Of a stretch of 64,000 nucleotides of DNA, positions 1-64,000 are shown in pieces. How positions within the stretch are numbered: position 1 is the first letter of the stretch; every line of letters starts with the position of its first letter. The notes under the pieces were generated by a model. That model was given only the letters and a program-made list of their open reading frames with translations. It did no database searches and was not told where the DNA came from. The translations under genes and the position numbers were made by a program. Origin of the DNA: Chthoniobacterales bacterium (lineage in GTDB: Bacteria; Verrucomicrobiota; Verrucomicrobiia; Chthoniobacterales; JBKEAD01); assembly GCA_047971915.1 (NCBI GenBank), contig JBKEAD010000240.1, forward strand, positions 1,133 through 65,132, read 5' to 3'.

Positions 1-1080
1 GAGGTTGGAGTGATGCTCGATGATGAGGTCTTTTCCTAAGGGAGAGAGGAGCTCGCGGAAGACGGCGGCGTTTTGTTCAATGATGGAGGTAAAGGGGATG
101 ATATAGATGATGCGGCGTTTGCCGTGGGTGAGGGCGTGGCGAAGAGCAAAGTTGAGCGACGAGAGGGTCTTGCCTCCTCCAGTAGGGACGGTGAGGGTGA
201 AAATGCCGGGTTTTTCAGAAGCGGCTGCTGTGCAGTCAAGCACGACTTGCGCACGGGCTTGAGCGACCGGATCGGTAGCAGCGGGGTGGCCGAAGGAGGT
301 GATTTTTTCTTCTAAAAGGCGGAGGGCTTTCGAGAAAATTTGAGAATCTGTTTCGGGACGAAGCTTCGCTTGAGCAGGATTCATAAAGGATTCCGTCGCG
401 AGAAAGTCTGCATCAACCAAGCAGGAAAATAGCATGCGTTGAAAGAAGGAAAGAGCGAAATCTCGATCCTTCTGTTCCGAGATACTTTTGAGAAAATCCG
501 GAATTGTAGGAACCGGAAAATTCAGAATTTCTGGAGAAGCGGCGGAGTAGTCTGAGAGTTCTTTGGCGAGGCGTTTTTCGAGGCTGGCCCGGGATTCGTG
601 GCGAGCATCGAGGAGGCCGGAGTGGTGTCCGGCAATCGCAGTGGCGATGAGGTGCCCGAGAGGGGAGCGGGAGGTGGCGTGTTGAGCACCTGCGGTGGCG
701 TGATCGGTTTTTTCGGCGACTTCATCTGAGTGGGGATCGGATGCGGTTTTGAGGTAGTTTTGGTATTTTAAAGAGAATTTGCCGAGGTCGTGCCAGAGTC
801 CAGCGAGATAGCCCCATTGGCGGGTGGTTTCACGATTTAATCCTTCGGGAAACATATTGGCGGCGAACTTGGCTGTCCACCATGCGACCTTGTTTAGGTG
901 GCCGTGCGAGGGGTTTAGGTTTTTGCAATGGGGGCAGGGTGTGTTGTTTTTTCCCGAGCAGGCGGTGCTGGGATCATTGGGAGATGTTTGTCCAAAAGGG
1001 GTGAAGAGTGGCTCCCATGTACTCTGGTCGGAATCGGGAGTTCCGTCAGGACGTTTACTGGTGTGAGCGTAGGCAGACAT
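1..1080 (-). CDS. cas3: CRISPR-associated nuclease/helicase Cas3, N-terminal part (gene continues left of the window)
   Basis: Absent from the ORF track because it has no stop in the window. Manual minus-strand translation from the ATG at 1080-1078 gives MSAYAHTSKRPDG... and stays open for 360 codons to position 1. HD-nuclease motifs are present (GHLNKVAWW, LWHDLGKF, IAGHHSGL, SCLVDADFLATE), followed by the helicase Walker A FTLTVPTGGGKT. Confidence 0.85.
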   Translation of the reverse strand, partial: MSAYAHTSKRPDGTPDSDQSTWEPLFTPFGQTSPNDPSTACSGKNNTPCPHCKNLNPSHGHLNKVAWWTAKFAANMFPEGLNRETTRQWGYLAGLWHDLGKFSLKYQNYLKTASDPHSDEVAEKTDHATAGAQHATSRSPLGHLIATAIAGHHSGLLDARHESRASLEKRLAKELSDYSAASPEILNFPVPTIPDFLKSISEQKDRDFALSFFQRMLFSCLVDADFLATESFMNPAQAKLRPETDSQIFSKALRLLEEKITSFGHPAATDPVAQARAQVVLDCTAAASEKPGIFTLTVPTGGGKTLSSLNFALRHALTHGKRRIIYIIPFTSIIEQNAAVFRELLSPLGKDLIIEHHSNL

Positions 1081-1203
1081 TGGAGGGTGGCTTCTTTGGT
1101 GGTTTTGGTGATGGGTTTGCGAGCGTGCTGACCTTTCGGAATGGCGATGGTGTAGCACTGGAGCTTGCGGATCAGGCTGCGGATTCCGTAGGATATGATA
1201 TAA

Positions 1204-1590
1204 TTAAGGGTTGGTTTTTGGGAAATATTTGACGTGGGGAAGATTTTTGAAATCGCTATCCTGAGTCCATAAAGTGGTTTTATGAGTTAGGGCTGTGGCG
1301 TAGATGAGAGAGTCGGCCATTGCTAGCTTGTGACGTGTTCCCAGTGTGGCAGCGAGTATTGCGATCTCTTCTGAAACCGGTATGAGATTGTATTGCTGGA
1401 GGAATGTGAGAATTTTTTCAGTAGCCTCTTCTCCGGCGACACGGTTGGTGTATCTCGTGATTTCATAGATACTAATGGTTGAAATAAACACCGAAGCGGC
1501 AGTAGATGCCGCTTTTGCGAATTTTTGGGCATTTGCTCCGGAATGGGTGATCTCAATCCAAGCGGAGGTGTCCATACAAATTGAGTTCAT
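1204..1590 (-). CDS. vapC: PIN-domain ribonuclease toxin VapC
   Basis: 128 aa. The four conserved acidic positions of PIN domains are present in order (CMDTSAW, SIYEI, MADSLIYA, TQDSDF). It overlaps the upstream antitoxin ORF by 4 nt. Confidence 0.85.
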   Translation of the reverse strand: MNSICMDTSAWIEITHSGANAQKFAKAASTAASVFISTISIYEITRYTNRVAGEEATEKILTFLQQYNLIPVSEEIAILAATLGTRHKLAMADSLIYATALTHKTTLWTQDSDFKNLPHVKYFPKTNP

Positions 1591-1805
1591 GAGAGTTTGC
1601 GGTCGGATTTTTCACGCTCAAATGGGTGATGTGCTTTGTCTTTTAGAAGGCCGATAAGTTGATCGGGAGTAAGAATCGGACGGATTTCGATCTTTCCGTC
1701 TTTTTCAATGACTTGCATTCGCTGACTAGGCTGGAGGTTTAATGATTTACGAATCGCTTTTGGTATAACGATTTGGAATTTAGGTGATAAAACTGAAGTT
1801 GTCAT
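1587..1805 (-). CDS. vapB: AbrB/SpoVT-type antitoxin (VapB/MazE-like)
   Basis: 72 aa with an N-terminal swapped-hairpin motif (KFQIVIPKAIRKSLNL). It overlaps the vapC start, which is the classic type II TA arrangement. Confidence 0.75.
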   Translation of the reverse strand: MTTSVLSPKFQIVIPKAIRKSLNLQPSQRMQVIEKDGKIEIRPILTPDQLIGLLKDKAHHPFEREKSDRKLS

Positions 1806-1850
1806 ACAAAGCTATCTATCGTCTTATAATTTAATTTTGCAACCTAAGAT

Positions 1851-1946
1851 TTAGATTTGATGGAGATCTGCTTTGGAAGCGAGGTGGGTTTGCCATTTTG
1901 GAGCGAATTTGGTGAGATCGTGCCAGAGTCGGGAGAGGTGCCCTTT
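1851..1946 (-). pseudogene. Relic of a cas3 HD-domain coding segment
   Basis: The minus strand reads ..FKGHLSRLWHDLTKFAPKWQTHLASKADLHQI*. The intact cas3 reads ..GYLAGLWHDLGKFSLKYQNYLKTASDPHSDE (nt ~735-810). The core 27 nt (1905-1931 vs 774-800) are 23/27 identical by eye. There is no start codon, and the upstream space is occupied by the HIRAN gene. Confidence 0.55.
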
Positions 1947-1959
1947 AAATAGTGAAACT

Positions 1960-2400
1960 TTACTTTATCCAGAGGCTTAGTTTTAGGGGGGGGCAACTGT
2001 AGGATTCGGGGGTGATTTTTTCGATTTTGGCGTAGATGGGGTTGCCTAGGGTGAGGTGGGCGAAGGCTTTGTCGTTGCTTTCTCGGGGGAGGTAGCCGAT
2101 GTGGTTTTTTTTGTGAAAGACTTTTACGGCTCGGGGGTCGTGGGGGTTGTCGGGGGCGGCGGCGAGGGTGAGTTGGTCGCCTAGGCAGAATTTGTCGAGG
2201 CTTTCGATGGGTTGATAGTATCGGAAGCCTCGGATTCGGCAGGTTTGGAAGGGCACTGTCGGAGCGGGGGTGGGCGTTTTTTTTAAAAGGCTGGAGAGTT
2301 TTGGGAGAGCTTGGAGGCTGGTTGTTCCGAGCGTTAATAGCAGAATGCTTTGGCCGAGGAAGTGGCGGCGTGTTGTGTGGGGAGGTTTGCTGGTATTCAT
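1960..2400 (-). CDS. HIRAN-domain protein with twin-arginine (Tat) signal peptide
   Basis: 146 aa. The N-terminus TTRRHFLGQSILLLTLGTTSLQALP fits a Tat motif plus h-region. The rest matches the HIRAN pattern (RGFRYY...GDQLTLAAAPDNPHDPRAVKVF...HIGYLPRE). Confidence 0.75.
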   Translation of the reverse strand: MNTSKPPHTTRRHFLGQSILLLTLGTTSLQALPKLSSLLKKTPTPAPTVPFQTCRIRGFRYYQPIESLDKFCLGDQLTLAAAPDNPHDPRAVKVFHKKNHIGYLPRESNDKAFAHLTLGNPIYAKIEKITPESYSCPPLKLSLWIK

Positions 2401-2548
2401 AGTGGAGATGCTAGCATGGGGGGTGGGACATTTATAGGGCTACCCCTGATATTTTCCGGAGCTTGTCAAATAATATGTTGGCAGGGTTTGCGGAATGCCT
2501 TAGTATTTGCTTAGATGCTTGTTATGCTTGCTGAGTAAACCTTTTAGT

Positions 2549-3949
2549 ATGAAAACGAACCGGAAAGAAAATTCTGTTAAGGAAACTACCCCCGGGTTTC
2601 AACTTCACAATACGCCAATAATTAGTTCTGATGAGGATTTGCCTTATCGGAGGCCGCTTGGTGCGGATTTGCCGAAGGGGTTTTATGGGACTGGGAATTT
2701 ATTTTTAACGGCTTTGGCACCGCGTCGTCTTTTTTCGTATTGGGATATTGATATTCGGAGGCATCCGGGTGGGCCTACCTACTTACGGGTTTTTCAAAAT
2801 GATACTTATGAGCGTGATATTGAGGTGGCTTTTGAGGGGGGAAATTATTATTTTGATGTGGCGAATTCGGCTACGAATTATCGGGTGGAGATCGGAGTTT
2901 TACGGGGTGAGGAGTGGATTTCTTTGGGGCAGTCCACGTCGGTTTTTACGCCTGCGGAGAGTTTATCGACCGAGACGGATTTTGCGGTTGCTCGGGTGGG
3001 TATCGATGAGGATTTGAGTCGTGGAGATTATAGGTTGGCCGTGTTGCCTGTTTCGGTTTTGCAGGTGCTTTCGCCGGAGGCGGCTTCGTTGATTTCTTCG
3101 CGTGCGAGCCAGGCGGATGCTTCTCTTTTTAGTATGCTTGAGGAGGCCTTGGGAAGTGGATGGTTTGCGAGCTGGGCGTCGGCGTCGGCTCTTTCGGGCG
3201 AGGCTTTGAGTTCTTGGAATAAAAAATTGGCGTTGCAGCTTGAGAGTTTTCTTTCGAGTGAGTCGGGAGCTTCGTGGTTGCTTCGTTTTGAGGCGTTGCT
3301 TGCGGAGTCGAGCTTTCTTGGGTCGAGTGCTTTGGGGGTGAAAACGTCGGCGAGTAATTTGTCGAGCGGTGGGTTATCAAGCGGTGGGTTATCAAGCGGA
3401 GGGGTATTGAGCGGAGGATTGTCGAGTGAAGGGTTTATACGGGGTGGGGAGTCGAGTGAGGAGTTTTCGCTTTCTTCGGGAATTTTTGCTTTGAGTAGTT
3501 GGCTTTCGGGGATCGTGCAGACTTTCTCGTCGGCTGGGCTGAGTAGTTGGCAACGTGCGGAACAGTTGAGTTCTTTTTCATTTGGTGAGTCTGTTTCTAG
3601 TGGGAGTCTTTCGTCGGCTTGGTCTGGTAGTCATCTTGCAAGTTGGGCATCGGGTGAGGGGAGTAGTCTGAGTAGTCCGGCGGGTGGAGGATCCTCGCAC
3701 ATGTTTTCGGGTGTCGGCCTTTCTTCTTTTGGAAATATTTATTCGGCGAGGAAAGCTTCTTTTGCGGGGCGTGCGGCGAGTTTGGAGGAGGATGGCACCT
3801 TACATTTTTTTGATGTTTTGCCGGATGAGGAATTTGAGATTCCGGTTGTGGCGACGTCTTCTGATTTTGAGACACGGTATGCGACTTTAAAATTTAAAGC
3901 GCGGGGAGCGCGGGGGAAAATTTTACAAGCGGAGGGAACGAGGGCTTAG
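2549..3949 (+). CDS. DUF4912-domain protein with long Ser/Gly/Leu-rich low-complexity region
   Basis: The DUF4912-like N-terminal region reads LFLTALAPRRLFSYWDIDI...NYRVEIGVLRGEEWISLGQSTSVFTP. The start is set at the first ATG (MKTNRK), whereas the track ORF starts at an upstream TTG (2507). About 250 aa of S/L/G/A-rich sequence follow. Confidence 0.6.
   Translation: MKTNRKENSVKETTPGFQLHNTPIISSDEDLPYRRPLGADLPKGFYGTGNLFLTALAPRRLFSYWDIDIRRHPGGPTYLRVFQNDTYERDIEVAFEGGNYYFDVANSATNYRVEIGVLRGEEWISLGQSTSVFTPAESLSTETDFAVARVGIDEDLSRGDYRLAVLPVSVLQVLSPEAASLISSRASQADASLFSMLEEALGSGWFASWASASALSGEALSSWNKKLALQLESFLSSESGASWLLRFEALLAESSFLGSSALGVKTSASNLSSGGLSSGGLSSGGVLSGGLSSEGFIRGGESSEEFSLSSGIFALSSWLSGIVQTFSSAGLSSWQRAEQLSSFSFGESVSSGSLSSAWSGSHLASWASGEGSSLSSPAGGGSSHMFSGVGLSSFGNIYSARKASFAGRAASLEEDGTLHFFDVLPDEEFEIPVVATSSDFETRYATLKFKARGARGKILQAEGTRA
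3359..3433 (+). repeat. Five tandem copies of a 15-nt unit (ttrtcragyggwggg) encoding (L/V)(S/L)SGG
   Basis: Read directly from the sequence: ttgtcgagcggtggg / ttatcaagcggtggg / ttatcaagcggaggg / gtattgagcggagga / ttgtcgagtgaaggg. The repeat is in frame inside the DUF4912 gene. Confidence 0.9.
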
Positions 3950-3985
3950 CTCGAAAAATTTTTTGGGCTTTGTTTTGTTGTAAAA

Positions 3986-4933
3986 ATGTCATCTCAGCCG
4001 AAGCGGAAGGCGGGTCGTAGAACGAGTGTTCGGACGATTGCCCAAGCGGATGATGATAGGTTTGTCCGGGAGTTTCTTTTGCATTTGGAGGGGGAGATGA
4101 ATGCGTCTCCGCATACGGTGCGAAATTATGCTATGGCGTTGCGGCGTTTTCGTGCTTTTGAATCGAGCACTCCGTGGAAAAGTATCTCGGCGCGGACTTT
4201 TAAAAATTATCTTTTTGAATTGAGTAAGGAGGGGCGGAAGAAGACGGGTTTGCGGCTTGAGTTTAGTGCGTTGCGGTCTTTTTACCGATTTTTGGTGATG
4301 CGGGGATATGTTTCTAAGAATACGATTGCGGAGGTGCAGCTTCCTAAGCCGGAGAAAAAATTGCCTATTTTTTTAACGATGGGGCAGGTGGAGAGTTTGC
4401 TTTCGGCACCGCTTCGTGCACCGGAGACACGGCAGTCTCCGGCTTGGATGCGGAGTCGCGATGTGGCTATTTTGGAGCTTTTTTATGGTGCGGGGCTGCG
4501 AATTTCGGAGCTTGCGACGTTGAATGTGGAGCAGACGGATTTTGTTTCAGAGACGGTGCGAGTTTTGGGTAAGGGGTCGAAGGAGCGTTTGTGTCCAATT
4601 GGTGAGGAGGCGGCGACGGCGATTCAGAAATACCGTGTTGAGGCGAAGGTGCAGAGTGGGCCTTTATTCATTAATAAACTGCGTCGTCGTATGTCATCGC
4701 GTTCTATTTGGTTGCTGGTGAAAAAATATGTGCAGTTGGAAAAGCTGCCTATCGAAATCAGTCCCCATAAGCTTCGCCACACCTTTGCAACGCATTTGTT
4801 GGATGGTGGAGCGGATTTGCGCAGTGTTCAGACTTTGCTTGGTCACGCGAGTCTTTCGACGACGCAAATTTATACGCATGTAACGCTTGAGCGTCTTCGC
4901 AAAGCTTACGATGCGGCGCATCCTAGGGCTTGA
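3986..4933 (+). CDS. xerC: Tyrosine recombinase, XerC/XerD family
   Basis: 315 aa. It has an N-terminal SAM-like domain and the catalytic C-terminus HKLRHTFATHLLDGGADLRSVQTLLGHASLSTTQIYTHV. Confidence 0.85.
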   Translation: MSSQPKRKAGRRTSVRTIAQADDDRFVREFLLHLEGEMNASPHTVRNYAMALRRFRAFESSTPWKSISARTFKNYLFELSKEGRKKTGLRLEFSALRSFYRFLVMRGYVSKNTIAEVQLPKPEKKLPIFLTMGQVESLLSAPLRAPETRQSPAWMRSRDVAILELFYGAGLRISELATLNVEQTDFVSETVRVLGKGSKERLCPIGEEAATAIQKYRVEAKVQSGPLFINKLRRRMSSRSIWLLVKKYVQLEKLPIEISPHKLRHTFATHLLDGGADLRSVQTLLGHASLSTTQIYTHVTLERLRKAYDAAHPRA

Positions 4934-5018
4934 GGTGTTTTAAAAACAGTATTTTTGTTTTTGATAAAGGGGCGGAAAAAGTTAGAAAGCTCGGATTGAC
5001 TTACTCCATTCACAATCT

Positions 5019-5642
5019 ATGTCGAAGCAAGAAACGAGAGAGCATTGGATAAAATGTCCGGGCTGTGGTGCCGCTTGTCGCGATTTGCCGCTGGAGCCGG
5101 GAATGGCACTGTGCTGTCGTCGCTGTCATAGCGAGATCCATCGTTATAGCAAGGGGGATGGGCTACAGGCTTCGCTGGCTCTTTCGATTACGGGATTAGT
5201 GCTTTGTTTTTTGGCAAATATGTATCCGATCATGACTTTCGATGTCATGGGGAATACGCAATCCAATCTCATCATTACCGGAATCAAAGGGCTGCGTTTG
5301 CAGGACTTTACGTCTATTGCGCTGCTTGTTTTCTTTTCGGCAATTTTGGCACCGACCCTTCATTTTTTGGGGACGGCTTATTTGTGTGTGGCTTGTTTGT
5401 TTCGTATTTCGCTTCCGGCTTTGTCTAAAGTAGCCCGCATCACGGAATTGATGCAGGACTGGAATCTCATGCCGATTTTTTTTGTGGCCTGTGTCATTTC
5501 GGCATTGCGCTTGGATATGCTTGGTCTGGTGAATTGGAACCTTGGTGCTTTTTTCATTGTTGCTCTGGCACTTTGCTCTATTTCGCTTGTTCATTTTCAG
5601 CGGCCTAATGTTGTCACCCGTATTTTGGAGGAGTTAAAATGA
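5019..5642 (+). CDS. PqiA/LetA-family membrane protein, first half-unit (with N-terminal Cys4 ribbon)
   Basis: 207 aa with CPGCGAAC...CCRRCHSEI followed by 4 predicted TM segments. ATGA overlap with the next gene. Confidence 0.75.
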   Translation: MSKQETREHWIKCPGCGAACRDLPLEPGMALCCRRCHSEIHRYSKGDGLQASLALSITGLVLCFLANMYPIMTFDVMGNTQSNLIITGIKGLRLQDFTSIALLVFFSAILAPTLHFLGTAYLCVACLFRISLPALSKVARITELMQDWNLMPIFFVACVISALRLDMLGLVNWNLGAFFIVALALCSISLVHFQRPNVVTRILEELK

Positions 5643-6202
5643 GCCCTACGGAGTTTGGTGCTGGAGAAATCTCTGTCGATGCGGCTGCCTTGCAGAAGGA
5701 AAAAATGCGGCTGGATGTGCAGCGGATTACGGCACTCATTGTTGCGGGTGGCATTATGTATCTTCCGGCAAATGTTTTTCCGGTGATGTTGATCACGGTT
5801 ACCGGGAAGGTTGATTCGCTGACGGTTTTTGGAGGTGTGGAGGAGTTTTATGGAGTTGGCCTTTGGCCGGCGGCGATTGTTATTTTTTTTGCGAGTATCG
5901 TTGTTCCGTTTTTAAAATTGGCTGCAATGGGCTGGATTTTGCTTTTGCATGGGAGTGAGCGTCACCGCCTTGCAAGGACGCGTCTTTTGCGTGCGCTAAA
6001 GGCTGTTGGCACGTGGTCGATGATCGATATTTTTTTATTATCCGTTCTTACGGCGGTTGGGCAGTTGGGGATTCTTGCTAGCGTGGAGGCTAAAATGGGA
6101 GCCCTTTTTTTTGCGGCGGTTTTTCTTTGTTCCATTGTTGCGACAGATCTTTATAAAGCGGAATACATTTGGATTTCTGAACCTGACGAAAAACAAGCAT
6201 GA
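5639..6202 (+). CDS. PqiA/LetA-family membrane protein, second half-unit
   Basis: 187 aa with a multi-TM PqiA-like pattern (YLPANVFPVM...WSMIDIFLLSVL). ATGA overlaps on both sides. Confidence 0.75.
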   Translation: MSPTEFGAGEISVDAAALQKEKMRLDVQRITALIVAGGIMYLPANVFPVMLITVTGKVDSLTVFGGVEEFYGVGLWPAAIVIFFASIVVPFLKLAAMGWILLLHGSERHRLARTRLLRALKAVGTWSMIDIFLLSVLTAVGQLGILASVEAKMGALFFAAVFLCSIVATDLYKAEYIWISEPDEKQA

Positions 6203-8610
6203 GTGACCCTAAAAAAATAGAAAAGCAAGATGAGCCAGTGGAGAAAACTTCGCGGGAAGTGCGTGATGGCCATGCCGTCGTGGTAAAGAAGCGGACTCCC
6301 CGTATTTCTTGGGCGTGGTTTTTTCCTGTGTTGGCTCTGGCCGCGACGGCGTGGCTTTTTTATCAACAATGGCAGGCACGTGGACCGGAAATCGTAATCT
6401 CTTTTAAAGATGCTCCGGGGATGGAGCCTGGTAAAACGAATTTGATTTTTCGAGGTGTCGAGGCGGGGCGGGTGACGGGCGTGGATTTGGATGATCGTTT
6501 GGATCGTGTGGCGGTAACGGTTCGGCTAAAGGCTTTTGCGGAGGGGTTGGCGAGAGAGGGGACAAAGTTTTGGATTGATCAGCCTGTGATTTCTTTGGAG
6601 GGTACTTCTGGGCTAGACTCGTTGATTCAGGGAAACTCTATTCGGGCACAGGCGGGCACGGGGCCTTATTGTTGGAAGTTTCAGGCACTCGAATCCGCGC
6701 CTGTTTTTGATAGTGGAGTCGTGCAGGGAAATCTTATTCGTTTGTATGCCGATCCGCTGCCGCCGATTATTCGGGGTGCGCCGGTTTATTATCGGGGGAT
6801 GCTTGTCGGGCGCGTGGATCGTCCTACAGTGGCGGATGGGGAGCAACCCTTTATTCAAGTTGTGCTAGAAAGTTCCCATGCGAACTTAGTTAATTCGGCA
6901 ACGTCTTTTTGGGTTAATCCGGCTGGTAGTATCAGTGCCGGTCCGGGTGGGATTAAAATTTCACTTTCCGGCATAAATGCTCTCGTGCAGGGGAGTATTG
7001 CTTTCGATGATTTTGGGCATCCCGGAGAGGCACTAAAAGATATTTCTAGTTTTGCGTTGTTTCGGAATGAGTCTGCGGCGCGTGCATCGGGAGAGCCTTT
7101 TGAAATCCAATTTGATGATGGTCATACGATCCTACCCGAGGTTACGCAGATTTGTTATCTCGGTGTTCCGATAGGTTTAGTGGTGGCAACGAAGCCGGAA
7201 ATTGAGAGTGGGACGCTTCGTGTCACGGCACGTTTATACCCTAATTATGAAAATTTACTTGTGGATGGGACGAGTTTTACGCTCGTGCGCCCGGAGATTT
7301 CTCTTCAGGGCGTAACCGGACTCGATACGCTTATTAGTGGTGCCTATATCGAACTAAATAGATTGCTTGATGCAGGTGAAGAAAAGGCGGGGCCTGCCGC
7401 TGTAAGGCAATTTTTGGGCGATACATCGACGAGCGAAATCTGGCAGGAAAACTTGAAAGCAAAACGTGGGCAGCGTTTTTACATCAATGCAAAAAAATTG
7501 CCCCCGCTTGAGAAGGGGGCACCGATTATTTATCGCGGCTTGCAGGTGGGGCGCATTGAGGGGAGTGATTTTACGAAAGAAGGTAGTCCGCGTTTGCAAG
7601 CTGTTATTTGGAAGAAATATGCTGATTTATTGACCTCGAAAACGCGCTTTTGGAGAGTGCCGGCGACAGATATTTCGGTGGGTGCGGGTAATGTGCAACT
7701 CGAATTATTTGGCTTCAAATCGCTTCTCGAAGGTGGAGTCGCCTTTGAATCTTTCGAGGGGGCGGAGCCGCTCCCTGACGAGGTGGGAGAGGGAGCTTCG
7801 CTAAAAAGCTATCCGTATTTTGCGAGTAAAAGTGCGGCGCGGGCAACTTCTAAATCTATTGAGATTGTCTTTGAAACAGCGCGGGGGCTCGTTGCAGGGC
7901 AGTCGGAGCTTCGTTATTTGGGACAGCCCGTGGGAATGGTGGAGTCTGTTGATGTGCAAAAGTCTCGGGTTGTGGTTTTGGGGCGTTTTTATCCGGGCTA
8001 CGAATTTTTATGCGGCGAAGGATCGCGTTTTTCGCTGATTCATCCGACCATTTCGCTGCAAGGAATTACGGGGTTGGATACTTTGTTGGGCGGTATTTAT
8101 ATTGATTGTGCGCCTTCCTTCGCAAAGCAGTATGCATCTAAATTTACGGGAATCGTTATCAATAATCGTCAACAAGCTGTCGCTGAAGAAGCCGGGTTCA
8201 CGGTTTATTTGACATCCTCATCCACTACGGTAAAGCCGGGAGCTCCGGTTCTATATCGCGATTTACAAATTGGAGTCATCTCGGAAAAGGTGCTTTCGAA
8301 TGACGGATCAAAAGTTATTTTGACTGCGGAGATCGAGAGCCATTATGCGCCGCTGGTTCGTAAAAATTCGCGCTTTTGGAATGCCGGTGGTCTCACGGCC
8401 ACGCTTGGATTTATGAAATTTCGGATACGCACAGATGACTTGATGGCTAGCGTCGGGCGGGTGCAATTTTCGACTCCAGGTGGTCACGATATGGCTGCGG
8501 TTGTGGAGGCAGGGCATACTTTTGAACTACATAAAGGTCCAAAACATTCTTGGTTGCGCTGGGACGAGGCTCTCCCGCTCGATGATTTAGAAAATGATAA
8601 ACAGAGGTAA
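6199..8610 (+). CDS. Multi-MCE (MlaD-domain) protein, PqiB/LetB-like, six MCE domains
   Basis: 803 aa with an N-terminal TM. Six repeats of the MCE signature (..Y/FRG..VG.V... then S.FW/F....IS..G..GL..L..G) alternate between two flavours. Confidence 0.8.
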   Translation: MSDPKKIEKQDEPVEKTSREVRDGHAVVVKKRTPRISWAWFFPVLALAATAWLFYQQWQARGPEIVISFKDAPGMEPGKTNLIFRGVEAGRVTGVDLDDRLDRVAVTVRLKAFAEGLAREGTKFWIDQPVISLEGTSGLDSLIQGNSIRAQAGTGPYCWKFQALESAPVFDSGVVQGNLIRLYADPLPPIIRGAPVYYRGMLVGRVDRPTVADGEQPFIQVVLESSHANLVNSATSFWVNPAGSISAGPGGIKISLSGINALVQGSIAFDDFGHPGEALKDISSFALFRNESAARASGEPFEIQFDDGHTILPEVTQICYLGVPIGLVVATKPEIESGTLRVTARLYPNYENLLVDGTSFTLVRPEISLQGVTGLDTLISGAYIELNRLLDAGEEKAGPAAVRQFLGDTSTSEIWQENLKAKRGQRFYINAKKLPPLEKGAPIIYRGLQVGRIEGSDFTKEGSPRLQAVIWKKYADLLTSKTRFWRVPATDISVGAGNVQLELFGFKSLLEGGVAFESFEGAEPLPDEVGEGASLKSYPYFASKSAARATSKSIEIVFETARGLVAGQSELRYLGQPVGMVESVDVQKSRVVVLGRFYPGYEFLCGEGSRFSLIHPTISLQGITGLDTLLGGIYIDCAPSFAKQYASKFTGIVINNRQQAVAEEAGFTVYLTSSSTTVKPGAPVLYRDLQIGVISEKVLSNDGSKVILTAEIESHYAPLVRKNSRFWNAGGLTATLGFMKFRIRTDDLMASVGRVQFSTPGGHDMAAVVEAGHTFELHKGPKHSWLRWDEALPLDDLENDKQR

Positions 8611-8653
8611 AGGCGGCCCGGAGCGTGGCTGGGACGCGCCTTATTGATTGGCA

Positions 8654-9967
8654 TTAAAATGACGTGATCTTTGCGAGAATTTTTTGAGCGGAGCGTTTCG
8701 CGGCACCCTGGTGAATGGTTAGGCTTGCGAGGCCGTTTTGATTCATTTTGTTGCAAAGTTCGGGGGATTGGAGGAGGTGCAGGAGGTTTTTTTGAAGTTC
8801 CTTTTTGTTTTGTACCTGGATGGCTCCTTTTGTTGCGAGTAGCTCTGCCGTGATTTGGGGAAAATTTTCCATATGTGGTCCGAAGACGATAGCTTTGCCC
8901 GCAATGAGAGCTTCGATGGGGTTTTGGCCACCACGTCCGATAAGGCTTTTGCCGATGAATACGACATCGCTTTCGCAATACCAAGAATCGAGTTCACCCG
9001 TGGAATCCACGACCAAAATATCGTTTTCTTCGTGTTTTTCGGAAGAGCGAAGTGTGGCGGAGAGGGAGAGCGCGTGTAGGTCGCTGAGGACTTCGTTTCG
9101 TCGTTCGGCATGGCGGGGAACGAGAATGAGAAAAAGGCGGGGGAGTTGTTTGCGGAGCTCGATGAAAATCTCGGCGAGGATTTTTTCTTCGCCCGGGTGT
9201 GTGCTGCCGGCGAGGAGGATAGGGCGGGGAGCAGAGCCAGCGACTTGTTTTAAAATTTGAGAAAGTTTTGGATTTTTTGTGGGTGTTGGTTGGTCGATTT
9301 GATCGTATTTGATGCTGCCGACAGGGTGGATATTTTCCTTGCGAGCACCGAGTGCTGCGAAGCGCTCCGCGTCGGTATTTGCCTGAACACCGATCCAATC
9401 CAACTGACTAAAAAGACCTCCAAGAAGCTGTCGGATGCGGAGATAACGTCGTTCAGATCGGGGCGAGAGGCGTGCATTTATAAGGGCGAGGAGGGCACCG
9501 TGTTTTTTTGCAGCGTGAGTTAGATTTGGCCAAATTTCGGCTTCGACCATAATGAGCGCACGGGGAGAAATGAGATTCATTGCGCGATGAACCGAGGGGT
9601 AGAAATCAACAGGATGATAAATAACTTGGGTGCGTGGTGTATCGCCGATGCGTTTATGGGCGAGGCTGAATCCGGTCGAGGTCGTGGAGGATAAGACGAT
9701 GGCTTGGTTTGGATTTTCGTTGCGGAGAGCCTGGATGAATTTAAGTGCTACGAGAACCTCGCCGACGCTGACTGCATGAACCCAGATGGCTTCGGAGCGC
9801 ATGGATAGTAGGCTCGCGGTCACGCGTTGGGAATAAACGGAAAAGCGCTGGCCGAATTTATGCCGATAATTTCCTCGTTTCAGCATACGGTATAAAAAAT
9901 TGGGAAGGAGGAAGAGGAGAACGAAAGGAAAAAAAAGATTGTAAAGGAGGAAAATAAGGCGGTTCAT
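8654..9967 (-). CDS. waaA: 3-deoxy-D-manno-octulosonic acid (Kdo) transferase
   Basis: 437 aa with an N-terminal TM, the IWVHAVSVGEV motif and a C-terminal glycosyltransferase region typical of WaaA/KdtA. Confidence 0.85.
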   Translation of the reverse strand: MNRLIFLLYNLFFPFVLLFLLPNFLYRMLKRGNYRHKFGQRFSVYSQRVTASLLSMRSEAIWVHAVSVGEVLVALKFIQALRNENPNQAIVLSSTTSTGFSLAHKRIGDTPRTQVIYHPVDFYPSVHRAMNLISPRALIMVEAEIWPNLTHAAKKHGALLALINARLSPRSERRYLRIRQLLGGLFSQLDWIGVQANTDAERFAALGARKENIHPVGSIKYDQIDQPTPTKNPKLSQILKQVAGSAPRPILLAGSTHPGEEKILAEIFIELRKQLPRLFLILVPRHAERRNEVLSDLHALSLSATLRSSEKHEENDILVVDSTGELDSWYCESDVVFIGKSLIGRGGQNPIEALIAGKAIVFGPHMENFPQITAELLATKGAIQVQNKKELQKNLLHLLQSPELCNKMNQNGLASLTIHQGAAKRSAQKILAKITSF

Positions 9968-10167
9968 TCGTGAAAAAGATAATAGGCAGAAATTAGCTAA
10001 CAGCTTGTTGAAAAACTATGGAATGGAAAACTGCGAGTCATTTTTTGAGCAAAAACGGAGTTTCTAAAAATGGCCTTTTTGCAAATTAGAAATGTTTCGC
10101 AGAAATTTATTTTTAAAAAAGATTCTATGCGTGCGTGTGGTTGGAAAATGGGGCTATAGTGGGGGCT

Positions 10168-11574
10168 ATGCGCGACCCCTTTTACTCCTCCGTTTCTTCG
10201 TATTTTGACCGTGCGGCTCATCTTTCCAACTTGCCGCTTGGGTTATTGGACCAGATAAAATCTTGTAACAGCGTTTACCGAATGAAGTTTCCGGTGAAGA
10301 CCGACGAAGGGGAAATCGTCGTCGTAGAGGCTTATCGCGCTCAACATAGTCACCACCGCCTGCCGTGCAAGGGGGGAATTCGCTATTCGCCACATGTGAA
10401 TCAAGATGAGGTGATCGCTTTGGCCGGTTTGATGACCTATAAATGCGCGATAGTCGGCGTTCCTTTTGGTGGTGCTAAGGGGGGAATTTGTATCGATCCG
10501 AGGTCGGAGTCGGATGCGTTTGTGGAGCGAGTGACACGACGCTATACGGCGGAGTTGATTAAGAAAAATTTCATCGGTCCGGCGATTGATGTGCCGGCAC
10601 CGGACTACGGAAGCGGCGAGCGTGAGATGGGCTGGATTGCGGATACGTATCGAGCAATGAAGTTTAACGAACTTCATCCCTCGGCTTGTGTGACGGGTAA
10701 GCCTCTCTCTGTGCATGGGATTCCGGGCCGCACGGCTGCTACGGGCCGCGGGGTTTATATTGGGATTCGCGAGTGTTTGGAGCGTAAATCTTTGATGCAG
10801 GAATATGGTATCGAACCCGGTGTCGAGGGAAAAAAAATCATCGTGCAGGGCTTGGGAAATGTCGGCTTTCATGCGGCGAAATTTTTAAGTGAAGCGGGAG
10901 CATTGATTATAGGAATTGCTGAGGCCGGAGGGGGCTTGGTGGATGAAGCAGGTATCGACGTGGAGAAGGCACAGGCGTATTTGCGCGATCAAGGCGGTTT
11001 CGAGGGGTATGGCCAAGGACGTTTTGTCAAAGAGAGTGCCAGCCTTTTGGAGATGGATTGCGACGTGCTGATCCCCGCCGCTCTGGAAAATCAAATTCAC
11101 GAGGATAATGCGGAGAGGGTTCAAGCTACCTTGATTGCTGAGGCTGCGAACGGACCAGTGAGTTTCCGAGCGGAGGAGATTTTGCTAAAGCGTGGAAAAT
11201 TGCTCTTGCCCGATCTTTATCTAAATGCGGGAGGGGTAACGGTCTCTTATTTTGAGTGGTTAAAAAACCTTTCGCACGTGAGCTTCGATCGCATGACCAC
11301 GCGCTACACCGAGCAGGTAAAAACCCGTATGGTCGAGATAGTTGAAAAGTTGACAGAGTGCCGCTTGGAAGAGGAGGAGCGAGCAATCATCACCGAAGGG
11401 CCGGATGAGGAAGACTATGTAAATACTGCGCTCGAAGAAACGATGGCACGAGCGTTTCATTCGATCTACGACTATTGGCGGACGCAAGATTTGGGAGATT
11501 TGAGAACGGCGGCTTTTAGTTTAGCGATTAAACGTCTTGCTAAAAGCTACGAGGCCAATGGTATCTTCCCATGA
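10168..11574 (+). CDS. gdh: Glutamate dehydrogenase (Glu/Leu/Phe/Val dehydrogenase family)
   Basis: It carries CKGGIRYSPHVNQDEVIALAGLMTYKCAIVGVPFGGAKGGI and the Rossmann motif VQGLGNVG. The start is set at the ATG (MRDPF); the track uses an upstream GTG at 10135. Confidence 0.85.
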   Translation: MRDPFYSSVSSYFDRAAHLSNLPLGLLDQIKSCNSVYRMKFPVKTDEGEIVVVEAYRAQHSHHRLPCKGGIRYSPHVNQDEVIALAGLMTYKCAIVGVPFGGAKGGICIDPRSESDAFVERVTRRYTAELIKKNFIGPAIDVPAPDYGSGEREMGWIADTYRAMKFNELHPSACVTGKPLSVHGIPGRTAATGRGVYIGIRECLERKSLMQEYGIEPGVEGKKIIVQGLGNVGFHAAKFLSEAGALIIGIAEAGGGLVDEAGIDVEKAQAYLRDQGGFEGYGQGRFVKESASLLEMDCDVLIPAALENQIHEDNAERVQATLIAEAANGPVSFRAEEILLKRGKLLLPDLYLNAGGVTVSYFEWLKNLSHVSFDRMTTRYTEQVKTRMVEIVEKLTECRLEEEERAIITEGPDEEDYVNTALEETMARAFHSIYDYWRTQDLGDLRTAAFSLAIKRLAKSYEANGIFP

Positions 11575-11577
11575 GCT

Positions 11578-12234
11578 ATGAACCCTCTCTTTTCTCCTTG
11601 CAGGTCGCCTTTTAAGTCTCTTTGTCTGGCGAGTTTCGTCGGCTCTCTTTTGTTTCTAAATGCTTGCATGGTCATGCGTTTGGACGAAGAGGGGTATGTC
11701 CCGGCAAAATCTGTTAGCAAAGGAACGGCCTATCTGGCGGAGATGATGCCGGAGGGAGCGGGTGCGGTATTTTCCGCATCAGCAATGGTTATCGGCGGTG
11801 GTTCGGCAAAGGTGTTTGGCCCCTACCGTTTTCGCATGACAGCTTTTGGCCGGAAGGGCGAGCATCTGATGCTGCGAGTTTATGCCCTGCGTTTCCGCTC
11901 GGCTACGGGACGAAAAATCTATTTGGGAATGGATCAGCTTGCCGGCGCACCGCTTTTTGTGCAAGGCGAGTATCGGGACGAGGTGCAGTCGGTGTATGAG
12001 GTTCGTGGCGTTATTAAATGGAAGCCGGAAGAGCAAGGCACCCTCTATGGGGAGGCGGATGTCGAGGTGACAACAATCCACGGAATCGAAAAAAGCACGG
12101 TGAAATTTGTTTTCGATCCGCTCGATAAAGTACGCGTGGATGCGGTAAACGTTCCGTGGGAGATCAAGCGTTCTATTTGGAAAGATCGCAGGGAACACCC
12201 GATTACAGCTTGGGCGACGAGTCCTGCTCCTTGA
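11578..12234 (+). CDS. Hypothetical protein, probable lipoprotein
   Basis: 218 aa with a signal-like N-terminus ending LFLNAC (lipobox-like). No family recognised. Confidence 0.4.
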   Translation: MNPLFSPCRSPFKSLCLASFVGSLLFLNACMVMRLDEEGYVPAKSVSKGTAYLAEMMPEGAGAVFSASAMVIGGGSAKVFGPYRFRMTAFGRKGEHLMLRVYALRFRSATGRKIYLGMDQLAGAPLFVQGEYRDEVQSVYEVRGVIKWKPEEQGTLYGEADVEVTTIHGIEKSTVKFVFDPLDKVRVDAVNVPWEIKRSIWKDRREHPITAWATSPAP

Positions 12235-12319
12235 ACCGCAGTGAAATGTTCGAGTGAAAAAAGATGTTTTTTAAAAATCGGAAATTGACTCTCGGAAAGC
12301 TCTTTTCGAGGGTTGGCGG

Positions 12320-13072
12320 ATGATTTCCCTAGACCTCTCAGAAAAGACAGCAATTGTAACCGGTGGCGGACAAGGTCTCGGCCTTGCTACAGCGACCCGC
12401 CTTGCCGAAGCCGGTGCTTCGGTCGTTCTCACCTACTTCGAGGAAGGTTCTGGAAATAATCGTGCAATCGCCGAAAAATCGGCTTCTGAAATCGGTGAGA
12501 AATGCACGGCAATCGAAGGCGACGTGCGGGATCGTAGCTCCCTCGCTGTGATGTTTGAAAAGACGATCCGGCAATACGGGAGTGTGGATATGGTGGTAAA
12601 TAATGCGGCGATTTTGCGCGACCGGAGTTTTCGTAAAATGTCGGACGATGATTGGCACGCAGTCATCGGGACCAATCTAACGGGAGTTTACAATGTCTGC
12701 AAAGAGGCCGCCGAGCGACTGGCCGATCACGGACGTATCGTGAATATGGCATCGATTTCGGGAACGATTGGTTTTTTCGGGCAGGCAAATTACTCCTCAG
12801 CCAAGGCTGGCGTGGTCGCTTTGACAAAAGTTTTGAGCAAAGAACTTGCGCGACGCGGTATCACGGTAAACGCCGTTGCGCCGGGAGTCTCGCTCACAGA
12901 AATGGGAAAATCGATTCCCGATGAAGCTCGAAACGAAATGCTAAAGCAGATTCCGCTTGGACGTTTTGCTGAAACTTCCGAAATAGCGGATGCCGTTCTT
13001 TTTCTTTGTAGTCCGCTTGCCAGCTACGTCACCGGACAGACACTGCATGTGAATGGCGGTTGGATCGGATGA
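12320..13072 (+). CDS. Short-chain dehydrogenase/reductase (FabG / 3-hydroxyacyl-type)
   Basis: 250 aa with TGGGQGLG, NNAAI and the YSSAKAG catalytic motif. Confidence 0.8.
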   Translation: MISLDLSEKTAIVTGGGQGLGLATATRLAEAGASVVLTYFEEGSGNNRAIAEKSASEIGEKCTAIEGDVRDRSSLAVMFEKTIRQYGSVDMVVNNAAILRDRSFRKMSDDDWHAVIGTNLTGVYNVCKEAAERLADHGRIVNMASISGTIGFFGQANYSSAKAGVVALTKVLSKELARRGITVNAVAPGVSLTEMGKSIPDEARNEMLKQIPLGRFAETSEIADAVLFLCSPLASYVTGQTLHVNGGWIG

Positions 13073-14604
13073 AAAATCCACGCGAAACAAAACTCCGCAC
13101 GGCAGACGAAGCTGTTTCGGAAATCGCGGACGGCAGCACCCTTGTCACGGGTGGCTTTGTCGGAGCAGCACATCCAGAAGCTTTGACAGCAGCACTTGAG
13201 AGACGTTTTCTAAACTCCCAAAAACCACTCAACCTCACATTGGTTTACGCAGCAGGGCAGGGCGACGGCGTGAAGAGAGGGCTAAATCATCTTGCCCATG
13301 AAGGGCTCGTCTCGCGAGTCATCGGCGGACATTGGGGACTGGCTCCGGGGATGGGAAAGCTCGCTATCGAAAATAAAATCGAAGCATGGAATTTTCCGCA
13401 GGGAGTCATGTGCCATCTCATGCGGGACATCGCAGCCGGAAAACCGGGAACTCTCACGCATATCGGCCTCGATACCTTTGTGGATCCGATTCATGAGGGC
13501 GGAAAAATTAATTCTCGCACGACGGGTGATCTTGTCGAGCGCATAGAGATTGCCGGGCGGACGTGGTTGCTTTATCGCTCCTTTCCAATTCAGGTCGGGC
13601 TGATCCGTGCGACGGCGGCGGATTCTCGCGGAAACCTTTCGATGAGTGAAGAGGTGATAAGCGGAGAGGTTTTGGCAATCGCGCAGGCCGTTCGCAACTC
13701 AGGAGGGCTTCTCATTGCTCAGGTTAAACATTTGCGCGAGGAGCCAACGCCGCCGCATCAAGTAGAGGTGCCTGGAATACTTGTTGACCGCATTGTGCAT
13801 GCGGAGGGAGACGAGCACGACCAGACTTTTGCCACAAAAGTAAACCGCGCTTTTATTTCGCCGCCGGACTCGATGGCCTCGGCATTTTCTCCATTGCCGC
13901 CGGGGCCCCGCCGCATTATCGCTTCTCGGGCCGCGGAGGAGATTCGGCCCGATGATATTGCAAATCTTGGAATTGGAATGCCAGAGGGGATCGCCTCGGT
14001 TGCCGCGGAGCGTGGACTTTTAGACCGTTTTACCCTCACGATTGAAAGTGGGCCGATCGGTGGAGCTCCTGCCGGTGGTTTGGATTTTGGAGCTTCTTTT
14101 CATCCCGATGCCATTGTGGATCAGCCCGCTCAGTTTGATTTTTATGATGGCGGCGGATTGGATTTTGCGGCTCTCGGTGCGGCACAGATTGATCGGCAAG
14201 GGAATGTGAATGTTTCGCGTTTCGGCAATCGAATCGCCGGCGCGGGAGGTTTTATTAATATTACCCAAACGGCCAAGCGGATTGTTTTTTGTGGCACTTT
14301 TACGACCGGAGGACTCGAAGTGGCTTTCGAGCAAGGGAGCTTGCGTATCTTGAATGAAGGTAAAAATAAAAAATTTGTGGAGGCCGTTCAGCAAATTACT
14401 TTCAGCGGCCCTTTAGCGGTTGATTCCGGGCGTCCCGTGCTCTACGTCACGGAGCGGGCGGTTTTTCGCCTAACGCGAGAAGGGCTGGAGCTAATCGAAG
14501 TCGCTCCCGGAATTGATCTCGAAACCCAGCTTCTTGCACACATGGATTTTCGCCCGATTATTCGTAATATTCGCCCGATGGAACTTCACCACTTTCAAAA
14601 ATGA
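13069..14604 (+). CDS. Single-chain family I CoA-transferase (acyl-CoA:acetate/3-ketoacid CoA-transferase, YdiF-like)
   Basis: ~511 aa with an architecture and motifs typical of fused alpha/beta CoA-transferases (ADGSTLVTGGF...; ...ESGPIGG..). The start is set at the ATG forming an ATGA overlap with the SDR stop; the track uses TTG at 13060. Confidence 0.75.
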   Translation: MKNPRETKLRTADEAVSEIADGSTLVTGGFVGAAHPEALTAALERRFLNSQKPLNLTLVYAAGQGDGVKRGLNHLAHEGLVSRVIGGHWGLAPGMGKLAIENKIEAWNFPQGVMCHLMRDIAAGKPGTLTHIGLDTFVDPIHEGGKINSRTTGDLVERIEIAGRTWLLYRSFPIQVGLIRATAADSRGNLSMSEEVISGEVLAIAQAVRNSGGLLIAQVKHLREEPTPPHQVEVPGILVDRIVHAEGDEHDQTFATKVNRAFISPPDSMASAFSPLPPGPRRIIASRAAEEIRPDDIANLGIGMPEGIASVAAERGLLDRFTLTIESGPIGGAPAGGLDFGASFHPDAIVDQPAQFDFYDGGGLDFAALGAAQIDRQGNVNVSRFGNRIAGAGGFINITQTAKRIVFCGTFTTGGLEVAFEQGSLRILNEGKNKKFVEAVQQITFSGPLAVDSGRPVLYVTERAVFRLTREGLELIEVAPGIDLETQLLAHMDFRPIIRNIRPMELHHFQK

Positions 14605-15752
14605 AACGAGAAATTTTTATTGTAGCCGCTAAACGTAGTCCCTTCGCCCGTTTTCTTGGTGCACTATCGAGGTGCAGTTCGGTAGAGCTTGCCTGTCACG
14701 CTGGAGAAGCCGCTTTGGGAGATTTGGACCGTTCCCAAATAGATCAAGTCATCGTGGGGAACGTGCTGAGTGCCGGTGCGGGAATGAATATCGCACGACA
14801 AGTCGGTGTGAAGCTCGACCTGCCTATTTCGACACCGGCTTTCACGATTAATATGATGTGCGCATCAGGGATACAGGCTATTGCTCTCGGAGTTCAAGCA
14901 ATCCAAGCCGAGCAGGCAGAGGTTGTGCTCTGCGGCGGAACCGAGTCGATGAGTAACGCTCCACATCTTCTGCAGCGGCTCCGAAGCGGAATTAAATTTG
15001 GCGACGGAAAACTCATCGATTCTCTGCTTCAAGACGGACTCGTCGATACTTTTGGTAACGGCCACATGGCATTGACGGCGGAGACGCTGGCTCGCGAATT
15101 TACAATCACTCGCGAAGAGCAAGATCAGTTTGCGGCCATGTCGCAGTCTCGCTATGCAAAGGCCGATGGTGTCGGAATTTTTTCGGATGAAATTGCTCCG
15201 CATGCCAAACTGCAAAAAGACGAACACCCACGCCCGGAAACAAGTGTCGAAATTTTGGCTAATCTTTCCCCCGCCTTCGATCCGAAGGGAAGCGTGACGG
15301 CGGGAAATGCTTCGGGCGTCAATGATGGAGCGGCGATGCTGCTTCTCGCAAGCCGTGAAGCTGTTGAGAAAAATAACTGGCCCACGTTGGCAAAAATCGA
15401 TGGAACAGCATCCGTAGGTTGTGATCCGGCACGCATGGGGATCGGTCCCGTGCATGCGATTCGAAAACTACTAGCACTTTCAGGAAAAAATTTATCCGAT
15501 TACCAGCAGATCGAAATCAACGAAGCCTTTGCGGCTCAAGCACTCGCCTGCACACGTGGTCTGGAAATAGACGCGACAGACATAAATCCACACGGTGGCG
15601 CAATCGCTATGGGGCACCCCGTAGGAGCGAGTGGGGCAAGGTTAGCCACCCATCTAGCTCACCAAATCGCAAGCAAGCGGATCGACTCCGGCATAGCCAG
15701 CCTATGTGTGGGAGGCGGTATGGGGTCGGCAGTTGCCCTTGTGGCATCATAG
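14601..15752 (+). CDS. Acetyl-CoA C-acetyltransferase (thiolase)
   Basis: 383 aa with NMMCASG (active-site Cys), GNASGVNDGAA, NEAFAAQ and CVGGGMG. ATGA overlap with the upstream gene. Confidence 0.85.
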   Translation: MKREIFIVAAKRSPFARFLGALSRCSSVELACHAGEAALGDLDRSQIDQVIVGNVLSAGAGMNIARQVGVKLDLPISTPAFTINMMCASGIQAIALGVQAIQAEQAEVVLCGGTESMSNAPHLLQRLRSGIKFGDGKLIDSLLQDGLVDTFGNGHMALTAETLAREFTITREEQDQFAAMSQSRYAKADGVGIFSDEIAPHAKLQKDEHPRPETSVEILANLSPAFDPKGSVTAGNASGVNDGAAMLLLASREAVEKNNWPTLAKIDGTASVGCDPARMGIGPVHAIRKLLALSGKNLSDYQQIEINEAFAAQALACTRGLEIDATDINPHGGAIAMGHPVGASGARLATHLAHQIASKRIDSGIASLCVGGGMGSAVALVAS

Positions 15753-15786
15753 ATAAAATTTCTAAAAGGCTGTCCGAATTGGCGGT

Positions 15787-16422
15787 ATGAAATTTACAGT
15801 AGCATTTTTTACTCTTCTTTTCGCCTTTTTTATAAACGGCCACGCAAGCGAAATTCGCTTCGCTATCTATCGAGGCAAAAATCCTATTGGCTCCTACACT
15901 TTCGTCATCTCAGGTCCCGAGACTGCCCGAAAAATAGAGGCTAAAATGGATATTGAAGTCAAAATTCTAGGCATCACTGCCTACAAAGCCACGCACCAGC
16001 GCAAAGAAATTTGGAGCAGTTCCAAACTACAATCCCTAAGCGGAAGCTCTACTTACAACGGAAAAAATTACCAATTCAAACTCATCACGACTCGCCAAGG
16101 CAGTGCGCTGGAGACAAATGGCCAAACGGAATCCCTCCGTCCACTTCACTTCACCTTCCTCCCCTGGGCCATCAACGCACCCAAAGCAGCCGAGGCCGAT
16201 TTTATCACGGAAAAAGGAGACATCCGCACGGTTCAATTACAAAATATGGGCAGAGAAATCGAAACCATAGGGGACAAAAAAATGTCCCTGACTCATATTA
16301 TTTATAGAGACAAAGAAGAAGACTGGGAGAGGAATGCGTGGTATGATTCCACTGGTCGGCTTCAAATAATGCGTTACCAACAAGGCCAAACTCAGATACA
16401 ACTCATTCGCGAAACACCTTAA
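15787..16422 (+). CDS. Secreted hypothetical protein (DUF3108/DUF6134-like, beta-rich)
   Basis: 211 aa with a cleavable signal peptide (FFINGHASE) and a beta-strand-like alternating pattern. The family assignment is weak. Confidence 0.4.
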   Translation: MKFTVAFFTLLFAFFINGHASEIRFAIYRGKNPIGSYTFVISGPETARKIEAKMDIEVKILGITAYKATHQRKEIWSSSKLQSLSGSSTYNGKNYQFKLITTRQGSALETNGQTESLRPLHFTFLPWAINAPKAAEADFITEKGDIRTVQLQNMGREIETIGDKKMSLTHIIYRDKEEDWERNAWYDSTGRLQIMRYQQGQTQIQLIRETP

Positions 16423-16469
16423 AAAAAATTTTGGGAACAAAGCTTAACCTCAGATTTTTTACCTAAATA

Positions 16470-17249
16470 ATGAAACCCGTTCCCGAAAATTCCGAAAAGA
16501 TAAAATCGGATTCACAAAACCCGCCGCAACAAAAACTCGCTGCGCACAATCTTTCCAAGCACTACCGCAAACACCCCGTCTTGTATGACATTTCTCTCCA
16601 CGTTTCACGCGGAGAGGCCATTGCTCTTCTCGGTCCGAATGGTGCGGGAAAGACAACCTGTTTCTACATTATGACAGGTCTTATCGCGCCCGACTCGGGC
16701 CGTATTATTCTCGAAGGAAAAGACGTTACCCAACTTCCTATGCACCGCCGTGCCGCTATGGGTGTCGGCTATTTACCCCAAGAGACATCTATTTTTCGTG
16801 GACTCAATGTCGAAGAAAATATTTATAGCGTTCTTCAGGCCTGCGGGATTCCAAAAGAAGAGCGTGAAGAAAAGCTTGAATCTCTCCTTGACGATTTTTC
16901 TATTCAGGCAATTCGTCAGGCACCCTCCGAGGTTCTTTCTGGTGGCGAACGTCGTCGCGTCGAAATCGCCCGCGCTCTCGCGGCAGATCCTCAATTTATC
17001 TTACTCGACGAACCTCTTGCGGGTATCGACCCTATTGCCGTTCGCGATATTCGCACGCTCATTACCCAGCTCAAATGCCGTGGTATCGGCGTTCTTATCA
17101 CCGATCACAACGTTCGCGACACCCTGCGCGTGGTTGATCGGGCCTATATTTTGAGCGAAGGGCATATTTTACACGAAGGCACGCCTGACGAAATCATTGC
17201 TCACAGTGGTGTTCGTAATGTCTATCTTGGTGACGATTTTGAGGCATGA
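16470..17249 (+). CDS. lptB: LPS export ABC transporter ATP-binding protein LptB
   Basis: 259 aa with Walker A GPNGAGKTT, YLPQETSIFRGLNVEENI and the signature LSGGERRRVEIARAL. Confidence 0.85.
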   Translation: MKPVPENSEKIKSDSQNPPQQKLAAHNLSKHYRKHPVLYDISLHVSRGEAIALLGPNGAGKTTCFYIMTGLIAPDSGRIILEGKDVTQLPMHRRAAMGVGYLPQETSIFRGLNVEENIYSVLQACGIPKEEREEKLESLLDDFSIQAIRQAPSEVLSGGERRRVEIARALAADPQFILLDEPLAGIDPIAVRDIRTLITQLKCRGIGVLITDHNVRDTLRVVDRAYILSEGHILHEGTPDEIIAHSGVRNVYLGDDFEA

Positions 17250-18508
17250 GCACACCCGCCAACGCTACAAAAATACGTTCTTCCAAAAGGCCAAAAGCTT
17301 TCCGCTGCGTCTTTCCGGTTTTGCCTTTTTATATTTTTAAAATCTTTCTCTTCCCGACTTTGGCCGTCGGTGCCATTGTTTTTTTCGCGCTTTCTCTGGA
17401 ACGGATTCTTCGCCTCGTTCAAGTGATTACTCATCACGGAGCTTCAGCTAATGAAGCATGGGGGCTCATTATTTATCTTATTCCGCATTACCTTGGTCTT
17501 GCTATTCCGGCAGGATTTTTTTTCGGAGTTATTCTTGGGATTCGTCGTTTGCATGATCGCTCCGAGCTTGTAGTCATGCGTTCCTTTGGACTTTCTATTG
17601 CTCGTCTCTATCTTCCGCTTGCCTATTTGGCACTGATTCTTACCGGGATGATGATTTTCCTTACAAACTGGGGCCAACCCTACGCCCGTTACCTTTTTCG
17701 AAATCAAATGAGTCGGATTGTGAGTGGGGATCCTCTTGGTGGACTCGATCCCGATGTCTATCTTCCCATCGGCGAAGACAATATAGTCCGGGCCAAAAAT
17801 GTCCGCGAACCCGGCAAGCTCTTCGATGGTTTTTTCATGGCTCGCCAAACGGCACCTAAACGCCGCGAATTTCTAACCGCAACCTCCGCTGAAGTTTTGC
17901 TAAATAAATCCCAAACCGGCGAACTCAACCTTATGTTGCGTGATGGTATCCTCATTCGAGAAGATGAAAATGAGTCCCAACTTAAAACAATCAGTCTGCA
18001 AATCCGCTTCAACGAAATGCCCGTCAACATTGTGACGAGCAACATCGTGGCAGAATCCGGCCCACGAGGCGAGTCCGAGCGTGAACTCACCTCGCCCGAG
18101 CTTTTTCTCATGCCGGACAGTCCCTTGCCAATTGAAGAAGCGCAAAGCCAAACTCACCTGATTACACCTGCACAAAAACGCGCCGAATTTCATTGGCGGG
18201 AAGCTCAAACTTTCTCGGTTCCCATTCTTGGAGCTCTTGGCCTTGTGCTCGGCTTGCTCGGGCAAGGTCGCTCTGCCAAGGCTCGTGGTCTTGCCCTCGG
18301 GTTAGTCATTCTCGTGCTCTTTGAAAAAACTTCTCGTCTTGGCAAAATCATGGTCGAGAACGATCAACTTTCTCCTTGGATCGGAATCTGGGGGCCTGAA
18401 TTTCTGCTGCTTATTATAGCTCTTTTAGCCTACCGCTTTTTTTCGGGTGACCATCCCCGCCGACGCGCTATCCCATCTCAACTTCACACGGCAAGTCCCC
18501 AATCCTAA
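17246..18508 (+). CDS. LptF/LptG-family LPS export permease
   Basis: 420 aa with YjgP/YjgQ topology (3 TM, a periplasmic beta-jellyroll region, 3 TM). ATGA overlap with lptB. Confidence 0.7.
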   Translation: MSTPANATKIRSSKRPKAFRCVFPVLPFYIFKIFLFPTLAVGAIVFFALSLERILRLVQVITHHGASANEAWGLIIYLIPHYLGLAIPAGFFFGVILGIRRLHDRSELVVMRSFGLSIARLYLPLAYLALILTGMMIFLTNWGQPYARYLFRNQMSRIVSGDPLGGLDPDVYLPIGEDNIVRAKNVREPGKLFDGFFMARQTAPKRREFLTATSAEVLLNKSQTGELNLMLRDGILIREDENESQLKTISLQIRFNEMPVNIVTSNIVAESGPRGESERELTSPELFLMPDSPLPIEEAQSQTHLITPAQKRAEFHWREAQTFSVPILGALGLVLGLLGQGRSAKARGLALGLVILVLFEKTSRLGKIMVENDQLSPWIGIWGPEFLLLIIALLAYRFFSGDHPRRRAIPSQLHTASPQS

Positions 18509-18522
18509 AAAAATTTCTGACT

Positions 18523-19650
18523 ATGCCTACTATTTTTATACGCTGGCTTCTCTCACGCTTTGCAAACAAGGTTATTCTCGTCACTTTAGCTTTGGCCGTC
18601 TTATTGGCTGTCTTTGATCTTTTAACTCAAGCCAGTGAAATCGCTGCGGAAGCCAGCTCATCTGTTTACGCTCTCCTTTTTTATTTTCTCCTGCGACTCC
18701 CCGCGATCACGGTATTTATTTTGCCTTTTGGCGTCTTGATTGCGTCTGTTCAGTTCTTTTCTACACTGGCTTCCCAACGCGAAATTTTAGCTCTCGAAGC
18801 CTCTGGCTTTACGCTTTTTCGCATCGTTTTGACTTTGTTGGCAGGTGCCCTTATTTTAGCAATCGGGCAATTTTTCTTTGCGGATTATTTTGTAACCGAT
18901 TGCCAAGAGCGGCTTAGCGAATGGAAAAAAGATGGCTATGAAGGGCTCCCAAAACTTGTGTCTTCTCCCGATAGCCCCGAGTGGGTATCGAGCGAGGGAT
19001 TCCTTGTGCAAACCGGCGGAGTCAGCGAAGATGGGCGTCATCTCCAATCTCCGACCGTCCTACAGGTCGATTCTAATGGCGTGGCCACCCACTACTACAA
19101 CGCTAGGTCTGCCAGCTACCAAACAGAAAATAATAAAACGATTTCCAGTGATGAGAAAACGCCGCCGCCGACAAGTTTTTGGGTTTTAAAAAATGCCGTC
19201 ACTCGCGATCTGCAACTTCAAAACGAAGCCTACGCAAAAGAGATTTATATCCCGATAAAACTTCATCCCAAAGATTTTTCTTCTTTTTCAAAACCCATCG
19301 AAGAACTCCGTTTTAAGCAAATTTTCACGCTTGGTTGGGTCGATATGAATAGCCAGATTTACCCGAGTGCGGCCTATCAGGTATGGGCGCACGCCCGGAT
19401 TGCACAAGCACTAAGCTGCCTTGTAATGGTTCTCATCGCGGCACCTATCTGTCTGCAAATTCAGCGAAATGCCCGTCGTCTCTATGCCACGATCACGGCC
19501 TTTACCTTGGGTTTTCTTTATTTCATTCTTCAGAGTATCCTCATCCCTCTTGGAGAAAATGGCACCCTTCCACCAGCCATTGCCGCATGGGCTGCTTTTG
19601 TCTGCTTTGGGACTCTCAGTTCCATCGCTGTTGCCATACGAATAAAATAA
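18523..19650 (+). CDS. LptF/LptG-family LPS export permease (paralogue)
   Basis: 375 aa with the same architecture as the preceding gene. Confidence 0.7.
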   Translation: MPTIFIRWLLSRFANKVILVTLALAVLLAVFDLLTQASEIAAEASSSVYALLFYFLLRLPAITVFILPFGVLIASVQFFSTLASQREILALEASGFTLFRIVLTLLAGALILAIGQFFFADYFVTDCQERLSEWKKDGYEGLPKLVSSPDSPEWVSSEGFLVQTGGVSEDGRHLQSPTVLQVDSNGVATHYYNARSASYQTENNKTISSDEKTPPPTSFWVLKNAVTRDLQLQNEAYAKEIYIPIKLHPKDFSSFSKPIEELRFKQIFTLGWVDMNSQIYPSAAYQVWAHARIAQALSCLVMVLIAAPICLQIQRNARRLYATITAFTLGFLYFILQSILIPLGENGTLPPAIAAWAAFVCFGTLSSIAVAIRIK

Positions 19651-19811
19651 TCTTTTCTTCCTTTTAATCGTTGAAAGGCGGCATTATAAGAGGCTTGCGT
19701 TGCGCGTTTTAGGCTCTGCTACTACCTCGCGACGACCCGACCTTACTCTTTAAAAAAACAAACCGTAACTTTATCAGTACCTCATCTTCCAGTTCGCTTA
19801 CTTCGACAAAT

Positions 19812-20891
19812 GTGCGACGTTTAGACTCCTTAAACGGATACGCTTCTTCGTCCGACGACTCGGAGACAAAGCAAACTTCCTCCTCTCAACAAAACGCTTC
19901 CAAGTCGGCAACTCTTGCCGTGCTTGAAAACCCATTGAGTGGTTTAAACTCGCGCCAACCCGAGGCTTTAAAGCAATTTTGTCAAGACTCAGGCATCTCG
20001 CATCGCACAGCCAGCACGCCGGAAGCTCTCCAACAGCAGGTTCGGGAAATTTTAAAAAACCCTCCCAATATTTTGGTAATCAGTGGCGGAGATGGCACGA
20101 TCAGTGCGATTCTAAATGTCTTGGAAAGCCACTCCGAATCCGCCTCTCTGCCTGCATTGGCACTACTCCACGGTGGTAGCACAAACATGATTCAGCACGA
20201 AATCGGCCTCAAAGGAAATCCTGTAAAAGCACTGAAAAACCTGCTCAAAGAAACCCAAAACGGCATTTCAAATAATCGCATTCAGTGGCGCTCGCCCTTC
20301 GGTGTTCTCGATGAAAATGACCAATCCGAGCAATTCGGTTTTTTCTTTGCAGCAGGCGCACTGTCCCGCGTGCTACACTTTTGCCAAGAAACTTTAACCA
20401 AAAAATCGATCAATGGAACTGCTATTGAAGCCCTAGCTCTCCTAACCGTTTTTTTACGACTCTTTGTTCAAAAAAAGGCAAGCGGAGATATTTTTCACCA
20501 CGATGAAATCCGTTGGGCCCAATATAAAAACGGCGCGGATAATTCCTCAGATGCAAGTCCATCCACTCTCGATTGGTATGTTGGTTCACACATGTTTATC
20601 TATCTGACAAGTCTTAACCGCCTTCTCCTCGGCTTCGATCCCAAAGGACGACGCGATGCCTTGAAACTAGTTGGCTATAAATATCCCTTTACCCGCAGAG
20701 GCATTTTTTCCTATTTAGTCAGCCGGGGACGCAGGGGCTTGAAGCAAGAATCCTATAACGACTCTGCCGACGAATATCTTCTCGACTTCAAAGGCCGATG
20801 GGTTCTTGACGGCGAATTTTACGGGCAGCCCGATGCCGTTTCTAAGCTAAAAATCCGCACCTGCAAGCCGCTTCCTTTTTTCGTCATGTGA
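19812..20891 (+). CDS. Diacylglycerol/lipid kinase catalytic-domain protein (YegS/BmrU-like)
   Basis: 359 aa with a GTG start. It has the DAGK_cat pattern ATLAVLENPLSG ... ILVISGGDGTISAILNVL ... LLHGGSTNM. Confidence 0.7.
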   Translation: MRRLDSLNGYASSSDDSETKQTSSSQQNASKSATLAVLENPLSGLNSRQPEALKQFCQDSGISHRTASTPEALQQQVREILKNPPNILVISGGDGTISAILNVLESHSESASLPALALLHGGSTNMIQHEIGLKGNPVKALKNLLKETQNGISNNRIQWRSPFGVLDENDQSEQFGFFFAAGALSRVLHFCQETLTKKSINGTAIEALALLTVFLRLFVQKKASGDIFHHDEIRWAQYKNGADNSSDASPSTLDWYVGSHMFIYLTSLNRLLLGFDPKGRRDALKLVGYKYPFTRRGIFSYLVSRGRRGLKQESYNDSADEYLLDFKGRWVLDGEFYGQPDAVSKLKIRTCKPLPFFVM

Positions 20892-21844
20892 AAAAAAACA
20901 CTGCGTCGAGTTCACGCCTACAACTCGAAAAGTTTGTCACCCAAGAAACCGGACATCCCATTGCTCAAACCCCTTCTCAATGGGTAAATTTTTTTAAGCA
21001 GCAGTCAGGCGTTGCGGCTATCCTGTTTTACGGTTCCGGCCTGCGCGATCATACGCCCGACGACGAAGTCGTTTATGATTTTTACTTACTCGTAAATCGT
21101 TTTCGCGACTACAAAGCAAATCCATTTCTCGCCTTGGCCGGTCGTCTCGTGCCGCCGAATGTTTATTTTTTTGAGGAAGTTTTTGATGGCAAACCACAAC
21201 GCTGCAAAGTCGCCGTCTTACGGCTCGACCAATTTTATAAAGCCGCAACACGCCAAAGCTTTACCCCGCACATCTGGGCAAGATTTTGTCAGCCCAGCCG
21301 CATTGTTTTTGCTGAGACTGACAAAATTTGTCGTGAACTCAATCAAAGCATCACGAACGCCATCTTAACTTTTCACGAAGAAACACTACACCTCATCGAC
21401 TCTTGCAGTCCGGCAGATTTTTGGACAATTGGCCTACGCTCTACTTACGCCGACGAAATTCGTAGCGAAAAAAACAACCGAGCCCGTCTGATTTTTGAAG
21501 CGAATAGAACGTCTTGCACAAAAAAAAGCGAGCTCGCTATTGCTTGTCTATCACGTTTAGCCAAATTCAAACCGGATGGAGAAATTTTTTCAAAAATTCC
21601 GGCCTTCCAAAAAAAACGACGTGTTTTTGTAAGGCGTTTCTTTCGTCCATTTAAAAAAGGCGTCATCCTTTTGCGCCTGATGAAAGCAACCTTCACCTTT
21701 CAGGGAAATATCGACTACGCACGTTGGAAAATCGAACGTCACTCTGGTGTAAAAATCGAAATCAGCGACTTTCATCGTCGCCATCCAATTCTCGGTGGTC
21801 TTGCACTTTGTCTTCGCGTTACAAAGCGCGGTGGCATACGGTAA
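20888..21844 (+). CDS. Nucleotidyltransferase-fold protein, Tam41/Mmp37-like (putative phosphatidate cytidylyltransferase)
   Basis: 318 aa. ILFYGSGLRD..VVYDFYLLV, a KVAVLRLDQF block and STYADEIRSEKNNRARLI resemble, from memory, the Tam41 layout (YGSG..IDFI..V; KYGV; SY.GD.R..E). The C-terminus is basic and amphipathic. GTGA overlap with the kinase gene. This needs HMM confirmation. Confidence 0.4.
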   Translation: MKKNTASSSRLQLEKFVTQETGHPIAQTPSQWVNFFKQQSGVAAILFYGSGLRDHTPDDEVVYDFYLLVNRFRDYKANPFLALAGRLVPPNVYFFEEVFDGKPQRCKVAVLRLDQFYKAATRQSFTPHIWARFCQPSRIVFAETDKICRELNQSITNAILTFHEETLHLIDSCSPADFWTIGLRSTYADEIRSEKNNRARLIFEANRTSCTKKSELAIACLSRLAKFKPDGEIFSKIPAFQKKRRVFVRRFFRPFKKGVILLRLMKATFTFQGNIDYARWKIERHSGVKIEISDFHRRHPILGGLALCLRVTKRGGIR

Positions 21845-21861
21845 ACTCCCTCTTGCCGAGA

Positions 21862-23199
21862 ATGCCCGATAACGCTCCTCTTTCCAACTCCGATGACAAT
21901 CAGACCTCCTCAAGCTTAGGAAGTCTGAAAACTCCTATTCGCAATGCGAGTAAACTCTCCATTGGCCGCATTATCCAAGCTGTCTGCTCACTCGCTTACT
22001 TAGCTTTTGCCACGCGCACGCTCGGCCCCGAAAATTTCGGAAAACTCATTCTCATTCATAGCCTTTGTCTAGCGGTCGCCCAGATTGCACGCTTCGACAG
22101 TTGGCAAAGCATCGTGCGTTTCGGCACGCCATTTCTCCACGAAAACCAGCCCACGTCCCTGCATCGCATCCTCTCCTTCGGACTCGCCCTCGATTTCTTG
22201 GGCATCGTGCTCGGCATCGCCGCCTACGCCATCGTTGTCTATCCTCTAGGACAGTGGTTTGGCCTCTCATGGGAGCTTCGCCACTTTGCCATGCTCTACG
22301 GTATTTGGATGATCGCTTTTATAAATAGCTCCGGCGCAGCCACGGGCACTCTCCAGCTTCTCGGACGTTTTGGTTCTCTGGCAATAGCAACAACGATCGA
22401 ACCCATCATCCGCTTTGTCGGTGCTGCACTTCTTTTTTACTTCGGCGGCGAACTTAGAGATTTCCTTGTTCTTTGGCTCATCGCACTCACCGTTGCTCAT
22501 ATTGCAACTAACTTTGCAGCTTGGTATCGCCTCGCCAAACAAGGCAGCCAGTGGAGGTTTCGCTTTTATCCCGATACGTGGACTAGGCCCCAAGGTGCGC
22601 TTTGGCGCTATGCCCTCGGCACCCACTGGGTCGGCGCAATGAATGTCGCCCAAGAACATCTGCCCACACTCGCCTCAGGCGGCGTCATCGGACCCGCTGC
22701 TGCCGGACTTCTAAAAGTCGCCCGACAGTTCGCAGATGTTCTCGCGGCTGTTATTAACAAACTTCTCGTCCCTGCGCTTTTTCCCGAACTTGCCCGTCTG
22801 CAAAAAAATGCCCGCCAAGCACTCGCCAAACGTCTCAGCTTCATCACCCTAGGCATCTTTTTTGTCTTCTTTATGCTCCTTGCCTTTTTTGGAAAAGATT
22901 TGATTCGCCTTGTTGCCGGCAAAGAATTTCTCCCGGCCTACCCCGTCATGCTTTGGCTAGCTTTCGCCGGGGTCATCGGCTCCGTCAGCTTTAGCTTTGA
23001 AACTTTACTGACTGCGATTGGAGAAATTCGTCGCGTCGTTCTCGTAAATTCTTTTTCACTGTTTATTTATTTTTTAGCACTTGCCGTCCTTTTGCCCACC
23101 TACGGTTTGGTCGGTGTCGGCATGGCTGCGGTAGCCTACGCCGCCATTCGCTCAAGCCTCCTCTGGTGGAACGCTCGTCGCCATTACCTAAACTCGTAG
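21862..23199 (+). CDS. MOP/Wzx-type polysaccharide or lipid-linked oligosaccharide flippase
   Basis: ~445 aa with about 12 TM segments and an N-terminal pattern typical of the Polysacc_synt family. The start is set at the ATG (MPDNAPL), because the track ORF (21724) overlaps the previous gene by 120 nt. Confidence 0.65.
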   Translation: MPDNAPLSNSDDNQTSSSLGSLKTPIRNASKLSIGRIIQAVCSLAYLAFATRTLGPENFGKLILIHSLCLAVAQIARFDSWQSIVRFGTPFLHENQPTSLHRILSFGLALDFLGIVLGIAAYAIVVYPLGQWFGLSWELRHFAMLYGIWMIAFINSSGAATGTLQLLGRFGSLAIATTIEPIIRFVGAALLFYFGGELRDFLVLWLIALTVAHIATNFAAWYRLAKQGSQWRFRFYPDTWTRPQGALWRYALGTHWVGAMNVAQEHLPTLASGGVIGPAAAGLLKVARQFADVLAAVINKLLVPALFPELARLQKNARQALAKRLSFITLGIFFVFFMLLAFFGKDLIRLVAGKEFLPAYPVMLWLAFAGVIGSVSFSFETLLTAIGEIRRVVLVNSFSLFIYFLALAVLLPTYGLVGVGMAAVAYAAIRSSLLWWNARRHYLNS

Positions 23200-23788
23200 A
23201 GTTCTCTTTGTGGGCGTGATATGCTTTGCCAAACCAAATGGCAGCCATCCCACAAGCGGAGAAATTTGGATTTAATAAGGAAAGCCGGAGTTAATCGTGG
23301 TGACAGAGTGCGCTTGATTTTAATAGCATGAACCTTACCACTCGAATCCTCCAAACCCTCCATACGAGATCCACCTCCGCTCCGGCTTGTGTTCGATAAT
23401 GACTCGCAACGACACCGGGAGGCAATGTAGCCAGAATCTGAGCAAGGCAATATCCCTCCCAAGAATGCCCACATACGGGGTGTCCTAAAAGTTGCTCCAC
23501 ATTTTCTAAACCATGAAGATGATGAAGCAGACCCGTATCTCGCCAAAAAAATTTGGAAGACTTTACGATGCGTTTGCCTGTATTCCGACTCCAAGCGGGC
23601 AGACGACGGATAAGGTAGAGCCCCTCAAGCAAATCTATATAATGCCTTACGGTTTTGCCATCGATGCCAAGAGAATTTCCTGTCTGGCTTAATTGATCGT
23701 TCCCCCCTGCTGATGAGCGAGCATGGAACAAAAACGACGTAACTGAATCGAACTCGTCGCCACCCCAAGTTGAGGAAGTCTGATGGGG
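23184..23788 (-). pseudogene. Truncated and frameshifted AAA-ATPase gene (DUF4143 C-terminal part only)
   Basis: Frame 1 reads ..GIDGKTVRHYIDLLEGLYLIRRLPAWSRNTGKRIVKSSKFFWRDTGLLHHL...AGAEVDLVW. The expected continuation (GKVHAIKIKRTLSPRLTPAF) is in another frame (track ORF 23184..23594). No AAA N-domain is present: an in-frame TAG lies at 23789-23791 and the next gene starts at 23892. Confidence 0.6.
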
Positions 23789-23872
23789 CTAAAATTATGG
23801 AGTCTTACCCACTTTTAATCGCGCCCATCATAAACATAAAGGCGAAGTTTGAATTGACAGCGTCCCTTTTTT

Positions 23873-23888
23873 GGTATCTTCTGGTTCC
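23873..23888 (-). promoter_or_regulatory. Candidate operator site S3 (reverse complement GGAACCAGAAGATACC)
   Basis: Matches 12 of the 14 defined positions of GATACCAGnAnATACC. It ends 3 nt before the ATG of the H-X9-DG gene. Confidence 0.35.
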
Positions 23889-23891
23889 TCA

Positions 23892-24635
23892 ATGTATCGC
23901 ACATCCTGTTGTCCTCCCCGAATTTTTATTAGAGCGTTTACGCTGGTTGAGCTTCTCGCCGTCGTGTCGATCATTGCTGTGCTGGCCGTTTTGCTTTTTC
24001 CGGCCATTGAGGCGATGGCTAAGCGAGCGCATTTGGCTACTTGCATTAATAACTTGAAAACAATTTGTGCTGCTTCGGCAAGTTATTCAAGCGATCACAA
24101 CGGGAACTGGCCAAGGAGCCAAACTGGGAAGGCTATTTTTTCCAATGATTTGGTTTCGTATTTGGGAAACATACCGGGAAGGGGCGATAGTAACTTTAAA
24201 AAAAGCCCCTTTATTTGTCCGGCGGCAAATTCCCATAAGGAAGACGGGGGTTATATGTATGAAGGAATATATACGCCGGGTGCTTACGTTAACCCGGCGA
24301 CTGGGAAAACGGTAAGGTACGGTCTGAGCTACGCTCAGAATGTTTACGCAGATCGTACGCAAAGCAACTATTACGGAGTTCCAAAACGTTCGGCTGCCGA
24401 AAACCCATCGAAGATGATGCTCTATATGGACTGCGTTTCACACTATATTGTGTCTTTGGGAGGAATAAAAAATGAGGATCGTAAAGTAGAGCTTTTGGAG
24501 CGTCACAACGGCCTTATAAATACCGCCTTTGCGGACGGTAGCGTGCGAAGTCTGAAATATGAGGACATCCCGGGTAAGAATAGTCCGGTGCATTTGTTCT
24601 GGAGCGGGAGGGGGAAATCATGGCCCGAGGATTAA
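23892..24635 (+). CDS. Prepilin-type N-terminal cleavage/methylation-domain protein with H-X9-DG motif (DUF1559-like)
   Basis: It has RAFTLVELLAVVSIIAVLAVLLFPA (a type IV pilin-like leader and helix) and the C-terminal HNGLINTAFADGSV (H-X9-DG). Confidence 0.8.
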   Translation: MYRTSCCPPRIFIRAFTLVELLAVVSIIAVLAVLLFPAIEAMAKRAHLATCINNLKTICAASASYSSDHNGNWPRSQTGKAIFSNDLVSYLGNIPGRGDSNFKKSPFICPAANSHKEDGGYMYEGIYTPGAYVNPATGKTVRYGLSYAQNVYADRTQSNYYGVPKRSAAENPSKMMLYMDCVSHYIVSLGGIKNEDRKVELLERHNGLINTAFADGSVRSLKYEDIPGKNSPVHLFWSGRGKSWPED

Positions 24636-25570
24636 ACCCATCTGACTGGCAATTCGTTCATATTTGTGACATGCAGCCCGGGTCGCCGCGGTCCTTTCGT
24701 TTTCGTCCGGCTCATCTCGAGAATCAGCAACAGGCTTACCGCCAAATCCGTGCACTGCAACCTGAACTTCTCCTTGTTGGCGGTGACATAACTCGCGACG
24801 GGAGCATTCACGATTTTGAATTTGAAGAAGCTCACGAGCGGCTAAAAGAGCTGAACATCCCGTATTACGTTATTCCCGGAAACATGGATACGGGAAACAA
24901 GCATACTCGCGTTCAGGGTGCGAAGCCTGAACTGACTGATGATTTGGAGAGTAATATGACTTCGGAATCCTTGCAGCGGTTTCAGCGTTTTTTTGGTGCG
25001 TTTCCGTGGACATTTTTGCATAGAGGGGTGCGCTTTACTGGATTTTACGAGGCCGTTGCGGGTTCAGGTTTGCCGGAAGAAAAAATCCTTTGGGAATTTT
25101 TAGAAAAAACAGCCGCCTTGCCGCCTGCCGAACATCATGTCGTTTTAAATCACTATCCGCTTTTTGTGGATCATCCGAACGAGGAGGATTTTGATATTAG
25201 AGATCGGGAGGCTTATCATAATTGGTATTTTGCGATTGATAAAAAACCGCGAAAAAAAATCATCGACTTTTTGCATAAGGCCGGAGTGGGAACCGTCCTG
25301 AGTGGGCATATTCACTGTCGTCGGCCGGTTCAGGAGTTTGATGGGGTTCGGTATTTTAAATGTGCGGCGACGGGGTTTGGCCAATGGCCGGATCGTTGGC
25401 CGGACGGTGACATCACGCTCGGGTTTTACCGTTTTCATGTTTGTGGATCGAAACTGCGCGAAGAATTTGTGCCGTTGGAAAATGTTTCAACACGCACAGA
25501 TTCTTACGGACCCGGCGGACACCCTCGCCCCGAGCAGCGCGACTATAGTCTGGCTTGGGAAAAAGACTGA
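24620..25570 (+). CDS. Calcineurin-like metallophosphoesterase
   Basis: 316 aa with motifs HICDMQ, GGDITRDG, PGNMD, NHYP and SGHIHC in canonical order. Confidence 0.8.
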   Translation: MARGLNPSDWQFVHICDMQPGSPRSFRFRPAHLENQQQAYRQIRALQPELLLVGGDITRDGSIHDFEFEEAHERLKELNIPYYVIPGNMDTGNKHTRVQGAKPELTDDLESNMTSESLQRFQRFFGAFPWTFLHRGVRFTGFYEAVAGSGLPEEKILWEFLEKTAALPPAEHHVVLNHYPLFVDHPNEEDFDIRDREAYHNWYFAIDKKPRKKIIDFLHKAGVGTVLSGHIHCRRPVQEFDGVRYFKCAATGFGQWPDRWPDGDITLGFYRFHVCGSKLREEFVPLENVSTRTDSYGPGGHPRPEQRDYSLAWEKD

Positions 25571-26754
25571 CGTGCCTTTGGGGGCAACTGAGCACAGCTC
25601 ACTCCTTCGACCTCGCCGGGTGGAATGAGTTCCTGAAGTGGACTTTGTGCCGATTTGGTAATCAAAGCAACTACCTCCTTGAGGCCGCGCGGTACGATTT
25701 CATCCGGGTAAAGATAAGCCGTCCAGCGTAGGGCAAGTTTGTTCAACATGGCTTTTTCTGTGACTAATACAACGGAAAGTTCTGATGGGATGTGGATGGA
25801 GGCACGCTGAATTGCATTTTCGAAAGGAATCGAAAAGGCACTGCCAGCCACGACAGCCGCCGTGAATTTGTAGTTCTTTAAAAATGCCTGAATTACTTTT
25901 TCCAGATATGACGGATCCAAGTCATTATCAAAAAAGCAATCCTCTTTACGCAGCGGAAGCCCGGCTTCCTCCAGTGCGTTTTGATACCCCTGATAGGCCA
26001 TATTCATAAAGTCCTGATCGATAAAACCCGATATGTAACCAATCCGCTTGTGCCCGGCTTTCAGCAGTTTTTTGGTGGCCAGCATCGTCTGGCTAACATG
26101 GTCGGGCGACACAAAATTATATCCTGAATTTTTTAAATTTCGGGATATAACCATCAGTGGTAGTTTAAACGGCAAACTTTTTTCGTTTTTTAGCAGAGCA
26201 TCAATCCATTTCTGAGGTGGGCGATAAAGGATCATTCCATCGTAGCCTATTGGAGGCTCTTTTAGTATCTTTAGGAGATTTTCACTCGTTGGAACGTATC
26301 GGTAATGAACGATTGACTGGGTCTCGGCTTCCGCTTCGTGAATCATATCGTGATGCCGATGTGATACGGAAAAGGAATCTTTATTGAACCGCTCCAAGGC
26401 CAAAATACGAAACTGCCTTTTTTGGGGTGGCTCCAAAACAAAATTTCCGCACCCATGTGTTGCGGAAACATATCGGTGCTCGATGAGGTCGGCCAACGCC
26501 GCCCGGACCGTCCGGCGGCTGACTTTCAAAGTTTCAGATATGACACGCTCAGAAAGCAACATCCACCCTGGTTGTAGCTGACTTGTATCGATCCACTCAC
26601 GGATATGATCTGCCAACCGTCGATACAAAGGCAAGCTGGAATTTTCCTCGCGCAGAATAGGTGCTAATCCGACGAATAAATCGTTTACAATAGCCTTAGA
26701 CGACCTATCCGCGGCATCTTTTTGTTTTTTTAGCGGAGGGGCTGTAGTGGTCAT
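25543..26754 (-). CDS. Hybrid transcriptional regulator: GntR-type wHTH plus LacI/PBP1-type sugar-binding domain (AraR-like architecture)
   Basis: 403 aa. LPLYRRLADHIREWI...LLSERVISETLKVSRRTVRAALADLIEHRYV forms the GntR HTH. The C-terminal ~270 aa look like a periplasmic-binding-protein fold (GHKRIGYISG...). Confidence 0.8.
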   Translation of the reverse strand: MTTTAPPLKKQKDAADRSSKAIVNDLFVGLAPILREENSSLPLYRRLADHIREWIDTSQLQPGWMLLSERVISETLKVSRRTVRAALADLIEHRYVSATHGCGNFVLEPPQKRQFRILALERFNKDSFSVSHRHHDMIHEAEAETQSIVHYRYVPTSENLLKILKEPPIGYDGMILYRPPQKWIDALLKNEKSLPFKLPLMVISRNLKNSGYNFVSPDHVSQTMLATKKLLKAGHKRIGYISGFIDQDFMNMAYQGYQNALEEAGLPLRKEDCFFDNDLDPSYLEKVIQAFLKNYKFTAAVVAGSAFSIPFENAIQRASIHIPSELSVVLVTEKAMLNKLALRWTAYLYPDEIVPRGLKEVVALITKSAQSPLQELIPPGEVEGVSCAQLPPKARQSFSQARL

Positions 26755-26760
26755 TAGATG

Positions 26761-26776
26761 GATACCAGTTAAGACA
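26761..26776 (+). promoter_or_regulatory. Candidate operator site S4 (GATACCAGTTAAGACA)
   Basis: Shares 13/16 positions with S1. It lies 6 nt from the regulator start codon (26754, opposite strand). Confidence 0.35.
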
Positions 26777-26911
26777 AGCTCAAGGCAGGAGACAAGTTTT
26801 TATCCTAATAGGCTGCTAAAAAATACCCTCTGTAAATTGGACGGTTCTTCCCATTTAGAGAAATTCGGTGGTACGCTCTCAATTTTTGAATTTGTATTGA
26901 CGCGCATAAGA

Positions 26912-26927
26912 GATACCAGTAAATACC
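26912..26927 (+). promoter_or_regulatory. Candidate operator site S1 (GATACCAGTAAATACC)
   Basis: Contains the direct repeat ATACC-N5-ATACC. It is 14/16 identical to S2 and ends 4 nt before the DegT-like start codon. Confidence 0.45.
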
Positions 26928-26931
26928 TTTC

Positions 26932-28173
26932 ATGCATTCAACGTTACCTTCCCAAAAACAGTCACCGCAGCTCTCCCAAAAAGATTTTCAACGGGCATTG
27001 CTGGGAGACGCCGAACGCGAAGCGGCACTAAAGGTCATTGACCGGGCGATTGAAAACAAAACCGCTTTTGATCGCTACGGCGGTCAGGAAGTAGAGGCTT
27101 ACGAAAAAGAATTTGCTGCCCACATGGGCACGCGCTTTGCCACGGCGGTAAGCTCTGGGACGGCTGCTGTGCATACTTGTTTGGCTGCGTTGAATCTCGA
27201 ACCCGGCAGCGAAGTTATCTGTCCGCCAATCACTGATCAGGGTGGGATTGGTCCCGTTTTGGCTCAGCTTTGCATTCCGATTTTTGCCGATACCGATCCT
27301 GAAACCTTTAATGTTACGGCAGAATCTATCGAAAATTGTATCACTCCGCAAACTCGCGCAATCGTTGTTGCTCACATTGCTGGCGAACCCTGCGACATGG
27401 AGGCTATTATGGCTGTGGCCGAAAAATACAAACTTCCTGTTATCGAAGATGCAGCTCAGGCGCACGACGCAACATGGCTCGATCGCAAGGTCGGAAGTTT
27501 CGGAACTCTGGGTGCTTTTAGTCTGATGAATGGCAAGCACCACACGTCCGGCGGTCAAGGCGGGATGGTCGTTACCAATGACGAGGCGCTTTATTGGAGG
27601 GCGAAAAGCTTTGCCGACCGTGGAAAAAATTTTGGACAACCCGATGTCGGCGGTTTTATGGGGTTAAATTATCGGATGACCGAACTGGAAGCCGGCATTG
27701 GCCGCGTCCAGCTTCGGCGCCTCCCTGAATTTATCGAAAGTCGTCGCAGACTTGCCGGAATTTTAGAAGAAAGGTTAAAAAGTTCTAAATTGTTTTCACT
27801 GGGTTACATTCCGGAGCAGGCGCAATCCGCCTTTTGGTTTCTCCGAGTCCGAGTCCATCTTACAGGCACATCCACTGACAAAGAAAAAATTATCGCTGCT
27901 TTGCAGAAATACGGCGTGCTGGCAGCACCGACTTATACTTCCATCATTTACGAGCAAACGTGGTTTAAAGACAAACAGACCTTTGGTAGTTCGGAGATTC
28001 CTTGGTCGCTTCCGCAATGCCAGCGCGTGCCGAACTACACACATTGTGCTCCAAACTCAGAACAGGCGATGGCTAACCATATGCTCGTTGTCCTAAACGA
28101 ATCCCTGTCGATTGATACGATTAATCGTATGGCGGATGCGATGCTGAGTGTGGAAAAAGAGCTGCTTTCTTAA
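26932..28173 (+). CDS. DegT/DnrJ/EryC1/StrS-family PLP-dependent aminotransferase
   Basis: 413 aa with DAAQAH and FSLMNGKHHTSGGQGGMVVTND (PLP lysine context). Confidence 0.8.
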   Translation: MHSTLPSQKQSPQLSQKDFQRALLGDAEREAALKVIDRAIENKTAFDRYGGQEVEAYEKEFAAHMGTRFATAVSSGTAAVHTCLAALNLEPGSEVICPPITDQGGIGPVLAQLCIPIFADTDPETFNVTAESIENCITPQTRAIVVAHIAGEPCDMEAIMAVAEKYKLPVIEDAAQAHDATWLDRKVGSFGTLGAFSLMNGKHHTSGGQGGMVVTNDEALYWRAKSFADRGKNFGQPDVGGFMGLNYRMTELEAGIGRVQLRRLPEFIESRRRLAGILEERLKSSKLFSLGYIPEQAQSAFWFLRVRVHLTGTSTDKEKIIAALQKYGVLAAPTYTSIIYEQTWFKDKQTFGSSEIPWSLPQCQRVPNYTHCAPNSEQAMANHMLVVLNESLSIDTINRMADAMLSVEKELLS

Positions 28174-28202
28174 TCGGCTGTTAAGAGTGCTCAGGCTGAT
28201 TG

Positions 28203-28958
28203 CTAAGGCAAAAATGCACCTGCATTTTCGTGTCCGATGCGGTTTTGTGTGCTTGTATCGATCTCGGCATTACAAAGTTTATTCACTGCCGCTTGCGTAT
28301 AAAAAAATGGCGTATGTGAACCGAAAAGCAAACGCTCGGCAGGCGCAGTTTTTAGAAAATCTGCTAAGCCCCCTCCCGGTTCAATAAAGGAAATTTCACA
28401 AAATACATTTGTGGTCATCGTCAGGATCGAACGGGCTTCTGAAGCTGTCGCTCCCGTGATTAAAATCTTCAATTCTGGATAACGTGTTGCAAGCAATACA
28501 ACAAGCTCAGCAGACGGTGTCGGCACTTGCATCAGCGGATATTGGTTTCGCTCGTCCTCGACTCGCAATGTTAGGATGAGAGGAATTTTACATTCTATCA
28601 AAACAGAAACAAACTGCTCAATCGGTAAATCGAGTAGCGAATATTGATGATACGATGGCAAAATCCGAACGGCTTTTGCACCCATTTTTTCCACGGCTCT
28701 TTTCAAACTTTCCCGCCAATTTCCTAGGAGTGGATTCAGCGTTTTTATCGGTGTCACATTTGGAAAATTCCGAAAAGCGGAAAAGAGTCTGGCATCGGGC
28801 ACATCTGGATCGGGAAACAAAATCGACTCTACCGACGAAATCCACGCCTCGTCGGTTCCTTTGGCAGCAAGATGCTCAATCAGCTTCTCTGCCGAAAAAT
28901 CCGAAAAATCCATCCACGGCCAGAACCCATACGAAACATTGGTATCGACTAATTTCAT
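28203..28958 (-). CDS. Amidohydrolase-2-fold protein lacking the canonical metal-binding His pair
   Basis: ~251 aa. It starts MKLVDTNVSYG where the family normally has D.H.H, and ends LFGSHTPF instead of FGSD.P. The start is set at the ATGA overlap with the upstream gene; the track starts at 29006. Confidence 0.55.
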   Translation of the reverse strand: MKLVDTNVSYGFWPWMDFSDFSAEKLIEHLAAKGTDEAWISSVESILFPDPDVPDARLFSAFRNFPNVTPIKTLNPLLGNWRESLKRAVEKMGAKAVRILPSYHQYSLLDLPIEQFVSVLIECKIPLILTLRVEDERNQYPLMQVPTPSAELVVLLATRYPELKILITGATASEARSILTMTTNVFCEISFIEPGGGLADFLKTAPAERLLFGSHTPFFYTQAAVNKLCNAEIDTSTQNRIGHENAGAFLP

Positions 28959-29734
28959 GTCACATCCTCCGAAGAAATTTTTAATAATCGAGCAGCATTG
29001 CGCCACAAAATCAGCTCTCTATCTTGCTCTTTCAGCTTTGCTCCCTGAATACGCCCAAGTTGGCAAGCAAAGTCTCTTATTGGAAAATCTGAACCAAAAA
29101 GGACTCGCTCTGCACCAAGATGTCGCACCGCATACTCGACCATACCGGCAACCGCCGGAGAGCCTGAGGTATCCACGCTCACGTTTGCGTGGTGCTTGAT
29201 GTCGAGCACGCCGCGCATACCTCCCGCCGTCAAATGCGCCATTAAAATCTTTGTATTGGGATGCCTTTTCGCAAGGTGTGCAATGTCTGACGGGTCGGAT
29301 TCTTGCGGCACTTTATGCACGCTTTTATACCAGGCGTGATGCAAAAGAAAGGCATCTCGCGCAGCTAGAAATTCCATAATCGGGTCCAGTCGTGCATCCC
29401 GCGCATTGACCTCGAACTCTAGCTTCACGCCCGATAAGCCAGCCTCCAAACAACGTTCGATTTCTTTGATTAAAAACTTTTCCGGCAACATCGGATTTAA
29501 AAAACACAAGCCGAAAATTTCCCCCGGATGCCGCTGCACTAGCCCAATCGTCGCATCATTGATCGCCTGAATCCCAGCTTCATTTGGGTAAGCATAGAAA
29601 CACCCAAGCAGACACAGCTTGCAAATACCCAGTCGCCCCGCCTTTTCCAGCATCGCATCCCCCTCCTCGGGTCGCGGATGCTGCATCATCTTCCCCTCAT
29701 GCCAGCGCGGATGGGTATGAATATCGATAATCAT
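28955..29734 (-). CDS. Amidohydrolase-2 family metal-dependent hydrolase (TIM barrel)
   Basis: 259 aa with MIIDIHTHP at the N-terminus and VLFGSDFP near the C-terminus. Confidence 0.75.
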   Translation of the reverse strand: MIIDIHTHPRWHEGKMMQHPRPEEGDAMLEKAGRLGICKLCLLGCFYAYPNEAGIQAINDATIGLVQRHPGEIFGLCFLNPMLPEKFLIKEIERCLEAGLSGVKLEFEVNARDARLDPIMEFLAARDAFLLHHAWYKSVHKVPQESDPSDIAHLAKRHPNTKILMAHLTAGGMRGVLDIKHHANVSVDTSGSPAVAGMVEYAVRHLGAERVLFGSDFPIRDFACQLGRIQGAKLKEQDRELILWRNAARLLKISSEDVT

Positions 29735-29735
29735 T

Positions 29736-31658
29736 TCAAAGGGTATCCCCTAAAGAAACTCTGACAATTTCCGAACCGTTCGCAGTCGCCAAAATCGACG
29801 AAGCATCCAGACGCTCAAAAATACGCAGCGGCGGCACCTCGCCCAGAATAGTCGTTTTACCCGTTTCCAAATCGAATAATTGCAAGACCGATCTTTCAGC
29901 AGTTTCAGGAACAGATAACAGCAAAATATTTTCCTCCCAAAAAATACCCGACGTCGGCACCGCTCCTGACCATTTCCGCACGGAGCACTCTCCGCTCTCG
30001 ACATCAAATAAAAAATAGAGCCCCTCACCAAAGCCAAGTAAACGTCCTGCCGGAGAAATATCCAGTGCCAGCAAACTCTTACAAGGCCACGGCTCAGCCG
30101 TTCGGAGTGTTATTTTCCGCTTCGTATCCCAGACATAAATTACGGCATTTTCCGCCTCCGCCACACAGCTTCCCTGATCGCCATGAACCTCCGTCGTGCC
30201 AACCAAAAATTCTCCATACTGAAAACACGAAACCGGATTCTGTGTCGGAACAAAATCCCGAAAAACCTCTCTCTGGCCACTCGCCGGATCAATCGCGGTG
30301 ATCGCGCCGCCCAGTTCCCCATAGTCCGCTCGTGTCGTCACATACAAAAATCGTCCATCATTACAAAAACCCATTGGACGGCTTTGCTTGTGCCCGACTG
30401 AACTCAGCAAACGAGGGTTTTTTCCGAAAACGAAGGGCTCCTTCACCTGCCATGCAAAAACATTTGCATTCACATAAGCCGCGAAATAAACAACGCCATT
30501 CAAATACGTAAAACGCATGATCTGCCCGAGCCTTGGCGTCACCTTGTCCAGCGAGGAATGAGAGACGCCACTCTCCAAATCAACCGAAAAAATCTGACTG
30601 CTGATAAAATGCGCTCCCACCGCCAAGTTGCTGCCGGGAAGTTTTTTTAACGAACAAACATTCATTCCCCAGTCAGACGTATTATCAATCTGCGTGCTCT
30701 GAAGCGGTTCTCCCTTACCGGAAAATTTCACGACCATTCCATTATCGCCGAAGCAGGCGAACGTATCGCGAGCTATTTCAAAAACCCCGCCGTTCGGAAT
30801 ATTTCCGGTCTGCAAGCCCGTCCGAATTTTGCGACAGAGACCATGCGTCAATTCATAAACATCGCTTCTGTAAACACCACACGCCATCAGCCGATCTCCC
30901 TGCCACGCCACCCATCGCAACGTATCCGGTGCCTCTGTAAGAAAATCCGCCTCCCATTCCCCTGTCACAAAATTAAAGGTCCGAATCGTTTCCCCCACAC
31001 TGTAAATCACACGCTCCTCATCCAGCAAACAGAGCGAACGCAACTTGCCTTGATTTTCTTTAGCCACCTTCCAGCGCGAAACAATCTCAGCCTTCACCGG
31101 ATCGTAAATGAGAAACTCCGCCCGCGCTCCATAAAGCAAAACAAGCATCCGCCCATCCGGTAATTCCTGAAATTGATTCGCATACAAACCAAAGGTCACA
31201 TCCGGTGACGGCACGACAATCCGCCACTCACCGCTTGCAATCTCATATTCGACAAACTCCCCCGTCGGATACACTCCAAAGTAAAGTCGCCCGGCACGAC
31301 TCGCGCCACTCCCCCACGCTAAACGACGCGGCGTTTGCCCTGCAAAAGGATCCGCCAAAAGACAAAAGCGTTTCTCCTCAAAAATAAAACGATAAATCCG
31401 TCCTCCGAAAAAGCTCACATAAAGATTCCCATCCGCCCCCAGCACAAAGCCGTAAGGCCCCGATTCCCCTTCGGGCGCGGGGTGCCACTCCGATTCCAGC
31501 GTATCTGTATTCACCAAAAATATCCGCGCATCGCGTCCCTCATCCGAAATATTCATCGCTGCCAGACAGTGCCGCTCCGGCAGAAAAAACGTCTGTGTAT
31601 TCACTAGTGGCAGGCGACACGCAGGCCGTGCAAGCGGCTCAAGGAAAAATGATTTCAT
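29736..31658 (-). CDS. Cytoplasmic beta-propeller repeat protein, unknown function
   Basis: 640 aa with no signal peptide. It has many short beta-strand repeats with G-[DN]-G / Y-V / W motifs, suggesting one or two propellers. No specific family was recognised. Confidence 0.45.
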   Translation of the reverse strand: MKSFFLEPLARPACRLPLVNTQTFFLPERHCLAAMNISDEGRDARIFLVNTDTLESEWHPAPEGESGPYGFVLGADGNLYVSFFGGRIYRFIFEEKRFCLLADPFAGQTPRRLAWGSGASRAGRLYFGVYPTGEFVEYEIASGEWRIVVPSPDVTFGLYANQFQELPDGRMLVLLYGARAEFLIYDPVKAEIVSRWKVAKENQGKLRSLCLLDEERVIYSVGETIRTFNFVTGEWEADFLTEAPDTLRWVAWQGDRLMACGVYRSDVYELTHGLCRKIRTGLQTGNIPNGGVFEIARDTFACFGDNGMVVKFSGKGEPLQSTQIDNTSDWGMNVCSLKKLPGSNLAVGAHFISSQIFSVDLESGVSHSSLDKVTPRLGQIMRFTYLNGVVYFAAYVNANVFAWQVKEPFVFGKNPRLLSSVGHKQSRPMGFCNDGRFLYVTTRADYGELGGAITAIDPASGQREVFRDFVPTQNPVSCFQYGEFLVGTTEVHGDQGSCVAEAENAVIYVWDTKRKITLRTAEPWPCKSLLALDISPAGRLLGFGEGLYFLFDVESGECSVRKWSGAVPTSGIFWEENILLLSVPETAERSVLQLFDLETGKTTILGEVPPLRIFERLDASSILATANGSEIVRVSLGDTL

Positions 31659-31729
31659 ATTTTTAAAATTTGCAAAATAAAGCCTTCAATCATCATACAG
31701 GACAAGGGGGACAATAGACAATCCTATAA

Positions 31730-31745
31730 GATACCAGCAGATACC
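31730..31745 (+). promoter_or_regulatory. Candidate operator site S2 (GATACCAGCAGATACC)
   Basis: Contains ATACC-N5-ATACC. It lies 72 nt upstream of the beta-propeller operon start (31658, minus strand). The flanking ATAAG is also shared with S1. Confidence 0.45.
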
Positions 31746-31904
31746 TCGCGGTGTATTCATGCAAGATATAACTTTAAAAAAACCGCTATAAAAAATGTGA
31801 AGCGGAAAATTTCAAACAATTTTCAGACGGTTTTTTAAAAAGCAGGAGGAGGCGGATTACGAAAGCACACTTGATCGCTAGGAGCATTCATATAGGCTGG
31901 GAGT

Positions 31905-32504
31905 ATGAATTTTCTCAAACTTGCTCAGACCCGCTACGCCACCAAACGCTATAATCCCGAAAAGGATATTCCGGAGGAAAAAATAAATGAACTCAAGGAG
32001 GTGCTGCGGCTTACTCCCTCATCCATTAATTGCCAGCCGTGGAGATTTACTTTTGTTCGAGATAAGGCACTAAAAGAGCGGCTTTCAGAGGTCTCTATGC
32101 ACAACACGCACAAGATTCAACAGGCACCATTACTCATTGTTTTCAGCGTTATCGACGACATTGTTGCCTTTGAAAAATGGGCGAACAGCGAATGGGAAGA
32201 GCGCATGATCGGAATGTATAATGCGGCCCGTCCATCGATGAGTGACGAGGAGATAAAAGTTTGGTTTTCCCGTCAGCTTTACATTTCTCTGGGCTACTGC
32301 ATGGCGGCTTGTGTCGCGATGGAGCTTGATTCGACGCCGATGGAAGGTATCGAGCAGGATAAATATGCAGAGATTTTGGATTCCGCGCCCTATCGACCAC
32401 TTTTTGCGGTGAGTGTTGGCTATCGTGTCGACGACGACGAAAATGATCCTAAACGCAACCCCAAAACCCGCCGAAAGCTTGCCGATGTCGTGGAGGCGAA
32501 GTAG
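31905..32504 (+). CDS. NAD(P)H nitroreductase family protein
   Basis: 199 aa with RYATKRY, LTPSSINCQPWRF and PMEG, typical of the NfsB/NfnB-like family. Confidence 0.8.
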   Translation: MNFLKLAQTRYATKRYNPEKDIPEEKINELKEVLRLTPSSINCQPWRFTFVRDKALKERLSEVSMHNTHKIQQAPLLIVFSVIDDIVAFEKWANSEWEERMIGMYNAARPSMSDEEIKVWFSRQLYISLGYCMAACVAMELDSTPMEGIEQDKYAEILDSAPYRPLFAVSVGYRVDDDENDPKRNPKTRRKLADVVEAK

Positions 32505-32550
32505 TGAGCGGTGAGCAGTGAGCGGTGGTTCATTGCTTATTGTTTGCCGG

Positions 32551-32588
32551 GGTAGGGTCGCTTTGATAAAGCGACCGCGCCCACTTTT
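32551..32588 (+). terminator. Hairpin element, copy A (GGTAGGGTCGCTTT-gat-AAAGCGACC..CCC) followed by CTTTT
   Basis: A perfect 9-bp core stem (32556-32564 / 32568-32576) has an outer GGG/CCC extension. It lies 47 nt after the nitroreductase stop. A related copy is at 61274-61304. Confidence 0.45.
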
Positions 32589-32661
32589 CATCACACCCGG
32601 TTTGCGGGAAAGTTATTGTTTTCTGCTTGCAAACGGGGGCGTCTCATTCACATCTTTCGGG

Positions 32662-33765
32662 ATGCGCCAAACTCTATTGGTAGTCTTTTTTTCCATGCTG
32701 TGGAGTGTGGCCTATGGCCAGTGGAATATCACGAACCACGGTGGGCGGCGCTATGTCTCGGTTCGTGATGTTGGGAATTTTTATCAACTTCGTCTTTCGT
32801 CGGCATCGGGTGGCAAATCTTTTCATTTATCGGGGGGAGGGCGTTCGCTCCAAGGGCGGACAGGCGAAAAATCCGTTTATATAAATGGCGTGAAGCATGC
32901 GCTCTGTTTTCCGACAATTCCCCGCGGAGGGACGGTGCTGATCTCGGCTATGGATGTCACGAAAATCATCGAGCCAGTTTTGCGTCCGGGAAAAATAAAA
33001 AACGCCACGCAGGTGAGGACGGTTATTTTGGATGCAGGACATGGTGGGCATGACTCGGGAGCGACCAGTCGTTTCGGACGTGAGAAAACACACGCGCTTG
33101 ATGTCGCATTGCGAGCCAGGAGGCTGCTGCTGGCGCGGGGGTATGATGTGAAGATGACGCGTTCGCGGGATGTTTTTATCCCTTTGGAAAAACGGGCGGC
33201 CTTTGCTAATCGTTTCCGCAATGCGATTTTTGTGAGCATTCATTTTAATAAAGGTAAATCAGGTGGCGGCACGGGGCTAGAGACCTTTTGCCTAGCTCCT
33301 CGCGGTGTGCCGTCTATGGATGACCGTTCCGTGACGGTAAATGCTCTTCGCGCCTATCCGGGGCATGGGCGAGATGCGGAAAATGTTTTGCTTGCTACGG
33401 CTCTGCATTCCAATTTGCTAAAGTTTTTGCGGCTTCCGGATCGTGGTGTGAAGCGTGCGCGATTTCACGTCATTCGAGAAACGCGGATTCCGAGTGTGCT
33501 TGTTGAGGGCGGATTTATGGACATGGATGGTCGGCGTATTTCCAGTCCACAGTATCGGCAAAATATGGCACAAGCGATTGTCAATGGGATTGTTTCTTTC
33601 CAACAGGCCGTGCGGGGACGCTTGGCGTCGGCAGTTCCTAATATCGTGGCCACCGGTGCGGATCGCACGACGGCACCAGCTTTTCCCGGAGTCGGTTCAC
33701 GGACGGAAATTTCGGAGGCGGTAAAGAATATCCAAATTCGTGGAAAGGATGATAAAACACCGTGA
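32662..33765 (+). CDS. N-acetylmuramoyl-L-alanine amidase (Amidase_3)
   Basis: It has ILDAGHGGHDSGA, VSIHFN and a signal peptide MRQTLLVVFFSMLWSVAYGQ. The start is moved from the track's 32518 because that upstream extension contains the terminator hairpin. Confidence 0.8.
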   Translation: MRQTLLVVFFSMLWSVAYGQWNITNHGGRRYVSVRDVGNFYQLRLSSASGGKSFHLSGGGRSLQGRTGEKSVYINGVKHALCFPTIPRGGTVLISAMDVTKIIEPVLRPGKIKNATQVRTVILDAGHGGHDSGATSRFGREKTHALDVALRARRLLLARGYDVKMTRSRDVFIPLEKRAAFANRFRNAIFVSIHFNKGKSGGGTGLETFCLAPRGVPSMDDRSVTVNALRAYPGHGRDAENVLLATALHSNLLKFLRLPDRGVKRARFHVIRETRIPSVLVEGGFMDMDGRRISSPQYRQNMAQAIVNGIVSFQQAVRGRLASAVPNIVATGADRTTAPAFPGVGSRTEISEAVKNIQIRGKDDKTP

Positions 33766-34613
33766 AAGCTTCCGCTCCGATAGGAGTTTTCGATTCAGGA
33801 ATTGGTGGTTTGACCGTAGTATCGGCTCTGCGAATGCTGCTTCCGGAGGAAGATATTATTTATTTTGGAGATACAGCGCGTGTGCCCTATGGTGGGCGTA
33901 GTCCGCAGACGATTGAGCGTTACAGCTTAGAAATTGCAAATTTTTTGGAGGCGCAAGGTGCAAAAATAATCGTTGTAGCCTGCAATACAGCATCGGCTTT
34001 GGCGATACCGGCTCTTGAGTCGGCTCTATCCATCCCCGTCATCGGCGTGGTCGATCCGGGGGCGGCAGCGGCGGTCGCTTCTACGCGCAATCGCAGGGTG
34101 GGGATCATCGGCACTCGGGCGACGATAGCGAGTGGAGCCTATGCCAAAGCGATTGCGCGACTCGCACCGGAAGTCGAAACCGTGAGTCAGGCAAGCCCAC
34201 TTTTGGTGCCGCTGATTGAAGAGGGCCTCTTAGATCACAGCGTAACCTTTACAATGATCCGCAGTTATTTGGAGGAGCCTTTCGCACGGGGGATCGACAC
34301 GCTCGTTTTGGGTTGCACACATTATCCCCTTTTAAAAAAGACGATTGCCGAGGTGGCGGGAGCTTCTGTGACCCTAGTTGATTCCGCGACAAATTGTGCC
34401 CAAGCCGTAAAAAATTTATTGGGAGAAAAAAATGTTTTGCGTGCCTTCAGAGCGGAGGGAGAGATTGCCAATGCCGATAGATTGCGTATAGTGCTGACAG
34501 ATCGTGCCGGACATTTCTTACCCGTTGCAAAAGCGACCTTGGGCTTGCATAGCAAGCACATGGAACTTTGCGACCTCCAGACGGGTGAGTTAACAGAGAT
34601 TCCGGTGGATTAG
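33762..34613 (+). CDS. murI: Glutamate racemase
   Basis: 283 aa with GVFDSGIGGLTV, VVACNTAS and LGCTHYP. 4-nt overlap with the amidase gene. Confidence 0.9.
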   Translation: MKASAPIGVFDSGIGGLTVVSALRMLLPEEDIIYFGDTARVPYGGRSPQTIERYSLEIANFLEAQGAKIIVVACNTASALAIPALESALSIPVIGVVDPGAAAAVASTRNRRVGIIGTRATIASGAYAKAIARLAPEVETVSQASPLLVPLIEEGLLDHSVTFTMIRSYLEEPFARGIDTLVLGCTHYPLLKKTIAEVAGASVTLVDSATNCAQAVKNLLGEKNVLRAFRAEGEIANADRLRIVLTDRAGHFLPVAKATLGLHSKHMELCDLQTGELTEIPVD

Positions 34614-34644
34614 ATTTTGAACATTATATTTTTGGAGAAACGAA

Positions 34645-36117
34645 GTGAAAGTTATTCTTACTAGGCTCTTTCAGGGCTTTGCCGTCCTCGGGCTTATTTT
34701 TTTGCTCACACTCTGGATCATCCACGGAGCGGTGAATTTTTTGACTTCCAGTAGCTGGAAAATGCAGCAGCAGCGGATTCGCTCCGCAGGTGAGATTTTG
34801 ACCTATTCAGACATGCCGGATTCGACAATCTCGGACAAAGATAATTTTTTAAAATCACGAATCCTGACGGATAAAGAATTTTCAAAGGATATCGTACTTC
34901 TCGAATATATCTCTACAAAAACGCCGGGCGTGCTTCCGGATATTTTTAGAGGGAAGCCCCGCGATCTCGAAAAGTTTATCGACGTCGTAAGGGCTCAAAA
35001 ACTAGTGCCGAATTACTTGTCTAATGATGATGTGATGCGGACGATCCTCCAAAAAACAAATCCGTGGATGGAGGAATTTTATATTGCTGAGATGCGCGAG
35101 GTCATCAGCTTTGGAAATATCCAAGAGCGAGCCGATACGGCCCAGCGTTTTGGCGATTTAATGGGGATTGTAAGGATGGCAAATTTCGTGAGCTTGCGGA
35201 TTGCGATGCAAGCAGCCCTAGGAAATGGCAATGCTGCAAAAAGGGAGCTGATCTCACTTATTCAGTTAGCAAACCTTTGTAAAAACACCCCCCTGCTTGC
35301 CGTCCAATTTATTCGTTGGAATATTGTTACCATTCTCTCCGAGGCACTTTGGGAAGGAATCGCAAAGGGCTGCTGGACCGATGCGGATTTGATAGAAATT
35401 CAGCAGCAATTAAACTCCATCGACCTTTCCAAAGATTTTTCAGAAGCCCTGGTGAGCGAGCGAGCTTTTTTGATTGAAACACTCGCTAAATACGGTACGG
35501 ACGGTGGGTATTATCAATTGAGCCGGGATGCGAGTCGATTGAAACTCGGAAACGAAAATACCCAAGGTTCGGAAATTTCCGAAAAGCTAGATTTGCTGGA
35601 TACGCTCTGGAGCCGCCCCAGAGGGCTTATTTTTAATGAACTCGGAAAAATCAGCACCATCATTACGTCGCTGATAGAAACGAGCCAAAAAGATCCTTTT
35701 TCGATGTCGGTGGAAACACAGCTTTTACAAGTCGTGCGTGATTTAGGAAAATTTCCAAATAGTTTTATCTATATCATCACTCCGCTGAGCATGCGCAGTT
35801 TTTTACCCGCTCAAGCCATACTGATGTTTGCGGAAACCCTCCGCCGACAAGCCTACATAGCTTGTGCCCTAGAACGCTATCGTTTGCAGAAAAAAGAATA
35901 CCCCTTGAGTATCGAGGTATCTGGTGTTCGCGAGTTCGAAGATTTACCACTCGACCCTTTTGCAGAAAATCGCCCCTTTCACTACGAGCGACTCACTCCG
36001 CAATCTCACCGTTTATGGTCCATTGGCCCCGACCGAGAAAATCAAAACGCAGTGCAGACGGTTCCGGCAAAGGGCGAAACCGACGATATCATCTGGCAGT
36101 CTGCCAGCCGTCCGTGA
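34645..36117 (+). CDS. Hypothetical membrane-anchored protein
   Basis: 490 aa with a GTG start and one N-terminal TM (FAVLGLIFLLTLWIIHG). The rest looks largely helical. No family recognised. Confidence 0.4.
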   Translation: MKVILTRLFQGFAVLGLIFLLTLWIIHGAVNFLTSSSWKMQQQRIRSAGEILTYSDMPDSTISDKDNFLKSRILTDKEFSKDIVLLEYISTKTPGVLPDIFRGKPRDLEKFIDVVRAQKLVPNYLSNDDVMRTILQKTNPWMEEFYIAEMREVISFGNIQERADTAQRFGDLMGIVRMANFVSLRIAMQAALGNGNAAKRELISLIQLANLCKNTPLLAVQFIRWNIVTILSEALWEGIAKGCWTDADLIEIQQQLNSIDLSKDFSEALVSERAFLIETLAKYGTDGGYYQLSRDASRLKLGNENTQGSEISEKLDLLDTLWSRPRGLIFNELGKISTIITSLIETSQKDPFSMSVETQLLQVVRDLGKFPNSFIYIITPLSMRSFLPAQAILMFAETLRRQAYIACALERYRLQKKEYPLSIEVSGVREFEDLPLDPFAENRPFHYERLTPQSHRLWSIGPDRENQNAVQTVPAKGETDDIIWQSASRP

Positions 36118-36150
36118 GCCTTTGTAAAAACTCACCACAAAGCACAAACA

Positions 36151-36183
36151 CCCCGACTTTTTTGTTTTCCCAAAAAAGCGGGG
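36151..36183. terminator. Probable bidirectional hairpin between convergent genes
   Basis: CCCCGACTTTTTTG-ttttcc-CAAAAAAGCGGGG forms 13 bp with one bulged A. U-rich tracts follow on both strands. Confidence 0.45.
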
Positions 36184-36208
36184 CGATATTTGCTTATAAC
36201 GAAAAAAA

Positions 36209-36505
36209 TTAGTGCCGTGAGTGGCGGCGACCTCCCCCGTCATCACGACGAGGTTTGCGTGCTTCCATCGGGCGAGCTTCGTTCACCGTGAGGGAGCGTC
36301 CGTCAAAATCTTTGCCGTTTGTGCCTTCGATGGCAGCGCGAGCTTCGTCATCGCTGCTCATGGTGACAAACGCAAAGCCGCGAGAACGGCCCGTAACACG
36401 GTTCATGATAAGGTGGGCATCTGTTACTGTTCCAAACTGCGAGAAAAGATCTTTGACATCTTCTTCCGTGCTTTGAAAAGACAAGTTTCCTACATAGAGT
36501 TTCAT
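36209..36505 (-). CDS. RRM-type RNA-binding protein
   Basis: 98 aa with RNP2 KLYVGNL, RNP1 RGFAFVTM and a C-terminal Arg/Gly-rich tail. Confidence 0.85.
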
Positions 36506-36752
36506 TTAGAATAACAAGGTTTTAGTATCTCCGCTGCCAAAGGTGGTTCTCATCTGAGAGCCCGACCAGTTTGGAGATAACACAAAAACAAGGATTGTTC
36601 TCAGTTACTTCAAAGGGGACGTTCTTATGATAAGCGGCTTCATGCGAACGAGTAAAAGCAAATGCTCTCAAGCGCAAGCTAGATTTATTAATAATTTGTT
36701 TAAATTGGCAAAAAATTCGAGAGAAGCCGTGCAGGTGCCCTTGCTCGGGCCG

Positions 36753-38225
36753 CTATTTTTTTTGACTAAGTTTAAAACCGTCGGCGGCGTCTTTTACGAT
36801 CCAGCCGGCCTGGTCGAGCTCGTTTCGCAGAGCATCGGCAGTGGGCCAGTCGCGTGCCTGCTTGGCCTCCCAACGACGTTGAGCAAGAGCTTCGATTTCA
36901 GGTGGAGCAGTGGCCGCGGCAGCTTTTTCGAGTTTGAATCCAAAGGCATATTGCACGGCAGCAAAATTTGCAGAGAGCGCATCGAGACGGGTTTGGCTAA
37001 GCTGGCCGGAGTCAATTTTTTGCAGAGCATTTTTTACAAGTGGAAAAAGACGTCCCAAGGCTTCGGGAGTATTGAGATCATCGAGTAGGGCGTCAAACAC
37101 AGGTTGAAACTCTCCAAAATCCAAGGGTTTTTTTGCCGAAAAAATTTGTGGTGTGGGTCCCAGTTTTTCGCGCAAATCGCAGAGTCGGGCACGGGCACTT
37201 TGTGCAGCCCTTAGCGAGTCGATCGTGAAGTTTAGGGGCTGGCGGTAGTTGCCGGCAATGAGGGCGTAACGCAGATCTTCGGGGTGAAAGCCTTTGGCCG
37301 TGAGGTCTTCGAGGGTGTAGAGGTTGCCAAGAGATTTACTCATCTTGCTGCCCTCGACTAGGAGATGCGCAACGTGAAACCAGTGATTTGCAAAAGTCTG
37401 ACCAGTGGCGGCTTCGCTTTGGGCAATTTCGTTTTCGTGGTGGGGGAAGACGAGATCGACTCCGCCACCGTGAAGGTCGAGATTTGGACCGAGTTCCTTC
37501 ATCGCCATAGCACTGCATTCAATGTGCCAACCGGGGCGCCCCTCGCCCCACGGCGATTCCCAGAAATTGGGGCCATCTTCGGGACGGCGTGCTTTCCAAA
37601 GGGCAAAATCGGCAGCCGAGTCGCGGTCGTATTCGTCGTTTAATTCTGCATCTGCAACGGAGTCTGAGGTATTTTTTTTATCTGTGGTGATACTGCGTTC
37701 GGAGAGGCGGGAGAGGTGCCCGTAGTCGGGAAAAGAGGCTACGGAAAAATAAACCGAGCCGTCTTTGCTGACGTAGGCAAACTTTTTATCGACGAGTTTT
37801 TTGATGAGTTCGATTTGCTCGGGCAAGTGAGCGACTGCGCTTGGTTCGCTGTGTGGGCTTAGGATGTTTAGCGCATCGCTGTCGGCATGGAAGCGGTCTT
37901 TCCAGTAGCTGCAAAATTCACTCAGCGACTTACCCTCGGCCTGGGATTGGCGGATGGTTTTGTCATCCACATCTGTGATGTTGCGAACGTGTTTTGTTGC
38001 TATGCCTGAGGCCTCGAGAGTTCGGCGAAAAACGTCTTGGATGACGAAGGTGCGAAAATTCCCTATGTGCGCAGGGCCGTAAACGGTGGGGCCGCAGCAG
38101 TAAAAGCGGTAGGTTTGTCCATCGCTTGGGCTAATGGCACGCTCGCTTCGCGTGAGCGTGTCGTAGAGATGAAATTTTGCTTGCGAGCTATTTTTCGATC
38201 CGCTGCTGCCGACTTTGGAGGTCAT
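36753..38225 (-). CDS. cysS: Cysteine--tRNA ligase
   Basis: 490 aa with HIGN (HIGH-type), KMSKSLGN and the CGPTVY zinc-site context. Confidence 0.9.
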
Positions 38226-38692
38226 AGCTTGGTTGGATTTGGAGCATCACCATAAACCTCTTTTGGGTCGAAGGTTTTGCTGTCTTCGCGAAACTCGAGT
38301 GCATCGCCGGCACGGTCGGCAACTGGCACGGAACGGTAAAAACAACTACGGTAGCCGACGTGGCAACTCGCGCCGGACCCGGCAACTTCGACGCGCAGCC
38401 AGACACAATCTTGGTCGTCGTCTATACGCATGTCCTTGATGTGCTGGACGAGGCCGCTGGTGGCACCTTTGTGCCAGAGCTGTCGGCGGCTACGACTCCA
38501 GTAGTGCGCCTCGCCGGTTTCGATACTCTTTTCCAAAGCCTCGCGGTTCATGTAAGCGTGCATGAGAAGCTCGCCCGTATGGAAATCAGTCGTTACGACG
38601 GGTAGGACACCTTTATCATCAAATTTCGGTGCCAGCTCATTTCCTTCTTCAACTTGCTCAACGCTAACTCGTGGATGAAAAACTACTTTCAT
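38222..38692 (-). CDS. hisI: Phosphoribosyl-AMP cyclohydrolase (monofunctional HisI)
   Basis: It has [38 protein letters not shown] and [15 protein letters not shown]...CH. The start is set at the ATG (MKVVFH). 4-nt overlap with cysS. Confidence 0.85.
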
Positions 38693-38831
38693 AATGGAAC
38701 AAGAAAAGGTGGATGAGACGGGCTGCAAGGTCAAGCGCAAGTCGAGTTTCTTGCTTTGTTCTCTAAAAAATAGAAAATTGCGTTGATTTTCATCGTGCGC
38801 ATCGAATGGAAATTTGGTATAATGAGCGGCT

Positions 38832-39266
38832 ATGAAAAAAACTTTGATCCTAGCGTTTATGTTGATCGTATTGCTCGGGGTTCTGACCGTGGGTGGACTG
38901 GGGTATTACTGGTATACAAAGCCAATCGAGTGGGGCTTGGCCGCTCAGATGTCAAATATTCCAGCGGAGCGGCGCGTGGAAATTTTAAAGGAATGTCAGA
39001 GAATCGGAATGAGCGATGAGGTGTTGGGAAAAGTGGTGCGAGAGCTGGATATGCAAGCAGAACTGGGAGCTACCAGTGAGGCGGAGGCAATAGAAAAGCT
39101 GCGTCAGAGGGTGATCATTCGTGAACACGGTAATACGGTTGGCTTTTTAGTGAAAGGCATCCGCGGCGATAAAGCTCATCTAGCTGAGATTGCAAAAAAA
39201 ATCTACGTTCACACGATGGGAATACCCGAAGCGGCCACGATGGATACCGAAAAAAAGAGTTTCTAA
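38832..39266 (+). CDS. Hypothetical membrane-anchored protein
   Basis: 144 aa with an N-terminal TM. No family recognised. Confidence 0.4.
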
Positions 39267-39310
39267 CTACGGCAACAGAAACATCGCATTTCGTTCCGGT
39301 AGTTTTTTTT
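39267..39310 (+). terminator. Intrinsic terminator
   Basis: An imperfect stem CTACGGCAAC...GTTCCGGTAG is immediately followed by T8 (39303-39310), directly after the stop codon. Confidence 0.6.
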
Positions 39311-39424
39311 CTCCAGACAAAGCGGAGGACTTTTGGTATCATTAAAATTTTCTACTAAACGAACTCTTGGGCTGGTATCAAGGTGCTTACACACGTCTGA
39401 GAAACTGAAACTCATTAATATTGC

Positions 39425-41515
39425 ATGGCCCGTATTTATAAGCTCTCCGCAACCGCTCCCAAACTACACATTAATTATAAAGAGGAGCTTAACGAGCAGC
39501 AATATGCGGCAGTAAGTGCCGACCGGGGAGCGTCTCTCGTAATCGCCGGTGCGGGTAGCGGCAAGACTCGCACGCTTACCTACCGCGTCGCGTGGTTGCT
39601 TGAGCACGGGGCGGTTCCTGACTCTATCCTTTTGCTTACTTTCACAAACAAAGCCTCACGCGAAATGCTGCATCGCGTAAACGATCTTCTCCCATCTGCT
39701 TCGGTCGGCATTTGGGGCGGCACCTTTCATTCGATTGGCAGTCGTATTTTACGCCAACATGCCGAACTCCTCGGCTTTCGATCAGGCTTTTCCATCCTCG
39801 ACCAAAACGATCAGCAAGACCTGCTCGAAAGTGTCATCGTGCAAGAGGGGTTTCGTAACACAGAGAAACGCTTCCCGAAAAGTTCTGTGCTTTCCGAAAT
39901 TTTCAGCCTCACAATTAATACCGGACAACCCATCAATGAACTGATCCCGCAGCGTTATCGATATTTTACACATCTTATGGAGGCTTTTGAGAGCATTCAT
40001 GTCGCCTACGAAGCTCGTAAAATTCAAAGCAACGCGTTCGATTTCGACGATCTCATCAGCAAAGTTTTTGATCTTTTTCAAACCCACTCGGAAATTCGCG
40101 ACCTCTACCGTCAACAATTCAAACACATCCTCGTCGATGAATATCAGGACGTAAATCGCTTGCAGGCCGAACTCGTCGATTTACTCGGACGCGATAATGC
40201 CGACCTCATGGTTGTCGGCGACGATGCCCAAGCGATCTATTCGTGGCGCGGAGCAGACTGCGCAAACATTCTCGAATTTCCCAAACGTTATCCGGGCGCA
40301 CGCGTATTTAAAATCGAGACAAATTACCGGAGCGTTCCCGAAGTGCTAGAGCTCGCCAATGCCAGCATTTCTTATAATCCCCATCAGTTTAAAAAACACC
40401 TTCGATCCTCTCGAAAAAATACGGAACGACGCCCGGCATTAATTGGCCTTTCGACAAAAAATCAACAAGCCACTTTCATCGCCCAGCGTATTCTTGATTT
40501 ACGAGACGAGGGTATCCCGCTTTACGAAATCGCTATTCTTTATCGGGCCCATTTTCACTCGATGGAGCTGCAATTCGAGCTAACTCGCCGCGGTATCCCC
40601 TTCACCATCACCAGCGGTCTGCGCTTTTTTGAACAAGCCCATATCAAAGACGTGGCCGCCTTTATGAAACTCGCCGTCAATCCCGACGACGAAGTTGCTT
40701 TTAAGCGCATTGTGAAGTTGCTTGCTGGAATCGGAAATCGCTCCGCCGAAAAAATGTGGGAAACTACCCGCAAATTTCTCGATGGCACACGCGACTTTTC
40801 TCGACTCCAAGGAAAAATCGCCGTTCCTAAAAAAGCCGCATCAAGTTGGGAGCAGCTCGTGCACATTCTTGCAGAACTTGTCGTCGAAGTGGAAGATTCT
40901 GAGAACAAAAAATCTACTCTAAAACCCGCACGGCCTTTTGATATGATAAACAGTGTCCTGCTCGGCTTTTATGAGGACTACATGAAGGATAAATTCGCCA
41001 ACTTCGATTCTCGAAAAGAAGATCTGCAAACCTTTATCAACTACAGTGAAGCCTTTGAAAATGCCGAGGAATTTCTAACTCAACTTGCCTTACTCGGTGC
41101 CGTAGAGACAGCCGACACACTGGCCGACGACAATGAGCAAGTCTGTCTCTCAACCGTGCATCAAGCCAAAGGACTCGAGTGGCACAGCGTCTTCGTCATC
41201 GGTCTCAGCCAAGGTATGTTTCCAAGTGCAAAAGCTATCGAAAACGATAAAAATGGCAAAGCACTCGAAGAAGAGCGTCGCCTTTTTTACGTTGCTGTCA
41301 CACGTTGCAAAGATGAGCTTTACCTGCTCTATCCCCAGATGAATACAGGCGCAAACTATGGTGACCGCTTTTTGCGTCCTTCACCTTTCCTCACCGAGCT
41401 TCCCGAAAATCTGAGCGAAATGTGGGAAATTGAAGTTGGTTTTGCCCAAAACGATGAAGACGGTGACGATGAAGATTTTTATAACCAAGAGAATGAAGAC
41501 ACGGAGCCTTTTTAA
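39425..41515 (+). CDS. uvrD: UvrD/PcrA/Rep-family ATP-dependent DNA helicase
   Basis: 696 aa with LNEQQYAAV, AGAGSGKTRTL, VDEYQDVN, TNYRS and EERRLFYVAVTRCK, plus an acidic C-terminal tail. Confidence 0.85.
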   Translation: MARIYKLSATAPKLHINYKEELNEQQYAAVSADRGASLVIAGAGSGKTRTLTYRVAWLLEHGAVPDSILLLTFTNKASREMLHRVNDLLPSASVGIWGGTFHSIGSRILRQHAELLGFRSGFSILDQNDQQDLLESVIVQEGFRNTEKRFPKSSVLSEIFSLTINTGQPINELIPQRYRYFTHLMEAFESIHVAYEARKIQSNAFDFDDLISKVFDLFQTHSEIRDLYRQQFKHILVDEYQDVNRLQAELVDLLGRDNADLMVVGDDAQAIYSWRGADCANILEFPKRYPGARVFKIETNYRSVPEVLELANASISYNPHQFKKHLRSSRKNTERRPALIGLSTKNQQATFIAQRILDLRDEGIPLYEIAILYRAHFHSMELQFELTRRGIPFTITSGLRFFEQAHIKDVAAFMKLAVNPDDEVAFKRIVKLLAGIGNRSAEKMWETTRKFLDGTRDFSRLQGKIAVPKKAASSWEQLVHILAELVVEVEDSENKKSTLKPARPFDMINSVLLGFYEDYMKDKFANFDSRKEDLQTFINYSEAFENAEEFLTQLALLGAVETADTLADDNEQVCLSTVHQAKGLEWHSVFVIGLSQGMFPSAKAIENDKNGKALEEERRLFYVAVTRCKDELYLLYPQMNTGANYGDRFLRPSPFLTELPENLSEMWEIEVGFAQNDEDGDDEDFYNQENEDTEPF

Positions 41516-41838
41516 GGCGCGAAAGGGACGCAGCAACTTTACTTTAAACGCACCCTTTTTAGGGAGCACGCACAGACAAGACTATCCGTGCCACATTTTC
41601 GCTCAAACCAAGTCGGAATCAGCCAACTTTTAGCCGTTTTGCCTAGAACCGAGTAGGCCGACGGCGGGGTAAAGACTGATGATCTCCACAAGCCGTTATC
41701 TTCTCTTTGCGAGCTATCATCCTTATAAATATGCTATAATATAGTGCATTTACAAGGATATGATTTTGATTTGCCACCTCCGAAAGCATGGGAAAGCATG
41801 GGAAAGAGGGGGCTAAAGCTGGCAGAAGTCACCTTTAT

Positions 41839-42882
41839 TCAGTCTGCTGATTTTTCGGGATAGAGTTTTCGATATTCGACGGATTGCAGGCCGACGATGG
41901 CGGCCATATTTACGATTTTTTCAGGGGAGGCTTCGCGACCGACATCGGCTGCCGGGCGGGTAAGCCCGATCACGAGTTGTCCGTAAACAACCGAGGAGAC
42001 AAGATGCTCGATTAGCTTTGCGGCGACGCTGGCACTATTTAGTTCAGGAAAGACGAGGACATTTGCTTTGCCGGCGACGAGGCTCGGCTTTGGCATTTTT
42101 GCAGCGGCCATCGCGGGGACAAGAGCTACGTCGATTTGCATTTCTCCGTCCACTGCGATGTCCATATTTTCTTTAGATGCCCATTCTTTAGCCACTCCTA
42201 CGGCAGCTTCCATTTTTTCGGTTGATGGAGTCCGCACGCTGCCTTTTGTGCTGAAGCTGATCATGGCGACCCGAGGCCGAGTTCCAAAAAGTTGACGAGC
42301 CATCAATCCGGTTTGCATGCCCACGGCAGCGATCTGCTCGATGTCTGGTTCATGCAATACACCGCACTCCGCTAAAAATAAGATTCCGTTGTGACCTATG
42401 TCTTGGCGTGGCAGCTCGACAATCAGGCAACTCCCGGTCGTTTTGGCGTCCGGAAGTGGTTTTACTAATTTTAGCAAAGGGCGAAAAATACTACCCGTCT
42501 GCGGCTCCACGCCGCCGACATAGCCGTCCACTTGACCATACTGCAACATCATGGCTCCGAAGTAGCACGGATTTTTCATGATGTCTTCTGCTGCTCCTAA
42601 CTTGAGGCGGCGGTAACGGTCTAGGCGTTTGAGCCGTTCGCAAAATACGGGAAACTCTGAGGATTTAGCGGGATCGATCGTGCGGATAAATTCTAAGGAG
42701 ATATCTAGCGATGCAGCTGTTTTTAAAATTCTTTCTTTGTCGCCAAGTAGGACGGGAATGCCAAGTTGATTGTCTGCATACATGCGGGCCGCTTTTATGA
42801 CGTTCGGATGGCTTCCTTCCGGAAAAACAATTCGCTTGGGATGCCGCTTTAATTTTTCAAATATAGATTCCGTGAAACTCAT
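41839..42882 (-). CDS. pta: Phosphate acetyl/butyryl-transferase (PTA_PTB family)
   Basis: 347 aa of the short PTA form (RIVFPEGSHPNVIKAA...; SFSTKGS). Confidence 0.7.
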   Translation of the reverse strand: MSFTESIFEKLKRHPKRIVFPEGSHPNVIKAARMYADNQLGIPVLLGDKERILKTAASLDISLEFIRTIDPAKSSEFPVFCERLKRLDRYRRLKLGAAEDIMKNPCYFGAMMLQYGQVDGYVGGVEPQTGSIFRPLLKLVKPLPDAKTTGSCLIVELPRQDIGHNGILFLAECGVLHEPDIEQIAAVGMQTGLMARQLFGTRPRVAMISFSTKGSVRTPSTEKMEAAVGVAKEWASKENMDIAVDGEMQIDVALVPAMAAAKMPKPSLVAGKANVLVFPELNSASVAAKLIEHLVSSVVYGQLVIGLTRPAADVGREASPEKIVNMAAIVGLQSVEYRKLYPEKSAD

Positions 42883-43023
42883 TGGTTGTTGTGTTTTTCT
42901 TAATACGCTCCCTAACTCATAAAGGGAATCAACCGCGACACAAGCGGGATTTACCTAGCAGTTCTCATTTTTAGTTAGTTGAGGAAGGCGGCGGCAGCGG
43001 GTTTCCAGAGATGCCCTTAACCC

Positions 43024-43917
43024 TTAACCGCTTTTTCTTTCGGAGTGCCGCCTTCTCCATAGCATCCAACCTCCACCAACAAAAAATAACAGGGCGGACG
43101 AGGGTTCGGGCGCATGAGTCAAGGTAATATTTAGACCAGTGACACCCGCGCTGGCACCGCCCGAGCCTGTCGTTGACCCTTGAATACCCCAGAGAACAAA
43201 AACGTCGGTCACGGCGACACCATAACTAAATTTTGCCTGAGCATTGGGAGAATCCGGTGGGTAACTCGAAGCCCCATTTTTCTTAATCCCAAAATTCCAA
43301 GTGCTTGGAAGGTTGCCGGGGAGTCCACTGATCACCGAATTAACCGCATTTTGCCAGCTTGACGAAATATTTTCCGTTGAGGTGATGAGCTTGGTGGAGG
43401 AGCCTAGTGTAATCGTGGGCTGGCTTTGTAAGGTCGTGCCATTATAGGCAAAAGAGGCCATCCATTCGGTTTGCTTGTTGTTTTGTCCGTCGATACTTAG
43501 GCCAAAAAAGTCGGAGACGAAAGTGGGTTGGCTGAAGTGAACATGAAAGCCGATAAAGTCAGCATGATTTCCGGATAGACCATTATCGACACTCGTCCGA
43601 CTACTGGTCGCGATATTTGTAGCCAAATACGGGTCTGTCGAAGGTGCCGTCGTGTCATCAAAAGTATAGCCCGAATAAGTTTGGCCGGAAATTACGGCAG
43701 TTCCTGATTCTCCGTGGTCTGTCGCATAGGTGCCATTTGTTCCTTTTATAAAATTACCACTTACGACAGTGCCGTCCGAAAGGGTGTATCCGCTAGAGAT
43801 AGCTTCCCCGATAGACAAAGTCATATCGAGTGATTGCGCGGATAGCGCATTCACTGGGATCACCGAAAAGAGTAAAGCAAAAATGGCGATACGTTCTATG
43901 TAAGTAGAAGCTGTCAA
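43024..43917 (-). CDS. PEP-CTERM sorting-domain protein (exosortase substrate)
   Basis: It has a signal peptide and the C-terminal sequence HAPEPSSALLFFVGGGWMLWRRRHSERK (PEP motif, TM, basic tail). The only in-frame start is TTG. Confidence 0.8.
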   Translation of the reverse strand: MTASTYIERIAIFALLFSVIPVNALSAQSLDMTLSIGEAISSGYTLSDGTVVSGNFIKGTNGTYATDHGESGTAVISGQTYSGYTFDDTTAPSTDPYLATNIATSSRTSVDNGLSGNHADFIGFHVHFSQPTFVSDFFGLSIDGQNNKQTEWMASFAYNGTTLQSQPTITLGSSTKLITSTENISSSWQNAVNSVISGLPGNLPSTWNFGIKKNGASSYPPDSPNAQAKFSYGVAVTDVFVLWGIQGSTTGSGGASAGVTGLNITLTHAPEPSSALLFFVGGGWMLWRRRHSERKSG

Positions 43918-44259
43918 TCTATTTTAGGCAAATGAGCTAATTGGCTAACATCCAATTGCAAGGTAAAAATACTCTCTGTAAAGAGCTAGTGGTTTTTTAC
44001 AGCACCTTAATTACGGAGGGTGCACTCTTTAACAAGTAACCCAGCTTTATGAGTTGATGAAAAGCATTTTTTAGCGATTTTATAAAAAAAACACAGATTT
44101 TTTTGGCTCAAAAAATTGCCCGTCAATTTATCAAATCACAATATTTTGGATGTAAAAATCGGCTCATCGGGAAAGTTCATGGATAGTGGCAACGTCCTAT
44201 CCCTGAATTTTTTCAGTGAACGTTTTTTATCTTAGAGCTACCCGTCGGTGAGAAGTTTT

Positions 44260-44370
44260 TTGAATAAGGAAAGCAAGAAAGCAGGAAATTTATTCTCGAT
44301 AGGATGGGCAATGATGGTTTCACTTTCAGGTTCACCTTTCTTTTCCTGCCTTCCTGCTTTCCTTATTTAA
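44260..44370. repeat. Long inverted repeat / hairpin: 26-nt arms (44263-44288 and 44342-44367) around a 53-nt loop
   Basis: 24 of 26 positions are complementary. The two exceptions are A.C on the plus strand and become G.U if transcribed from the minus strand. The arms are polypurine/polypyrimidine (AATAAGGAAAGCAAGAAAGCAGGAAA). Confidence 0.85.
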
Positions 44371-44584
44371 TACAGCTTTTTCTCGTTTTAATATCCTCTC
44401 CGAGATGGATAGGAGTTCCTTGAGCTAAGCTTAAAAAACTCGGATTCGTTCGCTGCCACGAACCTTGGGATATTGCTATGTTGCGGCGCGAAAACAGATC
44501 CTTTTTCTTTTCGCTACACACAAACTTCCCAGAGGAATCTAAAAACCCCTTGTTTTTCTATCCAGAGCCTTTGTGCTATAGGCC

Positions 44585-46498
44585 CTAATCTTTGGTTGTT
44601 TTTTTGGAGCCGCCGGGCTTCCAATAGAACATGATTGCGATGCCGACGCAGATAGCCAGCGAGCCGACCCATTTCAAGAGCCAGCCCGGATCGTAGAGGA
44701 CTTGCAGGGTGGTTTCGTTTAGGTCCTGCGGGTTCCATTCGGCTTGAGAGAATTTATAATTGAGTCCGCTGGTGATCGGCCAAAAACCGCCGGGCCAGCT
44801 AGCGGGGGAATTCATTTTTGCAATATCCGTCTTTGTTTCCCCCGTGGCGAGGTCTTTGAACTCGACGGTGGAAATGAAATTGGAGGGGTTTTGAGTGCCT
44901 TCGTAGCGGGGCACTTCAAACTTTAGCAAGTGTATGGAAAATGGTACTTGGCGAAGCTCAAGGCCGTAGCCGATACGGAGATTTCGGTAGTCTAGCGGCA
45001 GCGTCGTGAGGTCGCCACTGCGGACCCATGTGTCCGGGCCGGGTGGGGCACCGGGGATTTCGAGATGTGCCAGAAAGCCGGGGATTCCGCTTGCTTCGGA
45101 GCGTATCGCGGGATTTGCCGGGCGGATGCGGGTTGCAATTTTAGCTGAGGGGAGGATGTTTATAAGCTCGGCCTGCCAGTCGTTCCAGCCAGTTGCAAAG
45201 CTGTCCCCGATGCCGGCATTTCCGCTGGCGGTCGCGTGGCCATTGCGCGAAATTACGAAATCGATTTTGGGAGCGTCATTATTTTTATTCGGCGTTTGGA
45301 TTGTGGCGTCGAGCGCGAGGGAGGCATCTGTTGGGATTAGCGTTTCCGAGCGTTGGAAAGAGATGCGAGCCAGAATTGCAGGGTTGTTATTTGTATCGGA
45401 GGCGTTGGTGGGTTTGCCGTCTTTTATTTTCAGGTCAGACCATGTTTCGAGGACTTCCAGAGTAGCGGGACCACTATCGGAATTTACGGAAATGCTTTTG
45501 CCGAGGAGGTCGCTGACCTTATAGGTCGCGGAGCTGTTGCCGGGGGACTGAATGGTCAGGTTTTTCCCGTCGGGGCTGAGGTGTAGGGCAATGCCGGACG
45601 TAATTGGATTTTTTTCGGCCTGGTCTGTTTGGGATAAATTTTGCGGAGACGTGTCATCTTGCTTTTGCTCTTGCACGCGAATAACGGGTGCGAATTTGCT
45701 GAAAACCATTTGGATCTCATGAAATTTTCTTTCGCTTTTTTTTGGAAGTTCGTCGCGGAGACGTATTTTTGCCATACCGAAGAGATCGGTTTGAGCCATA
45801 GCGGGTGCTACGGGATCAAGGAGCAAAATAGCATCGAAGGATTGTCCGGCCGTAACACTCGTGAGACGCAGATGAATGCCGGGGGAGCCTTGGGGCTGTG
45901 CTTCGAGAACGCTTTCTTCAAAAAGGTCGTCGGACGTTTCGGTAATTACGATTTGCCAATTTGTTTCAGGAACAGAAAGTTTTTCAGGGCGCGAGGCACT
46001 GGGTCGAATAACACTGGCATCGAAGGGAAGAACGTAGAGGCCGGCATTATTTGGAGCGGCAATTTGTAAAATACTTCGGCTGGTGGTAATGCGGTTGATC
46101 GGTGGCTCGGTGGTGTTGAGCCTCACATTACCTTCGAAGCCAAACTTTGAACCGACAACGGCTCCGCAAAGAAGGAGGATAATTCCGTAGTGAGTAATAA
46201 TGAAGCCGGTGTGTTTTTTTTGCCACGGCCAGCGGGTGAGGGTGACGGCAAAAAGATTTATGCAAAGAACCGCAAGCCAGAAAATGAACCAAGGTGCCTT
46301 GTAAATATAAGTTTGGGCCACAGCCGTGTCGAAACGGGATTCGTAGAAGGTGGCAACGGCACAAGCCAGGGCGATAGTGGCTAGCAAAAGAAGAGCTAGC
46401 TGTAGGGAGCCAAGCATGTGAATAAACTTCCATACGAAAGAATTTTTTTGGCGGTCAACAATAAGTTTTCGACGTTCGGCGTCGCTGCGTCTGCTCAT
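44585..46498 (-). CDS. ResB/Ccs1-like cytochrome c biogenesis family protein
   Basis: 637 aa. The N-terminal TMs (LGSLQLALLLLATIALACAVATFYES...) are followed by a large extracytoplasmic domain and a C-terminal TM, which is the ResB layout. Confidence 0.7.
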   Translation of the reverse strand: MSRRSDAERRKLIVDRQKNSFVWKFIHMLGSLQLALLLLATIALACAVATFYESRFDTAVAQTYIYKAPWFIFWLAVLCINLFAVTLTRWPWQKKHTGFIITHYGIILLLCGAVVGSKFGFEGNVRLNTTEPPINRITTSRSILQIAAPNNAGLYVLPFDASVIRPSASRPEKLSVPETNWQIVITETSDDLFEESVLEAQPQGSPGIHLRLTSVTAGQSFDAILLLDPVAPAMAQTDLFGMAKIRLRDELPKKSERKFHEIQMVFSKFAPVIRVQEQKQDDTSPQNLSQTDQAEKNPITSGIALHLSPDGKNLTIQSPGNSSATYKVSDLLGKSISVNSDSGPATLEVLETWSDLKIKDGKPTNASDTNNNPAILARISFQRSETLIPTDASLALDATIQTPNKNNDAPKIDFVISRNGHATASGNAGIGDSFATGWNDWQAELINILPSAKIATRIRPANPAIRSEASGIPGFLAHLEIPGAPPGPDTWVRSGDLTTLPLDYRNLRIGYGLELRQVPFSIHLLKFEVPRYEGTQNPSNFISTVEFKDLATGETKTDIAKMNSPASWPGGFWPITSGLNYKFSQAEWNPQDLNETTLQVLYDPGWLLKWVGSLAICVGIAIMFYWKPGGSKKTTKD

Positions 46499-46500
46499 AA

Positions 46501-48843
46501 TTAGTTGATGACTCCGGGGGGAGGTGAAGTATTACGAAGTAAATAAGCCGCACCGATGGCAGCGAGGCTAAAAATAGCGAGAATACCGAGAGCACTCCAT
46601 GTAGTGAATGCAGTGAGGTAAATAATGAGGGGCCCTTGCAAAAAAAGGCCTGCTGGCAAGACGACACAGGCGTATTTTTTTGCCATCGCCTGTAGAGGGT
46701 GCCCCGCTTTTTGGTCCGGATTGTTTTTTAACTTTGTAGTTTTTGGTGGACGTGGTTTTGGGGTGCTGCCGGAAATTTCTTTTTCAACCCCTCGGAGAGC
46801 ACTCCATGTAACCGTAAAGCTGGATACTAGCATGAGTGTGGCGGCAAGGATGGGATGGATAACTCCGATTGCCGCAAGGGTGATACCGATGGTGTTGTAA
46901 GCCGCGGCGAAAAGAAGGTTGCGCCGAATGGCGCGGACGGTGCGGCGGCAACAGGCCAGTGCGTCCGGAAGCGCAGCCAGAGCACTGCCGGGAATTTCGG
47001 CTGAGGCTGCGTGGCCGGCCAACGGGCTGCCGTTACTAATGGATATAGCGGCGGTGGCAAGGCTCATTGCAGGGGCATCGTTGGTGCCGTCGCCGACGAA
47101 GAGGACGTGTCGGCCTTCGGCTTCGAGAGCTTTTATACGCCGAGCTTTGTCCTCGGGTGAGAGATTGCTTTCGACTTTATCAAAACCATGAACGGCGGCG
47201 GACTCGGCCCGATCACCTGTGAGAATGAGGCATTCGTAGTTTTGACCTTGCAGAGCTTGGATCGTGGCACGCGCCCCATCGCGGAGATGTTCGCGTAGGA
47301 GAGCCAGCCCGACCAACGCGCCGTTTTTACAAATAAAAACTTCCTGACAAGAGGCGGGGTCTTGAACGAGGCGGCTACGGAGCTTTTCGGCCTGTTGGGA
47401 TTGCTGGTGGAGATCGACGAGGGATTTATTTCCGATTTCCCAGAGTTTTCCGTTTTCTGAGGGAATATCCGAATCCGCGGTTGAGAAAATTTTTCCGCGC
47501 AGCCCACAGCCCGGAAGAACTTCGACTTCTTTTGCGATACGGGTGATATTTTTTTGCCGAAAAGCACGGGCGATGGGATGGGAACTTGCGTTTTCAACGA
47601 TGGCAACGGCTTCGAGAACTTTTTGCCGGGCGTCGGAGTTTTCTTCCGCAGCGACGAAATCAACGATACTCAAATGCTCCTCGCCAAGAGTTCCGGTTTT
47701 GTCGAAAACGACGGTGTCCACCGAGGAAAGTTTTTCGATGAGATCGCTATCTTTGGTGATGATGCCTCTGCGTGCCAGTGCGCCGAGTGCCCCCCAGATA
47801 CCGATGGGTGTAGCAAGTCCCATGGAACAAGGGCAGGCTACGACGAGAACGGCGAGTGCATTAAAAACGCCGAGTAGCCAAGAGTCCCGCAGGGTCCAGA
47901 ATAAAAAGGTTCCGGTAGCCACAAGAAGAACAATGGGCAAAAACCACTGAACCAATTTGTCGGCCTCGCGTTGGAGGCGAGAAGGCGCACTCTGGGCTTC
48001 GCGCACTTGGTTTAGCAAACGGTCGAGGAGGCGATCGTCTGTAGCTTGCGTCGCCTCGATGATGAGGGGATGATCCACAACGTAACTGCCTGCATAGACT
48101 CTATCTCCCGGACGTTTAACGACCGGAAAGGTTTCGCCGGTGAGTGCCGATTCCTGAACAAAAGCACTGCCCTCGCGGATGATCCCATCTACGGGTATGC
48201 CGCCGCCTTCGGTGACTCGGACGCGGTCGTGAGGCGCGAGTTCGGAGACTTTGCGTTTGCTCCAAGTGCCGTCGCAAGAGATGGCTTCACAGATTTGGAA
48301 TTCTTCGCCAAGTTGTTTTGCATAGGCGACGGCGGCGGCCCGACGGTTATCGCCGATGAGTTTTCCAAATGTATAAATGGCCACTAAAATGGCTACAACT
48401 TCATAATAAATGTCACCATTTCCGGTTAAGGTCGAATGTAGCGAAGCGAAAAACGCTCCGATGATTCCGGCGAGAAATAATTGCTCAATCACAATTTTTC
48501 TGGCTCGAAAGGCCGACCAAGACGCGGTGAAAATAGGCAAGCCCACGAGAAGGAAAACGGCAATGGCTGACAAGGCGAGCAAGCCATGAATAAGCAGCCG
48601 AGCCGTGCCAACAGGTGGAGACATGCTGGCAGCGAGGCCGAAAATCATGGATTGCCCCGCAATCAAGACAGCAAAAACCATTCGCATCCAAATCCCCGTA
48701 GAGGAGGAATCGGAATCCGAATTTTGCGCGTTGGCTTTGCTTTGACACTGACAACATCCTGCCATCGCGGGGAGGATAGTGTTTTTCTCAAGCATTTCAA
48801 CACTTGGGTTGATTGATGCGTGTTTTTGGGTGGGGTTACCCAC
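46501..48843 (-). CDS. Heavy-metal translocating P1B-type ATPase with C-terminal 2-TM extension
   Basis: 780 aa with CPC (VVACPCSMGLATP), FDKTGTLG and GDGTNDAPA. No GMTCxxC HMA domain is present; the N-terminus has AGCCQCQ. GTG start, with an alternative ATG at 48795. Confidence 0.85.
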   Translation of the reverse strand: MGNPTQKHASINPSVEMLEKNTILPAMAGCCQCQSKANAQNSDSDSSSTGIWMRMVFAVLIAGQSMIFGLAASMSPPVGTARLLIHGLLALSAIAVFLLVGLPIFTASWSAFRARKIVIEQLFLAGIIGAFFASLHSTLTGNGDIYYEVVAILVAIYTFGKLIGDNRRAAAVAYAKQLGEEFQICEAISCDGTWSKRKVSELAPHDRVRVTEGGGIPVDGIIREGSAFVQESALTGETFPVVKRPGDRVYAGSYVVDHPLIIEATQATDDRLLDRLLNQVREAQSAPSRLQREADKLVQWFLPIVLLVATGTFLFWTLRDSWLLGVFNALAVLVVACPCSMGLATPIGIWGALGALARRGIITKDSDLIEKLSSVDTVVFDKTGTLGEEHLSIVDFVAAEENSDARQKVLEAVAIVENASSHPIARAFRQKNITRIAKEVEVLPGCGLRGKIFSTADSDIPSENGKLWEIGNKSLVDLHQQSQQAEKLRSRLVQDPASCQEVFICKNGALVGLALLREHLRDGARATIQALQGQNYECLILTGDRAESAAVHGFDKVESNLSPEDKARRIKALEAEGRHVLFVGDGTNDAPAMSLATAAISISNGSPLAGHAASAEIPGSALAALPDALACCRRTVRAIRRNLLFAAAYNTIGITLAAIGVIHPILAATLMLVSSFTVTWSALRGVEKEISGSTPKPRPPKTTKLKNNPDQKAGHPLQAMAKKYACVVLPAGLFLQGPLIIYLTAFTTWSALGILAIFSLAAIGAAYLLRNTSPPPGVIN

Positions 48844-48944
48844 GCTTTGTTTTATATAAAAGAAGGGATTTGGTTTGTCATGCGCGGTAATTTATTGAAT
48901 GTCTTTTAGCTTTTGAAAAACTTTCTAATCGCTGACTCCACCTG

Positions 48945-51272
48945 ATGCTTACTGCCCTTGCTCTAGTTTCCTTGCTGGCCGCGCTTGCGCCGACCTTGCA
49001 TCGCTTTTTGCGCGATGCTAGCGGTTGGCTTTTTGCCACGGTTCCGGCGGGTATCTTTTTTTATTTTGGGCAAAAGCTTCTCCTTCTTTCGCAGACGGGT
49101 GCGACCTCTGAATCGACACCGTGGATTCCTACGCTCGGAATCGAACTGTCCTTTCTCTACGACGGCCTTAGTTTACTATTTGTTTTGCTGATTAGCGGAA
49201 TCGGCACACTTATCTTTATCTACGCCGGGGGGTATCTGAAGGGGCATGCTCAGCGTGGACGCTTCTTTTGTTTTCTCAGCATTTTTATGGGAGCGATGCT
49301 CGGGGTTGTAACGGCTGAAAACTTGCTGACGCTTTTCATCTTCTGGGAGCTTACGAGTCTATCTTCTTACTTGTTGATTGGTTTTAATCACGAAAAACCC
49401 GAATCTCGCGCAGCAGCCCTCCAGGCCTTTTTGGTTACTTTTACAGGAGGGCAAGCAATGCTTGTTGCTTTTATTTTACTTGGTTTTGTCGGCGGCTCCT
49501 ACTCGCTCACAGAGCTGATGGCAAGTGCCAGGGTTATTCAAAATAGCAGTCTTTACGTCCCGATTCTTCTTTTGCTTCTCGGCGGAGCCTTTACAAAATC
49601 GGCGCAGACGCCTTTTCACTTTTGGTTGCCGGGGGCAATGGCCGCGCCCACTCCGGTGAGTGCTTATTTGCATTCGGCAACGATGGTTACTGCTGGCGTT
49701 TTTTTGCTAGCGCGGGTGAACCCCATTCTTGGCGGCACGGTTCTCTGGAGCACGCTTTTGATAAGTTTTGGAATGCTTACGATGCTTACGGGAGCCATCC
49801 TCTCGGTCGGTCAACTCGACCTCAAGCGGCTGCTTGCCTACTCCACGGTTAGCGCGTTGGGCACGCTGGTGATGCTTCTTGGCATCGGAACGGAAGTAGC
49901 CATCGAGGCTGCGGCACTGTATCTTGTTGTTCATTCTCTTTATAAGGGTGCTCTTTTTCTGGTTGCCGGCGGGGTGGACCACGAAACGGGCACCCGCGAT
50001 GTCACGGAGCTTAGTGGGCTTTTTCGTGCGATGCCTCTCACGGCAGCCGTCGCGGGAATTGCGGCACTTTCGATGTGCGGTATTCCTCCGGCACTTGGGT
50101 TTTTAAGTAAAGAGCTTATGTATGAAGCGGGTTTGAAGGCACCATCGTGGCAGTGGCTCCTCGTCGGTGCAGCACTCATTTCAAATGCGCTGGCCATTGC
50201 AGTCGGCTCTATTGTTGCGCTTGATCCCTTTTATGGTTCAAAGAAAAAAACACCCAAGTCGGCTCATGAAGTTCCGATTTCGCTTTGGCTTGGGCCGGGG
50301 TTGCTCGCGTTTGCCGGGCTGGCTTTCGGCATGTTTCCTTGGCTCATCGATAGCAATCTCGTGGGAAATATGCGTGCGGCGATTTTGAATCTCAGCCCCA
50401 TCGAGCAGGGTGAGATGTCGCTGCATCTTTGGCATGGCTTTACACCGATGCTTGCGCTCAGTGGTGTGACGGTCGCTTTGGGAGCGGGGCTTTATTTTTC
50501 TCGTAAGCGGCTTCGGCAAGTCCGGGAAATGGCGGCTCCGCTTAACCGCTTCGGTCCCGAACATGCTTATAATAATCTCTTAGGATTTCTCGTTCGTTTT
50601 TCGGATTTGCAGACGCGTTTTTTTCAGCACGGCTACTTGCGTTTGTATGTGCTGACGGTCATTGGTGTTGCGACGGCGGCCATCTTGCTCGGGCTGACGC
50701 GTTCGGATGAGTTTAGCCTGTTTTTTAAATTTAAAATTGGAGAAGTCTCGCTTTACGAACTGCTCATAGTGACCGCTATTTTTGTGGCAGGGATTACGGC
50801 TACACGAATTCACGGACGGCTTGTTTCGGTGGCACTTCTTAGTGTCATCGGCTACAGTATCGCGCTTATTTTTGCTCTCTATGGGGCACCTGATCTTGCG
50901 TTCACTCAATTTTTGGTCGAGACGCTTACCCTGATTCTTTTTGTTCTCGTTCTGTATCACCTGCCTAAATCGAAGGCACTTTCTTCAAGTAAAATTCGCA
51001 TTCGAGATGCGATTATTTGCAGTCTTTTTGGCGTTGCCGTTACGCTCATGGTTTTACAGGCTCAGGTAGGTCCGCGGAATACAACGATGCGGGATTATTT
51101 TATGGAAAATAGCCTGACGGCAAAAGGTCACAATGTCGTCAATGTCATTCTAGTTGATTTTCGTGCTCTTGATACACTTGGAGAAATTACCGTGCTCGCG
51201 CTTGCAGGTATCGGCGTTTTTGCCCTTTTAAAATTGCGTCGTGGAGGTCCAAAACCGGAGGAGAAAAACTAA
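48945..51272 (+). CDS. mrpA: Na+/H+ antiporter Mrp/Mnh subunit A (NuoL-like plus MnhB-like domain)
   Basis: 775 aa. It is a proton-antiporter-like polytopic protein and the first gene of a seven-gene mrp cluster. Confidence 0.85.
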   Translation: MLTALALVSLLAALAPTLHRFLRDASGWLFATVPAGIFFYFGQKLLLLSQTGATSESTPWIPTLGIELSFLYDGLSLLFVLLISGIGTLIFIYAGGYLKGHAQRGRFFCFLSIFMGAMLGVVTAENLLTLFIFWELTSLSSYLLIGFNHEKPESRAAALQAFLVTFTGGQAMLVAFILLGFVGGSYSLTELMASARVIQNSSLYVPILLLLLGGAFTKSAQTPFHFWLPGAMAAPTPVSAYLHSATMVTAGVFLLARVNPILGGTVLWSTLLISFGMLTMLTGAILSVGQLDLKRLLAYSTVSALGTLVMLLGIGTEVAIEAAALYLVVHSLYKGALFLVAGGVDHETGTRDVTELSGLFRAMPLTAAVAGIAALSMCGIPPALGFLSKELMYEAGLKAPSWQWLLVGAALISNALAIAVGSIVALDPFYGSKKKTPKSAHEVPISLWLGPGLLAFAGLAFGMFPWLIDSNLVGNMRAAILNLSPIEQGEMSLHLWHGFTPMLALSGVTVALGAGLYFSRKRLRQVREMAAPLNRFGPEHAYNNLLGFLVRFSDLQTRFFQHGYLRLYVLTVIGVATAAILLGLTRSDEFSLFFKFKIGEVSLYELLIVTAIFVAGITATRIHGRLVSVALLSVIGYSIALIFALYGAPDLAFTQFLVETLTLILFVLVLYHLPKSKALSSSKIRIRDAIICSLFGVAVTLMVLQAQVGPRNTTMRDYFMENSLTAKGHNVVNVILVDFRALDTLGEITVLALAGIGVFALLKLRRGGPKPEEKN

Positions 51273-51281
51273 GCCAAATTT

Positions 51282-51713
51282 ATGGAATCTATCATACTCC
51301 AGACCGCGGCTCGCATCATCGTCCCGCTACAGATTTTTCTTTCTCTTATTGTTTTGCTACGAGGACACAACGAGCCCGGCGGTGGTTTCATTGGTGGTTT
51401 GCTCGCGGCGGCGGCTATTATTCTCTACGGGTTTGCTTTTGATCTTCCCAGCGCACAGAAACTTTTACGTTTTCCGCCGAAGTTTTTTATAGGTATGGGG
51501 TTATTATTTGCAGCCTTTAGCGGCATCCCACCGATGCTGGAGGGAAAACCTTTTCTTACCGGACTTTGGAGCAATCTAGCCATCCCGACCATCATTGTGG
51601 GAAAGGTGAAGCTCGGCACACCGGTTTTTTTTGACATAGGGGTCTTTTTTGTAGTGATCGGTATTGCCACGATTATGGTTTTCTCATTTGCGGAAGAAAG
51701 GAGGGAGAAGTAG
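51282..51713 (+). CDS. mrpB: Mrp/Mnh subunit B
   Basis: 143 aa with [14 protein letters not shown], typical of the MnhB domain. Confidence 0.8.
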
Positions 51714-51715
51714 GT

Positions 51716-52063
51716 ATGGAATTTCTTCTTGCAGTCACTTCTGGCGGCATTTTGGCGATGTCGCTCTATCTTTTGCTGCGGCGTAGTATGGTAAAGGTCA
51801 TCCTCGGTGTGATGCTCTTCGGGCAGGGGGTAAACCTCATCATCTTTTGTGCTTCGGGTCTCACCCGCAATAGAGCACCTATCATCCCTGCTAATGCAGA
51901 GGCTATTGCAGGGCCTCATGCCGACCCGTTGCCCCAGGCACTTATTCTCACGGCTATTGTCATCGGATTTGGAGTTCTCGCTTTTACGCTGGCACTCATG
52001 CGCAAGACACACCAAGCCCTACGAACGGATGATCTGGACAATATGAAGGAGAGTGACGGATGA
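51716..52063 (+). CDS. mrpC: Mrp/Mnh subunit C (NuoK-like)
   Basis: 115 aa with 3 TM. Position and size fit the operon. Confidence 0.85.
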   Translation: MEFLLAVTSGGILAMSLYLLLRRSMVKVILGVMLFGQGVNLIIFCASGLTRNRAPIIPANAEAIAGPHADPLPQALILTAIVIGFGVLAFTLALMRKTHQALRTDDLDNMKESDG

Positions 52064-53556
52064 GCACTCTGATAGTCCTTCCCATTCTTATTCCGCTTCT
52101 TGCCGGTGCTTTCATGCTTCTCATGCCCAATCGCCAGGCTCGGCAAATTTTAAATACCTTTGCCTGCCTTGCACATCTCGTTGTGGATATTTATCTGCTC
52201 CAATATGTGATGACGCACGGAATCCAAAGCGTGCAGCTCGGCGACTGGCCAGCTCCGTTTGGTATCTCTTTTGTCGTGGATACGCTCAGTGCGGCAATGA
52301 TTTCGATCACAGGGTTTACCGGTCTGCTCGTTGGTATTTATGCTTTTTCAGATATTGATAAAGAGCGCGAGTTTTACGGTTTTTATCCTCTCTATCAAAT
52401 CCTCATCATGGGAGTCAGTGGAGCTTTTCTGACGGGGGATCTTTTTAATATGTTCGTGTGGTTTGAGGTCATGCTCATGGCTTCTTTTGTGCTACTTGCT
52501 CTCGGTGGTGAACGTCCACAGCTCGAAGGTGCGGTTAAATATTTAGTTTTAAATTTTCTGTCCTCTAGTCTTTTTCTGACCGCTCTCGGTATCCTCTACG
52601 CCGAAGCTGGAACACTCAATATTGCTGACCTCGCACGCTACGTCGGGCAGCATGGAACAAATAGTGAGCTTTTAACCGTGGCCATGCTTCTAATGGTCGC
52701 TTTTGGGTTGAAGGCCGGTGTCTTCCCGGTGTTCTCTTGGCTCCCCGCTTCTTACCATACGCCACCGGTTAGTGTTTCAGCCATTTTCGCCGGCTTGCTT
52801 ACGAAAGTCGGCGTTTATGCACTCATCCGTGTTTTCACGACAGTGTTTATTAGCGACACAAGCTTTACTCACAACATATTGATCGTCATAGCACTTTTTA
52901 CAATGGTCACAGGCGTCCTTGGTGCTGCCGCCCAATTTGAGATTCGTAAAATACTCTCCTTCCACATCATTAGCCAAATCGGCTACATGGTCCTCGGCCT
53001 TGGTTTTTTCACAACCGCAGCACTTGCGGCATCTACCTTTTATATCCTCCATCACATCATTGTAAAAACGAACCTTTTCTTGATTGGCGGGGTCATCCAA
53101 CATACCAAAGGCACGGCCCAACTCAAAAAAATCGGAGGTTTTTATAAAGCCTACCCTTGGCTCGCCTTTCTTTTTCTCATTCCCGCTATGTCGCTTGGCG
53201 GCATTCCGCCACTTTCCGGATTTTTTGCAAAATTCACCCTCGTTCGCGAAGGCCTTTCGCATTTTCACTATGTTTCCGTCGCTATCGCTCTCCTCGTTGG
53301 AGTATTGACTCTCTACTCCATGACCAAAATTTGGGCCGAAGCTTTTTGGAAGGCCGATCCTGATAAAGAAATTGGAGCCGACGACAAAACGCCGAAAGCT
53401 ATTCCGGTCTCGATGTGGATACCCATTCTCATCATGGCACTTACCACCCTAGCGATTGGTTTCTATCCCGAGTGGCTTCTTGCCATCGCCACCCAAGCAG
53501 GCAAAGAACTCATGGACCCCAGTCACTACATCCAAGCGGTAATGAACCCACATTAA
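52060..53556 (+). CDS. mrpD: Mrp/Mnh subunit D (NuoN/M-like)
   Basis: 498 aa with a proton-conducting antiporter-like fold. 4-nt overlap with mrpC. Confidence 0.85.
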   Translation: MSTLIVLPILIPLLAGAFMLLMPNRQARQILNTFACLAHLVVDIYLLQYVMTHGIQSVQLGDWPAPFGISFVVDTLSAAMISITGFTGLLVGIYAFSDIDKEREFYGFYPLYQILIMGVSGAFLTGDLFNMFVWFEVMLMASFVLLALGGERPQLEGAVKYLVLNFLSSSLFLTALGILYAEAGTLNIADLARYVGQHGTNSELLTVAMLLMVAFGLKAGVFPVFSWLPASYHTPPVSVSAIFAGLLTKVGVYALIRVFTTVFISDTSFTHNILIVIALFTMVTGVLGAAAQFEIRKILSFHIISQIGYMVLGLGFFTTAALAASTFYILHHIIVKTNLFLIGGVIQHTKGTAQLKKIGGFYKAYPWLAFLFLIPAMSLGGIPPLSGFFAKFTLVREGLSHFHYVSVAIALLVGVLTLYSMTKIWAEAFWKADPDKEIGADDKTPKAIPVSMWIPILIMALTTLAIGFYPEWLLAIATQAGKELMDPSHYIQAVMNPH

Positions 53557-53565
53557 AAAAATGCC

Positions 53566-53916
53566 ATGAAAATCATGCCGATAAATCTTCTCACCTTCCC
53601 CTTCCGACTTGTCCTTTTTTTGCTTTTCTATGCGAGAGAAATTTTCATTTCCAATATCAAAGTCGCTTGGGATGTCATCACGCCCGGCACGATGAGTACG
53701 CCCGGTATCATCGCCCTGCCGCTTGATGCAAAAAGCGATATTGAAATCCTCACCCTCGCTAACCTCATCACGATGACTCCCGGCACGCTGACTCTGGATG
53801 TTTCCACGGATCGCAAAACGCTTTACGTTCACTGCATGTATCTCGAAAATGCCGAGCAACTCAAAAAAGAACTCAAAAAAGGCCTCGAAGCCCGCGTCAT
53901 CAATCTCTATTCCTAA
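53566..53916 (+). CDS. mrpE: Mrp/Mnh subunit E
   Basis: 116 aa with LANLITMTPGTLTLDV, characteristic of MnhE. Confidence 0.75.
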   Translation: MKIMPINLLTFPFRLVLFLLFYAREIFISNIKVAWDVITPGTMSTPGIIALPLDAKSDIEILTLANLITMTPGTLTLDVSTDRKTLYVHCMYLENAEQLKKELKKGLEARVINLYS

Positions 53917-54192
53917 ATGCTCACACCCACTGTCAGTATTATTGTTTTTTTACTTCTCTCAGGAGCTCTGCTTTTTACGCTGATTCGCCTGCTCATCGGA
54001 CCCACCCTCTCGGATCGTGTCGTCGCACTGGATCTTCTCGGCTTTGTCATCGTCAGTATCATTGCCGCCAATATGCTACAAACTGGAGAAACTTTTTACC
54101 TCGATGTTCTCGTTGTTTTCGGCATCCTCATTTTTTTTGGAACCGTCGCCTTCGCCCGTTACATCGAAAAACGCCTTCAAGATGATGATTAG
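53917..54192 (+). CDS. mrpF: Mrp/Mnh subunit F
   Basis: 91 aa with 3 TM. Operon position fits. Confidence 0.8.
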   Translation: MLTPTVSIIVFLLLSGALLFTLIRLLIGPTLSDRVVALDLLGFVIVSIIAANMLQTGETFYLDVLVVFGILIFFGTVAFARYIEKRLQDDD

Positions 54193-54535
54193 TTGGATTA
54201 TCAATATTCTGGCTCTAGCAGGTGCCTTTTTTATCTTCGTTGCCGGTCTCGGCATCTTTCGCTTATCGGATATTTTTCTCCGTATGCACGCCGCCACAAA
54301 AGCCAGCTCGCTGGGGCTCGGCCTTTTACTCCTCGCCCTCATTCTCGTCGTGCCAGAATTGGGTGTTGCCATAAAAGCCAGTCTAATGATCTTATTTATT
54401 TTTCTGACCTCTCCCATTGCCGCTCACATGATTGGTCGAGCCGCCTATTTTCACAACACTCCGATGGCTGACAACACCAAACTCGACGAGCTTAAAGACA
54501 AATACGCCGACGACCACTCCAAGCTCGATAGCTGA
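54182..54535 (+). CDS. mrpG: Mrp/Mnh subunit G
   Basis: It has GIFRLSDIFLRMHAATKASSLG. The start is set at the ATG at 54182, because the track ORF (54017) runs through mrpF. Confidence 0.8.
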   Translation: MMISWIINILALAGAFFIFVAGLGIFRLSDIFLRMHAATKASSLGLGLLLLALILVVPELGVAIKASLMILFIFLTSPIAAHMIGRAAYFHNTPMADNTKLDELKDKYADDHSKLDS

Positions 54536-54581
54536 TTTATGATTGCAGACGAGAAAAGCTTTCGGTATTTTCAAAGGAACG

Positions 54582-54828
54582 ATGGATGCTGCAACAATTG
54601 AAAAAGAAGCTCTTACCTTGACGGTCACCGAAAGGGCCCTACTTGCGAATCGTTTGCTCGCCAAACGCATGGAGACAAATTAGTGCAAGACACAGTCGTT
54701 GTTTATTCCACAAATTTCCATACGCAGTAATTTACTCACAAGCGATGGAAGAGATTAAAGTTGCCGGAGTGATAAATCTTAAACGCGATCCTAAGTGGGC
54801 AGAACAACGAATGCACAGAACAGAATAA
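54582..54828 (+). pseudogene. Relic of a type II toxin-antitoxin pair (antitoxin N-terminus plus ParE/RelE-like toxin C-terminus)
   Basis: A 33-aa ORF, MDAATIEKEALTLTVTERALLANRLLAKRMETN*, resembles the N-terminus of 'addiction module component' antitoxins. Downstream, the frame ..FHKFPYAVIYSQAMEEIKVAGVINLKRDPKWAEQR resembles only the last ~40 aa of ParE/RelE toxins. Confidence 0.5.
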
Positions 54829-54830
54829 CC

Positions 54831-55448
54831 ATGTTTACTGGCCTAATCGAGGCGCAAGGTCTCGTCAAAAAACTCCAACCCTCTGGCAAACAAGCCCGTT
54901 TATACCTCGCGCCACACGCCATCACTCGGGAAATGCAACTCGGCGACAGCCTCGCAATCAACGGCTGCTGCCTAACCATCACAGAAAAAAACCAACAACA
55001 CCTCCGCTTCGATTGCCTAAGCGAGACTTTAGAAAAAACCAACCTCGGCCAACTTAGCGAGGGCGATACCGTAAATCTCGAACGCTCTCTCGCCGCTGGC
55101 TCTCGACTCGGGGGTCACTTCGTGCAAGGTCACGTCGATTGCACAGGCCAACTTGTAAAATCCGAAAAACTCGGCGATGATCTAAAACTCGAAATTCAAT
55201 TTCCCATTGAATTTTCAAAATTCATCGCAAGCAAAGGCAGCATCGCTATCGACGGTATCAGCCTGACCGTAGCCGCCGTCACTCAAGATACCTTCACGGT
55301 CTGGATTATCCCGCATACCCAAAAAGTAACGACTCTCGGCCAAATTCTTTCCCCCACCGGAAAACCAAAAAAACTCAATCTCGAATTCGATATCCTCGCC
55401 AAATATGTCGCCAGACAACAAGAAGACTCAGAAAATAAATTCGATTAA
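54831..55448 (+). CDS. ribE: Riboflavin synthase (alpha chain)
   Basis: It has MFTGLIEAQG... and GDSLAINGCCLTI, with the duplicated lumazine-binding repeat (SIAIDGISLTV). Confidence 0.9.
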   Translation: MFTGLIEAQGLVKKLQPSGKQARLYLAPHAITREMQLGDSLAINGCCLTITEKNQQHLRFDCLSETLEKTNLGQLSEGDTVNLERSLAAGSRLGGHFVQGHVDCTGQLVKSEKLGDDLKLEIQFPIEFSKFIASKGSIAIDGISLTVAAVTQDTFTVWIIPHTQKVTTLGQILSPTGKPKKLNLEFDILAKYVARQQEDSENKFD

Positions 55449-55512
55449 CGAAATTTATATCTTTATTTAAATTGAACAAACTTCTACACTTGTTGTCTCT
55501 CCCCAAAGCATT

Positions 55513-55962
55513 ATGTTATCCTATAGTAAACTTGCCCAGACAGGGATTGCTGCCGTTAGCTATCTCGCCGAAATTTCGCCGGAAAATCGTCTTGCCGGAA
55601 GCGCGGAGATTGCTGAGAAGCGTCATTTATCACGCACCCTAGTCGCAAAAATCCTGACCAAGCTTTCCGCGGCAAATATTGTCTGGGGCAAGTCTGGTCC
55701 CACGGGCGGCTATCGGCTGGCGCGTCTCCCCTCGGAAATCACTCTTCTCGACGTCATCAAAGTTTTCGAAAATCCGGACAATAAAGTCATGTGCCCCTTT
55801 GGTCCAAACTGGTGTGGAATCGGCCCGATTTGTCCTGCACACGACACCCTTTTCGCGCTCCACGAAGCAACTCTCGAAAGCCTTCAACGCGAGACCTACG
55901 ACAAATTCATAGGCCACTCAAGAGGTGACCTCGAATCCTGCAAAGCAGCTAAAAAGAAATGA
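55513..55962 (+). CDS. Rrf2-family transcriptional regulator
   Basis: 149 aa with a wHTH region (AEKRHLSRTLVAKILTKLSAANIV...GPTGGYRLAR) and a C-terminal Cys cluster (C..C.....C). Confidence 0.85.
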   Translation: MLSYSKLAQTGIAAVSYLAEISPENRLAGSAEIAEKRHLSRTLVAKILTKLSAANIVWGKSGPTGGYRLARLPSEITLLDVIKVFENPDNKVMCPFGPNWCGIGPICPAHDTLFALHEATLESLQRETYDKFIGHSRGDLESCKAAKKK

Positions 55963-56023
55963 CCTAACCCCTCGTTTTGAAAATTTCCGTTTCATAGTTT
56001 TCTAATACTCCTAGACTCGGAAC

Positions 56024-57346
56024 GTGACGTTTTTTTCCAATCTCTTCTCAAAAACCATACGGATTCTCCCTTTGCTCTGCGTTCTTATCATCGCGCAAAG
56101 CACACATGCGTGGAGCCAAAATGACGAAAGCTTGGATCCCGTCGAGGATCCCGCTTACAAAAACATCCGCCTCTTTGCTAATATCCTCCAACTCATCCAG
56201 CAAGAATACCACGATGAAAATAAGGTGGCCTATCAAGCTCTTATCGAAAGTGCTCTGCGAGGAATGTTGGCCGAGCTCGACCCCCACAGCCAATTTCTCG
56301 ATGAAGAGGGATTTCAGGTCATGCAAGAAGAAACCCAGAGCGAGTTTGGTGGTTTAGGAATCCAAATCACCATTCGCAATGGCACGCTCACCATCGTTTC
56401 TCCGATGGAGGGCAGCCCAAGCTTCAAAGCTGGTCTAATGCCCAACGACGAAATTTTAAAAATCGATGGCATTGCCACAGACTCTCTCACCGAGGCTGAA
56501 GCTATCGAAGCACTTCGCGGCAAAATCGGGGAGCCAATCATTCTCACCATTCGTCACCCCGAAACCAAAGAAATAAAAGACTACACCATCACCCGCGATA
56601 TCGTAAAAGTCCCAAGCGTGCGCGGTGCCGAAATCATTGATCCCGAGTTGACCGATGGCTTCAAAATCGGCTACATCCGCATCACCCAATTCAGCGAACC
56701 AACGGCAAAAGAATTTTCAAAAGCATTGGATGAACTTGAAAAAAATGGTGCCCAAGCACTGATACTCGACCTCCGTTTCAATCCCGGTGGCCTCCTGACA
56801 AGTGCGGTCGATATCTGCGGCGAATTTTTGCCGCCCGACACACAAGTCGTCTGGACATCAGGACGCCACCCCAGCCAGCCGATTACCACTCCCCACAACA
56901 GCAAAAATCGAAAACTCCCACTCGCTATTTTGATAAATTCCTCAAGTGCCAGTGGTTCCGAAATCGTTGCCGGCGCATTAAAAGACCTCCATCGCGCCCT
57001 CCTGATCGGAGAAACTACTTTTGGAAAAGGCTCCGTGCAAAGCGTTATCTCCGTCGATGAAGATTCCAAAATTGCCATCCGCCTCACCACAGCCACTTAC
57101 CTGACTCCAAGCAAAAAACCTATTCACGGAGTCGGCATCTCGCCCCACATCAAGATCCCGACAACCCCGCACGAAGAAAATCAAATTTTAAATGCACGCC
57201 GCACCGCCGCACGTCCCAAAGCTTTCCAAAAAGATTCTATAAAAGTATTGGGCCAATCTGCTCGCAGTATCTCACCCAAGGATCGTCCCCTAGACCGCGC
57301 CATCGACGCGCTGCGCGGTTTACTGATTGACCGCGAAAAAGACTAG
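56024..57346 (+). CDS. S41-family C-terminal processing peptidase with PDZ domain
   Basis: 440 aa with a signal peptide, a PDZ domain (GSPSFKAGLMPNDEILKIDG) and the catalytic region (INSSSASGSEIVAGAL...GETTFGKGSVQ). Confidence 0.85.
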   Translation: MTFFSNLFSKTIRILPLLCVLIIAQSTHAWSQNDESLDPVEDPAYKNIRLFANILQLIQQEYHDENKVAYQALIESALRGMLAELDPHSQFLDEEGFQVMQEETQSEFGGLGIQITIRNGTLTIVSPMEGSPSFKAGLMPNDEILKIDGIATDSLTEAEAIEALRGKIGEPIILTIRHPETKEIKDYTITRDIVKVPSVRGAEIIDPELTDGFKIGYIRITQFSEPTAKEFSKALDELEKNGAQALILDLRFNPGGLLTSAVDICGEFLPPDTQVVWTSGRHPSQPITTPHNSKNRKLPLAILINSSSASGSEIVAGALKDLHRALLIGETTFGKGSVQSVISVDEDSKIAIRLTTATYLTPSKKPIHGVGISPHIKIPTTPHEENQILNARRTAARPKAFQKDSIKVLGQSARSISPKDRPLDRAIDALRGLLIDREKD

Positions 57347-58677
57347 CAGCCAGTCGGACTTATAATGGGGCGATAGGCTCGCCCGACGAGAAACTTACGA
57401 GCCTCTTTGATTGCTTGTGCTGAGACTTCCTCTCCCCGTGCACGCAGTGCTGCTGCGATTCCTGCCGCTTCGCCCGTTACCAAGCACGTTCCGATCACAC
57501 GCACGGCAGCTTGCGCTTCGTGAACTGCCGAGACACAACGCCCCGCCATAAAAAGTGCCTCCCTATTCTCCGATTGCAATATCCGCAAAGGCAAATCGCA
57601 ACCGCCGGATACTTTAGGATATTGTAAATGCACGGCGTTTGCCTTTTCACGCAATTCGATCGGCCAAGTCGCACGCCCAATCCCATCTTCAAAACGCCTA
57701 GCAACGTCCAAATCCTCCGCAGTCAATTGATACCTCCCCCGCACGCGCCGACTCTCTCGCACGCCCAAGCAGTCGGGGAGAGTCGAGAGATAACACGATG
57801 AAAACCCCTCCAGTTTTTTCTGCAAGTATTCAATCAGATCGTGTGCAAAAATCTGTCCCTGCGACTTCAAAAAAGAGCGTTGCGACGCATCGAGTGGATC
57901 ATAAACCTCTTCGGCAGACATTTTTTTTCCAAAGTTCATTTTAGAAAAATCTGCTTCTAAATTTACGGTAAAAAAAATGTCACCCTCACGATGAGCCGCA
58001 CGAGCCGTGACTCCGTAGGCCGCTGTCGGCAGGTCGCCCATCTTTACCGCTTCACCCAAAGCCTTTGCCAACCGCAAACGCCCCGTCGTATTTACAACTT
58101 CGGCAGCGACGCCACCAACCGAAAAAATAAAGGCCGGACGCTGCAAACGCCTCGGCTCCGCCCTTTCACAAACCGCACCGCACAGCGATGCCAAAACCGC
58201 ATCGCCACTGGCATCAACATAAGATCTGGCCGTTATTTTTTGAACCTGACCCTTTGAAACAAATTCCAAGCTCGAAAGATCCGGCGCGGCACCACAGATT
58301 TCCGAATTCAACATACAGAGCAGATTTTTTTCACAAGCCTTTACAAGATGAGCCGCCGTTTCTGCAAAGCTCACCGGGTCGTGAAATAAAACGTTCACCC
58401 GCCCAAGTCGGACCGGTCGCTCCGCTCCGCCCGACGCAATCAACTGCTCGGCAAAAAATTTTGAAAACCCATCATTGGCATAGACAGGCGACGCATCTTT
58501 TGAAGGCTCCACAACATCATAAAGCCCACAAATCGAGTGAACCAAAGCCAGCGAAGCCATTCCGCCCAGACGCTTGCCGCACTCTATAATACAGGTTTTG
58601 GCACCCAGAGCCGCGGCGGAAACAGCCGCAGCAACTCCCGCACTCCCACCCCCGGCAACCAAAACATCATATTTCAT
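57343..58677 (-). CDS. FAD-dependent oxidoreductase (FAD_oxidored/GIDA-like)
   Basis: 444 aa with the dinucleotide-binding N-terminus MKYDVLVAGGGSAGVAAAVSAA. Confidence 0.7.
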   Translation of the reverse strand: MKYDVLVAGGGSAGVAAAVSAAALGAKTCIIECGKRLGGMASLALVHSICGLYDVVEPSKDASPVYANDGFSKFFAEQLIASGGAERPVRLGRVNVLFHDPVSFAETAAHLVKACEKNLLCMLNSEICGAAPDLSSLEFVSKGQVQKITARSYVDASGDAVLASLCGAVCERAEPRRLQRPAFIFSVGGVAAEVVNTTGRLRLAKALGEAVKMGDLPTAAYGVTARAAHREGDIFFTVNLEADFSKMNFGKKMSAEEVYDPLDASQRSFLKSQGQIFAHDLIEYLQKKLEGFSSCYLSTLPDCLGVRESRRVRGRYQLTAEDLDVARRFEDGIGRATWPIELREKANAVHLQYPKVSGGCDLPLRILQSENREALFMAGRCVSAVHEAQAAVRVIGTCLVTGEAAGIAAALRARGEEVSAQAIKEARKFLVGRAYRPIISPTGC

Positions 58678-58838
58678 AAAGCTGTCGGAGTTTACTAAAA
58701 AAATTCACGGACGGGCCAAGAAAATCCTTAAAAAGTATTTCCTCAAAAAAATTTAAATCCGGCATGAAAAAAAACATCAAACCGCTTGCAAAGTTTTTAC
58801 CCCCGTGCAATTGTCTATCCCTCTTTCCAAGGGACTTC

Positions 58839-58911
<73 letters not shown>

Positions 58912-58955
58912 CTCCTTGAAAATCAAGGGTCTGCCTAATAGCTCACGACAGGCTG

Positions 58956-60026
58956 CTAGCGTAGATCTTCGGGAATTTTGGATTGTAGTTTTTTGATGTC
59001 TTGGGCGACATTTCGGTGGCAGACCAAAATAGCGTCTTCAGTTTCTACGACGATGAGATCACTGACCCCGCAGAGTGCAATGAGGCGTTTATTGGAAATG
59101 GCAATGTTGTTATGAGAATCCAAGACGGCGGTCTGGCCACGGAGGGTATTGCTTTGGCCGTCTTGCGGGAGGTGGGTTGGTAGAGCCGTCCAAGTGCCCA
59201 CGTCGTCCCAGTCGAAGTCGGCAAGCACGCAGCGAACTTCCCGGGCGCGTTCCATAACGGCGTAGTCCACCGAGAGTTTTTCTAATGTTGGGAACCTTTC
59301 TGCGATGTAGGCTTCCGGATTTTCTTTTGGAAATTCATCGATGAAATTGGCTAAGTCAGGGGCGGACTCGCGGCAAGCTTTCATGAAGACGGAGCTACGC
59401 CAGAGAAACATTCCTGCATTCCAGACGTATTCGCCGCTAGCGAGATAATCGTCGGCGGTGTCGGCATCGGGTTTTTCGACGAAGGAGCGGACTTTGTAAG
59501 CGCGGCTGCCGTTTGTGAGGAGCTGCTCTTTGTCTTCAAGGTGCAAGTAACCGAAACCGGTGGAGGCAAAGTTGGGCTTTATTCCGAGAGTGATGAGCGA
59601 GGAGCTTTCGCGGGCAAGCTCGATGGCGTCGAGAAGATTTTTTTTAAGGGCGGCAATGTCGTGAATGGTTGCGTCTGCGGGAAGCAAGATGCAAATGCTG
59701 TCGTGGCTTGTTCCGCGTGTGCGTGCGAGTGCCGTCGCGAGCGCGGCAGCGGGTCCGGTGTCGCGTTTGGCAGGCTCGGTCAAGATGCGCTCGGGGGGGA
59801 AGTTTTCTAAAGCTTCGCAGCAGGCTTTGTGTTGGGTCGCATTGGTGAGGACGTAAATATTTTCTTCCGGACAAATGCCTTCGAGTCGCGAAGCTGTTTC
59901 CGCGAGAAGCGAGCGGTCCGTGAGCAGGCGGAGCAAATGCTTGGGACGTTTGATGCGACTCATGGGCCAAAAACGCTCGCCGGAGCCACCGGCCATTATA
60001 AATACAAAAACATCGTTTGGCATCAT
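58956..60026 (-). CDS. manC: Mannose-1-phosphate guanylyltransferase (nucleotidyltransferase domain only)
   Basis: 356 aa with FIMAGGSGERFWPMSR, typical of GDP-mannose pyrophosphorylases. Confidence 0.8.
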   Translation of the reverse strand: MMPNDVFVFIMAGGSGERFWPMSRIKRPKHLLRLLTDRSLLAETASRLEGICPEENIYVLTNATQHKACCEALENFPPERILTEPAKRDTGPAAALATALARTRGTSHDSICILLPADATIHDIAALKKNLLDAIELARESSSLITLGIKPNFASTGFGYLHLEDKEQLLTNGSRAYKVRSFVEKPDADTADDYLASGEYVWNAGMFLWRSSVFMKACRESAPDLANFIDEFPKENPEAYIAERFPTLEKLSVDYAVMERAREVRCVLADFDWDDVGTWTALPTHLPQDGQSNTLRGQTAVLDSHNNIAISNKRLIALCGVSDLIVVETEDAILVCHRNVAQDIKKLQSKIPEDLR

Positions 60027-60222
60027 CGGGATGTTTTAAGCAATTTTTAGGGTTGATGAAAACTCTCTGAAAATAAATTTTTCAAAAAACCGCAAATTAC
60101 CGTGCATTTGAACGCCTTTTGCGCTTTTAATACCAAAAGGAGAAATTTAAAAAAAATCTGTTTTTCCGGTGATTTAAATCGAAATTACATTTAAGAAAAT
60201 TCATTCAACTCTCAAAATTTTT

Positions 60223-61257
60223 ATGGCTACAAAATCCGACTCCAATGCAGAAGAAAAACTAGCCGCACAGCGCGGCAAAAATCTCGAACTTGCGATTCAG
60301 CAAATTGCAAAAGACTACGGAGATGGTGCCATCATGCGTTTGGGAGATGATTCCGCCATGAATGTAGATGTCATTCCGACGGGGAATTTGCTCATTGATC
60401 GTGCGCTGGGGGTGGGGGGATTTCCGCGAGGACGCATCGTCGAAGTTTACGGGCCGGAATCTTCGGGAAAGACGACCTTGACCCTGACTGCGATTGCTCA
60501 AGCGCAAAAACGTGGTGGGCTGGCCGCTTTTATCGACGTCGAGCACGCCTTGGATCCAGCCTATGCGCGTAAGCTGGGGGTGAAGTTAGACGATCTTTTA
60601 GTTTCTCAACCGAGTTCCGGCGAGGAGGCACTTCGAATTTGTGAGACCCTTGTGCGCTCGAATGCTTTGGACGTGATCGTCCTCGATTCCGTAGCGGCTC
60701 TAGTGACTAAAACGGAGCTTGATGGGGAGATTGGTGACGCTGTTGTCGGAGCGCAGGCACGCCTGATGAGCGCGGCCCTTCGCAAGTTGACGGCACTTAT
60801 TTCCAAGGCGGATACGGTCGTCATTTTCACAAATCAAATTCGCGAAAAAATCGGCGTCATGTTTGGCAATCCCGAAACGACCCCGGGCGGCAAGGCACTG
60901 AAATTTTACTCCAGCGTGCGCATAGATATCCGCCGCACGGGAGCGATCAAAACAAGCGATGGCACAGTGACGGGCAACCGCACAAAAATCAAATTGGTAA
61001 AAAACAAAGTGGCGCCGCCCTTTACCATCGCCGAGTTCGACATTATGTATAACGAGGGGATTTCGAATGTTGGCTCGCTGCTTGATTTAGCCTTGGAAAA
61101 AAATATCATCGAGAAGCGTGGCTCGTGGCTCAGCTACAAAGGAAGCCAGCTTGCGCAGGGCCGCGATGCGGCTAAAGAAGCTCTACGCTCCGATGAGGCA
61201 CTCTACGAAGAAATCGAAACGGCGGTAAAAGAGGCACTCGATGCTGATAAAACATAA
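60223..61257 (+). CDS. recA: Recombinase RecA
   Basis: 344 aa with [27 protein letters not shown] and the L1/L2 regions ([35 protein letters not shown]). Confidence 0.95.
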
Positions 61258-61273
61258 CCAGCCAAAGCTTCTT

Positions 61274-61304
61274 GGTAGGGTCGTTTTGAGAAAGTGCCCC
61301 TACC
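61274..61304 (+). repeat. Hairpin element, copy B (GGTAGGGTCGTTTT-gag-AAAGTGCCCCTACC)
   Basis: A 14-bp stem with one mismatch and two G.U pairs lies 17 nt after the recA stop. Its first 24 nt are 21/24 identical to copy A at 32551. Confidence 0.45.
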
Positions 61305-61339
61305 GGGCCGCCGCCTTTATCCAAAAAGAACGCATAAAC

Positions 61340-62494
61340 CTACTCCACTCGTTGTAACTCTTCCCACTGGACGGTGGAGCCAATATTGGGATCAAAGTTG
61401 GGGTTGTCTGAGTGGATGTAATTTCCCCAACCGTCGGACCAATGCTGGTCGGCGTAGCCGTGCTGGGAGGTGCCTGTGACGGTGGAGGTATCGTGAAAAG
61501 TTTCGCGGTCGTGAATGCTGTCGATGTATTTTTCATGTGAGGACATGCCGCCGGAAGAGCTGCCGGAGTCTGCATGGATGCTGTCGATAAAGCTTTTGTG
61601 AGCCGTGGTGTCCATTGCGGCTCGGTGGCGTGCCATGATGTTTGAACGAAAGGCTTCGTTGCGAGCGGCAAGGGCGCGGCTTTGCGCCATGATCGCTTCG
61701 CGTGCGCGGCGGTTATCTATGAGTCCTTGCTGAAATTTGGCTTCGAGCTGTTGTTTAATGTTTTGGAGGAGGCTTACCCACGCAGGATTGGGGGTAAAGG
61801 AGCGGACCATGTAGGTAAACATACTGCGGTTTTCGTCCATCTTGCCAAGGGGAGTTATAAAACCATGCACGTAGGAAAGTCCCCAAGTGGTTTGAGTGGT
61901 AACCCCCGCTTCGCCTCGCATGGTAGCGGAACTAATGAGGTAAAGCGCATAAATTTCTTCGACCATTTTGTTTCCATCCAACTCGAATTCCGCACGAAGT
62001 CCAACGCCCCTGATGTTTGGACCTCTCTGCCCGAGAGCTTCAGCAAGTCCGGGGAGTTCGCGAACTCCGGTAATGGTCAAACCCGGAATATCGGATTGAT
62101 AGATTTTGGTAACAGCCTCGACCAAGGCGGTCTTTGGTTCCATCGGGGAAATATTTAACATCCCCATATTCATTTGCCCCGGGCGATTTAGGGCGGCGTC
62201 TCCGGTGAGCCAGTAACAAGTGAGTTCGGGGAAAAATTGAAGACGTTTTGTCTGTGTCGGATCGGTGAGGGCGGAGCTGATAACACAGGGGACAACATTG
62301 TTGTTGAGATTCCACTGCACGATCGTATCGAGCTTCCATCCGGATGGACCTCGCAAAGCGAAAACGGGCATTCCGGCTTGCTCATCTATCCCGTAGTAAA
62401 CCTGCATGTGTGCATCCACGGGGGTTTGCGCACTGGTAAATGAGACGGCAAAAAGGAAAGGGGAAACTAAGGCGAGGCGAAATTTCGCATTCAT
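61340..62494 (-). CDS. Secreted hypothetical protein
   Basis: 384 aa with a signal peptide (LFAVSFTSAQT). The C-terminal His-rich region has an internal repeat (HKSFIDSIHADS / HEKYIDSIHDRE). No family recognised. Confidence 0.4.
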   Translation of the reverse strand: MNAKFRLALVSPFLFAVSFTSAQTPVDAHMQVYYGIDEQAGMPVFALRGPSGWKLDTIVQWNLNNNVVPCVISSALTDPTQTKRLQFFPELTCYWLTGDAALNRPGQMNMGMLNISPMEPKTALVEAVTKIYQSDIPGLTITGVRELPGLAEALGQRGPNIRGVGLRAEFELDGNKMVEEIYALYLISSATMRGEAGVTTQTTWGLSYVHGFITPLGKMDENRSMFTYMVRSFTPNPAWVSLLQNIKQQLEAKFQQGLIDNRRAREAIMAQSRALAARNEAFRSNIMARHRAAMDTTAHKSFIDSIHADSGSSSGGMSSHEKYIDSIHDRETFHDTSTVTGTSQHGYADQHWSDGWGNYIHSDNPNFDPNIGSTVQWEELQRVE

Positions 62495-62570
62495 CTTGGG
62501 GCTTATCTAAGCCCATCTTTAGATGGCTTGTCAATGGTGCGTGCAGCATGGGGCACGCTGGAAGGCCTTT

Positions 62571-63704
62571 TTAGACCGTCTTTGGCTGGGAGCCGTTTCT
62601 TATCGAATCGGTTCCTTGGCAGCCGACCGCCACGGACATACGAGCATCCATCGGGCTTGCGCCAACGATTTTCTCCCCACGAATCAGGTTGACAAAATCT
62701 GCGATGACAAGCGGATCTGCTCCACCATGAGTTCCTTTTATACTAGGTATCTGAAAGACTTCGTGGCCTAGGAGGTTGTATCCTGTTCGGCGGTTCCACA
62801 GTTGGATGCTGGCCCATTTGTCTTCGGATGAATGGTCGCCGTAGTTTTCGATGCGGCCTTCGGTGCCGATGATCGTATAGTTTCTCGCATCGTCAGGCGT
62901 GTAGTGGCATTGCATGTAGGAGGCTTGAACGCCATTTTCCATTTGCATCATGAGCATACTATGATCCTCGACATCGATCTTGGGGCTGAGCTTTGTTTGC
63001 GAAAGTGGTGGCCAGTTTGAACGATTAAATTCGACGGAAGTTTCCTCACCTTCTGCGCGACGATCTTTAACTTCGTTGTAAACACTCAGCTTGCCCATTC
63101 CGGTCACAAGGCGGGTGTAACTGCCGGCAAGGTAGTGAATGATGTCGATGTCGTGAGCCCCTTTTTGCAAGAGAAGACCCGTTGCGAAGCGTCGTTCGGA
63201 GTGCCAGTCTTTGTAGTAGGCATCGCCGCCGTAGCTGATGAAATGTCGGCACCAAATTGCTTCGACACGTCCGATACGCCCTTCTTCTATGAGGGAGCGC
63301 ATTTTCTGAATCACCGGGAAAAAACGCATATTGTGACCGACGTAGAGTTTACCGCCGCTTTTTTCGTTGGCTTCGAGAATGCGGTCGCAGTCCTCGATGG
63401 TGATCGCCATGGGTTTTTCCAAATAAACAAATTTACCTGCTTCGAGGCAGGGGATGGTATGCTCTGCATGCAGATGGTCTGGGGAGCAGACGAAAACGGC
63501 ATCGATATTTGGGTTGTTCACGATTTCTTTATAATCAGCAGTTAGCTGAGTATCCGGTCCGCATTTTTCGATATAACTTTTGAGGTTGTCGGTTGTTTTG
63601 CCGCAGGCTGCTACGAGATGGAGTCCTTTGTCAGGCTGATGCGCTAGGAGTGAGATTTTTCCGCGACGGTGAGCACCGATGACAGCAAAATTGATTTTTT
63701 TCAT
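62571..63704 (-). CDS. Gfo/Idh/MocA-family NAD(P)-dependent oxidoreductase
   Basis: 377 aa with an N-terminal Rossmann fold (KINFAVIGAHRRG) and the EKPMA motif. Confidence 0.85.
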   Translation of the reverse strand: MKKINFAVIGAHRRGKISLLAHQPDKGLHLVAACGKTTDNLKSYIEKCGPDTQLTADYKEIVNNPNIDAVFVCSPDHLHAEHTIPCLEAGKFVYLEKPMAITIEDCDRILEANEKSGGKLYVGHNMRFFPVIQKMRSLIEEGRIGRVEAIWCRHFISYGGDAYYKDWHSERRFATGLLLQKGAHDIDIIHYLAGSYTRLVTGMGKLSVYNEVKDRRAEGEETSVEFNRSNWPPLSQTKLSPKIDVEDHSMLMMQMENGVQASYMQCHYTPDDARNYTIIGTEGRIENYGDHSSEDKWASIQLWNRRTGYNLLGHEVFQIPSIKGTHGGADPLVIADFVNLIRGEKIVGASPMDARMSVAVGCQGTDSIRNGSQPKTV

Positions 63705-63755
63705 AAGGATTGGTTGTCGGAATTTTAATTTTTTGACGAATAACTCAAGAAAAAA

Positions 63756-64000
63756 TTAATCTTCGGATATCGAAGCCCGAAGTTGAGCAAAAAAATCGTC
63801 CGCATCATCGTCGTTCACCGGCGTATTATTAATCTCGGTTTGTGAGGTTTGCTCGATTCCCTCGCCGAGTATTTCTTTAAGAAAGGAACTTTGCAGGCAG
63901 AAGGTCTTTGTGCCAAAGCGCATTCGGGATTGGCAATGGGTGATCGTGAGGCTTTTCATCGCTCGGGTGATGCCGACATAGAACAATCTGCGTTCCTCAT
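63756..64000 (-). CDS. UvrD-like helicase, C-terminal end only (gene continues right of the window)
   Basis: The frame is open to position 64000 and reads EERRLFYVGITRAMKSLTITH (helicase motif VI), followed by an acidic tail. The 'M' start in the ORF track is an artefact (a TTG inside the gene). Confidence 0.75.
   Translation of the reverse strand, partial: EERRLFYVGITRAMKSLTITHCQSRMRFGTKTFCLQSSFLKEILGEGIEQTSQTEINNTPVNDDDADDFFAQLRASISED

Follow-up and report, generated by a model that had tools for sequence, protein, structure and literature searches.

The window, meaning the whole 64 kb stretch of Chthoniobacterales DNA that was analysed, carries a gene cluster (Table 1) in which a prepilin-like DUF1559 protein, a Metallophos enzyme, a regulator with GntR and Peripla_BP_3 domains, a DegT aminotransferase, a propeller and two Amidohydro_2-fold proteins were recognised, in agreement with the gene calls of a preliminary description. 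The metallophosphoesterase gene, which shares 16 nt with the H-X9-DG gene, is preceded by a GGGAGG ribosome-binding site of its own, read in the upstream sequence. In the propeller/amidohydrolase operon, for which coupling had been proposed, an ATGA overlap was read at 28955-28958, where the start of the second Amidohydro_2 gene overlaps the upstream stop; this gene also has a GGAGGA ribosome-binding site. An SD sequence was found before 8 of 46 genes and, since the genome is SD-poor overall, the absence of such sequences before the regulated genes is uninformative. The four sites reported from this cluster (S1–S4) were recovered exactly as to position and sequence, all in non-coding spacers. 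S2 falls where the propeller operon and a nitroreductase gene at 31905 diverge, and 71 nt separate it from the propeller ATG (31658).

Table 1. Genes, candidate promoter elements and motif sites of the cluster (window coordinates).
Feature	Coordinates	Strand	Basis or remark
H-X9-DG (DUF1559) prepilin-like gene, first in unit	23892..24635	+	Pfam SBP_bac_10, NCBIfam
Calcineurin-like metallophosphoesterase	24620..25570	+	Pfam Metallophos, E = 8e-14
Regulator, GntR wHTH + LacI/GalR-type periplasmic-binding-protein domain	25543..26754	-	Pfam GntR, Peripla_BP_3, Peripla_BP_1
DegT/DnrJ/EryC1-type PLP aminotransferase	26932..28173	+	Pfam, E = 6.5e-81
Second, divergent Amidohydro_2-fold protein	28203..28958	-	partial Pfam match, E = 6.7e-10
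Amidohydro_2 metal-dependent hydrolase or decarboxylase fold	28955..29734	-	Pfam, E = 5.6e-28
640-aa tandem beta-propeller, first gene of operon	29736..31658	-	18 homologs
-35-like hexamer TTGACA, H-X9-DG unit	23854..23859	+	sequence read; 13 nt upstream of S3
-35 hexamer TTGACG, DegT promoter	26897..26902	+	TTGAC conserved in six DegT orthologous promoters
S1, GATACCAGTAAATACC, 4 nt before DegT ATG (26932)	26912-26927	reads GGTATTTACTGGTATC on -	sequence read
S2, GATACCAGCAGATACC	31730-31745	reads GGTATCTGCTGGTATC on -	sequence read
S3, GGAACCAGAAGATACC, 3 nt before ATG at 23892	23873-23888	-	sequence read
S3 as class A site, TGGTATCTTCTGGTTCC	23872..23888	+	first unit = extended -10 (TGgTATCTT)
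S4, GATACCAGTTAAGACA, 6 nt from regulator ATG (26754)	26761-26776	TGTCTTAACTGGTATC in gene orientation (-)	sequence read

The H-X9-DG protein has a prepilin N-terminal domain (NCBIfam TIGR02532) and matches Pfam SBP_bac_10 marginally (23.0 bits, against a cut-off of 23.3), and its alignment with orthologs contains both FTLVELL and RHNGLINTAFADGSVR, i.e., the prepilin and the H-X9-DG signatures. For the Amidohydro_2 protein encoded at 28955..29734, the PDB offered no more than weak matches, to gamma-resorcylate and ACMS decarboxylases. The propeller belongs to a small, lineage-restricted family and its AlphaFold model has a pLDDT of 92.5; no Pfam family was matched, and Foldseek returned generic double propellers only.

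The regulator matches the full length of the Pfam GntR model at residues 43-106 (E = 9.1e-12), which places it in the GntR family, and Peripla_BP_3 at residues 228-387 (E = 9.7e-11), with a further match to Peripla_BP_1. Its wHTH scored best against HutC- and MocR-type domains and matched NagR/YvoA, AraR, FadR and DasR in the PDB, NagR/YvoA and AraR being nearest; the match to the AraR N-terminal domain (1.3e-5) is weaker than that to NagR (1.1e-7). Residues 198-331 matched the cores of AscG, CcpA and PurR, with AscG and CcpA nearest, and the AraR C-domain was not among the PDB matches at E <= 0.01, so that a GntR + LacI-type fusion independent of that in AraR is possible. The recognition helix VSRRTVRAAL is kept in 14 homologs, with R80, R81, T82 and R84 invariant, and the family is confined to Chthoniobacterales MAGs.

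When the window was searched with the pattern GATACCAGNNNATACC, allowing at most two mismatches, the matches in 64 kb were exactly S1-S4, against 0.54 expected. This test is post hoc, the pattern having been derived from the same four sites, and independent tests with position weight matrices (PWMs) were therefore run. With a PWM made from the four window sites alone, 12 matches of at least 16 bits were obtained in ten homologous, non-redundant loci (151.6 kb in all), against 0.17 in dinucleotide shuffles. Conversely, a PWM from which the window was left out (27 non-window sites), for which 0.16 matches of at least 15 bits are expected per window, scored S1 at 25.0, S3 at 20.9, S2 at 19.7 and S4 at 9.2 bits. 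The proposed enrichment in these spacers is thus far above chance by both matrices; S1, the strongest site, and S2 and S3 hold as members of one family, and S4 fits it weakly. S4 keeps only the second repeat unit intact (CTGGTATC) and is best regarded as a weak site or half-site, a candidate for autoregulation argued for mainly by its position; analogous sequences containing TGGTATC precede the regulator start in four related loci (L001, L004, L006, L008).

The signal is 17 bp long and consists of TGGTATC twice with a 10-bp period, with the consensus (T/A)GGTATCTA(G/C)TGGT(A/T)TC and an information content of about 24 bits; the 10-bp period places both copies on one face of the helix. Among 34 distinct sites, GGT (positions 1-3) and TGGT (positions 10-13) are invariant and C16 nearly so, an invariance partly enforced by selection of the sites at 17 bits. 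The arrangement in all 34 is a direct repeat, GGTAT..N..TGGTAT, of which only the central CTAG is self-complementary. The flanks are unconserved, and the ATAAG that had been described as common to the flanks of S1 and S2 is 2 nt out of register between them. For about 20 of 27 matches the start codon of a long ORF is 1-10 nt away, and the site has one of two orientations. The PWM scan found no motif in the other ~56 kb and ~40 genes of the window, and none was found in the housekeeping halves of related loci.

Comparison loci (L numbers) were all drawn from uncultured MAGs or metagenomes. The expectation that the motif would recur upstream of orthologous genes was borne out for both the DegT and the H-X9-DG genes. 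It precedes DegT in the window, L001, L004, L006, L010, L015, L030-L036 and L056, with variant forms in L061, L016, L040 and L041, and H-X9-DG orthologs in L009, L010, L015 and L019 (those in L009, L010 and L015, 42-49% identical, carry class A sites, as defined below). DegT, whose orthologs are 55-76% identical, is the most conserved target. In a test anchored on DegT and blind to the regulator, a site was present at the ATG of all orthologs of at least 64% identity and absent in 21 more distant homolog loci; tblastn then detected the regulator in five clearly site-positive and two variant-site loci and in no site-negative locus; these counts are not independent events, as the loci compared are phylogenetically related. 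The regulator adjoins DegT divergently in at least nine loci, and in L036 the pair stands alone amid housekeeping genes. The motif was also found near most regulator relatives of 37-57% identity (L017, L019, L021, L023); it was not found in L022 (42% identity), nor in six loci with partial or 24%-identity regulator matches, apart from one 15-bit match in L027, nor in 39 kb of related genomes lacking the regulator. The link originally drawn between the motif and the GntR/periplasmic-binding-protein regulator thus reappears as co-occurrence, and the motif is absent where only distant regulator or DegT homologs are present.

The strong sites each appear to overlap a sigma-70-like core promoter with a predicted start at, or a few nucleotides before, the start codon, and two geometries were distinguished. 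In class B, found before DegT in six aligned loci (window, L001, L004, L006, L010, L015), TTGAC(G/A) is followed after 17 nt by TA(A/G)(A/G)(T/A)A and after a further 6-7 nt by the ATG, the conserved form being TA(A/G)ATA with 6 nt; the putative operator takes in the final 8 nt of the spacer, the -10 hexamer and 2 nt beyond, which leaves about 4 nt to the ATG. In the window the DegT -10 is TAAATA (26920-26925), spanned by S1 together with part of the spacer. This spacing, from the end of the -10 to the ATG and with the -35 16-18 nt upstream, is that of leaderless promoters in all six loci and implies a leaderless mRNA, which is accordingly predicted for DegT. The geometry is kept in these loci while their regulators are only 45-57% identical. 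In class A, which comprises sites of the regulator itself, the H-X9-DG gene and large secreted-type proteins, an extended -10 (TGgTATCTA) coincides with the first repeat, TTGACA lies 12-16 nt upstream and the ATG follows 1-10 nt after the site; outside the window, most class A sites have a TTGAC-like hexamer at this distance. The putative -10 hexamers TAAATA and TAGATA lack the usual final T, and the sigma-70 promoter scan did not call them.

Direct repeats had been singled out as a departure from the palindromes usual for GntR/LacI regulators, and this arrangement is indeed unusual for GntR, but it has precedents in NanR, NagQ and GabR (PMC4494728, PMC8012715); the palindromic GT/AC consensus is stated for FadR and HutC only (PMC4494728). 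By position counts, the directly repeated (T)GGTAT(A/T/C) is the unit of the GntR direct-repeat operators, i.e., TGGTATAW for NanR, the predicted TGGTATT for NagQ of the HutC subfamily, and ATACCA, the reverse complement of TGGTAT, for GabR (PMC4494728). Escherichia coli NanR (GntR/FadR) offers a close likeness, with a GntR wHTH, tandem GGTAT(A/C) direct repeats overlapping the promoter and a repressor that is released by a sugar (acid) inducer, as is proposed here (PMC8012715; PMC4494728). It differs in its all-helical FadR-type sensor and in its three repeats bound by three cooperative dimers, whereas the Chthoniobacterales system, in a different phylum, combines a LacI/GalR-type periplasmic-binding-protein sensor with two repeats in a strict 10-bp period. 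Cryo-EM has shown the asymmetric NanR dimer on two GGTATA repeats (PMC8012715). For a two-fold symmetric LacI-type dimer, sitting on a direct repeat would require an asymmetric arrangement of the wHTH domains. NagQ and the MocR-type regulators GabR/PdxR share a near-identical unit in direct arrangement (PMC4494728), but their effector domains are of the UTRA and aminotransferase-like kinds, and the GabR repeats are 34 bp apart, whereas the units here are contiguous.

In Bacillus, the operators of AraR are palindromic, and the AraR regulon of Firmicutes serves arabinose utilisation. The present operators, in contrast, are direct repeats at all 34 sites, and araA/B/D-like or other pentose genes were found neither in the window cluster nor in ten related loci. 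The domain architecture is nevertheless that of Bacillus subtilis AraR, an autoregulated repressor of carbohydrate-utilisation genes, with an N-terminal GntR wHTH and a C-terminal LacI/GalR-type sugar-binding domain (PMC4494728).

The shared-motif regulon under a GntR-LacI hybrid, as put forward in the preliminary description, is supported by the PWM tests, the orthologous loci and the co-occurrence, from which we infer binding by the regulator. The reading we favour, at a probability of roughly 0.75, is that the sites are operators of the AraR-architecture repressor, which would occlude the promoters of a Chthoniobacterales regulon for the utilisation of glycans or amino sugars. A full operator would consist of two tandem (T/A)GGTAT(C/T) copies with a 10-bp period; as long as no inducer is present, the regulator would stay bound and obstruct RNA polymerase, and a sugar-derived ligand in the periplasmic-binding-protein-like domain would release the regulator.

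A quite improbable alternative is that the motif is a promoter element only, a lineage-specific extended -10 or discriminator of leaderless genes read by RNA polymerase and sigma, next to a regulator that is there by coincidence. The class A first unit TGnTATCTA does resemble an extended -10, its reverse complement TAGATA has the spacing of a -10 in class B, a TTGAC like that of a -35 stands at a fixed distance and the sites abut start codons. Against this, the motif carries ~24 bits, with GGT...TGGT...C kept outside any -10 hexamer; it works whichever way it faces the gene, the directional -35 being separate; it is missing from the ~40 other genes of the window and the housekeeping halves of related loci; and its unit is a documented recognition sequence of GntR wHTH domains. 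Since several GntR subfamilies use the TGGTAT unit, a real operator could also be read by another factor encoded elsewhere, such as an unlinked GntR/HutC or MocR paralog or an AraC or LacI regulator. The DegT site of L031-L033, where the regulator family was not found in the examined sequence, and the AraC-type genes in L010 and L015 and LacI-type gene in L016 lend this some weight. It is still unlikely, as AraC/LacI genes are missing from most site-bearing loci, no regulator other than the GntR/PBP gene is shared, and half or variant sites precede the start of that gene. That the four sites are a chance likeness among AT-rich spacers has a negligible probability: the post hoc origin of the pattern and the score of S4, within chance on its own, speak for it, and for S1, S2 and S3 it was ruled out by the independent matrix tests and by conservation across loci.

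S2 could belong to either the propeller operon or the rightward nitroreductase/amidase/racemase unit, and three different promoter geometries fit the site. S2 may act differently from the other sites, controlling the rightward unit or activating from just upstream of a propeller-operon promoter, and this deserves to be entertained as a minority possibility. A promoter scan placed TTGTCT-18-TATGAT (31721-31692, minus strand) immediately downstream of S2, although the promoter-like matches in the region (8, with 9.1 expected) are not above chance; a class-B-like TAGACA-17-CAGATA points rightwards, but class A geometry towards the propeller, with TTGCAT 13 nt upstream of the motif, fits as well. 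The propeller/amidohydrolase operon and the regulator share a contig in at least five cases (window, L001, L004, L005, L013), whereas unlinked propeller operons in L062 and L063 lack the motif; the operon, first counted among the units of the regulon, is not a conserved member of it but a variable one.

With the sites read as operators of the AraR-architecture repressor, the regulon would be a Chthoniobacterales module for the use of polysaccharides or amino sugars. The regulator-DegT divergon and the H-X9-DG pseudopilin-like gene would form its conserved core, with lyase-like, esterase, amidohydrolase and propeller genes as lineage-variable members. Related loci also hold heparinase II/III-like, Pel9A-like beta-helix, esterase and peptidase M19 genes, and with these additions the gene combination, initially not recognised as any described pathway, looks less like an isolated pathway than like a verrucomicrobial polysaccharide or amino-sugar locus. 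It resembles the PULs of Bacteroidota in that a local sensor/regulator is found beside degradative enzymes and a component that may act at the surface or in uptake, but differs from them in the lack of a SusC/SusD pair, the candidate surface component being the prepilin-like H-X9-DG protein, and in a regulator predicted to be a cytoplasmic one-component repressor. If this is true, the switch would link pilin-like proteins of unknown function to genes for the breakdown of sugar polymers.

The four 16-mers of the cluster (S1–S4) were found exactly where the preliminary description had placed them, and a search of the 64-kb window with GATACCAGNNNATACC, allowing up to two mismatches, returned these sites only, versus 0.54 expected. 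As this search was circular, the decisive test was sought outside the window sites. Homologs (38–57% identity) of the regulator, which combines a GntR winged helix-turn-helix (wHTH) with a LacI/GalR-type periplasmic-binding-protein domain, were traced to their contigs, yielding ten non-redundant loci with a total of 151.6 kb (L numbers denote such related or homologous loci from other genomes or metagenomes; all are phylogenetically related, i.e., counts across them are not independent events). A position weight matrix (PWM) built from the four window sites only gave 12 matches of at least 16 bits in these loci versus 0.17 in dinucleotide shuffles. A PWM built from 27 distinct non-window sites, for which 0.16 matches of at least 15 bits are expected per window, scored S1, S3 and S2 at 25.0, 20.9 and 19.7 bits, and the enrichment of the motif over chance was thus borne out by both tests.

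In gene orientation, S3, S4 and S2 read GGTATCnnnTGGTATC followed by the gene, and S1 is oriented like the regulator gene, i.e., inverted relative to the DegT gene. The motif unit is (T)GGTATC, repeated with a period of 10 bp. S4 is a half-site in which only CTGGTATC is intact (9.2 bits with the non-window PWM), and its support is positional, in that TGGTATC-containing sequences also lie 5′ of the regulator start in L001, L004, L006 and L008. The consensus over 34 distinct sites is (T/A)GGTATCTA(G/C)TGGT(A/T)TC, with GGT (positions 1–3) and TGGT (10–13) invariant and C16 nearly so, a uniformity partly enforced by the 17-bit selection threshold. Conserved flanks, a third repeat and a hidden palindrome were looked for across these sites, and none was found beyond a central CTAG; the ATAAG flank held to be common to S1 and S2 proved to be out of register and not general. 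A weak match at 1449–1464 was dismissed as a further site because of its location within an ORF and the absence of the invariant G12. The heptamer TGGTATC itself occurs 13 times in the whole window versus 3.5 expected from shuffles; 4 of the 13 copies belong to operators, and the others lie mostly on the + strand within coding regions, where the excess may reflect codon or dipeptide bias. Two direct copies stand 39 bp apart in the spacer 5′ of a UvrD/Rep helicase gene starting at 39425, resembling a GabR-type arrangement (ATACCA, 34 nt, ATACCA) rather than the 10-bp operator, and could be the site of another GntR/MocR-type factor or a chance occurrence.

Positions of the sites, genes and accompanying features (window positions unless a comparison locus is named)
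Feature	Locus	Position	Strand	Remark
S1	window	26912–26927	−	4 nt before DegT ATG
S2	window	31730–31745		71 nt between site and propeller ATG
S3	window	23873–23888	opposite to other sites	3 nt before ATG at 23892 (H-X9-DG)
S4	window	26761–26776		6 nt from regulator ATG
Regulator gene	window	25543–26754	−	GntR wHTH + LacI/GalR-type domain
Propeller operon	window	28203–31658	−	640-aa propeller and two Amidohydro_2 genes
13-codon uORF	window	31696–31655	−	stop overlaps propeller ATG (ATATGA)
Dismissed weak match	window	1449–1464		inside ORF
TGGTATC pair	window	39334–39340, 39373–39379	+	5′ of UvrD/Rep helicase gene
Other TGGTATC copies	window	10806, 11559, 17081, 17944, 22522, 28940, 52260	+	within coding regions
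Extended −10 element	window	38811–38822		just 5′ of small ORF starting at 38833
Variant operators	L016	9922–9937, 14563–14578		
Variant operator	L040	1273–1288		
Variant operator	L036	5921–5936		
Variant operator	L061	2533–2548		
Contiguous units, 7-bp period	L004	9875–9889		5′ of regulator gene
Contiguous units, 7-bp period	L008	3861–3875		5′ of regulator gene
Second secreted-looking family	L015	5220–5915		
Second secreted-looking family	L012	14588–15286		own operator
Second secreted-looking family	L005	3073–3897		own operator

A single-protein search with the regulator against genome contigs gave no close relative and was repeated with an alignment; in this alignment-based scan (one genome per species) all members of the family came from Chthoniobacterales MAGs (Terrimicrobiaceae, Chthoniobacteraceae). 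An alignment of 14 homologs shows strong conservation of the wHTH, and R80, R81, T82 and R84 of the recognition helix VSRRTVRAAL are invariant, which fits a conserved operator. The motif was present in most loci with relatives of 37–57% identity (L017, L019, L021 and L023; L022, at 42%, had none), and in the six loci whose regulator matches were partial or of just 24% identity it was absent, apart from one 15-bit match in L027. A regulator-blind test used loci collected through DegT. The preliminary description had proposed looking for the motif before orthologous clusters, and DegT orthologs of at least 64% identity indeed carried a site at the ATG (L030–L036 and L056, with a GGTACC variant in L061), the 55–56%-identity orthologs in L040 and L041 had a diverged variant, and 21 more distant DegT homolog loci had ordinary leaders with a Shine–Dalgarno (SD) sequence and no site. 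By tblastn, the regulator was found in L034, L035, L036, L040, L041, L056 and L061 and in no site-negative locus; in L031–L033 the site was present with no regulator within the available sequence. The negative controls, 39 kb of related genomes lacking the regulator (L062 and L063), contained no match of at least 11 bits. In L036 the regulator–DegT divergon occurs by itself, its neighbours being helicase, TilS and SerRS genes, and the pair is therefore taken as the core module. Four lines of co-occurrence and conservation evidence support a link between motif and regulator, with the regulator as the candidate binder.

Variant operators accompany more distant regulators (32–39% identity), e.g., GGTATACACTGGTTCA and GGTTACTAGTGGTACA, both ending in A, and also GGTA(T/C)CGTGTGGTA(T/C)C, which hints that regulator and site may co-vary. 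In L004 and L008 the units 5′ of the regulator gene are contiguous (GTGGTATCTGGTATC, 7-bp period) and not 10 bp apart, an arrangement of a subgroup with a divergent peptidase M19/D-Ser-dehydratase-like operon.

About 20 of the 27 matches adjoin long ORFs, at 1–10 nt from the start codon, in two classes that differ in orientation. In class B (GATACC..ATACC, N4–7, ATG), the motif precedes DegT in the window, L001, L004, L006, L010 and L015 and a Pel9A-like gene in L012; in L004 and L006 a 300-aa Amidohydro_2 gene follows class-B-oriented sites at a distance of 61 nt. Alignment of the DegT upstream regions revealed a conserved TTGAC(G/A), a 17-nt spacer, TA(A/G)(A/G)(T/A)A, 6–7 nt and the ATG, a geometry suggesting a sigma-70 promoter whose transcript is predicted to begin with the A of the ATG; the operator spans the −10 hexamer together with the 8 spacer nt before it and the 2 nt after it, and ends about 4 nt before the ATG. 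In class A (TGGTATCTA..TGGTxxC, N1–10, mostly 1–6, ATG), the motif precedes the H-X9-DG genes of the window, L009, L010, L015 and L019 (orthologs of 42–49% identity), several genes for 1000–1500-aa proteins, a second protein family of about 232 aa, and the regulator gene itself. The first GG is always preceded by T, so that an extended −10 (TGnTATCTA) results, and most sites have a TTGAC-like hexamer 12–16 nt upstream of the motif; the predicted transcript would start 2–7 nt before the ATG. L019 (JBEBUB010000211.1) is labelled as a Flavobacterium beibuense MAG, and carries the verrucomicrobial regulator, H-X9-DG gene and operators in a layout near-identical to that of L015 (labelled as a Chthoniobacter flavus MAG in the same study); its label is probably a binning error.

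A generic sigma-70 scan did not call the conserved DegT and H-X9-DG promoters because their putative −10 hexamers lack the canonical final T, and its matches in the region were at chance level (8 versus 9.1 expected); the promoter assignment therefore rests entirely on the conservation of geometry across loci. The absence of an SD before the regulated first genes might be taken as a sign of leaderless mRNA, an argument that was rejected since it proves nothing in a genome that is SD-poor overall, with SD-like sequences at 8 of all 46 gene starts of the window. Some Verrucomicrobia are SD-scarce (PMC10783764). The strong SDs are mainly found before internal, translationally coupled operon genes (GGGAGG before 24620, GGAGGA before 28958). 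That the motif acts instead as an RNA-level element is unlikely because both orientations adjoin start codons, and Rfam returned only one tRNA in the window. That this genome uses TGnTATAAT-type promoters is shown elsewhere in the window by an almost perfect extended −10 (TTGGTATAAT).

The gene calls of the preliminary description were confirmed by Pfam and NCBIfam: a prepilin-like H-X9-DG/DUF1559 protein with a metallophosphoesterase, the regulator (GntR wHTH plus Peripla_BP_3), a DegT/DnrJ/EryC1 aminotransferase, and a 640-aa protein followed by two Amidohydro_2 proteins, the last two genes overlapping by ATGA. Outside the cluster, the window carries housekeeping genes (Lpt permeases, thiolase, CysRS, UvrD, Pta, P-type ATPase). 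In the related loci, the genes adjacent to the regulator and under the motif encode DegT followed by heparinase II/III-like proteins, Pel9A-like beta-helix proteins (~640 to >1000 aa), other proteins of 1000–1500 aa that could not be placed clearly in a family, glucuronoyl and acetyl esterase-like proteins, peptidase M19, D-Ser-dehydratase-like enzymes, Amidohydro_2 proteins and H-X9-DG proteins, a set resembling that of a locus for polysaccharide or amino-sugar utilisation. PDB sequence searches gave only weak decarboxylase-family matches for the amidohydrolase and the usual range of sugar aminotransferases for DegT, and no substrate could be assigned to DegT or to either amidohydrolase. A second secreted-looking family (~232–274 aa) recurs in L015, L012 and L005; its members fall into no Pfam family and are not H-X9-DG proteins.

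The propeller operon had been counted among the regulated units. It lies on the contig of the regulator in at least five cases, and no motif was found 5′ of the unlinked propeller operons in L062 (from the same genome as L010) and L063, where sites would be expected if the propeller were a core target; that role was rejected, and the operon is therefore regarded as a variable member of the regulon. The target of S2 is ambiguous because three geometries fit: class A towards the propeller, a class-B-like arrangement (TAGACA-17-CAGATA) towards a nitroreductase gene at 31905, and a position just upstream of a promoter-like match, TTGTCT-18-TATGAT. The propeller leader also holds a 13-codon uORF (ATGATGATTGAAGGC...ATATGA), which could reflect translational coupling or chance and would fall outside the transcript if the TTGTCT-18-TATGAT promoter were used. 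The 640-aa protein is one of a small family restricted to the lineage, and its fold is predicted with confidence (pLDDT 92.5) to be a tandem beta-propeller. In a Foldseek search of the PDB its only structural neighbours were generic eukaryotic double WD40-type propellers, which offer no functional clue.

GntR-family operators are usually palindromes. Exceptions with direct repeats of an equal unit are those of NanR (TGGTATAW), NagQ (TGGTATT) and GabR (ATACCA) (PMC4494728), and cryo-electron microscopy showed the NanR dimer to be asymmetric on its GGTATA repeats (PMC8012715). The wHTH of the regulator is closest to HutC/MocR-type domains (NagR 1e-7, AraR N-terminal domain 1e-5), and its best NCBIfam matches are MocR-like. 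Although the protein shares the chimeric architecture of the AraR subfamily, the operator type and gene content do not fit AraR and no match to the AraR C-domain was found; it was therefore filed as AraR-like in architecture only. By analogy, its mode of action would resemble direct-repeat repression of the NanR/NagQ type. The most likely mechanism, as read from sequence, is that a sugar-responsive repressor with a GntR wHTH and a LacI-type sensor would read two tandem TGGTATC units and, when bound, occlude leaderless or near-leaderless promoters. The preliminary description had interpreted the cluster as a coherent regulon of this regulator, and was supported on every point it had named that could be computed.

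Verrucomicrobiota are abundant, mostly uncultured polysaccharide degraders of soil and freshwater. Literature searches on H-X9-DG, DUF1559 and GntR regulons in Verrucomicrobia returned no prior description, no reconstructed regulon for Verrucomicrobiota was found in the papers searched, and very little literature was found on the H-X9-DG/DUF1559 family. The present case would be the first well-defined regulon for Chthoniobacterales. It offers a sharply defined operator (~24 bits) along with a candidate regulator and a set of conserved targets, and its PWM can be used to annotate further regulon members in Chthoniobacterales genomes. A further point of interest is that an AraR-like architecture would read direct repeats. 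The data also suggest that, in this SD-poor lineage, transcripts are leaderless and promoter, operator and start codon together take up only about 40 bp. For H-X9-DG/DUF1559, a large family that is still uncharacterised, co-regulation with glycan or amino-sugar catabolic genes would provide a concrete regulatory context. A bolder reading, which we regard as rather unlikely, is that the H-X9-DG/DUF1559 pseudopilin-like proteins of Chthoniobacterales, possibly of the wider PVC superphylum, serve glycan capture or uptake as substrate-specific, sugar-induced parts and correspond in function to SusD-type proteins. Every utilisation locus would then have its own pseudopilin gene, co-repressed with the enzymes by a paralogous GntR-wHTH/LacI-sensor repressor reading tandem TGGTATC repeats on leaderless promoters, and the highly conserved DegT would transaminate an amino or keto sugar in a catabolic reaction not described so far, which would at the same time yield the inducer. 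If true, this would amount to a distinct “PUL grammar” for the group.
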